From assembly GCA_964412315.1 (NCBI GenBank), contig CAYPON010000004.1:2180-36215 (forward strand): a stretch of DNA of 34,036 bases, given 5' to 3'. A program made the translations under genes and the position numbers. The notes under the pieces were generated by a model that saw only the letters and a list, made by a program, of their open reading frames with translations, did not search any database and had not been told where the DNA came from. Below are positions 1 to 34,036 of this stretch, in pieces (within the stretch, counting starts at the first letter, position 1; every line of letters begins with the position of its first letter). Origin of the DNA: an uncultured Anaerolineae bacterium (GTDB taxonomy: Bacteria > Chloroflexota > Anaerolineae > JAAYEA01).

Positions 1-1371
1 CTCTTCAGCACAGTAGATGAATTCAACACGTGGGTAAAAGATGGCGCCATTGACTTCCAGGCACGTCACGTCAACTTTGCCTACTATGACGAGTTCAAGG
101 CGAGCGAAACCAGCGGAGGCTATCAAGTCATGCTCGGCGTCAGCGCCAGTCATCTTGCCATCCAATTAAATCTGACGACAAGGATCGGGCGCCTGCGCGA
201 GTTCTTCCAGGATAGGAGGGTGAGGATAGCTCTCTCCCTGGCTGTGGATCGCGCCTATCTGAACACTCAGTTTTACAGAGGCTTGGTCACGCCGCGCCAG
301 TACAGCCCTCTCAGTATGTCGCCTCAGTATTATCCCACACTGTCAGATGCCTACATCACGTACGATGTTGCCCAGGCCAACAGCCTGCTAGACGAGGCCG
401 GCTACACCGCAAGAGACAACGAGGGCTTCCGTTTGTGGAAAGATGGTAGCCGCCAGAGGCTGAGTTTCACCATTGAAGGCACTGCCATGGCTGATTCCGT
501 AGAAGGACGGGCTGTACAACGGGTCATCCAGTACTATGCAGCCGTCGGCGTCGAGGCCGCCTACCGCTTTGTAGAGCGCGCCTTATATGAGAGCCATTGC
601 CGGGGCAATCAGATCGAAGCTGCTTGGTGGGGAGGAGACCGCACGGTATTGCCCATTGTCGCGCCAGGCATCTTCCTGGGCACACAGATCGATCGGCCGT
701 GGGCGTGCGGCTGGGGGCTGTGGCGTAATGACGCCAGCGATCCCAACGGCGAGAAGCCGCCGTCAGGCCACTGGATTTGGGACATCTGGGACATCTGGGA
801 TCAGATCGCGGTGCAACCGGACGAAAACCAGCGCAATCTTCTATTCCGCCAGATCCTGGATATATGGGCTACCGAGTTGCCCATGATCGGCTACCTGGGC
901 GAGCTTCCAAGGCTGGTCATCGTGAAGAACGGTTTTCACAACTACGTGGCTGGCTATCCGATCGATGACCCAACAGCGGACGAACACTTGTTGAATCCCG
1001 AAACCTATTTCTGGGACAGCAATCTTGCTCCGGCCCTGAGCGTCAACTACGCAACGGGCAGACCTGGCAGTTTCCTCACGGTGACGGGCGCGAGCTTCCC
1101 TCCGAACAGCACGGCCATGATCACGATCAACGGCTATGTGATTGGCACCCTACTCACAGATGCGTCCGGGCACGTTGAATTCGTGCTCAACACCAGTCAG
1201 GCCAACCTGGGATACTACGACGTAACCGTGAGTGTGAACCCCAGCGCGACCGCCAGTTTCCAACTGACACAAGACGAGCCACAACGCCCGAAAGAAAGCA
1301 GCGCTCCTGAACTCAACGTACCTGGGGGCATCGCCATCAACAAGGTCTATTTGCCGCTCGTCCGCCGGTAA
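1..1371 (+). CDS. ABC-transporter solute-binding protein, family 5 (peptide/oligosaccharide type), 5'-truncated by the window edge, with an appended C-terminal Ig-like domain
   Basis: Frame 1 is open from base 1 (LFSTVDEFNTWVKDGAIDFQARHVNFAYYDEF...) into the listed 130..1371 ORF, so the 5' end lies outside the window. The body (RIALSLAVDR, GYTARDNEGFRLWKDG, IEGT...) resembles the C-terminal lobe of family-5 SBPs. The last ~110 aa (SFLTVTGASFPPNSTAMITINGYVIGT...YYDVTVSV) look like an extra Ig/IPT-type beta-sandwich. Confidence 0.7.
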   Translation, partial: LFSTVDEFNTWVKDGAIDFQARHVNFAYYDEFKASETSGGYQVMLGVSASHLAIQLNLTTRIGRLREFFQDRRVRIALSLAVDRAYLNTQFYRGLVTPRQYSPLSMSPQYYPTLSDAYITYDVAQANSLLDEAGYTARDNEGFRLWKDGSRQRLSFTIEGTAMADSVEGRAVQRVIQYYAAVGVEAAYRFVERALYESHCRGNQIEAAWWGGDRTVLPIVAPGIFLGTQIDRPWACGWGLWRNDASDPNGEKPPSGHWIWDIWDIWDQIAVQPDENQRNLLFRQILDIWATELPMIGYLGELPRLVIVKNGFHNYVAGYPIDDPTADEHLLNPETYFWDSNLAPALSVNYATGRPGSFLTVTGASFPPNSTAMITINGYVIGTLLTDASGHVEFVLNTSQANLGYYDVTVSVNPSATASFQLTQDEPQRPKESSAPELNVPGGIAINKVYLPLVRR

Positions 1372-1461
1372 CCTGCGTTCGGCTAATGACGCGGCGATAG
1401 GGAGATGGGGAGACGGGGTGACACGGAGACGCAGTGAGCGGGAGGCAAGTGACTCTCCCCA

Positions 1462-2004
1462 TCACCCCATCCCTCTCTCTAATTCGCTGCACAATCTGCT
1501 CATCAGCGGCAGGGGCAGGCTCTGCCCACCGTCCACATAGATGATCTGGCCGGTGACGAACTCCGTTTCGTCGGAGACCAGGAAAGCCACCACTTGGGCG
1601 ACATCCACCGGAAAGCCCACTCTCCCCCAGGGCACCTCCCTGTCCATCTTGCCACGGTCGTATTGGAGATTGGTGACGTAATAGCGGGGCACCTCGATCA
1701 CGCCGGGGGCGATGCAATTGACATTGATGTGTTGCCTTGCCAACTCGAAGGCCATCTGGCGGGTCAGGTTGTGCAGCCCACCCTTGCTGGCGGCGTAGGC
1801 GGCGTTGCTGGGCAGGGAATGGGCGCCATGTACGGAGCCGATGTTGACGATCTTGCCGCCGCCGCGGGCGATCATGTACTTGATGGCAGCCTGCGAGCAA
1901 AAGAAGGCCGCTTTCAGATTGATGTCAAGGGTACGATCCCATAGGTTCCACGTTCCACAGCGAGCGTCGGTAAATGCGATGCCGCTTGTACCATTCCACG
2001 CCAA
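1462..2004 (-). pseudogene. N-terminally truncated short-chain dehydrogenase/reductase (SDR) remnant
   Basis: NIGSVHGAHSLPSNAAYAASKGGLHNLTRQMAFELARQHINVNCIAPGVIE...VAFLVSDETEFVTGQIIYVDGG is the catalytic and C-terminal part of a classical SDR, with Ser and YxxxK intact. Homology only starts at the NNAGI-equivalent (WNGTSGI). The Rossmann TGxxxGxG region (~85 aa) is absent. The listed start is a TTG, the frame closes 2 codons further upstream, and 1925..2004 is overlapped by the neighbouring gene's 3' end. Confidence 0.6.
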
Positions 2005-3073
2005 TAGCCGTCATGTCGCCCAGGCTTTTGGCGTTCTTCTCTTCGACCTGTACAATGTCAGCATGTTCAAAATGGAACTCTTTGATGCTCTTGGCTAGCT
2101 CGGTGAATAGTATGGCGTCACCGCCTACGCCCTGATGTCCAGGCAACAGGCCAAGCCCGTTACCGTTGACCCATTTCGTCCGCTTAAATTCCAGCAAAAG
2201 GTGAATCCAGCCAAATGGCCACAGCCGCCCTTTGATCCTTTGAATCGCTGCTGAAAGATCAGGGAAAGCGAAAGCAAAACCAATGATCTCATCGCCCTTC
2301 ATCACCAGCTTGATGAGACGCGGATCGGAGACCTGTGCCAGCCGCTCGGCAACGACCTGCAACTCTTCATCGGAAAGCGGAAAATACTCGTAATTGTCAA
2401 CAAAAGCGTCGTTGGCCACCCGGCCAATGCGTGGAATCCACTGGCGTAGCTCTTTCATGCTGGTGAAGGATTTTATGCGCAGGCCACGCCGCTCCTTGAT
2501 CTTTTCGGCGATGTCGAAGAAGCGTTGCGGTAGTTCATAGTCGCCGCGCAAATACCCGGACAGGAAATCCGTATCCTTCTCGAATCCCGAATCTCGCACA
2601 AAGGCATCGTAGTAGGCATAGTTGTATGGGATGCCCATGGCGGGTCGGTGCTCGAATCCTTCCACCAAAAGCCCCAGGCCATCTCCCTCCATGAAGCCGC
2701 GCGGGCCGATCATTTCGTTTAGCCCGCGGCTCCGCGCCCAATCGAAAGCAGCGTTAAAGAGGGCACGCGCCACTTTAATGTCCTCTACTGCATCGAAGAA
2801 GTAGAAGAAAGCAGTGCGGCGATGATGGTAGTCGTTATAGCTGCGGTGATCCAGCACGGCGATGCGTCCCAGAGTCTTTCCGTTGCTCTCGGCGACGAAA
2901 AAGTCGGCGACGGAATGGCGGTAAAAGGGATATTTCCTGCAGTTCAGGACCAGCTCCATGTCCGAGACAATGGGTGGCACCCATTGTGGGCAGTTGTGGT
3001 AGAGCTTGAAGGGAAAGTTGATGAATTGGCGAACATCCTGTCCCCGCTGGGTATCCAACTTACGGACTTGCAT
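1925..3073 (-). CDS. GNAT-fold N-acetyltransferase-like protein (uncharacterised ~380-aa family)
   Basis: 382-aa ORF with ATG at 3073 and GGAGGG 6 nt upstream. The N-terminal pattern (FINFPFKLY..CPQWVPP...K.PF..H....FFVAE..GK.LGRIAVLD) and the length fit a recurrent uncharacterised GNAT-like family. The assignment is from memory of the family, not a search. Confidence 0.6.
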   Translation of the reverse strand: MQVRKLDTQRGQDVRQFINFPFKLYHNCPQWVPPIVSDMELVLNCRKYPFYRHSVADFFVAESNGKTLGRIAVLDHRSYNDYHHRRTAFFYFFDAVEDIKVARALFNAAFDWARSRGLNEMIGPRGFMEGDGLGLLVEGFEHRPAMGIPYNYAYYDAFVRDSGFEKDTDFLSGYLRGDYELPQRFFDIAEKIKERRGLRIKSFTSMKELRQWIPRIGRVANDAFVDNYEYFPLSDEELQVVAERLAQVSDPRLIKLVMKGDEIIGFAFAFPDLSAAIQRIKGRLWPFGWIHLLLEFKRTKWVNGNGLGLLPGHQGVGGDAILFTELAKSIKEFHFEHADIVQVEEKNAKSLGDMTAIGVEWYKRHRIYRRSLWNVEPMGSYP

Positions 3074-3588
3074 ATTTGCCCTCCAGTCACTCTCTCCCTC
3101 AATTTTCCGAAGCCAGGTGAACGTTCCTGGCCTGCCGATAGCTTACACCAATTCGCTCAAGCTGTCGAATCACGGCCTCCGGACGATTGCATTCTCGCTG
3201 CGAAGCATCTGACTATACCCCATTTGACTTTTACACGAAACAGATTATCATATTAGTTAGTTGTAAAAAAGGAGGTAACAGTTATATGACGTTTCGTCTC
3301 CATGGTGGCTGACAAGAGTGGATGTATGCATTGATGAAATCTCTGTAATCTTGGGTGCGTAGGGAAAACCTTTTCACGTTCTCTGCTGTTTGATGAGGGG
3401 CAGCAAGCCACTTCAAACCTTTCATTATGAAATTCCTGTTATATAGATGCAGATAATTTTTCATATTCTGTTCATCATTTCGCGATATAATAGATAGTTG
3501 AAAAGGTATCTTTTTGTCTTTTTCCTGGCCTCAATGGGCCTGGGCATCTTGTAAGGCTTATTGCGCGGAGTAACCGCATGGGGGGGAA

Positions 3589-5973
3589 ATGACCGTTGCT
3601 GCCCAGAGGGTATCAGGAAAAGGTTCCCCGGCTCTCAGTAGCGACCTGGGCCGTTCTAAGGGGGGCTTTTCGGCCTGGCTCCTAAATGCCTCTTTGGCTT
3701 TGCATTCTGCTCGCTCCCTGGACGAGTGTCTCGACCTGACTCTCTGCCAGTTGGAGACGGTGCTTGATTACGATGCTGCCACGATCTCTTTCCTCGACGG
3801 GCGAACGTTGGTGACGGCTGCTGCGCGTACTTCTCCTGTGGAAGACAAAGAGACTCCCTTTTCTCTGACCGCTAATGATTACGCCGCTTTTGAACAGAGC
3901 GTCCGAGAGAGGCGACCATTGGTCATCTGGGACACCCATCGAGAGCCTTACTCCCTGGACGAAGGGATGCGGAGTTGGATGATCGCACCGTTGTTGGTGG
4001 GCGAGGAGGTTATCGGGCAACTGACGGTTTCCAGACGCGCGTCAGGACGCTATTCGGAGAGGGATGCTGAGTTACTCTCCTCTTTTGTCGCCCACGCCGC
4101 TATCGCGCTGGCCAATGCGCGTCGCAGTCAGGAGGAGAAAGGCCGAATAGAGGCCCTGGAATTCCAGGGGAAGCAGTTGCGTATACTGTTGGAGAACCTA
4201 CGCGACCTGGGGGCCGACCTAGACTTGCCCGTCCTTTTCCGTCAGGTAATGGCTAAAGCAGTCGAGACGATTCCAGATGCCCAGACGGGCCTCCTTTTTG
4301 TGCAGGATGAGGGGCGATTTGTTTGCAAGGGCGCGGCGGGCTACGAAGCCAACCTTCTGGGCGGGGTCTCTGTGCCCCTCGACTCCCTATTGGTTGATGC
4401 CGAGAAGGTGGACAAGGTGGTATGCGTCCATGACCTGGGAGCATGGAGGGAACGATTGCCGGCGGAGCTGCGGGAGCTTTTGGAGAGGGAAAGGCCAGCG
4501 CAGCGAGTCGCGGTGACCATGTCCGCTCCGATTTACCTGGCTGAGAAGTTGATTGGTGTCCTGAATTTGGAGAATTGGAGCTCGGCCACTGCCTTTGAAG
4601 GTATCGCGCGGGAAATCGCGCGGCTGTTCGCGGCACAGGCGGCTATCGCCATTGCCAACGCTTACCTGTATCGCATGGTACACGAATATGCGATAACCCT
4701 GGAAACGCGAGTGGAGGAGCGCACTGCGGAGATAAGGCGTGCTAAGGAGCGGAGCGAAGCGATTCTGCGTAGCGTCGCTGATGGGGTTATCGTGACCGAT
4801 CTCGAAGGAAACATCGTTGAGGCTAATCCGGTGGCCGAGGCTTGGTTGAACTTCCGGGATGGGGAGAAGACCCTGCCGAACACCGGGTTGCGCAAGTTCA
4901 TCCGAAATGTGAGCGCCGAGCATAGGAACCTGGCTTCTTCGATTATCGAGTTTCCGATTTATCGGCAGATAGCGGAAGGATCACCTGATGAGCTTGTTCA
5001 GTACCGAGACCTGGATTGCCCATTTTGTCAGTCAGCCGGGCCTTGCTGGTCCTATTACGAGGTGAGCGAGGAATCTCCCCCTAGCGAAAATGGCGCGGAG
5101 GAGCGTTGTCGCAGATGCGCATACTATGCCAAGTACCCCACCGTCGTTTTGCAGGCTCACGCTGCTATCATCGCTGGCGAGGAGCAACCGGCCGGTCGAG
5201 TTATCGTTCTGCGGGATATTTCCCGTCTGCGCGAGCTGGATCGTCTGAAATCCCAATTCGTCTCAAACGTGTCGCACGAGTTGCGCACGCCGCTTTCCAA
5301 TATCAAGCTTTATCTTTCTCTTTTGCAGAAGGGCCGCCCGGAGAGGCAAACGCAATACTTGCGGATTCTGGATGAGGAAGTGAACCGCCTGAGCGGGCTT
5401 ATTGAGGATCTTTTGGATCTCTCTCGGCTGGAGACCGGCGGCAGGCCGGTGGTACGAGAAGCACAGTATTGGGATGAGATCATCTGGCAGGTTTTGGGGA
5501 CCTATCGCCCACAGTTTGAGAGCAAGGGCCTGCTTTTGACCACCAAGTTGCCGCATGACGTGCCACCTGTCCATGCTGATCGCAATCAGATGATCCAGGT
5601 GTTGACCAACCTGCTCAGCAACGCGCTCAACTATACCCAGCCTGGAGGAAGGGTTTGGATTCGCACCGGTAGGTGGGACAATGGCGAACAGGAGTATGTA
5701 CTGTTGACCGTGCAGGATACGGGCATCGGTATCTCGGCCAAAGATCAGGAGCATATCTTTGATCGCTTCTATCGGGGGAGGGCAGAGACGCTGGGCATTC
5801 CGGGCACAGGCTTGGGGCTGACGATTGTGAAGGAAATTGTCGAGTCGCACGGTGGCTATGTCACTGTGAAGAGCGAGGAAGGGAAAGGAAGCAAGTTCAC
5901 CGTTTACCTTCCAGCTTACAGGGGACCTGACAATAGCCGGGGCGCGGCTCCTGGCGCCGGTGGTGAAAGCTGA
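3589..5973 (+). CDS. soluble sensor histidine kinase (GAF-GAF-PAS-HisKA-HATPase_c)
   Basis: 794 aa with no obvious TM segment. There are two GAF-like regions (about aa 40-175 and 200-365) and a PAS-like segment (RSEAILRSVADGVIVTDLEGNIVEANPVAEAWL). Kinase motifs are H-box SHELRTPLSNI, N-box LLSNALNYT, G1 DTGIGI and G2 GTGLGLTIVKEIV. Confidence 0.9.
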   Translation: MTVAAQRVSGKGSPALSSDLGRSKGGFSAWLLNASLALHSARSLDECLDLTLCQLETVLDYDAATISFLDGRTLVTAAARTSPVEDKETPFSLTANDYAAFEQSVRERRPLVIWDTHREPYSLDEGMRSWMIAPLLVGEEVIGQLTVSRRASGRYSERDAELLSSFVAHAAIALANARRSQEEKGRIEALEFQGKQLRILLENLRDLGADLDLPVLFRQVMAKAVETIPDAQTGLLFVQDEGRFVCKGAAGYEANLLGGVSVPLDSLLVDAEKVDKVVCVHDLGAWRERLPAELRELLERERPAQRVAVTMSAPIYLAEKLIGVLNLENWSSATAFEGIAREIARLFAAQAAIAIANAYLYRMVHEYAITLETRVEERTAEIRRAKERSEAILRSVADGVIVTDLEGNIVEANPVAEAWLNFRDGEKTLPNTGLRKFIRNVSAEHRNLASSIIEFPIYRQIAEGSPDELVQYRDLDCPFCQSAGPCWSYYEVSEESPPSENGAEERCRRCAYYAKYPTVVLQAHAAIIAGEEQPAGRVIVLRDISRLRELDRLKSQFVSNVSHELRTPLSNIKLYLSLLQKGRPERQTQYLRILDEEVNRLSGLIEDLLDLSRLETGGRPVVREAQYWDEIIWQVLGTYRPQFESKGLLLTTKLPHDVPPVHADRNQMIQVLTNLLSNALNYTQPGGRVWIRTGRWDNGEQEYVLLTVQDTGIGISAKDQEHIFDRFYRGRAETLGIPGTGLGLTIVKEIVESHGGYVTVKSEEGKGSKFTVYLPAYRGPDNSRGAAPGAGGES

Positions 5974-7130
5974 TGACGATTGTACTATCTGATGAGGAGA
6001 CCAAGGAGAGCAGTGCGTTGTCCTGTCCGAGGATTTTGGTGGTTGAAGACGATCTTGCCCTGTTAGATGGTATCCGGGACGTTTTGGAACTGGCTGACTA
6101 CGAGGTCATCACGGCTACCAACGGCGCGGAGGCGCTTTCTGTCATGGGAAAGGAGCCTCCCGACCTGGTTATCTCAGACATCATGATGCCTCAGATGGAT
6201 GGCCTGCAGCTTTGCGAGCGCGTTCGCCAGGACTTCCGATGGGCCATGCTCCCCTTTATCTTTCTCACAGCGAAAAGTCAGAAGGCGGATGTACGTCAAG
6301 GGATGGGCGTCGGCGCGGATGACTATTTGACCAAGCCCTTTGAGATGGAGGACCTTCTGAGCGCGGTGGCATCGCGCCTGCAACGGGCGAGGAGCATTAA
6401 GGCGGAAACAATGGAGCGATTGGCGCACTTGCGCGAAGACATCTTGCGTAAGCTGGGCCATGAGCTTCGTACCCCTCTCACTTTTATCAAGGGGTATACG
6501 GAGCTTTTAGTGGAATCCGCTTCTGAGGTCAAGGCGGATGATTGGGAGGTGTCTCTCCAGGCGATCAAGGCGGGCAGCGACCGCCTAAGCGCCTTGGTCG
6601 AGGACCTTGTCTTTTTGGCGGGCCTGGAAACGGGCGAGGCTGCAGCGATCTACGAACGGGAAAAGGAGAGACTGAATCTCGTCAAGCTTGTTCGCGATGT
6701 GCTAGCTTCATTACAAGAAGTCGCGGCTGGCCAGAATACGATCCTTGTGGATGATCTCCGTTCTAGCTTGCCGATAGTCATCGGCCACCGCGCTTTCCTG
6801 GCAGATGCTCTCCGGCGCATCCTGGAAAATGCCTTCAAGTTCGCCGGAAGCCACGATAGGCGCGTGGTGGTCTCCGGCGATGTGCGGGCGAACGAGGTGC
6901 ATATAGATGTTGCAGATAACGGCGTGGGAATAGCAGAGAACGAACTTCCCCATGTCTTTGACAAGTTCTATCAGGTCAACCGCGAGAAAATGGAGCAGCG
7001 GGGAGTAGGGCTGGGCTTGCCCATTGTCAAAGTGATCATGGAGATGCATGGAGGCCGCGTCGAAGTACAAAGCAAATTAGGCCAGGGAAGTGTTTTCACC
7101 CTCGTGTTACCGCTGCCATCAGTCTCATGA
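5973..7130 (+). CDS. hybrid response regulator / histidine kinase (REC-HisKA-HATPase_c)
   Basis: TGATG overlap with the upstream kinase (stop 5971..5973, ATG 5973..5975). REC motifs are ILVVEDD, DLVISDIMMPQMDG and LTAKS. These are followed by H-box GHELRTPLTFIKGY, ILENAFKF, DNGVGI and GVGLGLPIVK. Confidence 0.9.
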   Translation: MTIVLSDEETKESSALSCPRILVVEDDLALLDGIRDVLELADYEVITATNGAEALSVMGKEPPDLVISDIMMPQMDGLQLCERVRQDFRWAMLPFIFLTAKSQKADVRQGMGVGADDYLTKPFEMEDLLSAVASRLQRARSIKAETMERLAHLREDILRKLGHELRTPLTFIKGYTELLVESASEVKADDWEVSLQAIKAGSDRLSALVEDLVFLAGLETGEAAAIYEREKERLNLVKLVRDVLASLQEVAAGQNTILVDDLRSSLPIVIGHRAFLADALRRILENAFKFAGSHDRRVVVSGDVRANEVHIDVADNGVGIAENELPHVFDKFYQVNREKMEQRGVGLGLPIVKVIMEMHGGRVEVQSKLGQGSVFTLVLPLPSVS

Positions 7131-7199
7131 TGCTGTTGGCGATTAACATACGGTGCAGTTCGCTGCCAATATCTCCCTCTTCGCTCTTGCTGGACTGTT

Positions 7200-7234
7200 G
7201 CGATGTACGCGCGCCCTCCCTGCGCGTACATCGC
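7200..7234. terminator. hairpin between convergent genes (candidate bidirectional terminator)
   Basis: Perfect 13-bp inverted repeat GCGATGTACGCGC (7200..7212) / GCGCGTACATCGC (7222..7234) with a 9-nt loop. It lies between genes ending at 7130 (+) and 7298 (-). No clear U-tract on either side. Confidence 0.45.
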
Positions 7235-7297
7235 CGTCCAGCAAGGAAGGCGCGGATGTAGCAATCCAAACCGAGCGCGACCGCCTTCGATGGGGCA

Positions 7298-8101
7298 CTA
7301 TGGCCTGGAGCACTTGGCCTCCCAGAAACAAGGTGGGATGATTGAAGCTAGCTTGTCACGCCAAGTGGCCCCCACTATGTTAACGAGATCCGCAATCGCC
7401 TTGCTGAGCGGTATCCTCAGAGAATCGGCCTCTTTTGCCAGGTGTTCGGTCAAGTAACTGTAAACATCCCCCACTGTGAAACCGGGCAGACCGTCCAAGA
7501 TGCGGTCACCCTGCAAGCCGGATACGACAGGACCGTACATGTTTTGCCACCAGTCCGCCACCGCTTCGGGGAAAAGAAAGAGGTGTCCCCGTGTTTGTTC
7601 CAGGTAACGGTGATGTCCCCGGATTTGCTGGAGCAGGAGCGGATACCGGCCAGGGAAAGTCAGGTGGATCTCGGTCAGACCCGTGCGGTATATGAACTCG
7701 TCGCGCTCGCGGCGCAGAAGGCCATCCAGAGTGCTGGTTGGGAGTAGATACTCGGTGATGCGTCCCTCCAGATGCGTCAGGCGCAATTCCTTGGCTGCCG
7801 TGACCTCTGCTTGGCCCTCCACGAGGTAGAGATCGCTGCCCAGCTTGTAGAGGCGAAGGGGTGGAATCGGTTCCCCTTTCCTTAAGCGACGCTTGGTCTG
7901 CGCCACTGCTTTTTTCCATCCACCCTGGCGTTTCCTCCTCTCATCCTGGCAGCGTGCGGCAACGCCCACGATCTGCGCCAGAGGAACTTGGCTGAGGCCG
8001 AGGTCGAAAGCGTACAGATTTCCCCCCTGCCGGATGTACTCCTCTTCAAAGCATTTGAGTTTGGGAGTTTTTCGGAAAAGGCGGTTAAATAGTCCTTGCA
8101 T
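7298..8101 (-). CDS. hypothetical protein with ParB/sulfiredoxin-like N-terminal domain
   Basis: The ORF track gives 7298..8197, but 8115..8197 overlaps the cupin gene. ATG at 8101 (MQGLFNRLF) sits 13 nt after the cupin stop with GGAG 9 nt upstream. VPLAQIVG...PIPPLRLYKLGSDLYLVEGQAEVTAAKELRLTHLEGRI resembles the ParB N-terminal fold. The C-terminal half is uncharacterised (possibly DUF4032-like, unverified). Confidence 0.55.
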   Translation of the reverse strand: MQGLFNRLFRKTPKLKCFEEEYIRQGGNLYAFDLGLSQVPLAQIVGVAARCQDERRKRQGGWKKAVAQTKRRLRKGEPIPPLRLYKLGSDLYLVEGQAEVTAAKELRLTHLEGRITEYLLPTSTLDGLLRRERDEFIYRTGLTEIHLTFPGRYPLLLQQIRGHHRYLEQTRGHLFLFPEAVADWWQNMYGPVVSGLQGDRILDGLPGFTVGDVYSYLTEHLAKEADSLRIPLSKAIADLVNIVGATWRDKLASIIPPCFWEAKCSRP

Positions 8102-8114
8102 CCATCGCCACTCC

Positions 8115-8438
8115 TCAACTACGATAGTCTTCCCGCACCGGATGAAAGACATCGAGGGTATAGGTTCGGGTGATCGCCCTGCCGGAGTGGAGGGCATTGG
8201 AAGGCACGATCACCACAGATCGTGGGCCCAGGCGTCTCGTCTCACTGCCCACGGTGAACTCGAACTCGCCCTCGATGATGTTAGTAATCTGCTCATGGGG
8301 ATGGGAATGCTCTCGCAGCGGTGCGCCGGCCTCGAAAACCCAATGCGCTACCGTCATGTGCTCCGAATGTACAAAGTGCCCTTGGCATCCGGGGCTGAGC
8401 TCCCTCGGTGGGAGTTCATCGAGTTTGAGTAGCTTCAT
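8115..8438 (-). CDS. cupin domain protein
   Basis: Two-motif cupin signature HSHPHEQITNIIEGEFEF ... VVIVPSNALHSG. ATG 8438 (MKLLKLDE) is preceded by AGGAGG and lies 2 nt after the epimerase stop. The longer track start (8468) would overlap the upstream gene. Confidence 0.8.
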   Translation of the reverse strand: MKLLKLDELPPRELSPGCQGHFVHSEHMTVAHWVFEAGAPLREHSHPHEQITNIIEGEFEFTVGSETRRLGPRSVVIVPSNALHSGRAITRTYTLDVFHPVREDYRS

Positions 8439-8440
8439 TA

Positions 8441-9460
8441 TTATCCTCCTGAGGTCGTCTCGAACCATTGGTTGATCGAGTATTCCGGTTCAAAGCCGAT
8501 CAGCTTCCTCGCTTTGTCAATGCTCACCAGAGATTCGTCCTTCTGGACAGGACGTTTCCAGGTCTTGACCTCCGGGAAGAAAGTATTGACCAGGAGTTGG
8601 GAGGGTGCGCCGAGCATGTTGCGGCTGTCATTGACGAACAGGGGATGGCTGCCGTCGTAGTCGGCCAGCAGCGCCTTTTCGATGGCCTGTGCCGAATCCC
8701 TGGCATCAATTGTGGCCCAGAAATTGCTTCGCCCCATGATGTGGAGCGCATCGGGCGCGTCCCACCTCTGCCTGGAGAAGGGCTTTTCCGAGGCCCTCTC
8801 TGCCCGCATAGCTTGAAACCGGACAATGATCTGACGCACGCGCCCCTGCCGTTCTGCATCCGGCAAAGCCAGCAGTCCCTCCCAGGCACTACGGAGGTGG
8901 GAGATAAAGCCTCGCATCCTGGGTTGGACGTCTTCCGTGGCTTCGTAAACCCAGGGTAGACGCAGGCAGACCCCGGAGATGCCCTCGCGACGCCGGAAAT
9001 AGGCGGCGATCTCTTCCACGATCTGTTTGGAGAAGGAATAGGCGTCTGTCGTATAAACGGGATGTTCCTCATCCATGGGGAAGTAGAGGATGGGAAACTC
9101 CTTGATGCCGAAATTGTAGCCCAGCGCGTTGATAGAGCTGGCGCTGACGACTCTCTTGATCCCTTTGCTCGCTGCCGCCTGGTAAACGTTGAATGCGCCG
9201 GCACAGTTGATGCGAAAGATCTCCTGCCCAGGGGCGAGGGCGGGGTGGGGGATAGCGGCCAGATGCACCACCGCCTCCATGCCCTCCATCTGTTGGCACA
9301 GGCCATCGTAATCGGTGATGTCGCACGTGCGGTAATCGGCGCCCTCGATCACGATCCCGGCGCGCCGCCCGATCACTCTTACCTCGTGTCCATGTTTGAC
9401 CAGCCGTGTGACAGCAGCGCGGCCCACATTTCCGGTGCCCCCGGTGACAAGAATCTTCAT
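8441..9460 (-). CDS. NAD-dependent epimerase/dehydratase (extended SDR)
   Basis: MKILVTGGTGNVGRA Rossmann motif and YSFSK (YxxxK). The start overlaps the upstream stop as ATGA (9457..9460). Confidence 0.85.
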   Translation of the reverse strand: MKILVTGGTGNVGRAAVTRLVKHGHEVRVIGRRAGIVIEGADYRTCDITDYDGLCQQMEGMEAVVHLAAIPHPALAPGQEIFRINCAGAFNVYQAAASKGIKRVVSASSINALGYNFGIKEFPILYFPMDEEHPVYTTDAYSFSKQIVEEIAAYFRRREGISGVCLRLPWVYEATEDVQPRMRGFISHLRSAWEGLLALPDAERQGRVRQIIVRFQAMRAERASEKPFSRQRWDAPDALHIMGRSNFWATIDARDSAQAIEKALLADYDGSHPLFVNDSRNMLGAPSQLLVNTFFPEVKTWKRPVQKDESLVSIDKARKLIGFEPEYSINQWFETTSGG

Positions 9461-10623
9461 TTTTTCTCCTTGTAATCATCCCGCGCCTGCATCATCGCCC
9501 ACACGTTTTCGGGCGGCGTGCCAGGGAGGATAGTGTTGCTGCAGCCGTGGAAATAGCCGCGGCCTTCGCTCGCTTTCAGGATGCTCATGCAGTGAGCATA
9601 CACCTCCTCGCGCGAGCCACGGCGGATCAGGTCGCCGCTGGCATTGGCCCAGATGATCAGGTGAGGGTATCGCTGGCGAATCCTGCTTAGCTCCATCGTC
9701 GCCTCGTAATCCACCTCGCCATAGCCGGGGATGCCCGCCTCTAGGAAGATCATATCGCTCACCTGCCAGATGTTGCCGTCGGTGCGCCAGACGTAGTGCA
9801 ACTCTAGCTCTCGGCAACGGTCAGCCAGTTTCTTCAGGCGGGGCAGCATGAGCCGGCGGAACATTTGCGGGGAGTAGAGCGGCCCATTCTTGTCCGCCAT
9901 GTCCCCGCCGCCCAGGACGACCTTGATGCCCCGTCGGGCGATGGCTTCCATTTGGGCGAGGGCAATCTCCAGTTGGCAATCGAGGATGTCGCCGACAGCC
10001 TTCGCTTCCAGCGCTGCCGCCATGAGCGACGCCTCGTCCACGCCAAGAGACAGCCCTCCACCACCGGCAACGACCATCATCTCCTCTCCCAACCGTGCCT
10101 GAAGCTGCGCCTCGACGAGGCCGGCGTTCTCGTGCGCGTTTTGCACTGCTGCGTCCACTTCCTTCTGTCGCTGCCGCGCCAATTCCGGCCAATCTTCAGG
10201 CCGCAGCGGTGGCGCAGTGTTTTTGACCTCAATGAAGTTCATCACCTCCACGTCCCACCGCCATATCTGATACACGCCGTCAGGATCGCCGGAAAGGAAA
10301 GTGTGCTCGTTAAGCTGAGCAACCGGTTTGATGTTTCTGCGCCAGCCGAAGCGAAAAACCTCCATGCCCAACACGCGGTGCAGCTCGAGAAGGTCTTCTT
10401 CGTACTTGCGCTCGAACTCGGCGTGGGCCTCCTTACCCGCGATCCAGGCTTTGGCTTCCGCGTACCAAAGGGAGGGGCTGCCCGTATGCACTGGCCGGCC
10501 CAGTATCTTGCTGGCCACGTCGCAGGCGATGGTCGGTGTGTAGGCTGGCACGCGGTCGGGCACGCGGCCTTCCAACGTTGCCAGGCAACGCGTATAAGGG
10601 GTCATAGAAGGTGATAGGTTCAT
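9457..10623 (-). CDS. uroporphyrinogen-decarboxylase (URO-D)/MtaA-CmuA-like family protein
   Basis: N-terminal LEGRVPDRVP and C-terminal GDLIRRGSREEV...GYFHGCSNTILPGTPPENVWAMMQA follow the URO-D family pattern. The start is set to ATG 10623 (MNLSPSM), 1 nt after the upstream stop. The track start 10689 overlaps the methyltransferase gene. Confidence 0.65.
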   Translation of the reverse strand: MNLSPSMTPYTRCLATLEGRVPDRVPAYTPTIACDVASKILGRPVHTGSPSLWYAEAKAWIAGKEAHAEFERKYEEDLLELHRVLGMEVFRFGWRRNIKPVAQLNEHTFLSGDPDGVYQIWRWDVEVMNFIEVKNTAPPLRPEDWPELARQRQKEVDAAVQNAHENAGLVEAQLQARLGEEMMVVAGGGGLSLGVDEASLMAAALEAKAVGDILDCQLEIALAQMEAIARRGIKVVLGGGDMADKNGPLYSPQMFRRLMLPRLKKLADRCRELELHYVWRTDGNIWQVSDMIFLEAGIPGYGEVDYEATMELSRIRQRYPHLIIWANASGDLIRRGSREEVYAHCMSILKASEGRGYFHGCSNTILPGTPPENVWAMMQARDDYKEKK

Positions 10624-10624
10624 T

Positions 10625-11365
10625 TTACCGACGCGCCAGGACAACGAGGCGTTTGGCTGTGTGATCGTAGGGGGAGCCATCGAGGCCACCGTATGCCTCG
10701 GCGGCCATGAAGCCGCTGCTGATCAGGAGCGAGATCAATTCGGTGGCGGCGTAGAGGCGATGGCTAAGCCGATGCTCAACGCGCTCGTTGCCTCTGATGA
10801 TGATCCAGCGATTCTCCATCCAGCCCCAGTTGCGGGTTACTTTCCGCTCCTCGAGGACGATCAGGCCATTGTCCTCGTGCCAGCCGCGTGGTTGGAAAAT
10901 CCGCGCGAGGATCTCTTTGCCCATCATTTCTACCAGCAGTGCGCCGCCCGGTTTCAGAGAATAAGCCAGGTTCTCCGCGACGCAGCGGTCGTCAGCGGGG
11001 TCCTCGAAGAAACCGAAGGAGGTGAAGAGATTGAGCGCCACGTCGAAGGCGGCAGGGCGGCGAAATTCACGCATGTCGGCCTGTACCCATTCGACGTCGA
11101 GGCCCTCGCCAGCCGCCCTTCGCTGCGCCTCGGCTAGGTAAGCGGCAGTGCGATCCACACCGGTCATGCGGTAGCCGCGTCGCGCCAGTTCCAGCGAGTG
11201 CCTTCCCACGCCACAGCAGAGGTCGAGTACATGCATCCCAGGCTGGAGGCCGGCCAAGGCGGTGATCTTGTCCACTTCCTCTGGGGCGGCGGCCCAGCGC
11301 CGCTCTCCGAACATCACCTGTGCGGTGTCTCGCCAAAAAGCGTCATCTTCGTGCCAGGGCTTCAT
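10625..11365 (-). CDS. class I SAM-dependent methyltransferase
   Basis: Motif I VLDLCCGVGRHSLELARRGYRMTGVD, post-I and motif II regions (FDVALNLFTSFGFF), and AAGGAG upstream of ATG 11365. Confidence 0.85.
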   Translation of the reverse strand: MKPWHEDDAFWRDTAQVMFGERRWAAAPEEVDKITALAGLQPGMHVLDLCCGVGRHSLELARRGYRMTGVDRTAAYLAEAQRRAAGEGLDVEWVQADMREFRRPAAFDVALNLFTSFGFFEDPADDRCVAENLAYSLKPGGALLVEMMGKEILARIFQPRGWHEDNGLIVLEERKVTRNWGWMENRWIIIRGNERVEHRLSHRLYAATELISLLISSGFMAAEAYGGLDGSPYDHTAKRLVVLARR

Positions 11366-11485
11366 GTTCTCCTTTCGGTGCAGGCGTGAAGCCCGCGACT
11401 ACAGAAGCAGGCACATCAGCGCAGGATCTACGCCTGCGTTTCATGCCTGGCTTGCAGCGGGCAGAGTGCAGACATGAGCCTGCAA

Positions 11486-12769
11486 CTACAGAAGGGCATC
11501 CGCGACTTTGATAATCCCCTGAATGGCTCCCTCGATGTCGGCGTCGGTGAGGAGCGGGTTGACGTCTATGTGCACGGCGCGTTCCAGGAGCTTCAGGGTA
11601 CGCGGGCACATGTCCTGGGTGTAGGTGATCCCGCCCTGGTAGTAGGGGCAGGTCCAAGGACAGCCGAGATGGTTGGCAGTGCGTTTGTGCAGGATCGGCC
11701 GCCAATGGTAGTAAACATGGAGGTCTTCCACGTTGGGATCGAACATGCCGCTGGCGCTGATGTTTTCGGCGCGCAGGGCCTGAATCATGGTTTTCGCGCT
11801 TTGCGCGTCGGGCAGGAGATAGATCAGGCAGACGCCGACATCGCCCGCCCCATCGTGACTGGGGCGAGGCGCAAAGCCTTTGGCGCGGCAGATGCCAGCA
11901 GTGCCGGCGACGATGCGTGCTTTGGCCGCCCGCTGCCGTGCCACCAGCTTGTCCAGGCGCGTCAACTGCACACCAACGATGGCGCCCGTGACCTCACTCA
12001 TACGGAAATTCACGCCGGTGAACATCTCAAAGCCCGCCGCATCCTCACCGCGCCGCCAGATGCCGCCGCCATCGTGATACATCTGAGCGCAGCGGTATAG
12101 TTCAAGGCTGTCCGTCACCACTGCGCCTCCCTCGCCAGCAGTGATCATCTTGTTGAATTGCAGGCTGAAGGCGCCGATGTCGCCGAAGGTGCCGAGATGC
12201 TTTCCCTGGAAACTGCCGCCATTGGCCTGCGCCGTGTCCTCGATGACTAGGAGATCGCGCCTGTGGGCCAGTTCCATGATGCGCTTCATATTACAGGGCG
12301 CGCCGCGCATGTGCACGGGGATGATAGCGCGCGTGCGCGGGGTGATCCTGGCTTCCACATCCGCCGCATCAAGGGTCAGGGTCTCATCCACCTCAGCGAT
12401 GACGGGGATCGCCATGTTCCAGGCGACCGCTGTCGCCGTGGCGATCCAGGTGTAAGCGGGGATGATTACCTCATCTCCAGGGCCGATGCCCGCCGCAGCC
12501 AGGGCCGTCATCACCGCCGCCGTGCCGGAGGTCACGCCGAGCGCGTATTTAGCTCCGCTGTAGCGGGCAAAGGCGGCCTCAAAGTCCTTCACCTTGTGTG
12601 GCCCTTCGCCGGTGGGGCCATAGTAGCGAAAGAGGTTGCGGCTGCGCAGGACTTCCAGGACGGCCTCCTCTTCCTCCTTGCCTATATCCATAGCGCCAGG
12701 GTAAGTATGCGGCCAGGGGGTAGACCGCGCGGGCGTGCCGCCGTAAAGGGCTAGCTTCTCTTTGGACAT
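11486..12769 (-). CDS. DegT/DnrJ/EryC1/StrS-family PLP-dependent aminotransferase (long, StsC/BtrS-like form)
   Basis: GVTSGTAAV, DEVIIPAYTW and FSLQFNKMITAGEGGAV (PLP-lysine). 427 aa. GGAGGA upstream of ATG 12769. Confidence 0.85.
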   Translation of the reverse strand: MSKEKLALYGGTPARSTPWPHTYPGAMDIGKEEEEAVLEVLRSRNLFRYYGPTGEGPHKVKDFEAAFARYSGAKYALGVTSGTAAVMTALAAAGIGPGDEVIIPAYTWIATATAVAWNMAIPVIAEVDETLTLDAADVEARITPRTRAIIPVHMRGAPCNMKRIMELAHRRDLLVIEDTAQANGGSFQGKHLGTFGDIGAFSLQFNKMITAGEGGAVVTDSLELYRCAQMYHDGGGIWRRGEDAAGFEMFTGVNFRMSEVTGAIVGVQLTRLDKLVARQRAAKARIVAGTAGICRAKGFAPRPSHDGAGDVGVCLIYLLPDAQSAKTMIQALRAENISASGMFDPNVEDLHVYYHWRPILHKRTANHLGCPWTCPYYQGGITYTQDMCPRTLKLLERAVHIDVNPLLTDADIEGAIQGIIKVADALL

Positions 12770-12801
12770 GATCGCTCCTCCAATGTAAAAGAATTCCAGG
12801 T

Positions 12802-13539
12802 TTAAGGTTTAAAGCCTGGATCGGATGCGGATTCCGCTGCCGAGGGTGACGGCGCTTCAATGGGCACAAGCTCATACCCGTCAGCTTGTAACAGGATGCG
12901 CATCTCCGCCGCTGAGCAGGGCAAATTCCAGAGCTTTTCTGCCGAGACGAACCTGCGTCCCTCAACACCTTTGATCGTCTCCAGCATGGCAGCAAAAGCC
13001 CCACCCACGACCCAGAATTCTCCATCGCGGGTGCGGATGTGGACCTGGTCGCGTCTTCGGCCCGCTTTGTCAGAGGCTGGCGTCGCGGTTTGCGCGACAT
13101 CCACCAACTGAAAGCCCCGCGTGGCAAGACCCTGCGCCAGATCGGCCACTGAGCCGGACACCTCCCACATCCGCTCTTCAGGCAACCAGCGCCGCCCCTG
13201 GATCGCTTTCACCGCCGCTACTATCTCTCCGAACTCGCCACCCACGACCGCCTTTGTCCCCTCAGTTGTTCGGATCAACACGCGCTCAGGCTCCCTACGC
13301 GCCGACCGGGGAGAGCCTGACAGCGGCCTGCCCATCTCGCTGTCTGCTGTGACATGAAAGCCGGCGGCCTCCACCGCCTTTTGCACCTCCTCAACACGGC
13401 AGGGGATCTCCCATATCTTCTCCTCCGCCTGGAAGCGGCGTCCCGGCAGCTTGCGCACGACCGCCAACATGCTCTGAAAGTCTCCGCCGATGATGAGATA
13501 CTGCCCATCTTGAGTTCGGATGCGAATTTGCTCTTGCAT
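12802..13539 (-). CDS. hypothetical protein built of three tandem ~60-aa modules (HARP-like?)
   Basis: AAGGAG lies 7 nt upstream of ATG 13539. Modules at aa 5-63, 87-146 and 166-225 (nt 13351..13527, 13102..13281, 12865..13044) share the pattern (I/V)xIRTxxGxxxxxGGxFxxxxxxxKxxxGRR(F/W)xxEE(K/R)xWExxxxxxxxxxxxxxxG(F/Y). Arg/Pro/Ser-rich linkers separate them. Confidence 0.8.
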   Translation of the reverse strand: MQEQIRIRTQDGQYLIIGGDFQSMLAVVRKLPGRRFQAEEKIWEIPCRVEEVQKAVEAAGFHVTADSEMGRPLSGSPRSARREPERVLIRTTEGTKAVVGGEFGEIVAAVKAIQGRRWLPEERMWEVSGSVADLAQGLATRGFQLVDVAQTATPASDKAGRRRDQVHIRTRDGEFWVVGGAFAAMLETIKGVEGRRFVSAEKLWNLPCSAAEMRILLQADGYELVPIEAPSPSAAESASDPGFKP

Positions 13540-13564
13540 GGTGGCTCCTTACATGATTTACGGC

Positions 13565-16500
13565 CTAGCCGGATATGACGATCTCGGCACGGGCCAGCAG
13601 TTCGGGCCTCATGCCGTCCCACACCTCAACCTGGTAGGTGCCGGGCGGCAGGTCGGACACGCGGGCGCTGATGTCCCACGTGCAGACGCAACGGCAAGGC
13701 CCACCCGTTGGATAGGTCTCTCTTTCCACGAGTTTCAGGAGGGGCCGGCGATCTTCCAGCTCCACGACGATCACAGCACAGCAGTTGTACACGGCGTCCT
13801 CGTGGAACATGACGAGGTCATCCCCTTCCACGCCGATGCGCACGGAGCCACCGTCCAGTCGGGCGGCAGCCGCAGTAGGGGTCGTCCTCTGCTCGCAGCC
13901 GGTTACGGAAAACTGGATGGCCAAGGGCCGACGGTTCCGCATGATGAGTGGCAGCGGCAAGCGACGAATCACCGTGGGCGTGGCCGTGGCGGTGGGCGGC
14001 GGGCCGATCGCATAACTTACGATCAGCCGCGGCCTGCTCAACGGCAGCGGGTATTCGGCGGCGGCCAGGCTGTGCTGCACCTGATGCTCGCTCCAGCTTT
14101 TCAGAACCAGGCCATGGTTGCTACTCCGATCCGCGGCCCAACACTGCACCATATCCGTGACGTCGAAATCATACCAGCGGCGGGTGTCAAGCACAGTCTG
14201 TATGTCATCCGCGGTGGCCGCACGGTCGGTCGTCGTGTCGTTACAGCCCGGCTGTCCCCATGGCACGCCAATAGCGGCCTGCTCCCAGGTGGCCTGGCTG
14301 GGGTTCCAGGGGCGCAATACGCGATACGCGCCGACCTGGATCGGCTGTCCGCCACTGGTCAGGGAATAGAGGCCCAATGTCGCGTTCAAGATGGTTGCTT
14401 GCGGCGGGATGAACGAGACGTCGAAGCGAAGGAGGCCAGCGCGAATGTCGGGGGCACGAATCACAAGGCTGCTCTCCCCACCATGGTTCTGATCTCGTGC
14501 CCAGGTGTCCAGGTAGGTGTCTTCCGTCCCCAGGTAGCCAGATACGCCATTCTGGAAGACCGTAGTGATGCGGTACGGCGTCGGTGTGGGGGTAGGAGGG
14601 GTGCCAGTGGGCGTCGGCGGCGGCGGCGTGAGCGGCTGCAAAGCCAGGTTCAGCGTCACCGTCTGCCCGGCGGCAATCTGCACCTGTTGCGAGAGTGGCG
14701 CATAGTTCGTCGCTCTGGCCGTCACCTGGTAAGACCCCGGCTCCAGCCAGAGGGTGTAGCTGCCTGTGTGAGGATCGGTGGCCACATCGGTTGCCCCCGC
14801 TGCGACCCGGGCCTCCAGAGGCAAACCGCGCAATGCGTCAGTAACACGGCCTGTGAGTCTGCCCAGTCCTGTTGTGGGCTGCACATTCATGCTGGCAAAG
14901 GTTTGTACTTTGGGACGTTCCGGGTCATTGCTGGTCACCAGGATGCGAGCGGCGTGTGTCCCCGGCTGTTGCTCCGTGGCGTCAAATGTCAGGCGGACGA
15001 CCTGCGAGCCGCCAGGCGGTATGGTACCGCGCTGGGGAGTCATCGCCAGCCAGGACACGCGGAAATAATCGCTAGCCGAGTGTAGCCGCCCGACGCTCAC
15101 TTCCACGAAGTGGATCCACTCGTCGCCGTCGCTGCGGCAATCAATGCGGAAATCGCTGCCTCCTGTCAATCCGTTGGCAAAGCGCGCATCGGCCAGGAGA
15201 AAGGTCGCCTTGCGCCAGGTGTGCCGGTCGTCCTTGCGCACGAGGGCGTCGTTCGACCCGACGGGAATGGCCTCCCGTTCACCTGTGACACTATCGTAGC
15301 GCAGGCTCCAGGTATCGGTACCTAGGTCGAAATAGGTGACAGTGATCATGGCCTGGGCCGAGATATTGTAGGCGTAGGCATCGTCAATGCGGAACCACAT
15401 ATAGGGGTTGCCGGTGCCATAATCGGTGCGCCGCGTGATCCAACTCTCCTTATCCGCGCTGAGCGCGCGATTATAGGTGGGAGAGGTGACACGGCTATCA
15501 TTTGTCTCGGCCACTGTTCGCCCACCAGGGATAGAATCATCCTGCCGAAGCCCAAAGGTGAAATTGCCCCACTGCGGGCAGCGGGCAGCCTCCGGGCCGC
15601 CTTCTGGCGGGTACCAGGGATGCAAACGCTCGCGCATAGCCACCCAGACGCTGGGCGTGTCACGCATCGTTTTCCCCAGGAAGCGATTGGCCCAAGCGTA
15701 GATAGGGTAATACTCCGACCGGCTGCCCCTGGTGACCGGGTCGTAGAAGAGGTCTCGGGCGAAATTGAGAAAATCAGCGCGTTTGTCCAGGGCGCTGAGC
15801 ACTGCCCAATAGACATCTCGCGCGGAGCGGAGGTAGAGGTCATAAGATTCCCAGACCAGCGGCACGTACGCGCCATAGGTGATAAGCGGGTCCCAGCCGC
15901 CGCAGCCGTTATTGCAGGCTGGGTTCGTTCCGACCAGCTTGGTACCGTCGGGTTGCAGGCCGGTGTGCATCAAGCCGACGCCGTGCCGCCCTACGGCGTG
16001 CGTCGTGGTCTCCCTTCTCTCACAATCCTGCCTCAGGAAGACAGGCACGAATTGCAGCACCAAAGGCGTATGCTGAAAGGCATCGGCATACATATCGGTG
16101 ATCCGGTTCACTGTCTCGATCCAGCGCTGGCTTCGCTCAGTGTCGGATGTTGTGCCCCAATCGGCATCCAGGGCTGCGCTTACATAGAGGTCATCGCGAT
16201 CATCGCAAGGCTGCGTCTCACCATACGTCCCCACACCGATGGCGATCCAGGCCAGGCGTGGATCGCTGTCGTAGCGGCTGGCCAGGGCGCGGATGAAATC
16301 GCGGTACCGCGCGAGATAGGTCTCGTCCCAGTAACGAGGGATAAGCCAGCCATCGGCGTTGATGACAGCGTGGGGGTCGCCACCATACCTTGCTGAGAAG
16401 ACCCAATCTGGTGTCTCCATGCCATAGAGTCGCCCACCGTAGGTGCTGATGCCAAAGGCAGCCATCAAGCCCTGCTCCGCCATGGCGGCCAGGTCGTCGT

Positions 16501-17692
16501 CAATCAAGTCCCATTGGTAGACGCCCTGATAAGGCTCGACCTGCCGCCAGGAGTAGGTAAAGTGCCCCGCCACAATGGGCAGGGAGGGATCTATGTTGCG
16601 GGGGGCGCGCGCCATGCTCACGCCGGCCACAGCCCGCCCGCCGACAGCCAGCTCGTAGCGCAACTCTCCCGCGCCCTCGTTGCGGATGAGCAGGTCGCGC
16701 GTGACCCTCTCGCCTGCTGCCAGCGTGACAGAGAAGGAGGAGGGTTGCACCATGATGCGGGCAGGCGGCAGGGGGGAGGAGGTTGCTGTCGCCGTCGGCG
16801 CGCTGGTGGGTGTTAGGGTAGGCGTGGCTGTGGGCGTGCTCGTGGGCGTTGGCGTAGATGTGGCGGTGAAGGTTGGCGTCGGCGTCGCTGTAGGCGTCGG
16901 AGTGGAATAGGGAAGGTAGACCACCACAAGTTTAGGGCGAGCCAGGGGATCGGAGTACCTGCTGCTGGCCAGGTCGTATCCGACTACGGAGGGACCAAAG
17001 GACTTGACGATGACGCCGTAGTTGCTCGGGGGGTCACTGACCCACGCTTGCACCATGGCCGTGACATCAAGGTCGCACCAGGTATGAGATCCTGTGATCG
17101 TTTGCGTGTCGCTGGGGATACCTTCGCGGTCTGCGCCGATGCCATTGCAGCCTTTATCGGCCCATCCGACGCCGTCGGCGGCTTGCACCCAAGTTGCTTG
17201 ACTGACCTCCCATGGCCTCAACACGCGAAAAGTCTGGGCATCAACAGGATTGGCGCCAGCGAAGGTAACATACAAGCTGAGCGTAGCTCGCTGAACCTGG
17301 GCATTGCTGGGCACACGATCTACTAGATGAAAGCGAAGCAGGGGAGCCATCACATCAATGGAGCGGAGCTTGAGCTGGTTCTCTGTACTATAGTTGATAG
17401 TTTCGTGCCATTTATCCAGATAAGTATCCCTGGTGCCCTCGTAGCCCTCGCGGCCCTGCTGCAGGGTCACTGTAATCGGGCCAGAAAGCGTCAACGAGCC
17501 TGGCCCGGCCTGGGAAAAGGATGTGAACAGCGAGTCTGCTTGCGTATCACGGGCTGGATGCCAGAAGGCAATCAAGATCAGGGGACACAGGGCAAGCACG
17601 ATATAGGCGGTTAGACTTCGGAAGTCTTTGGGGGCTTCCGAAGTCTGCGAATTCAAGGCCGCAGTGTCAAGAGCGAATCTCCAATCAGTCAT
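13565..17692 (-). CDS. secreted/membrane-anchored multidomain protein: 2x DNRLRE-like beta-sandwich, glycoside-hydrolase-like TIM barrel, Ig-like and carboxypeptidase-regulatory-like domains, Cys-rich C-terminal domain
   Basis: 1375 aa with GAGGAG 7 nt upstream of the ATG. N-terminal hydrophobic anchor LTAYIVLALCPLILIAFW. Two paralogous ~180-aa domains (aa ~80-262, and aa 1052-1227 = nt 14012..14539) share GY.GT.DTYLD...LLRF...ATL.LY...RVLRPW..SQATW. The central region has WRQVEPYQGVYQWDLIDDDL, a GH42/GH35-style motif. GRLTGRVTDA...GSYQVTARATNYAP is CarboxypepD_reg-like. Confidence 0.8.
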   Translation of the reverse strand: MTDWRFALDTAALNSQTSEAPKDFRSLTAYIVLALCPLILIAFWHPARDTQADSLFTSFSQAGPGSLTLSGPITVTLQQGREGYEGTRDTYLDKWHETINYSTENQLKLRSIDVMAPLLRFHLVDRVPSNAQVQRATLSLYVTFAGANPVDAQTFRVLRPWEVSQATWVQAADGVGWADKGCNGIGADREGIPSDTQTITGSHTWCDLDVTAMVQAWVSDPPSNYGVIVKSFGPSVVGYDLASSRYSDPLARPKLVVVYLPYSTPTPTATPTPTFTATSTPTPTSTPTATPTLTPTSAPTATATSSPLPPARIMVQPSSFSVTLAAGERVTRDLLIRNEGAGELRYELAVGGRAVAGVSMARAPRNIDPSLPIVAGHFTYSWRQVEPYQGVYQWDLIDDDLAAMAEQGLMAAFGISTYGGRLYGMETPDWVFSARYGGDPHAVINADGWLIPRYWDETYLARYRDFIRALASRYDSDPRLAWIAIGVGTYGETQPCDDRDDLYVSAALDADWGTTSDTERSQRWIETVNRITDMYADAFQHTPLVLQFVPVFLRQDCERRETTTHAVGRHGVGLMHTGLQPDGTKLVGTNPACNNGCGGWDPLITYGAYVPLVWESYDLYLRSARDVYWAVLSALDKRADFLNFARDLFYDPVTRGSRSEYYPIYAWANRFLGKTMRDTPSVWVAMRERLHPWYPPEGGPEAARCPQWGNFTFGLRQDDSIPGGRTVAETNDSRVTSPTYNRALSADKESWITRRTDYGTGNPYMWFRIDDAYAYNISAQAMITVTYFDLGTDTWSLRYDSVTGEREAIPVGSNDALVRKDDRHTWRKATFLLADARFANGLTGGSDFRIDCRSDGDEWIHFVEVSVGRLHSASDYFRVSWLAMTPQRGTIPPGGSQVVRLTFDATEQQPGTHAARILVTSNDPERPKVQTFASMNVQPTTGLGRLTGRVTDALRGLPLEARVAAGATDVATDPHTGSYTLWLEPGSYQVTARATNYAPLSQQVQIAAGQTVTLNLALQPLTPPPPTPTGTPPTPTPTPYRITTVFQNGVSGYLGTEDTYLDTWARDQNHGGESSLVIRAPDIRAGLLRFDVSFIPPQATILNATLGLYSLTSGGQPIQVGAYRVLRPWNPSQATWEQAAIGVPWGQPGCNDTTTDRAATADDIQTVLDTRRWYDFDVTDMVQCWAADRSSNHGLVLKSWSEHQVQHSLAAAEYPLPLSRPRLIVSYAIGPPPTATATPTVIRRLPLPLIMRNRRPLAIQFSVTGCEQRTTPTAAAARLDGGSVRIGVEGDDLVMFHEDAVYNCCAVIVVELEDRRPLLKLVERETYPTGGPCRCVCTWDISARVSDLPPGTYQVEVWDGMRPELLARAEIVISG
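14576..14629 (-). repeat. second Pro/Thr-rich linker (coding)
   Basis: Encodes TPPPPTPTGTPPTPTPTP, directly before the second DNRLRE-like domain. Confidence 0.65.
16763..16903 (-). repeat. Pro/Thr-rich linker low-complexity repeat (coding)
   Basis: Encodes TPTPTATPTPTFTATSTPTPTSTPTATPTLTPTSAPTATATSSPLPP inside the 1375-aa protein. The DNA is an imperfect ACN-CCN repeat. Confidence 0.7.
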
Positions 17693-17803
17693 TGGGGTCT
17701 CCTCGCCATGTTACGGCGGTAGGGTACGGGGCAAAGATGGGAGCGTCTCTCTGTCCAGAGTATACACGTTTGAAGGTTATGCGCAAATCGAGCCTGACGC
17801 GCG

Positions 17804-19768
17804 TCAGCGGACAGCATGAGCGATCAGGAGCGCGGTCATGCCGATGAGCTTCATAAAGATGAGCAGCGAGGGGCCGGCCACATCCTTTAAGGGGTCGCCC
17901 ACTGTATCCGCGCAAACTGCCGCTTGATGCTCGAAGGTACCCTTGCTTCCTGTGGCTTCAATGATCTTTTTGGCGTTATCGAAAGAGGTTCCGGCGTTGT
18001 TGAAGAAGGGGCCTAGCAATGCCGCAGAAGCGACTGCCCCTACGAGCAGTGACCCTAATGCCCAGGCGCCAAAGAGGTAACCGACGACGATGGGGATAGT
18101 GATGCTGGCCAGGCCCGGCAAGATCATCTCTTTCAGGGCGTTCTTCGTGGCGATGTCCACGCAGGCGGCGTAATCCGGATTGGCTTTTCCCTCTAGCAAC
18201 CCCTTGATGGTGCGGAACTGCCGCCGCACCTCGTCCACCATCTGTAAGGCTGTCTTAGCGGTCGAGCCGATGACCAGCGAAGAGATAAGATAGGGTAACG
18301 CGATCCCCAAAAAGAGGAAGGCTGTGTTAAAGGGTGTGGAGACATCAATCGCTTTCAATCCTACCGTCGTGAAAAAGGTGGCGAACAGAACGAAAGCGGT
18401 TATCGTTCCCGAGGACATGGCGTAAGCTTTGGTCGTCGCTTTCATGGTATTGCCGACAGCATCCAGCGAGGAAAGGGAGCGAACGACGCTTGGCTCCCCG
18501 CCCGCCATTTCCGCGATCCCTGCGGCGTTGTCGGTGATGGGGCCAAAAGCATCGGCGGTCATGATGTACCCGATCAGCAGGTCAGTGCCGATGTTCACGG
18601 CAACGACCGCCAGAAGAGAGCCGCCGGAGGCGAGGAAAGCGGTGGAAACGGCAATAACGATCGTGACAATAGAGGCGAGCGGACTTTGTAATCCGTAGGC
18701 CAAGCCGGTGATGAGGTTCAAAGCCACCCCTCTTTTGGAGGCTTCGGCAATGTCGTGCACTGGCTTGCCATTCGCGCCGGCGTAATAGTGGGTGACATAG
18801 GCTGCGACCAGCGTGACCAGAATCCCCAGGACCCCGCCCAACCAAAGGCTCAGGTCGCGGGTGAGGTAGTAGGCGAGCAGAAAAGAGCCGAGAATGGCAA
18901 GGGCGGTCGTGACCAGCATCCCCACGTTAAAGGCGGTTTCCGGCCTGAACCTCTTGAGCCTCTTGATGGAAAGCACGCCCATAATGGAAGATAACAGCCC
19001 CACCGATTGCAGAAGCAGAGGGAAGAAGAGAACCTGTGGGCCGTACCTGGGGATATAGATCGAGGCCACCAACATCCCAGTGATGATGTCATCTGAGAAG
19101 CTCTCGAAGAGATCGGAGCCGCGGCCGGCGCAATCGCCCACATTGTCGCCTACCTGGTCGGCGATGACCGCCGGATTTCTGTGGTCGTCTTCGGGGATGT
19201 TCTCTTCAACCTTGCCTACCAGATCAGCGCCGACATCGGCGGATTTCGTGTAAATCCCGCCGCCGATTTGGGCGAACAGGGCCGCCAGGCTGGCCCCGAA
19301 GCCAAAGCCCACCAAAAGATCGGGTTTCTTGAGGAAGAAATAGAGGATTGACAAGATCACCAGGCTAAAGCCAGTGATAGAAAAGCCCATCACCGAGCCA
19401 CCGAAAACCGCCGTATGGAAAGCGTGCCAAGGGGAGAAGTGCGCATCCTGCACGGTCTTGACATTGGCGCGGATGGCAGCGTTCATGCCCAGGAGGGCGG
19501 TGGTCAGGGAGGTGAAGACGCCCAGCATGAAAGTGAGTGCTACCCAGTGGCCGAAAAAGAAATAGATCACCAGGGCCAAAAGAGGAGTGAGGGACAGGAT
19601 GGTCTTGAGTTGCCTGGAGAGATATGTCTTGACGCCGATAGCGATGTAACTGCCGATCTCTGCCATTGGCCCTGGATGGATTTTGGCCTTTTGCAGGTTC
19701 CTGAGAAGGCCAACGGCAATGAGAATGGCCAGGGAACCACTTGCGAGGGAGATCAGAAGCAAAGGCAT
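17804..19768 (-). CDS. hppA: membrane-bound proton-translocating pyrophosphatase (predicted K+-independent)
   Basis: Motifs GGGIYTKSADVGADLVGKVE, DNVGDCAGRGSDLFES and GDPLKDVAGPSL, plus many TM helices. The track N-terminus (19879) overlaps trkA. ATG 19768 (MPLLLISLASG) lies 13 nt after the trkA stop. The Lys in DAVGNTMKATTKA (GNTxK rather than GNTxA) is the determinant reported for K+-independent H+-PPases. Confidence 0.88.
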   Translation of the reverse strand: MPLLLISLASGSLAILIAVGLLRNLQKAKIHPGPMAEIGSYIAIGVKTYLSRQLKTILSLTPLLALVIYFFFGHWVALTFMLGVFTSLTTALLGMNAAIRANVKTVQDAHFSPWHAFHTAVFGGSVMGFSITGFSLVILSILYFFLKKPDLLVGFGFGASLAALFAQIGGGIYTKSADVGADLVGKVEENIPEDDHRNPAVIADQVGDNVGDCAGRGSDLFESFSDDIITGMLVASIYIPRYGPQVLFFPLLLQSVGLLSSIMGVLSIKRLKRFRPETAFNVGMLVTTALAILGSFLLAYYLTRDLSLWLGGVLGILVTLVAAYVTHYYAGANGKPVHDIAEASKRGVALNLITGLAYGLQSPLASIVTIVIAVSTAFLASGGSLLAVVAVNIGTDLLIGYIMTADAFGPITDNAAGIAEMAGGEPSVVRSLSSLDAVGNTMKATTKAYAMSSGTITAFVLFATFFTTVGLKAIDVSTPFNTAFLFLGIALPYLISSLVIGSTAKTALQMVDEVRRQFRTIKGLLEGKANPDYAACVDIATKNALKEMILPGLASITIPIVVGYLFGAWALGSLLVGAVASAALLGPFFNNAGTSFDNAKKIIEATGSKGTFEHQAAVCADTVGDPLKDVAGPSLLIFMKLIGMTALLIAHAVR

Positions 19769-19781
19769 AGCTTCCCGCTTC

Positions 19782-20456
19782 CTATTGCGCGCGTCCCAGC
19801 AGGCTGGCCAACTGGGAGAGCCTGGAGGCGTGCACCAGAGCCAGGATTTCATCGGCTGACTGTAGTACCGTGTCACCACGTGGGATGATGAGCTGGCCTT
19901 TGCGGATGACGGCGACCAGTACGCACTCGGCGGGCAGGCCGAGATCGCGTATCGCTTTGCCTGCCGCTATAGACATAGGGTGCACCTTTTCCTCTATCAA
20001 TGAATACTGCCCTTTGCGCAGCTTGAGCAGCGTCATCATATCGCCCAGCGACATCTCCTCGGCCACCAGACGAGCTATCAGATCGGCCTGGTTCAGCGCG
20101 ACATCCACGCCCATTTCCGGCGTATACAGCCAGGCGTTCTTGGGATTGTTGACGCGGCCGATGATGCGAGGCACTTTGAACTCGAAACGCGCCAGGCTGG
20201 TAGCTACCAGGTTGGTCTCATCATCGCCGGTCACGGCGGCCAGGACGCTCGCCTGGCGGATGCCAGCGGCCTCAAGGACATTGGGATCCGTACCGCTGCC
20301 CAGCACAACGACTTCCTCCGGCAACTCTTGCTTCAGCCGAGAGATTTCCTCCTGTCGTACCTCGATGACTTTGACCTGATGCCCTTCGGTTAGTAACAGC
20401 GAGGTCAGGTAGGTGCCGACCTTGCCGCCGCCCACGATAATCACACTCATCGCCAT
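19782..20456 (-). CDS. trkA: TrkA/KtrA-type RCK protein (TrkA-N + TrkA-C)
   Basis: VIIVGGGKVGTYL Rossmann GxGxxG. ~220 aa with a C-terminal RCK_C-like segment (SIAAGKAIRDLGLPAECVLVAVIRKGQLIIPRGDTVLQSADEI). AAGGGGGA upstream of the ATG. Confidence 0.85.
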   Translation of the reverse strand: MAMSVIIVGGGKVGTYLTSLLLTEGHQVKVIEVRQEEISRLKQELPEEVVVLGSGTDPNVLEAAGIRQASVLAAVTGDDETNLVATSLARFEFKVPRIIGRVNNPKNAWLYTPEMGVDVALNQADLIARLVAEEMSLGDMMTLLKLRKGQYSLIEEKVHPMSIAAGKAIRDLGLPAECVLVAVIRKGQLIIPRGDTVLQSADEILALVHASRLSQLASLLGRAQ

Positions 20457-20468
20457 GGCTTGTCCCCC

Positions 20469-21116
20469 TTATGCTAGTCCCAGCAATATCTTGGCCCGCT
20501 CAGCGGACGCAGCGAGCATCGCCAGGTGAACCAAGTCCCCTTCCTGAAATACAGTGCCCAGCGTGGGCAGGAAGGTTGCGCCTCCCCGGCTGATCGCCAC
20601 CACGTGAATCTCCCCAGGCATCGTCAGATCCTTAACCGTCCGGCCTACCAGGAGTTGCGGGGTGTCCACTGTGATCAGGTCTACCTCGCTGCCAAGACTT
20701 ATAATCGGCTCGAACTCGGAATAGCAGAGCAGATCAGCGATGCGATTGATACCCCAGGTGGTGGTGGAAATCGTTTGTAGCCCCAGCCGCTGGTAAATCT
20801 CCGCCTTACGTTGATCGTAAAGCCGGGCGACCACCCTGGGGACGCGGAAGAACTGGCTGGCAAGGCGGGCGGCCACGACGTTGGCCTCGTCGCTAGAGGT
20901 CACCGCAGCCAATCCATCGGTCCGTTCGATGCCAGCCTTGATCAGCACATCGCGATCAAAGCCGATGCCCACCACAGTTTTGCCCTTGAAGGACGGCCCC
21001 AGACGCTCGAAAGCGGCGGGGTCCTTGTCCACCACAGTGACTGTGTGGCGGCGCAGGCAAAGGGTTTGGGCCAGCCCGGCGCCTACCCGGCCACAACCGA
21101 TGATGATGATCTTCAT
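20469..21116 (-). CDS. trkA: second TrkA/KtrA-type RCK protein
   Basis: MKIIIIGCGRVGAGLA Rossmann motif and an RCK_C-like C-terminus (LVGRTVKDLTMPGEIHVVAISRGGATFLPTLGTVFQEGDLV). The start overlaps the ATPase stop as ATGA (21113..21116). Confidence 0.85.
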   Translation of the reverse strand: MKIIIIGCGRVGAGLAQTLCLRRHTVTVVDKDPAAFERLGPSFKGKTVVGIGFDRDVLIKAGIERTDGLAAVTSSDEANVVAARLASQFFRVPRVVARLYDQRKAEIYQRLGLQTISTTTWGINRIADLLCYSEFEPIISLGSEVDLITVDTPQLLVGRTVKDLTMPGEIHVVAISRGGATFLPTLGTVFQEGDLVHLAMLAASAERAKILLGLA

Positions 21117-23941
21117 GCTTCGCCTCCTCGCAGTCTCAACAAGCGTCTTTGCTCACGCCAACGCAACAGTACCTTGCGGAACTCGTCCACGATCAAGAGC
21201 GACGGAATCCAAGCGAATAGGAATAGCCAGTTTTTCAGTGGGAAAGCGGCTGTGCCGATGAAATTCTGGAAAAGCGGCACATAGGTGATCAAGGAAATGA
21301 GCGCCAGTTCGGTAGCGATGCCCACCCAGAGCAGCTTGTTGGAGAAAAGGCCGATGCGGAAGCTGGAAATCCGCTCCGTACGTTGAGCGAAGAGGTTGCC
21401 GATCTGCGTCGTCACAACTGCCGCCAGTGCCATCGCCGTCGCCGAGCGGTAGAGCGCGCCCGATCCGGGCAGGTCTAGCCACTGGCCCCAGTAGCCATTT
21501 ATCCAGTACTGGAAATAGAAAGCCGCCATCGCCGCCAGACTTTGGATTGGTCCCAGGTAGACATAGGCGCGCATGAGCAAGGAGCGCGTAATGACATGCT
21601 CTTGCAAGCTGCGCGGTGGAACGTCCATTACCTCTGGCTCCGGTGGCTCTGCGCCCAAGCCCAGGGCTGGCATGATATCCGTCCCCAGGTCAATGGAGAG
21701 GATGTGCATGACGTTGAGGGCAAGGGGAATGCGCGCAGCGGTCAGCACGAAAAAGATGAACGGCACGGCCTCCGGCGTGTTGCTGGTAAAAATGTACGTC
21801 GTAAACTTCTTGATGTTGGCGTAGACCGCCCGCCCCTCTTCCACCGCGTTGACGATGGAGGCAAAGTTATCGTCGGTGAGGATCATGTCGGCGGCCTCTT
21901 TCGCTACGTCGGTGCCGGCAAGGCCCATGGCCACGCCGATGTCAGCCTTTTTGAGTGCAGGGGCGTCGTTCACACCATCGCCAGTGACAGCTACAACGTG
22001 TCCCAATTCCTGCAATGCGGTGACCACGCGCAGCTTGTGTTCCGGAGCCACACGGGCAAAGATGACCTCGTCCTGTAAGACTGATTTCAGGGTTACATCG
22101 TCCATCGTCTCCAGATCGGCGCCGGTGATGATCTGCGGGCGCGCGCTGTGGATGATGCCGATGCGCCGCGCGATGCTCTCCGCCGTCAGGCCATAGTCGC
22201 CGGTGATCATGATGATGCGGATGCCGGCGCGGCGGCACTTATCCACCGCCTCGATCACTTCCGGGCGGGGTGGATCCATCATCGCCATCAGGCCGAGGAA
22301 AGTCAAGTCGCGCTCAACGGTCTCTGGGGTGCAACTGGACAGACTAACCCCAGGTTCGCATAGCTCAGGCAGTGAGCGCAAGGCCACCGCCAGCACACGC
22401 AGCCCATTGCGAGCATATTCGTCGTTAGCCGCCGTGATCTGTGCCCGTAGTTCATCATCCAGGGGGCGTTCCTGGCCATTTATGCGGACGTGGGTGCAAA
22501 GGGCCAGAATCTCTTTGGGCGCTCCTTTGACATAAGCTACAGAGGATGAATTAACCTGGTGGATGGTGCTCATCCGCTTGCGGCGCGATTCGAAGGGGAG
22601 TTCCCGCAGGCAGACTGCCTTACGGGCTTCGGCTTCCAGATTCAACCCTCCCTTCACTGCGACCACGCGCAAAGCTGCCTCGGTGGGATCGCCTAACACC
22701 GTCCAGCGAGGGGATTCACCGTTTGGCGGGAGGAGGCGGGCATTGTTGCACAATGCGCCGGCAACGAGCAACTGGCGCAGATCACTGCTCGCAGGGTTCG
22801 GCAACGGCCGCCCAGCGCTGTTCAGAATCCGCCCCTCTGGGTTGTAACCGACGCCAGTCACAGTCAATGGCCGGCCACCCAGCCAGAGGTTACGCACGGT
22901 CATTTCGTTTTGGGTGAGCGTGCCGGTTTTGTCGGTGCAGATCACTGTGGTGCAGCCCAGGGTTTCGACCGCCGACAGCTTCTTGATGAGGGCGTGACGT
23001 CTGACCATGCGCTGCACACTCATAGCTAGCGCCAAAGTCACCGTAGGCAACAGGCCCTCCGGGACGAAGGCGACGATCATGCCCATGGCGAAGATAAAGC
23101 TCTCCTTCCACTTGACGCCAGCCAGGGCAACCGCCAGCACGAAGAAGACCAGCCCAATGCCAACCGCAATGGCGGTCACCACCTGGGTTACGCGAGCTAT
23201 CTCTCTTTGTAGAGGGCTTAGCTCATCTCCCAGAGCCTGGGTCAGGTGGGCGATCTTGCCGAACTCGGTGTGCATACCGGTAGCGAAGACAATCGCCTTG
23301 CCTGTGCCAGCAGCGACGCTCGTCCCAGCGAAAATCAAGTTGGGAATCTCGGCGCGAGCTAGGTCTTTGCGCAAGAGGGCTTCGCTCAACTTATTGACCG
23401 GATGCGATTCTCCACTGAGGGTGGACTGATCCACTCGTAATTCCGCCGCCTGTACCAGTCGCGCGTCGGCAGAGATGCGATCACCTTCAGCCAGCAGTAT
23501 TACATCGCCGGGAACCAACTCCTCCGCTAGAATGCGCGCTTCCTCTGCGTTGCGCAGCACGCGGGCATAAGAGGGAAGGAGCTTGCGCAAGGCTTCTGTG
23601 GCCTTCTCGGCCTTGAACTCTTGCCAAAAGCTGAAAGCGCCGTTAATCACATTGACCATCCAGATGGCAATAGCCAACTGAGGCATCTGCGCGATAAAAG
23701 CCACGACGCCTCCGATCCACAATAGGAGAGCCATGAGATGGGTGAAATTAGCCAAGAACTTGAGATAGAGAGGCTTTCCCTTGGCCTCGCGCAGGGCGTT
23801 GCGACCAAAGCGTATCAGACGCGCCTCCGCCTCGGCGCGCGTCAAGCCTCCAGGATCCGTTTCCAGCGCCTGGTAGACCTCTGGAATGGGGAGGGCCTGG
23901 ATAGAAGCTATCGTACTGCTTAGTAGACCATCGGACTTCAT
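21113..23941 (-). CDS. P-type cation-transporting ATPase, P2 class
   Basis: ICTDKTGTLT (phospho-Asp), LSGES (TGES-type), MITGDYGLTA and VTGDGVNDAPALKKADIGVAMG. TM4 FVPEGLLPTVTLALA resembles the PEGLL motif of Na,K/H,K-type P2 pumps. 942 aa. Confidence 0.9.
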   Translation of the reverse strand: MKSDGLLSSTIASIQALPIPEVYQALETDPGGLTRAEAEARLIRFGRNALREAKGKPLYLKFLANFTHLMALLLWIGGVVAFIAQMPQLAIAIWMVNVINGAFSFWQEFKAEKATEALRKLLPSYARVLRNAEEARILAEELVPGDVILLAEGDRISADARLVQAAELRVDQSTLSGESHPVNKLSEALLRKDLARAEIPNLIFAGTSVAAGTGKAIVFATGMHTEFGKIAHLTQALGDELSPLQREIARVTQVVTAIAVGIGLVFFVLAVALAGVKWKESFIFAMGMIVAFVPEGLLPTVTLALAMSVQRMVRRHALIKKLSAVETLGCTTVICTDKTGTLTQNEMTVRNLWLGGRPLTVTGVGYNPEGRILNSAGRPLPNPASSDLRQLLVAGALCNNARLLPPNGESPRWTVLGDPTEAALRVVAVKGGLNLEAEARKAVCLRELPFESRRKRMSTIHQVNSSSVAYVKGAPKEILALCTHVRINGQERPLDDELRAQITAANDEYARNGLRVLAVALRSLPELCEPGVSLSSCTPETVERDLTFLGLMAMMDPPRPEVIEAVDKCRRAGIRIIMITGDYGLTAESIARRIGIIHSARPQIITGADLETMDDVTLKSVLQDEVIFARVAPEHKLRVVTALQELGHVVAVTGDGVNDAPALKKADIGVAMGLAGTDVAKEAADMILTDDNFASIVNAVEEGRAVYANIKKFTTYIFTSNTPEAVPFIFFVLTAARIPLALNVMHILSIDLGTDIMPALGLGAEPPEPEVMDVPPRSLQEHVITRSLLMRAYVYLGPIQSLAAMAAFYFQYWINGYWGQWLDLPGSGALYRSATAMALAAVVTTQIGNLFAQRTERISSFRIGLFSNKLLWVGIATELALISLITYVPLFQNFIGTAAFPLKNWLFLFAWIPSLLIVDEFRKVLLRWREQRRLLRLRGGEA

Positions 23942-23981
23942 GCTATGCTGACCTATATCTTTTCTGCATCAAACACACAAT

Positions 23982-24007
23982 CGGGCACCTGGATGCCCAG
24001 GTGCCCG
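23982..24007 (-). terminator. intrinsic-terminator-like hairpin downstream of the transporter gene
   Basis: Perfect 11-bp stem CGGGCACCTGG (23982..23992) / CCAGGTGCCCG (23997..24007) with a 4-nt loop. On the minus strand it is followed by AUUGUGUGUUUGAU. Confidence 0.5.
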
Positions 24008-24059
24008 AGCCTTCGGCATATGATATCTACTGATATTGTACTCCCATTCAGGCAAGCAG

Positions 24060-25181
24060 TCAAGTGGCGCTTCCAGGTCTGGCGTGCGCCCATTTTCCTT
24101 GCCAGAGGTGGTAAATCGCCAGGCCTGCCACAAAGCCGAGGGCCATGTTAGTCCCCACAGAGATGGCGCCCGTGACTACCATAATGGCCAAATCTGCGCC
24201 TCGCAGATCCAGTCCGAACTTGCCGAGTTGAAAGGCAACGACGATCATCATGCCACCGATGATAGCCATAGGAAAAGCGGCAAACAGTCCCGTGAGAGAG
24301 CCACCGAGGAACACGCCCAGCCCGATTTCAATTAAACCCTCGATAATGTTTGTGCCACCCGTTCGGGCGCCGAAATAGTATTGCCCTGCTAGGCCCCCTG
24401 CGCCGTGGCACATCGGCATCCCGCCGAAAAGGGGGCTGATGACGTTCATCACGCCCATATTGAGCATCAGCCGCTTGGGTGGCACTGGCTTGTCTGGGAA
24501 GTACTCTTGCAGGAGTGCGCTGGTGGCGAGGATGGCGTTGGTAATGCTGAGTGGGATTTGTGCCAGGCCCGCACCGACCATGGCCGGCCAGATTTCCCGC
24601 CAGGAAGGCAGGATGAGAGGCGGAGGCGTGAAGCCAAAACGGAGGTTGGGCCAAAGCGTTCCCTGCCAGGCCGAGATGGCCAAGCCCAGGCCCATAAGAA
24701 CCAGGGCCGCCGGAGCACGCGGGTTGTCCTTCAGTACCAGAGCCAGCAACACCGCCAGGAGACCCAACCACCAAGCTTCCCTGGCCATGCCAAATCCCGT
24801 GATGAAGAGCTGGATGCCCAGGGCAAGCTGAATGCCGCGGATGACGCTTTTCGGCGTCCAACGGGCCAGGCGATCAATGAGGCCAGTAATGACAAGCAGA
24901 AACCAGGTAAGGCCAAGCCCAATGCCCGAGGCGTAGATTCGCTCCGGTGACCAGCGGCGCGCGATTGCTACGGCGGCGATGACTTTTTTCGGTTCGACGG
25001 GCATCGGCAGGTGATACACCAACCCAGTGACAATGTTGGTCATGCCCATCATGAAGAAGAGGCCGGCAGGGTTCATACGGTTCACGACGATGTAGCCGAT
25101 GGCAAGAGGAAAAAGCGTGCCAAAATCGCCCATGGAGCCGGCAAGCTCGCGCAGATTGAACTCGAAATCGCGGATTCGCAT
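24060..25181 (-). CDS. MOT1/MOT2-family (SulP-related) putative molybdate/sulfate oxyanion transporter
   Basis: GDFGTLFPL and PMPVEPKKVIAAVAI match the family hallmarks (GDLGTxxP ... PVQPMKxIxA). Polytopic membrane protein. AGGAG upstream of ATG 25181. Confidence 0.65.
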   Translation of the reverse strand: MRIRDFEFNLRELAGSMGDFGTLFPLAIGYIVVNRMNPAGLFFMMGMTNIVTGLVYHLPMPVEPKKVIAAVAIARRWSPERIYASGIGLGLTWFLLVITGLIDRLARWTPKSVIRGIQLALGIQLFITGFGMAREAWWLGLLAVLLALVLKDNPRAPAALVLMGLGLAISAWQGTLWPNLRFGFTPPPLILPSWREIWPAMVGAGLAQIPLSITNAILATSALLQEYFPDKPVPPKRLMLNMGVMNVISPLFGGMPMCHGAGGLAGQYYFGARTGGTNIIEGLIEIGLGVFLGGSLTGLFAAFPMAIIGGMMIVVAFQLGKFGLDLRGADLAIMVVTGAISVGTNMALGFVAGLAIYHLWQGKWAHARPGSAT

Positions 25182-25253
25182 ATCGTTTACTCCTGAAATC
25201 CGAAGCGTTTGTTGTTGGTAGATATTATCAGTAGATCACAGATTCCCGCAAAT

Positions 25254-25332
25254 GTCATTCCGAGGCGCGCCTTTTGCGCCGAGGAATCTCCTGCTGCGGG
25301 GGAAAGAGATTCCTCGCTTCGCTCGGAATGAC
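25254..25332. repeat. REP/MITE-like palindromic element
   Basis: The left arm is GTCATTCCGAG-[GCGCGCCTTTTGCGCC]-GAGGAATCTC. The right arm is its inverted partner GAGATTCCTC-[GCTTCG]-CTCGGAATGAC. A 15-nt centre separates them. Predicted stems are 10 bp and 11 bp. Confidence 0.6.
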
Positions 25333-25371
25333 AGACTTTACAGAGGTGTGCATTGATTAGGAGATATGGAT

Positions 25372-25400
25372 TTGACAGATGGTCTATGTTGTATTATAAT
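25372..25400 (+). promoter_or_regulatory. sigma-70-type promoter for the padR operon
   Basis: TTGACA (25372..25377), exact 17-nt spacer, TATAAT (25395..25400). It sits ~55 nt upstream of the padR ATG in an AT-rich spacer. Confidence 0.6.
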
Positions 25401-25419
25401 ATATGTATAAATCATATAT
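25399..25419. promoter_or_regulatory. palindrome overlapping the -10 element and start site (candidate PadR operator)
   Basis: ATATATG-N7-CATATAT perfect 7-bp inverted repeat. The inner ATGT...(A)CAT-like half sites loosely recall PadR-type operators. Confidence 0.35.
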
Positions 25420-25454
25420 ATGAGTTAAACACTTGCAATGAAAAGGAGATCATC

Positions 25455-25847
25455 ATGTGCGGTGGACACCACGGTGAGGCGAGAGTGATTTGTTGTCCGA
25501 CAGGGGAGCGGGTGCGCGGCTTTATTCAGCCCTGGCTTCTCTTGCTCCTTTTGCAGAGGCCAAGCCACGGCTATGAGTTGATGGAACGACTGTCCCAGAG
25601 CGAAGAGGCGCCGGGTGCCGATCCCGGCCTCCTCTACCGTACACTGCACCAACTGGAGGGGGAGAGGCTGGTACGCTCGGCATGGGACACTGAGGGAAGC
25701 GGCCCGGCACGACGACTGTATCAGGTGACGTCGGAAGGGGAGGAATATCTCCACGCCTGGGCGGTGAACATCCGCCGGACAAGGGAACGGTTGGATCATT
25801 TCCTGGCAGAATATGAAAAGCATTTTCGGAATGAAGAAAGGAGGTGA
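25455..25847 (+). CDS. PadR-family transcriptional regulator with Cys/His-rich N-terminal extension
   Basis: Winged-helix core IQPWLLLLLLQRPSHGYELMERL...LYRTLHQLEGERLVRSAWDTEGSGPARRLYQVTSEGEEYL. AAGGAG 6 nt upstream of ATG 25455. The N-terminus is MCGGHHGEARVICCP. Confidence 0.85.
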   Translation: MCGGHHGEARVICCPTGERVRGFIQPWLLLLLLQRPSHGYELMERLSQSEEAPGADPGLLYRTLHQLEGERLVRSAWDTEGSGPARRLYQVTSEGEEYLHAWAVNIRRTRERLDHFLAEYEKHFRNEERR

Positions 25848-25852
25848 GAAAG

Positions 25853-26074
25853 ATGTGCGGACATGGTGAGCATCATGGCTTCCATGGCCATACCTGTTGG
25901 TGCGGCTGCTACGATTTTGGTTTCAGGATGCACTTTGGCCCTGGTATACACTTCACCCGTCGCTTCTCTACGAAAGAGGAGCGTATCGCCTGGCTAGAGG
26001 AATACCTGAAAGAGCTGAAAGCCGAGGTCAAGGCGGTGGAGGAGCGGCTCGCCGAGATAAGGGCGGCCAAATGA
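25853..26074 (+). CDS. small Cys/His-rich coiled-coil protein (DUF5320-like)
   Basis: AGGAGG 8 nt upstream of ATG 25853. 73 aa: MCGHGEHHGFHGHTCWCGCYDFGF..., then an amphipathic helix EERIAWLEEYLKELKAEVKAVEERLAEIRAAK. The size, coiled-coil tail and PadR adjacency fit DUF5320 (unverified). Confidence 0.6.
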   Translation: MCGHGEHHGFHGHTCWCGCYDFGFRMHFGPGIHFTRRFSTKEERIAWLEEYLKELKAEVKAVEERLAEIRAAK

Positions 26075-26086
26075 AGGTGAGATGGC

Positions 26087-26116
26087 GTGCGATGCAGCTT
26101 GCGGGCTGCATCGCAC
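26087..26116 (+). terminator. hairpin after the padR operon
   Basis: Perfect 12-bp stem GTGCGATGCAGC / GCTGCATCGCAC with a 6-nt loop, 13 nt after the stop at 26074. A T-rich run (GGTTTTGGTTT) follows only ~25 nt later. Confidence 0.4.
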
Positions 26117-26147
26117 GTCTGAGCCTTGCTATCCTATCGGTTTTGGT

Positions 26148-26177
26148 TTGACGCCGTCCGTTGTTATGTCGTATAAT
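26148..26177 (+). promoter_or_regulatory. candidate promoter for the M55 peptidase gene
   Basis: TTGACG (26148..26153), 18-nt spacer, TATAAT (26172..26177). Confidence 0.45.
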
Positions 26178-26231
26178 ACGGCAAGCCCTGCCCGGCAGAG
26201 AGTCACATCTATCAGAACAGAGAGGATTCGG

Positions 26232-27047
26232 ATGAAGATCTACCTCATGACCGATTTGGAAGGGGTGGCGGGCGTTCTGAATTTTGAGGATTGGTGTACG
26301 CCTAACTCGCGCTATTACGAGGTAGCAAAGGAGCTGCTGACACGGGAAGTCAACGCGGCAATAGAAGGCTTCTTCGCAGGAGGGGCGACAGAAATCGTCG
26401 TCGCCGATGGCCACGGACATGGCGCGGTCAATCCGCTACTCCTCGACCCTCGCGCGGAGTTGATGCGGGGTTGGCCGCAGGGGTGGCCGCTTTTGCTGGA
26501 CAAAAGCTATGGCGCCGTGGCCTGGGTGGGGCAACATGCCAAAGCCGGCACCGAGTATGCTCATCTGGCGCATACACAATCGTTCAGTTATTTGGACCTT
26601 TCCGTCAATGGCCTCTCCATCGGCGAGTTTGGGCAGTTCGCTTTATGCGCGAGCGAGTTGGGGGTGCGCGGGATATTCCTGTCGGGGGACCGCGCTGCCG
26701 CCGAGGAAGCTCGCCAGCTTCTCCCTGGTATCGAGGCTGTCCATGTGAAGCGGGGCACGACGCCAGGCACAGGGGATGAGCTGGAGACGGAGGCCTATGC
26801 CAAGCGAAACGTAAGCGCGATCCACCTTCATCCGCAAAGGGCACGCGTTATCATCCGCGCCGGGGCGGAGCGGGCCATGCGGCGGGCAGCAGTGGAGCAT
26901 TTCGGTCTGATCGAATTGAAGCCACTCTTCACGCGGGTGGCGCGCTTTCGCGCCGAAGGTGATAAGCCGCGCACTATAGCTACGGAGACCCATCCTTCCA
27001 GCGTAATCGCACTCATGAACATGCTTTATGAGCAAAAACCGATGTAA
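26232..27047 (+). CDS. M55-family D-aminopeptidase (DppA-like)
   Basis: MKIYLMTDLEGVAGV, EVNAAIEGFFAGGATEIVVADGHGHG, GQHAKAGTEYAHLAHTQS and GVRGIFLSGD follow the peptidase M55 pattern. The track start 26082 adds 50 non-homologous residues. Confidence 0.8.
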   Translation: MKIYLMTDLEGVAGVLNFEDWCTPNSRYYEVAKELLTREVNAAIEGFFAGGATEIVVADGHGHGAVNPLLLDPRAELMRGWPQGWPLLLDKSYGAVAWVGQHAKAGTEYAHLAHTQSFSYLDLSVNGLSIGEFGQFALCASELGVRGIFLSGDRAAAEEARQLLPGIEAVHVKRGTTPGTGDELETEAYAKRNVSAIHLHPQRARVIIRAGAERAMRRAAVEHFGLIELKPLFTRVARFRAEGDKPRTIATETHPSSVIALMNMLYEQKPM

Positions 27048-27050
27048 ACC

Positions 27051-27116
27051 TTCGGCTATTAGCTTGCAGCGTCAGCCCAGAAGCTGATGGCTGAAGGCTG
27101 ACAGCCGACAGCTACA
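27051..27116 (+). repeat. GCTGA-heptad intergenic repeat, copy A (5' leader of the MGD::MT gene)
   Basis: TTCGGCTAT...GTCAGCC..AGAAGCTGA TGGCTGA AGGCTGA CAGCCGA CAGCT is colinear with copy B at 30547..30610. It contains a 7-bp pairing GTCAGCC (27071..27077) / GGCTGAC (27096..27102). Confidence 0.55.
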
Positions 27117-27133
27117 TTTCGAGGCCACAGCCC

Positions 27134-29149
27134 ATGAAGAGAATCCTGATTCTAATGAGTGATACCGGTGGCGGGCATCGCGCCTGTGCGCAGGCGCTAC
27201 AGGCAGCCTTCCGGGAGCGGTATGGCGATGAATACCGGGTGGATGTCCTAGACATCTGGATGGATTATACGCGGTGGCCGCTGAACCAGATGCCGAAAAG
27301 CTATCGTTTCCTGATAAATGATGTGCCCTGGATGTGGAGGTCTATGTGGGAACTGGGCGAGAGGCCCCAGGCACTGGAGTTGGCGATCGGTGTGTGGTCG
27401 CACTGGTCCCGGAAGCCGGTCAGCCAGGTCATCGCGCAACATGATCCCGATCTGCTCATTGCGGCGCATCCCCTGATGCAGGATTTGACCTTGCGCATCC
27501 TGGCGCAAACCAGACGGAACATCCCCCTGGTGACTGTGGTGACCGACCTGGTTTCCATCCATCCCATCTGGTTTCGGCGAGAGGCTCTCCGCTGTTTTGT
27601 GACGAGCGACGAGTCCTATCGTCTGGCCTTGCAGGCTGGTCTGCCTCCTGACAGCGTGCGCCAGTATGGCCTGGCTGTGCGTCCTGCCTTTGCCCGCGAG
27701 GCTCCGCCAAAGGAGCAACTGCGCCCTACCTTGGGCCTGCGGCCTGACCTGCCCGTCGCACTGCTCACGGGTGGAGGGGAAGGGATGGGGCCGATCGGAG
27801 CCATTGCTCAGGCAGTGGCTGGGCGATTGGCAGCGGAGGGTCAGCCCAGGGGACAACTGGTAGTGATCTGCGGCAGAAATCGCAAGCTCCAGCAGGAGTT
27901 GCGTGGGCGGACCTGGCCGATCCCTACCATCATCAATGGCTTTGTGGACAACATGCCGGATTGGATGGCTGCCAGCGATTGCATCATCACCAAGGCTGGC
28001 TCGGTCACTATCGCCGAGGCTATGGTGTGCGGGCTGCCGATCCTGCTTAGCGGATATATCGCTGGCCAGGAAGAAGGCAATATACCTTATGTAGTGGAAA
28101 ACGGCATCGGCGTATATAGTCCGCATCCGCAGCGCATTGCCGAGGTCGTGGGCAATTGGTTCGGGCCGGAACGGGCCAGACTGGAGGAAATGGCGCAAAA
28201 GGCGCGTCGCATGGGCCGCCCACAAGCCGCTTTCCAGATCGTCCAAGATATCGCTGGCCTTCTGGCAGAAATGCCCACTGGCGACCTCGCTAGTCGCAAG
28301 CTTCACGCTCGCGCTTCTGCGGAAGCCGTTGCGCCTCAGCCACCCAGTCCCTTCGTGCGGGAATATTATGACCAAAACGCTGCTCGGGAATGGGAAAGGC
28401 TAGAAGGCCCTTTCAGGAAGCTGGAATTCCTGAGCACATTCCATCTTTGGGACAAATACTTCCCCAAGACCGGGCATGTCTGCGACATTGGCTGTGGCCC
28501 GGGCCGGTACGCTATTGAACTCTTGAAGCGGGGCTACCGGGTGACCCTGTTCGATTTTTCTTCCGAATCGCTGGCTCTGGCTCGCGCCAAGATCGCTGAG
28601 TTGGGCTTGCGGGCCGAGGAGTATATTTGCGCCGACGCCAGGAATTTAAGCAGCTTGGGCGACGACGCTTTCGATGCTGTGCTCCTCATGGGCCCCATGT
28701 ATCACGTGATCCGCAAAGAGGAGCGGCTGGCGATCCTGCACGAGACACGGCGCATCTTGAAGAAGGGTGGCATGGCCATGATCGCCTACATCAATGCCTG
28801 GGGCGCCATTCGTGCGGGCATCACGGGATTCTCTGATAGTTACGCCGATATTGGTCATCTCCGCTCATTGCTGAACGAAAAAGTGTACGAGGGACCGGGC
28901 AAGGTTTTCACAGAGTGCTACCTCACTACGCCGCCGGTTGCGCTGGCTGAGGTTAGGGATGCCGGTCTGGAGGTGCTCAGCTACGCAGGAGTGGAGAGCT
29001 TTGCTGCCGGACTGCGAGATGGCATGAAGGAACTGGCGGCCAACAAGCCTGAGGTGTATGCAAACGTGTTGCAGGTGGCGGCAGAGTGCTGCGAATTGGA
29101 GCAGTATCGGGATGTCACGGAGCATCTGCACATCATTGCGCGGAAATGA
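27134..29149 (+). CDS. fusion protein: plant-MGD1-type monogalactosyldiacylglycerol synthase (GT28) + class I SAM-dependent methyltransferase
   Basis: aa 1-~395: MKRILILMSDTGGGHRACAQALQAAF, VTVVTDL, GLAVRPAF, LLTGGGEGMGPI, VVICGRNRKLQ and CIITKAGSVTIAEAMVCGLPILLSGYIAGQEEGNIPYVVENG are nearly colinear with MGD1-type MGDG synthases. aa ~410-671: VCDIGCGPGRYAIELLKRGYRVTLFDFS (SAM motif I) and FDAVLLMGPMYH indicate a methyltransferase. It is one uninterrupted ORF. Confidence 0.85.
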   Translation: MKRILILMSDTGGGHRACAQALQAAFRERYGDEYRVDVLDIWMDYTRWPLNQMPKSYRFLINDVPWMWRSMWELGERPQALELAIGVWSHWSRKPVSQVIAQHDPDLLIAAHPLMQDLTLRILAQTRRNIPLVTVVTDLVSIHPIWFRREALRCFVTSDESYRLALQAGLPPDSVRQYGLAVRPAFAREAPPKEQLRPTLGLRPDLPVALLTGGGEGMGPIGAIAQAVAGRLAAEGQPRGQLVVICGRNRKLQQELRGRTWPIPTIINGFVDNMPDWMAASDCIITKAGSVTIAEAMVCGLPILLSGYIAGQEEGNIPYVVENGIGVYSPHPQRIAEVVGNWFGPERARLEEMAQKARRMGRPQAAFQIVQDIAGLLAEMPTGDLASRKLHARASAEAVAPQPPSPFVREYYDQNAAREWERLEGPFRKLEFLSTFHLWDKYFPKTGHVCDIGCGPGRYAIELLKRGYRVTLFDFSSESLALARAKIAELGLRAEEYICADARNLSSLGDDAFDAVLLMGPMYHVIRKEERLAILHETRRILKKGGMAMIAYINAWGAIRAGITGFSDSYADIGHLRSLLNEKVYEGPGKVFTECYLTTPPVALAEVRDAGLEVLSYAGVESFAAGLRDGMKELAANKPEVYANVLQVAAECCELEQYRDVTEHLHIIARK

Positions 29150-30315
29150 GCAAAATGATCTATTTCGATAACGCCGCGACCTCCTGGCCGAAGCCGCCGG
29201 GGGTGATCGAAGCGATGGTACGCCATATGACCGAAGTAGGTGCCAATCCCGGCCGCGCCGGCCATCGTCTCTCCCTAGAAGCTGGGCGGATTATCTACGC
29301 TACACGCGAGGCCGTGGCCGAACTGTTTCATGCGCCTGACCCGTTGCGCGTCGTCTTTGGTCAGAACGTGACTGACGCGCTCAACCTGGCCTTATGTGGC
29401 TTCCTGAGAGCAGGCGATCATGTCATCACCAGCAGCCTGGAGCACAATTCTGTGATGCGGCCTCTGCGCGCTCTGGAACGGGGGGGTGTGGTGGTGACGG
29501 TGGTGCGCTGCTCCGCTGAGGGGTATCTCGACCCCGCTGACGTAAAGGTGGCCATCCAGCCCCAGACGACGCTTATCGCCCTCAACCATGCTTCAAACGT
29601 GATCGGGACGCTATTGCCAGTGGCTGAGGTGGGGCGCATCGCTCGCGAGCACGATCTCCTCTTGCTGGTGGATGCAGCGCAGACCGGCGGCGCATATCCA
29701 ACGGACATGCAGGCCAATCATATTGACCTGTTGGGCTTCACCGGGCATAAATCGCTCTACGGGCCGATGGGCACCGGCGGGCTGGTCATCGGCGAGCGAG
29801 TTCCTTTAGCTCGCCTGCGGCCTCTCAAGCGCGGAGGCACAGGAAGCCGTTCGGAAGAAGAGGAGCAGCCTGACTTCCTGCCCGACTTGTACGAAAGCGG
29901 CACGCCAGCCTCCAGCCCCGCTAATCCGACAGCATTCGGCGTGCGCTGGGTGCTGGCGCGGGGGGTGGAGGCGATCCGTGCCCACGAGATGGCACTCACT
30001 ACACGGCTGATAGATGGGCTGCGGAAAATTCCTGGTGTGACCATCTACGGTGGGCTGGAAGCGTGCCGCCAGGTGGCAACCGTTTCTTTCAACGTCGCAG
30101 GCCTGGATCCAGCAGACGTGAGCCAGCGGCTGGATGAGGAATATGAGATCATGTGTCGTGCCGGGCTGCATTGCTCCCCTGCGACACACAAAACCATCGG
30201 CACCTTTCCGCAAGGGACGGTGCGCTTCGGGCTGGGATTCTTCAACACGGAACATGAGGTTGATGCTGCCCTCGCCGCCGTGCGCGAGATCGCGAGGAGC
30301 GGATATGGACGATAA
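29146..30315 (+). CDS. class-V aminotransferase-fold cysteine desulfurase / selenocysteine lyase family protein (short-N-terminus subfamily)
   Basis: MIYFDNAATSWPKPPGV, FTGHKSLYGPMGTGGL (PLP-Lys), GGTGSRSE..QPDFLPD..ESGT and AGLHCSPATHKTIGT..GTVRFG.GFFNT. ATG 29146 overlaps the upstream stop as ATGA. ATG 29155 is an alternative start. Confidence 0.85.
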   Translation: MSKMIYFDNAATSWPKPPGVIEAMVRHMTEVGANPGRAGHRLSLEAGRIIYATREAVAELFHAPDPLRVVFGQNVTDALNLALCGFLRAGDHVITSSLEHNSVMRPLRALERGGVVVTVVRCSAEGYLDPADVKVAIQPQTTLIALNHASNVIGTLLPVAEVGRIAREHDLLLLVDAAQTGGAYPTDMQANHIDLLGFTGHKSLYGPMGTGGLVIGERVPLARLRPLKRGGTGSRSEEEEQPDFLPDLYESGTPASSPANPTAFGVRWVLARGVEAIRAHEMALTTRLIDGLRKIPGVTIYGGLEACRQVATVSFNVAGLDPADVSQRLDEEYEIMCRAGLHCSPATHKTIGTFPQGTVRFGLGFFNTEHEVDAALAAVREIARSGYGR

Positions 30316-30541
30316 GCCAGCGCAAAAGTACGCTGTCATCCTGGCTTATAGCACCAGCCGCGCGCTGCGGGCGGAAAAGCTCCTGCTGGGAGCAGGAATT
30401 TCCTGCAAACTGATCCCTGTACCGCGTCACCTCAGCTCCGATTGTGGTGTCTGCCTGCGCATTGACAAAACGGACGAGGCTCGTGCCCGGCAAGTGCTAG
30501 AGGCAGCCAAGATCGAGATCGAGGGCATTCACGATTTTTGA
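30305..30541 (+). CDS. DUF3343-family putative Se/S carrier protein
   Basis: 78 aa. YAVILAYSTSRALRAEKLL...CKLIPVPRHLSSDCGVCLRI carries the DUF3343 hallmark LxPxPRxxSSxCG. ATG 30305 overlaps the desulfurase 3' end by 11 nt. Confidence 0.7.
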   Translation: MDDKPAQKYAVILAYSTSRALRAEKLLLGAGISCKLIPVPRHLSSDCGVCLRIDKTDEARARQVLEAAKIEIEGIHDF

Positions 30542-30546
30542 GAACT

Positions 30547-30610
30547 TTCAGCTATCAACGGTCAGCCATCAGCCAGAAGCTGAAGGCTGAAAGCTGATCG
30601 CTGACAGCTT
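30547..30610 (+). repeat. GCTGA-heptad intergenic repeat, copy B (5' leader of selD)
   Basis: TTCAGCTAT...GTCAGCC.ATCAGCCAGAAGCTGA AGGCTGA AAGCTGA TCGCTGA CAGCT. It contains a 7-bp pairing GAAGCTG (30577..30583) / CAGCTTC (30604..30610). It ends 18 nt before the selD ATG. Confidence 0.55.
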
Positions 30611-30628
30611 CCGAAAGGGGTGAACGGC

Positions 30629-31678
30629 ATGGCCGACAACAAGATTCGCCTGACGGCCCTGACCAGCGCGGCGGGCTGAGCAGCCAAAATGGCCCCTCAG
30701 GCCCTGGCGCAGGTGCTGCGCCCGCTGCGAGAGCTGTTTCATACCGAACAATATCCTAATCTCCTCGTCGGCCTGGATGAGAGCGATGATGCCGCCGTTT
30801 ACAAGATCAACGACGAAATGGCGATCATCCAAACGCTCGACTTTTTCACGCCGGTTGTGGACGATCCCTACGATTACGGGACCATCGCCGCCGCGAACGC
30901 TATGAGCGACGTCTACGCTATGGGCGGCGAGGTGGTCTTGGCCTTGAATATCTGTGGCTTTCCACCAGACCTTCCACCGAGAATGATCGCCGAAATCCTG
31001 CGCGGCGGCGCGGAGAAGGTACGGGAGGCGGGAGGGGCCATCGCCGGTGGCCACACCATAGACGACAAGGAGCCGAAATATGGCCTGGCCGTGATGGGCC
31101 TGGTTCATCCGCGCCGCGTGCTCACCAAACGAGGCGGTCAGCCAGGCGATGTCCTGATCCTGACCAAGCCGCTGGGCGTGGGGATCATCACCACCGCCTT
31201 CAAGGGGGATGCGGCCAATCCGGCGCACCTAGCCGGGGCGGTAGAGAGCATGAAGCGGCTCAATCGCCACGCTGCTCGTCTTTTCCAGCAGGTTGGCGTC
31301 CATGCCTGCACCGACATCACCGGCTTTTCCCTCTTGGGCCATAGCTCTGAGATGGCGGAAAAAGGCCAGGTGCGGCTCCGCTTTTTCCTGAATCGGCTCC
31401 CTTTCCTGGAGGGAGCACGAAGCTATGCCAAGGAGTGGCTTTTCCCCGGCGGAGCCTGCCGAAACAAAGAGCATTATCAAGGCGGCGTGGATTTCGCGCC
31501 GGAAATCACAGAAGAGATGCAGATGCTCCTTTTTACTCCGGAAACCTCCGGTGGCCTCCTCGCCGCCGTCGCTCCGGGCAAGGTGGATGCGCTCGCGGCT
31601 CTCTTCGCCGGGGAAGGGGAGCCTTGCTGGGTCGTGGGCGAAGTGCTGGAGGGAGAGGGGATCGAAGTCCTTCCATGA
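30629..31678 (+). CDS. selD: selenide, water dikinase (selenophosphate synthetase), selenocysteine-containing form (TGA codon 17 = Sec)
   Basis: The track ORF (30689..31678) has GLDESDDAAVYK and DFFTPVVDDPYDYGTIAAANAMSDVYAMGG, typical of SelD, but lacks the catalytic N-terminal loop. The same frame upstream reads ATG(30629) ADNKIRLTALTSAAG TGA AAK M(30689). This restores the G-[C/U]-x-x-K loop with U17/K20 at the positions of E. coli C17/K20. AAAGGGG lies 8 nt upstream of ATG 30629. Confidence 0.85.
30677..30722 (+). other. UGA-Sec recoding site plus candidate bacterial SECIS hairpin
   Basis: TGA at 30677..30679. A perfect 7-bp stem GGCGCAG (30706..30712) / CTGCGCC (30716..30722) carries a GUG loop. 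The loop begins 33 nt after the UGA with G as its first nucleotide. Confidence 0.55.
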
Positions 31679-31698
31679 AAGACATGAGAGGAGAGACC

Positions 31699-33435
31699 AT
31701 GCCAGAACAGCCGATGTCTGAACCGATTTACGAGATCCTAGTCGAACATAATGTTCCCATCCCCATGCGCGATGGAACCTTGCTGCGTGCGGATGTCTAC
31801 CGTCCCCAGACGGAAGGCAGGTATCCGGTTCTGGTAGAGCGGGTGCCTTATGAGCTAAGCCAGCGTTGTAAGGGATACGGCGAGTACTATGCCCGGCGTG
31901 GCTACGTGGTCGTCGGCCAGAACGTGCGCGGCCGCTTTGCTTCGCAGGGCCGCTTCCACCTGGGTCGCGACGATGCCTGGGGAGCGAACCGAGATGGTTA
32001 TGACACCACCGAATGGGCCGCAACCCAGTCCTGGTCGAATGGTCGTGTCGGGATGTTGGATGGTTCCTACTCGGGACTCACGCAGTACATGGTCGCTCCG
32101 ACGCGGCCGCCTCACCTCAAGGCGCTCTTTGTCCGCGAAGGCCCCTCTGATCTCTACTGCGATACCTCATATCGCGGCGGCGCTTATCTGCTCAAGTTCA
32201 ACCTGGAATGGGCACTACAGCAAACGTTAGCCGTCTTGCGACATGAGAGCGCGCCTTCGGGCATGGAGCAGGCGTGTCATCGCCTGGAGAAAGCTGTGGA
32301 GGAGATAGATAGCTGGTATCGCCATCTTCCCCTGAAGTCGTGCCCTCCGTTGGAGGGGCTGGCTGACTGGTACTTTGAAACATTGGACTATCCTGACGAT
32401 GGGCCGTACTGGTGGCCTACGAATCTGGCTCACAAGTATAACGAGGTAGATGTGCCTATCTTGCACTTGGGCGCATGGTTCGATCCTTTCCTCGATAGCA
32501 CTATTCGCTCCTTTCAAGGAATCCGCGCTAAAGGGCGAAGCGAGGCCTGCCGCAAGAATCAGCGGCTGATCATCGGGCCTTGGATTCACGGCCCCGCTAA
32601 CGTCGGCAAGCGAGAGGTGGGAGAACTCGACTTTGGGCCGGAGGCGGAGTTCGATCTCTACGGTTACCGCCTGCGTTGGTACGACTACTGGCTGAAAGGC
32701 TTGAACAATGGGGTCATGGACATGGCTCCGCTGCGTGTCTTCCTCATGGGAGAGAACCGCTGGCTGGATTTGGAGAGCTGGCCGCCAGAGGAGGTCACAT
32801 ACCGCCCATTCTATTTTCGGGAGGGGAAGGGAAGGGGCGAGGCCTCGCTGAACAATGGCGGCCTGGCCTTCACCCCTGCGGAGGAAGCCGAAAGGCCAGA
32901 CAGCTTTCTCTATGACCCGGAAGATCCTGTCCCTAGCCTGGTGTTCTATCCAAACCTGGGGCCGAGAGACCATCGCGCGGTGGAAGGGCGGATGCTGACT
33001 TATACATCGCAGCCCCTGGAGAGCGACCTGACCGTGATCGGGCCGGTGAAGGCAGTGCTCTATGGCCTATCGTCGGCAGCGGACACTGATTGGATAGTGC
33101 GACTCTGCGACGTCTGGCCGGATGGGCGCTCCATGTCGGTCTGCGACGGCATCCTGCGTGCCAGATACCGGAACTCCCTGGAACGCCCAGAACTTCTGGT
33201 CTCTGGACAAATTTACCGCTTTGAGATAGACCTCTGGGCTACAGCGCAGGTTTTTAAGGCGGGACACTGCTTGCGGGTGGAGGTCGCCAGCAGCGATTTT
33301 CCACGCTACGACCGGAACCTCAATACAGGTGGCCCCTTTGCCCTCGAAGCGCGTGGACAGGTGGCCGTGAATACGGTGTTCCACGACGTCAGGCGTCCCT
33401 CGCATCTGCTATTGCCGGTGATGCCAGGCCGTTAG
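31699..33435 (+). CDS. CocE/NonD-family (S15 X-Pro dipeptidyl-peptidase-like) alpha/beta hydrolase
   Basis: IPMRDGTLLRADVYRP..GRYPVLVERVPYE and GMLDGSYSGLTQ (GxSxG), plus a C-terminal jelly-roll region (WIVRLCDVWPDGRSMSVCDGILRARY...RVEVASSDFPRYDRNLNTG). There are three in-frame ATGs (31675, overlapping the selD stop; 31684; 31699). I chose 31699 because GAGGAG (31688..31693) is 5 nt upstream. Confidence 0.8.
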   Translation: MPEQPMSEPIYEILVEHNVPIPMRDGTLLRADVYRPQTEGRYPVLVERVPYELSQRCKGYGEYYARRGYVVVGQNVRGRFASQGRFHLGRDDAWGANRDGYDTTEWAATQSWSNGRVGMLDGSYSGLTQYMVAPTRPPHLKALFVREGPSDLYCDTSYRGGAYLLKFNLEWALQQTLAVLRHESAPSGMEQACHRLEKAVEEIDSWYRHLPLKSCPPLEGLADWYFETLDYPDDGPYWWPTNLAHKYNEVDVPILHLGAWFDPFLDSTIRSFQGIRAKGRSEACRKNQRLIIGPWIHGPANVGKREVGELDFGPEAEFDLYGYRLRWYDYWLKGLNNGVMDMAPLRVFLMGENRWLDLESWPPEEVTYRPFYFREGKGRGEASLNNGGLAFTPAEEAERPDSFLYDPEDPVPSLVFYPNLGPRDHRAVEGRMLTYTSQPLESDLTVIGPVKAVLYGLSSAADTDWIVRLCDVWPDGRSMSVCDGILRARYRNSLERPELLVSGQIYRFEIDLWATAQVFKAGHCLRVEVASSDFPRYDRNLNTGGPFALEARGQVAVNTVFHDVRRPSHLLLPVMPGR

Positions 33436-33473
33436 AACATCACGCGCCCTGCTTTGTCGCGGGGCAGGAGGCT

Positions 33474-33502
33474 TTGACATTCCAAGGCGGATACGTTACA
33501 AT
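33474..33502 (+). promoter_or_regulatory. sigma-70-type promoter upstream of the second cupin gene
   Basis: TTGACA (33474..33479), exact 17-nt spacer, TACAAT (33497..33502). Confidence 0.5.
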
Positions 33503-33540
33503 ATCCCACCAACAGGCTAATAACGAGAAAGGAGAGCAAC

Positions 33541-33885
33541 ATGGCAACTTACAGGTACAAAGAACTCCCTGTGGCTCGGCCAGCCAAGGGCACGGAACGC
33601 CGCCAGGCGTATACCGATCACATCATGATGACCATCGTGGATTTCTGTAGCGGCCCATGTCCACCTGCCCCGCCCCACCGCCATCCCCACGAGCAGATTT
33701 CCTATGTCGCCCAGGGGCCGATCAATTTCATCGAAGGAGAAGGGGAGCAAAAGAAGGTCACTCGTCTAGAAACGGGAGACATCTTTGCCGTTGCGCCCAA
33801 TGTGCCACACACCGTCGAGTTGCTTGGCGAGACGGCGCGGTTAATTGATTGTTTCCATCCGATCCGCGAGGACTTTTTGAGATAG
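33541..33885 (+). CDS. cupin domain protein (paralog of 8115..8438)
   Basis: PHRHPHEQISYVAQGPINF ... IFAVAPNVPHTV cupin motifs and a shared C-terminal FHPIREDF. AAAGGAGAG upstream of ATG 33541. Confidence 0.8.
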   Translation: MATYRYKELPVARPAKGTERRQAYTDHIMMTIVDFCSGPCPPAPPHRHPHEQISYVAQGPINFIEGEGEQKKVTRLETGDIFAVAPNVPHTVELLGETARLIDCFHPIREDFLR

Positions 33886-33957
33886 TGAGACTATTGGAGC
33901 GTCTGAAGACGGAATGTCGCACAGGTCTCTGGCTCCCAGACGCGAAAGGAGACAGAA

Positions 33958-34036
33958 ATGAGCGAAACAAAGCCCGGCAAGAAGGAGGAGAAGGAGCGCC
34001 GTCCCGAAAGATTGCCCTTTGGCCCCCGCTTTATAG
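33958..34036 (+). CDS. hypothetical protein, 3'-truncated by the window edge
   Basis: AAAGGAGA 5-6 nt upstream of ATG 33958. MSETKPGKKEEKERRPERLPFGPRFI... is open to the end of the window. It is too short to assign. Confidence 0.35.
   Translation, partial: MSETKPGKKEEKERRPERLPFGPRFI

Follow-up and report, generated by a model that had tools for sequence, protein, structure and literature searches.

The open reading frame at 27134..29149 (+ strand) of the window, the stretch of 34,036 nucleotides analysed here, encodes a single polypeptide of 671 residues comprising (i) an N-terminal GT28 glycosyltransferase (GT) of the MGD type, (ii) an interdomain linker, and (iii) a class I SAM-dependent methyltransferase (MT), a new domain architecture assembled from known parts. 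The best explanation of the data as a whole, to which we assign a probability of about one half, is that the gene is a genuine and lineage-restricted fusion, carried by uncultured Chloroflexota related to Anaerolineae/Caldilineales, which arose by read-through and combines an active GT with an MT acting on a substrate of its own, the selenium genes that follow it in the window being unrelated.

The frame opens with an ATG codon and runs through both domains without an internal stop, in agreement with the single in-frame GT28–MT fusion proposed by the first-pass annotation, and the motifs quoted there for the two halves are all found in it (SDTGGGHRA, GGGEGMGPI, ICGRNRKLQ, IITKAGSVTIAEA, GYIAGQEEGNIPYVVENG, and DIGCGPGRYAIELLKRGYRV). 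A sequencing or assembly frameshift, or a chimera, might in principle have merged two separate genes, chimeric contigs occurring in metagenomes and one relative of the protein, P0005, looking chimeric; nevertheless, the junction is crossed with zero indels by Logan contigs of sediment metagenomes from three independent runs, and three further full-length metagenomic fusion genes from other samples, 60–62% identical to the window protein from end to end, display the same architecture in frame. With the architecture common to four divergent genes, and the reading frame and selection kept across both halves, we reject such an artefact, whose residual probability is negligible. The complete fusion loci compared, L001, L002, L003, and L004, comprise three lineages besides the window, the MT fusion being known in four diverged full-length lineages, with a truncated fifth relative, L103 (81%), possibly fused as well; a metagenome scan for further loci did not return the previously found fusion loci among the matches listed.

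The search for MGDG synthase and MT domains in one polypeptide revealed a very rare architecture: 5.8 billion proteins yielded four clusters at 90% identity, 1.84 billion representatives yielded one cluster at 50% identity spanning both halves, and none of the 185,579 GTDB species-representative genomes had it. These counts rule out a common, already annotated architecture. The names given to the fusion proteins in the source databases are generic only, such as the JGI label ‘1,2-diacylglycerol 3-beta-galactosyltransferase’. The earlier remark that no GT28–MT fusion had been characterised also stands, the literature searched containing no description or name for an MGD–MT fusion and all curated NCBIfam models scoring below their cut-offs.

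The GT domain (aa 1–378; 27134..28267, +) is assigned as an MGD1-like hexosyl-diacylglycerol synthase by Pfam and by alignment with the structure 4wyi; its model confidence (pLDDT) lies above 90 and its dN/dS is 0.13. Both Pfam domains of the GT28 family occur in canonical order and above their gathering thresholds, MGDG_synth (PF06925) at aa 15–182 with 108.5 bits (cut-off 25) and Glyco_tran_28_C (PF04101) at aa 210–305 with 39.3 bits (cut-off 22). Arabidopsis MGD1 (4wyi_A) is colinear with the domain (query aa 2–377 to chain residues 6–384, E = 2e-116, 392 bits), whereas the UgtP-type structure 9wde reaches just 95 bits, which justifies the label ‘plant-type MGDG synthase’ applied in the first-pass annotation. 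The processive diglucosyl-diacylglycerol synthases UgtP/YpfP (PRK13609; 9WDE) display the same MGDG_synth/GT28 fold and the same class of lipid acceptor; nevertheless, the window GT scores 148.3 bits with PRK13609, where the cut-off is 500, and falls outside this equivalog.

The GT half shares with Arabidopsis MGD1 (4WYI/4X1T) and with the Chloroflexus/Roseiflexus MGD homologues the catalytic histidine in the GGGH loop and the W-P motif of the membrane LOOP. The equivalents of five MGD1 residues are present, including H15 (AtMGD1 H155, catalytic), H112 (H251), D138 (D279), W146 (W287), and K287 (K430), and 120 homologues show little or no variation at these sites. K430 is reportedly described as a critical residue in the MGD1 structure paper. 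The roles of the other residues in AtMGD1 are taken from PMC7419546. Replacement of its His256 by Ala leaves less than 5% of the activity. Unlike plant MGD1, the window protein carries an Asp (Asp117) at the position equivalent to His256; nevertheless, this position is occupied by E, D, Q, or H over the Chloroflexota clade, so that His256 reflects a plant-specific requirement and the Asp is not a sign of inactivation, a candidate reading that the variability in the whole clade rules out.

Judging from homology, the GT half would resemble the MGD1 enzymes of plants and Chloroflexus, acting as a monotopic GT-B enzyme at the membrane surface: His15 would deprotonate diacylglycerol at its sn-3 hydroxyl, and transfer of a hexose, galactose or glucose, from a UDP-sugar would yield β-hexosyl-diacylglycerol. 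The closely related MGD paralogues of Roseiflexus differ among themselves in the use of UDP-Gal or UDP-Glc as the donor or in the addition of a second sugar, and the Chloroflexi MGDs are regarded as having given rise to the plant enzymes (PMC3276260). The GT half is an addition to this Chloroflexota clade, the presumed origin of the plant galactolipid synthases; unlike MGD1, it is extended at its C-terminus by the linker and a 264-residue methyltransferase.

The MT domain (aa 408–671; 28355..29146, +) comprises a class I Rossmann core and a C-terminal lid, of the CmoM/TM1389 type, as assigned by Pfam, AF2 modeling, and Foldseek. The Pfam model Methyltransf_25 (PF13649) covers aa 449–546 with 74.2 bits (cut-off 27), motif I (DIGCGPGRY) and the acidic D474 in TLFDFS are intact and conserved in the alignments of homologues, and the domain alone is modeled at pLDDT 94.9 and pTM 0.92. 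The top Foldseek matches to this model are all class I MTs, the best folds over the whole domain, lid included, being E. coli CmoM (8joz, TM 0.78) and Thermotoga TM1389 (2avn, TM 0.77), with rmsd values of 3.1–3.2 Å. CmoM, the tRNA cmo5U34 carboxyl methyltransferase (8JOZ/4HTF), and TM1389 (2AVN) are 20–21% identical to the MT; the resemblance to CmoM is one of fold only, the NCBIfam model PRK11036 scoring 52.3 bits (cut-off 366), and no evidence of RNA binding was found for the window MT. A named family was sought and discarded, every NCBIfam model remaining far below its cut-off. The MT belongs instead to a widespread, uncharacterised family of stand-alone proteins of ~270 residues, with members in Paenibacillus, Clostridium, Alkaliphilus, and Bipolaricaulota and homologues 49–63% identical to the window MT. 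The stand-alone orthologues, at 58–63% identity, come nearly as close to it as do the other fused MTs (64–66%). Beyond the SAM site, many polar residues do not vary among the stand-alone homologues (NxWG, FTE, and RDxTEHLH), a pattern that, at the level of sequence, indicates a conserved substrate pocket.

The structural matches also bear on the main functional alternative, a coupled bifunctional enzyme in which the tethered MT would O-methylate the head-group sugar, or another part, of freshly made hexosyl-diacylglycerol to give methyl-hexosyl-diacylglycerol, a tentative reading that we rank clearly below the preferred one. The sugar 4′-O-methyltransferases RebM and AtmM display the highest sequence identity among the structural matches (24–25%), but fall below the top group, with E of about 1e-13, TM values of 0.55–0.57 as against 0.78 for CmoM, and rmsd values of 7.5–9 Å; in addition, PDB entry 6uv6, ‘D-glucose O-methyltransferase’, matches the MT core at E = 2.7e-6. 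RebM, AtmM, and the mycobacterial phenolic-glycolipid O-methyltransferases, class I MTs that act on a sugar hydroxyl of a glycoconjugate, provide an analogy for a methylated glycolipid, separate enzymes of this class producing the sugar-O-methylated glycolipids of mycobacteria (PMC3594219); on the other hand, they are stand-alone proteins, their substrates are secondary metabolites or mycobacterial lipids, and the homology shown to the window MT is that of the common fold.

The two domains are joined by a Pro/Ala-rich linker (aa 379–407; 28268..28354, +), delimited by alignment and pLDDT and predicted to be disordered, which varies in length and sequence between the fusion genes (8–53% amino acid identity). 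In the predicted structure of the whole fusion protein, both domains exceed a pLDDT of 90, whereas the linker drops below 50 at aa 386–398. Comparison of the closest pair of fusion genes, L002 and L003, yields dN/dS values of 0.13 for the GT, 0.19 for the MT, and about 2–2.3 for the linker: both domains are under purifying selection and the linker evolves freely. A flexible linker of 25–35 residues would let the MT reach the product at the membrane surface, as coupling would demand; nevertheless, the pTM of 0.63 for the whole protein, compared with 0.92 for the MT alone, means that the model predicts no fixed or confident interface between the domains.

According to the preferred reading, the MT half would be an intact SAM-dependent class I enzyme, most likely acting on the substrate of its stand-alone orthologues, in which case the fusion would amount to co-expression and membrane tethering, not to a demonstrated two-step pathway. 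The gene neighbourhoods of the family disclose no partnership with a GT: in the eight stand-alone MT loci the MT never lies beside a GT, the orthologues at 58–63% identity having URO-D/SDF, GH1/AcnX, and GatD/GatE as neighbours, and this MT occurs within 6–8 kb of 0 of the 164 stand-alone GT loci (84 + 80), which is why glycolipid methylation, suggested in the first-pass annotation, is treated here as hypothetical. The literature searches likewise returned no relevant report of a methylated glycosyl-diacylglycerol. On the other hand, the fusion has been kept down to ~60% amino acid identity while purifying selection acted on each half, as a coupled bifunctional enzyme would show too, and Firmicutes that carry the stand-alone MT make glycosyl-diacylglycerols too. 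The steps of one pathway are often linked in such Rosetta-stone fusions. The strongest form of coupling, a self-contained two-step machine in which the GT would glycosylate diacylglycerol at the membrane and the MT would cap a sugar hydroxyl to yield an O-methylated hexosyl-diacylglycerol, appears rather unlikely; were it true, it would constitute a membrane-lipid class so far unreported for bacteria and the first substrate assignment for the large TM1389-like MT family.

A non-catalytic role for the MT, as a regulatory or scaffolding module that would modulate glycolipid synthesis, for example as a SAM sensor or as a domain binding the membrane or a partner, is improbable. The MGD1-type enzymes are regulated by the lipid effectors PA and PG (PMC7419546), and a tethered domain could bring in a metabolic input; nevertheless, the MT retains both SAM motifs, I and post-I, in intact form, the NxWG, FTE, and RDxTEHLH residues are invariant, and active enzymes typically show dN/dS values such as its 0.19. 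Were the two halves coupled, the gene would hint at a hitherto unseen methylated glycolipid of sediment Chloroflexota and would offer a functional handle on a widespread MT family that includes Thermotoga TM1389, solved in 2005. Sedimentary lipids serve as biomarkers. If the halves are uncoupled, the gene is a well-documented case in which a neutral fusion by read-through was maintained under selection.

As to the origin of the fusion, the glycolipid-synthase gene most likely read through into an MT gene located just downstream, the old intergenic spacer becoming the disordered Pro/Ala linker of ~25–35 residues. We infer this only from the length and variability of the linker, since no ancestral unfused GT–MT pair was found, and descent from a widespread adjacent gene pair is discarded, none being present in the 84 + 80 stand-alone GT loci and the 8 stand-alone MT loci. 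Other GTs of the Chloroflexota MGD type carry rare, sporadic C-terminal fusions to unrelated domains, including Creatininase (P0009), Metallophos (P0241), HD (P0312), and EamA (P0243), which suggests that the GT C-terminus tolerates read-through fusions; each of these is known from a single database entry, compared with the four diverged lineages of the MT fusion. Strict monophyly of the fusions is not recovered. Among the splits of the GT tree that contain all four fusions, the smallest also takes in P0005, a probable chimeric contig with an N-terminal part resembling P0002 and a C-terminal part identical to P0043, and in the MT tree the four fused MTs are grouped with a bootstrap of 75/200. 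With the GT split not exclusive and the MT bootstrap weak, a single origin is backed mainly by the synteny shared with a peptidase gene.

This gene (26232..27047, +), which encodes a DppA-like D-aminopeptidase of the Peptidase_M55 family (PF04951, 169.6 bits), is the sole neighbour conserved beside the fusion gene, located directly upstream and in the same orientation in L001, L002, and L003/L004 (73–77% identity) and in L103 (89% identity), and is found beside a stand-alone GT in 0 of 164 loci. A promoter-like site upstream of the M55 gene (TTGACG-18-TATAAT, 11/12; 26148..26177, +), detected by consensus scan only, could possibly mark the start of a transcription unit comprising the M55, fusion, and selenium genes.

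Downstream of the fusion, the window comprises (i) a TIGR01977-family cysteine desulfurase/selenocysteine-lyase-like gene (29146..30315, +; 442.9 bits, cut-off 377), which the SclA model matches at 376 bits, under its cut-off of 525; (ii) a gene for a small Se/S carrier-like protein (30305..30541, +; PF11823, 84.3 bits); and (iii) selD, encoding selenide, water dikinase (30626..31678, +; the part from 30689 scores 365.5 bits with TIGR00476), in which a TGA lies in frame at 30677–30679, at the active-site Cys/Sec position. The fusion might be part of this selenium module, for example with the MT methylating selenide released by the lyase or with the GT making a seleno-modified glycolipid, the genes being translationally coupled. 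The overlap on which the first-pass annotation had based a translational link is read directly, the fusion stop TGA (29147–29149) and an ATG at 29146–29148 sharing 4 nt as ATGA; a second ATG at 29155 is an equally good start for the TIGR01977 model and would leave a gap of 5 nt. Such an overlap is not specific to selenium genes, the fusion in L002 overlapping an unrelated GNAT gene by 4 nt, which shows that tight packing is generic. The scan for terminator-like sites found none between the M55, fusion, and desulfurase-like genes, and the MT core resembles the MT domains of some selenoproteins; this resemblance is generic and sub-threshold, restricted to the Rossmann core, at 35–40 bits against cut-offs of 380–510. 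In the complete fusion loci L001–L004, neither SelD, the desulfurase, nor the PF11823 carrier occurs within 2–10 kb (0 of 4 loci), the genes downstream of the fusion elsewhere being LysE, GNAT, and aldo-keto-reductase (AKR). The selenium genes are thus not conserved beside the fusion, the proposed link is not upheld, and a common selenium module is highly improbable; within the preferred reading, their adjacency is a local rearrangement specific to the window, not a functional module. Inference from gene neighbourhood, as for the selenium link here, needs checking in relatives.

One feature shared by the two gene groups, and in favour of a common module, is a palindromic element built of GCTGANN heptads, which precedes both the fusion and selD; on the other hand, this element is present in 0 of 96 loci, including all four complete fusion loci. 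Scanning the window against Rfam and for tRNAs gave no matches. The first copy, of ~60 nt (27051..27110), fills the spacer between the M55 and fusion genes (predicted RNA fold, dG −33.5 kcal/mol, z −3.96), and the second (30542..30611) occupies the spacer upstream of selD (dG −32.8 kcal/mol, z −5.12), the two displaying 81% column identity.

The fusion gene (27134..29149, forward strand) comprises a single 671-residue open reading frame in the ORF listing of the window, containing all of the motifs quoted in the first-pass annotation, which had read a plant-type MGDG synthase continued without a stop by a class I methyltransferase (MT). The Pfam domains above the gathering cut-off bear out this reading and comprise (i) MGDG_synth at residues 15-182 (108.5 bits), (ii) Glyco_tran_28_C at residues 210-305, and (iii) Methyltransf_25/11 at residues 449-549. 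The glycosyltransferase (GT) and MT halves are separated by a Pro/Ala-rich linker (residues 379-407), variable in length and sequence in the alignment of four fusion proteins, and dN/dS in the least saturated pair, from the fusion loci L002 and L003, reaches ~2.3 in the linker against 0.13 in the GT and 0.19 in the MT. AlphaFold predicts each of the two domains at pLDDT >90 and residues 386-398 at <50, with a pTM of 0.63 for the complete fusion protein versus 0.92 for the MT by itself; these values point to two well-folded domains joined by a flexible tether, their interface lacking a confident prediction.

A search of solved structures matched the N-terminal 377 residues over their full length to Arabidopsis MGD1 (4wyi; E=2e-116, 392 bits), whereas the Firmicute-type processive glucosyltransferase 9wde reached just 95 bits and the NCBIfam UgtP equivalog 148 bits, far below its cut-off of 500; 'plant-type MGDG synthase' is therefore accurate for the fold family. 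In MGD1 numbering (chain index + 136), the catalytic base H155 corresponds to H15, T151 and R156 to T11 and R16, the membrane LOOP W188-P189 to W48-P49, and H251, D279, W287 and K430 to H112, D138, W146 and K287; the roles of these residues follow PMC7419546, except that of K430, which is reported in the MGD1 structure paper. Across 120 homologues no variation is seen at H15, H112, W146, K287, E313 or N316, and 118 of them have D138. The sole critical plant residue not kept is H256, replaced by Asp117; the position is occupied by E, D, Q or H across the clade, and inactivation of the GT by this replacement was rejected on that ground. Sugar specificity aside, the GT half is an MGD-type GT28 member in all but the plant-specific H256. 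As to the sugar donor, kinship gives no guide: the Roseiflexus paralogues of the clade differ, with UDP-Gal or UDP-Glc as donor or with a second sugar attached (PMC3276260).

The MT half preserves DIGCGPGRY as SAM motif I and TLFDFS with the acidic post-I residue. It is a member of a large family whose stand-alone proteins, of ~270 residues and generically named by their sources, come from Chloroflexota metagenomes, Paenibacillus, Clostridium, Alkaliphilus and Bipolaricaulota. Many polar residues beyond the SAM site (NxWG, FTE, RDxTEHLH) are invariant family-wide, which points to a specific substrate. No NCBIfam model comes near its cut-off (best CpaM, 59 bits versus 180, and CmoM, 52 versus 366), and the MT half is a class I MT outside every curated named family. 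Its high-confidence model (pLDDT 94.9) most resembles in Foldseek the E. coli tRNA carboxymethoxyuridine methyltransferase CmoM (TM 0.78) and Thermotoga TM1389 (TM 0.77), with the sugar O-methyltransferases RebM and AtmM lower (TM ~0.55, 24-25% identity).

The junction had been flagged for verification in read data, and an artefact of sequencing or assembly joining two genes is very unlikely: Logan contigs of three independent runs on sediment metagenomes, of different samples and studies, span 27.8-28.6 kb with the junction inside and differ by substitutions alone, showing neither insertions nor deletions, and three further full-length proteins of a large protein database, P0002 (670 aa), P0003 (703 aa) and P0004 (680 aa), from different samples, share the domain order and 60-62% identity over 100% of the window protein. 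Aligned with the window protein, all three stay in frame, with 61-69% identity in the GT block and likewise in the MT block. Both halves occur together in only these 4 clusters among 2,274 scored homologues, the remainder being stand-alone GTs of ~380-420 aa (52-62% identity; Chloroflexota where named). An exhaustive HMMER search of 1.84 billion 50%-identity representatives matched residues 1-671 in one representative, the window's own cluster, all other matches covering either residues 2-380 or 405-671. Across 185,579 GTDB species (one genome each), the fusion is absent from the best 80 matches, all of which end at about residue 380; these derive from Caldilineaceae, Caldilineales, Anaerolineae and related MAGs, where the source organism is therefore placed. 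The polypeptide is real, sufficiently ancient, selected and bifunctional, and confined to a small uncultured Chloroflexota lineage. Literature searches found no paper on a GT28-MT combination and no curated model has it, in keeping with the earlier impression of an uncharacterised fusion; the novelty is the domain architecture, both halves coming from well-known superfamilies.

With a probability of roughly one half, the most likely account is a read-through fusion, tolerated or mildly beneficial, of two independently acting enzymes. The main rival, an attractive model in which the MT methylates the glycolipid made by the GT half, is rather unlikely: stand-alone MT orthologues are almost as close to the window MT as the other fused copies, yet sit in GT-free contexts and also in phyla that lack MGD-type enzymes, several other one-off C-terminal fusions are known from the GT family, and no fixed interdomain interface is predicted. 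The closest stand-alone MTs, P0121, P0123 and P0124 (58-63% identity), neighbour URO-D/SDF, GH1/AcnX or mixed genes, P0239 and P0178, nearest to that group in the tree, directly follow GatD/GatE-like genes, and none of the five adjoins a GT. Conversely, neither this MT nor an M55 gene occurs within 6-8 kb at any of 164 stand-alone GT loci (84 + 80).

Four MGD-type GTs outside the window carry other C-terminal partners, in one database entry each: Creatininase (P0009), a Metallophos phosphoesterase (P0241), an HD hydrolase (P0312) and an EamA transporter (P0243). This variety suggests that the GT C-terminus readily accepts read-through fusions. P0239 and P0178, the stand-alone MTs nearest the fusion MT in the tree, lie at L095 (6001-6819) and L096 (1772-2593) downstream of the GatD/GatE-like genes, of the archaeal-type tRNA amidotransferase; this tRNA-related context, in two related contigs only, fits the CmoM-like fold. 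P0005, on a 2.6-kb JGI contig, is close to P0002 over its N-terminal ~300 aa and identical to the stand-alone GT P0043 over its C-terminal ~120 aa, the changeover falling on the conserved CDCIITKAGPGTIAEA motif. The contig is probably a metagenomic chimera, and the protein distorts the GT tree.

A Peptidase_M55 gene lies 16-40 bp upstream of the fusion gene in L001-L004, loci that represent every one of the three further lineages in which the fusion gene is complete, encoding proteins 73-77% identical to the window M55, which is likewise upstream (26232..27047). In the incomplete locus L103, an M55 89% identical precedes by ~30 bp a GT 81% identical, cut at residue 261 by the contig end. Among the matches listed, the genes of L103 (contig Ga0129297_10018078, 1831-3457) come closest to those of the window, with that GT identity holding over residues 1-261 and ~80% nucleotide identity.

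The fusion stop TGA (29147-29149) does overlap the ATG (29146-29148) of the following Sec-lyase-family gene, as first described, and an alternative ATG at 29155 fits the start of the desulfurase-like family model equally well. The proposed link to the selenium module is not supported: L001-L004 have no SelD, desulfurase or Se/S carrier gene, their downstream neighbours being LysE, GNAT acetyltransferase and aldo-keto reductase genes, and in L002 an unrelated GNAT gene shares 4 nt with the fusion stop. The ATGA overlap thus reflects close packing of a generic kind, and adjacency to selenium genes is peculiar to this genome; with the selenium genes missing from these loci, a selenium-related role for the fusion gene is highly improbable.

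The window selD (30626..31678, forward strand) has an in-frame TGA (30677-30679), reading MADNKIRLTALTSAAG-TGA-AAKMAPQ..., exactly on the active-site Cys/Sec position; from this placement SelD is probably a selenoprotein, and the ORF lister, with 30689, places the start too far downstream. Some ~27 nt past the TGA, a 7-bp GC hairpin (GGCGCAG-GUG-CUGCGCC) sits in a region of ordinary folding energy (z -0.88), and the window has no tRNA-Sec. Just upstream of the M55/fusion/selenium block are an MFS_MOT1-type molybdate transporter (24060..25181, reverse) and a PadR regulator (25452..25847, forward); molybdate uptake beside SelD, desulfurase and Se carrier recalls selenium-dependent molybdenum hydroxylase systems, but the window has no hydroxylase of this type.

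Genes of the URO-D/MtaA-like type are repeatedly found close to class I MT genes, in the window as well as in L001, L003, L005/L006, L008/L009 and L011, including stand-alone MT orthologues and two fusion loci. In the window, such a gene overlaps a second class I MT (9457..10689 and 10625..11365, both reverse) beside a DegT aminotransferase and an epimerase; this MT is unrelated to the fusion MT (41% identity over the SAM core only). The recurrence may be significant, or may stem from a large number of paralogues in the genomes concerned. Finally, a palindromic element of ~60-70 nt, with GCTGANN heptads around a CAGAA loop, fills the spacers upstream of the fusion gene (27051-27110) and of selD (30542-30611), the two copies (81% column identity) bracketing the fusion, desulfurase and Se carrier genes. 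No third copy occurs elsewhere in the window, nor any copy in 96 loci compared, and the ~30-bp M55-GT spacer of L103 is too short for it. The RNA hairpins fold at about -33 kcal/mol (z -4 to -5), and the element may be a genome-specific REP-like element.

Follow-up and report, generated by a model that had tools for sequence, protein, structure and literature searches.

Does the in-frame TGA ahead of the 329-aa selD ORF end translation, or does it encode selenocysteine (Sec)? The stretch of DNA analyzed here (34,036 nt, hereafter the window) carries this ORF at 30689..31678 in a mechanical ORF list, where it begins at codon 21 of a longer frame. Starting from the ATG at 30629-30631, the frame 30629-31681 translates as MADNKIRLTALTSAAG*AAKMAPQALAQVLRPL… and stays open until the TGA at 31676-78. 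On the comparative sequence evidence below, selD is very probably a UGA-recoded selenoprotein gene with Sec at catalytic residue 17. The gene has the following features:

30629..31678, forward strand: complete selD coding sequence of 349 codons and a TGA stop, codon 17 being an in-frame UGA (translation, profile matches, alignment to structure 3U0O)
30614..30620, forward strand: Shine-Dalgarno-like AAAGGGG with an 8-nt spacer to ATG 30629 (seen in the sequence; putative in function, judged only from its spacing)
30677..30679, forward strand: predicted Sec codon UGA17, counterpart of Escherichia coli SelD Cys17 (ungapped 3U0O alignment; 81 TGA versus 1 TGC among the copies compared)
30686..30688, forward strand: AAA codon 20, counterpart of the essential Lys20 (translation, 3U0O alignment; motif G-U-[AG]-x-K in all loci)
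30689..30691, forward strand: internal Met21 codon, mistaken for a start by ORF finders and gene callers (ORF list, database entries)

A first-pass annotation of this DNA had described the listed ORF as a truncation that removes the catalytic N-terminal loop. This is borne out by the frame itself, as the called start at 30689 is codon 21, 60 bases 3' of the true start, and the N-terminal loop is missing from the called product. The elements that the same annotation had placed upstream were also read directly in the window: ATG 30629 with AAAGGGG 8 nt before it (30614-30620), TGA as codon 17 (30677-30679) and Lys as codon 20 (30686-30688). Stop-to-stop ORF finding produced the 329-aa ORF from Met21 as an artefact. 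The glycine-rich Sec17/Lys20 loop, which delivers selenium to the active site, would be missing from a protein begun there.

Profile scoring was performed on the 349-residue protein with Cys put in place of the stop. This reading scored 386.8 bits against TIGR00476, the selD equivalog (cutoff 125), and 355.4 bits against NF002098 (cutoff 299). The two matches begin at residues 7 and 2, respectively, both upstream of the TGA. Pfam domains precomputed for an identical 329-aa product are PF00586 and PF02769, the AIR-synthase-like N- and C-terminal domains. The best match among solved structures is E. coli SelD (3U0O), aligned over residues 1-344 with E = 6.6e-76. The N-terminus (residues 1-36) aligns to 3U0O without gaps, so that MADNKIRLTALTSAAG-U-AAK places G16-U17-A-A-K20 on G16-C17-G-C-K20, and codons 17 and 20 are thereby equated with Cys17 and Lys20. 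An alignment to curated SelD sequences had been proposed as a check on the suggested correspondence of UGA17/Lys20 to the E. coli residues, and the correspondence stands, with the same N-terminal length in both proteins. Judged by these matches, the predicted product of 30629-31678 is full-length selenophosphate synthetase (SelD; selenide,water dikinase). Compared with the window protein, E. coli SelD is identical in N-terminal length and loop register, but it has Cys (UGC) at position 17, has neither a SECIS nor a hairpin, and continues after the loop with ISPKVLETIL where the window protein has MAPQALAQVLRPL.

The region upstream of the TGA was compared in the DNA of 80 genome loci, the window and three identical metagenome contigs, a set that covers Chloroflexota, Firmicutes, Nitrospirota, Actinomycetota, Planctomycetota, Marinimicrobia and other phyla. 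At the homologous codon, 81 copies have TGA, one (locus L048) has TGC and none has TAA or TAG. A conserved (I/V)(R/K)LT…AG*A.K precedes the gene body in these phyla, and the motif G-U-[AG]-x-K is kept at all loci compared. Little variation is seen in the residues ahead of the UGA: L(-9) in 77/77, T(-8) in 75/77, A(-2) in 70/77 and G(-1) in 77/77. Over the 12 codons upstream of the TGA, the ten closest relatives differ from the window at 31, 18 and 62 first, second and third codon positions, respectively; 47 of the codon differences are synonymous and 33 are non-synonymous. The near-invariant residues and the third-position bias together indicate that this stretch is translated in the frame of the gene body.

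These data bear directly on whether the TGA is a genuine stop, with a truncated SelD made from Met 30689, perhaps through reinitiation once translation of a 16-codon upstream ORF has terminated. An ATG does lie only 10 nt past the TGA, it is kept at codon 21 in the closest clade, and gene callers everywhere choose it. Across 78 distinct TGA-type relatives, though, codon 21 is ATG in 9 and TTG in 1, while the other 68 have no start codon there (residues include Leu, Ile, Phe, Trp and Tyr) and yet keep both the TGA and the upstream peptide. With ATG at this codon in only 9/78, initiation at the downstream Met cannot account for these genes in general. SelD residues 1-16 have their homologs in the 16 upstream codons, which evolve as coding sequence does, and a SelD started at the Met would be without the Sec/Cys17-Lys20 loop that matches the E. 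coli catalytic loop. No Shine-Dalgarno-like motif was found ahead of 30689 in the window sequence. We consider a genuine stop extremely unlikely; from sequence comparison, the downstream Met is an accident of the clade and not a conserved start. The first-pass annotation had set one pattern against recoding, namely relatives that start at the downstream Met and show no conservation in the upstream 60 nt. This pattern was looked for, and the upstream peptide was found to be kept.

The TGA is a single base from TGC and the data are of the metagenome type, which raises the question of a sequencing or assembly error, or of an inactivating TGC/TGT to TGA mutation that would make selD a Cys-type pseudogene. 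Three independent assemblies from different samples are identical in sequence, including the TGA, which excludes a sequencing error. Contigs with the identical selD come from ERZ781360, ERZ27245483 and JGI 3300010324. A pseudogene is also hard to reconcile with the TGA being shared at this codon by 78 distinct relatives versus one TGC, with an otherwise intact ORF that scores as full-length SelD, and with the conserved and covarying SECIS-type hairpin 3' of the codon described below. The probability we give to error or inactivation is close to nil.

Recoding of UGA in bacteria would call for a SECIS element downstream, and the first-pass annotation had pointed to a GGCGCAG-GUG-CUGCGCC hairpin with its loop 33 nt past the UGA. 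The hairpin is present at 30706-30722:

30706..30722, forward strand: predicted bacterial SECIS, 7-bp stem GGCGCAG/CUGCGCC with a GUG loop (fold, bSECIS criteria, covariation, RNAalifold)

The spacing is exactly 33 nt from the A of the UGA to the first loop base, and the hairpin lies within the codons for L-A-Q-V-L-R-P. Folded alone, it has an energy of -11.3 kcal/mol. Folded as a single sequence, the 64 nt that follow the UGA do not stand out from shuffled controls (z = -0.47), and the case for the hairpin therefore rests on comparison with relatives. We take the element to be like the E. coli fdhF SECIS in general design, a coding-region stem-loop 3' of the UGA with G-U opening a small loop and a G+C-rich upper stem, and the window core GCAGGU..CUGC resembles the fdhF core. 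The fdhF element, bound by SelB, is the archetypal bacterial SECIS. In contrast to it, the window loop is farther from the UGA, no bulged U is seen in the window upper stem, and the window element matches no Rfam model. The bSECIS model sets an apical loop of 3-9 nt on an upper stem of 4-16 bp, a distance of 16-37 nt from the UGA to the loop, a minimum free energy of -7.5 kcal/mol or lower, and a G within the first two nucleotides of the loop, with G or U usually next (PMC13188914). The window hairpin agrees with the model on all four counts (3-nt loop, 7-bp stem at -11.3 kcal/mol, G then U, 33 nt), its spacing falling in the upper part of the permitted range.

Covariation was assessed in an alignment of 44 relatives, chosen by motif as members of the "xQVL" class, that spans 60 nt starting at the UGA. 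The helix formed by columns 30-36/40-46 is 92% paired, a percentage inflated by this choice of sequences, and six of its seven pairs have changed on both sides. Pair 33-43, for example, occurs as GC (24), CG (7), UA (4), AU (2) and GU (2) among the 44. For the 9-pair version of this helix, covariation was 0.281, compared with 0.110 ± 0.012 in shuffled alignments (0/500 reached the observed value) and no more than 0.096 with slid partners. The motif-based choice has less effect on the two-sided changes and on the slid-partner control than on the percentage paired. RNAalifold, given no structure, predicts the same helix at +30..+46. Free of any such selection, 59 of 78 distinct TGA-type sequences carry a perfect bSECIS-compliant hairpin, as opposed to 5.8% of shuffles. 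The preferred UGA-to-loop spacings in these 78 are 33, 20, 16 and 27 nt and vary by lineage. The earlier claim of SECIS-compatible geometry is thus upheld by the bSECIS model and by a covarying helix, the fold of the 64 nt being unremarkable by itself.

Since the hairpin falls within codons of a conserved peptide, the protein accounts for part of its conservation. The amino acids also covary with the helix (A…R, S…R, A…S, A…G, A…C and G…S), and the RNA structure has visibly shaped the SelD peptide. Rfam returned no match at gathering thresholds in the whole window, and only noise at E <= 10 in 30560-30820; the hairpin is accordingly in no curated Rfam family, which has no bearing on SECIS function.

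Two other hairpins were found near selD:

30691..30703, forward strand: small hairpin GGCC-CCUCA-GGCC, proximal to the UGA and ahead of the predicted SECIS (fold, -5.3 kcal/mol)
30550..30610, forward strand: imperfect hairpin of very high stability in the 87-nt leader that separates selD from the DUF3343 gene (-39.7 kcal/mol, z = -4.28)

The closest relatives (L004-L010) have a strong form of the proximal hairpin, and in Coriobacteriia and Nitrospirota the principal hairpin is one at this distance. Its helix (columns 15-19/24-28) is paired in only 50% of the 44-sequence alignment, for which reason it was rejected as a general SECIS. SelB in this clade may use either hairpin or both. The leader hairpin was considered as a conserved regulatory RNA and rejected; it is not conserved in relatives and occurs as a single copy in the window.

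The genetic code of the window is standard. The stops of 21 long, mostly Pfam-supported ORFs are TGA in 11 (including selD), TAA in 6 and TAG in 4; a TGA-reassigned code (4 or 25) is ruled out, since TGA is the normal and commonest stop. Besides selD, a six-frame scan of the window for further TGA-interrupted genes gave only shadow-frame artefacts. ARAGORN detected no tRNA genes in the 34-kb window, and hence no tRNA-Sec, and none was found within 10 kb of selD in the closest relatives (L004-L011). With E. coli SelA and SelB as probes, tblastn gave no match to selA or selB in the window or in L004-L014. Farther afield, ARAGORN places a tRNA-Sec within 10 kb of a TGA-type selD in 10 of 60 loci. 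In the closest of these ten (L012, 58% identity), the tRNA-Sec is directly upstream of selD. By tblastn, selA and selB adjoin the Sec-type selD in Firmicutes, Coriobacteriia and some other loci. Chloroflexi have been reported among the Sec-decoding phyla (PMC5322559). From the structure of selD, we infer that selA, selB and selC are encoded elsewhere in the genome of this organism, and the gene marks its host as a likely Sec user.

The UGA could also be translated as something other than Sec, either as Cys or Ser carried by tRNA-Sec in selenium scarcity or through near-cognate Trp or Cys read-through, and mature SelD would then be wholly or partly a Cys, Ser or Trp form. In favor of such decoding, a Sec-dependent SelD faces a bootstrap problem, as the making of its Sec already requires SelD. 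The conserved SECIS-type hairpin points instead to a dedicated Sec pathway, tRNA-Sec, selA and selB are co-located with selD genes of this kind in relatives, and code reassignment is excluded by TGA being the main stop codon. Decoding as a residue other than Sec is, in our estimation, highly improbable.

Sec at position 17 remains the preferred reading. Under it, the mRNA hairpin at 30706-30722 would act as a bacterial SECIS during translation. SelB·GTP·Sec-tRNA(Sec) would bind the apical part of the hairpin and thereby be recruited to the ribosome paused at the UGA, where Sec would be inserted in competition with release factor 2 (RF2). The Sec17/Lys20 loop would then work in selenium binding and phosphoryl transfer. 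The insertion of Sec and the binding of SelB are both inferred from the established bacterial mechanism, which this gene would be expected to share.

In the Chloroflexota-like clade, the UGA is followed by a conserved AUG 10 nt later and by hairpins at +14 and +30, an arrangement that could be imagined as a selenium sensor. With selenium, active Sec-SelD would be made; without it, termination and reinitiation at Met21 would yield a dead, truncated SelD with a regulatory or scaffolding role. We regard this as very unlikely. A related point concerns the SelD SECIS itself, whose distance from the UGA depends on the lineage (+16/+20 or +33). That the Sec trait "supports itself" through SelD, with autoregulatory selenium use, is a published idea (PMC1794560).

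The existence of Sec-containing SelD in both bacteria and archaea is textbook material, with bacterial examples in Haemophilus influenzae, Aquifex aeolicus, Clostridia and Deltaproteobacteria. The window protein, from an uncultured and probably Anaerolineae-like bacterium of the Chloroflexota, does not differ from these in kind. It shares their fold and family (TIGR00476), the UGA in the catalytic loop, the Lys three residues on, and a SECIS hairpin right after the UGA inside the coding region. Sec-SelD is documented as widespread (PMC1794560, PMC13188914, PMC5322559) and, among prokaryotic selenoprotein families, is second in breadth of distribution (PMC13188914). The statement in the first-pass annotation that position 17 is Sec in many SelD proteins agrees both with this literature family (PMC13188914) and with TGA in 81 of the 82 copies compared here. 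The current understanding of Sec decoding is unchanged by the window gene.

The main value of the finding is for annotation, as the 329-aa product in the databases lacks the catalytic loop. The 120 best database homologs are, apart from the window's own product, 73-78% identical to it, with the best relatives at 76-78%. Almost all are 328-329 aa long and cover 89-94% of the query, and the named entries among them are from Anaerolineae and Thermoflexales. The retrieved homologs all start with MGPE(A/T)LAQVLRPL, including NCBI MAG entries named SelD. Codon 21 is Met in this clade, and as a result every database entry inspected is truncated at the same place. The truncation error is systematic for the clade, and the practical news is limited to this. 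The gene should be annotated as 30629..31678, with UGA = Sec entered as a translation exception at 30677-79.

Two genes directly upstream of selD, on the same strand, place it in a selenium-related neighborhood:

29146..30315, forward strand: class-V aminotransferase gene (NifS / cysteine desulfurase / selenocysteine-lyase-like; Pfam Aminotran_5 PF00266, 280 bits)
30305..30541, forward strand: DUF3343 / Se_S_carrier gene, 78 aa (PF11823, 82 bits; gene calls)

The start of the aminotransferase gene was taken from gene calls on identical contigs. The two genes overlap by 11 nt, and the DUF3343 gene ends 87 nt upstream of selD. A role for DUF3343 as a chaperone in selenium trafficking has been proposed, and its genes cluster with those for Sec lyase (PMC5322559). 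Sec-lyase-like enzymes are thought to hand selenide to SelD (PMC13188914). Neighborhoods of a Sec-lyase/NifS-like gene, DUF3343 and selD have been described (PMC5322559), and the window resembles them in having both genes directly upstream of selD. The Enterococcus faecalis SclA-selD operon (PMC13188914) is a further neighborhood of this sort, different in that according to the literature it serves a selenium-cofactor trait with an orphan SelD. By analogy with such clusters, the three genes form a putative selenium-mobilization module that feeds SelD, an order that fits the known picture of mobilization, carrier and selenophosphate synthesis. The trio of aminotransferase, DUF3343 and Sec-type selD recurs in three of the loci compared (L005, L009 and L011), which belong to other phyla.

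Truncation of Sec-type SelD in databases is systematic in the clade of the window. Among the best 120 homologs listed, essentially all of the close SelD homologs (P0002-P0120) start at the same internal Met (MGPE…), as exemplified by entries P0111 and P0017, and MAG proteins deposited at NCBI under the name "selenide, water dikinase SelD" are among those truncated.

The 60 nt 3' of the selD UGA were compared across 80 genome loci carrying relatives' selD (L004-L083), and both the position and the sequence of the SECIS-type hairpin vary with lineage. Counting in nucleotides from the UGA to the apical loop, the loop lies at +33 in selD sequences of Chloroflexota, Dehalococcoidia, Clostridia and Marinimicrobia, where the hairpin carries a GUN loop and is located within the codons of an AQVLx peptide. 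The loop is at +16/+20 (GGGGUCC…GACCUC) in Coriobacteriia and near +22 (GGUCCAA-AGG-UUUUGGACC; read from fold printouts only) in Nitrospirota. At locus L008, an Ala-to-Pro change disrupts the +33 helix and a strong +16 hairpin is retained. L008 is also one of three loci among the closest selD relatives (L006, L007 and L008; 69-72% identity) whose MAGs carry an Acidobacteriota label; the remaining closest relatives are Anaerolineae or Chloroflexota. Horizontal transfer of selD is one possible explanation of these labels, and errors in binning or labelling are another.

Only one of the 80 fetched loci, in a Candidatus Binatia MAG (L048, 10034), has the Cys (TGC) form. The +33 hairpin is missing there, with 3 of 7 pairs, and a separate 9-bp hairpin is present at +27. 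SECIS-like structures left over after Sec-to-Cys conversion have been described (PMC1794560); the +27 hairpin could be such a remnant or a coincidence.

In a Planctomycetales MAG whose SelD is 58% identical (L012), selC and selD are tightly linked, with ~130 nt from the upstream tRNA-Sec to the start of a Sec-type selD:

L012 9770-9866: tRNA-Sec

In the window, folding of the 87-nt leader that separates selD from the DUF3343 gene yielded one further structure:

30550-30610, + strand: long imperfect hairpin

This hairpin (-39.7 kcal/mol, z = -4.28) is built from AGCTGA-like repeats, lacks a U-tract, and occurs once in a search for copies across the window. Its sequence is identical in the three metagenome contigs with the same selD (L001-L003) and is not conserved in the relatives compared (L004-L014); the equivalent site in L004 holds another, perfect hairpin. 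Possibilities for its role include mRNA processing/stability or intercistronic regulation.

Further upstream, the NifS/Sec-lyase-like gene (29146-30315) is a single intact ORF in the window, whereas gene callers break it into two pieces lying in different frames, of 287 aa and 121 aa, on contigs L001 and L002, which are otherwise near-identical to the window. Aligned with L001, the window shows an indel of 1 nt at 29907-29937, inside this gene, together with a patch of ~30 nt where the two sequences are highly divergent. Variation between strains, a frameshifted allele or a problem in local assembly could explain the difference. At an ATGA, the NifS-like gene's start overlaps the stop of an unusual fusion ORF:

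27134-29149, + strand: 671-aa fusion ORF with MGDG-synthase-like and SAM methyltransferase parts

Its N-terminal part is an MGDG-synthase-like glycosyltransferase (GT28), and its C-terminal part is a class-I SAM methyltransferase.
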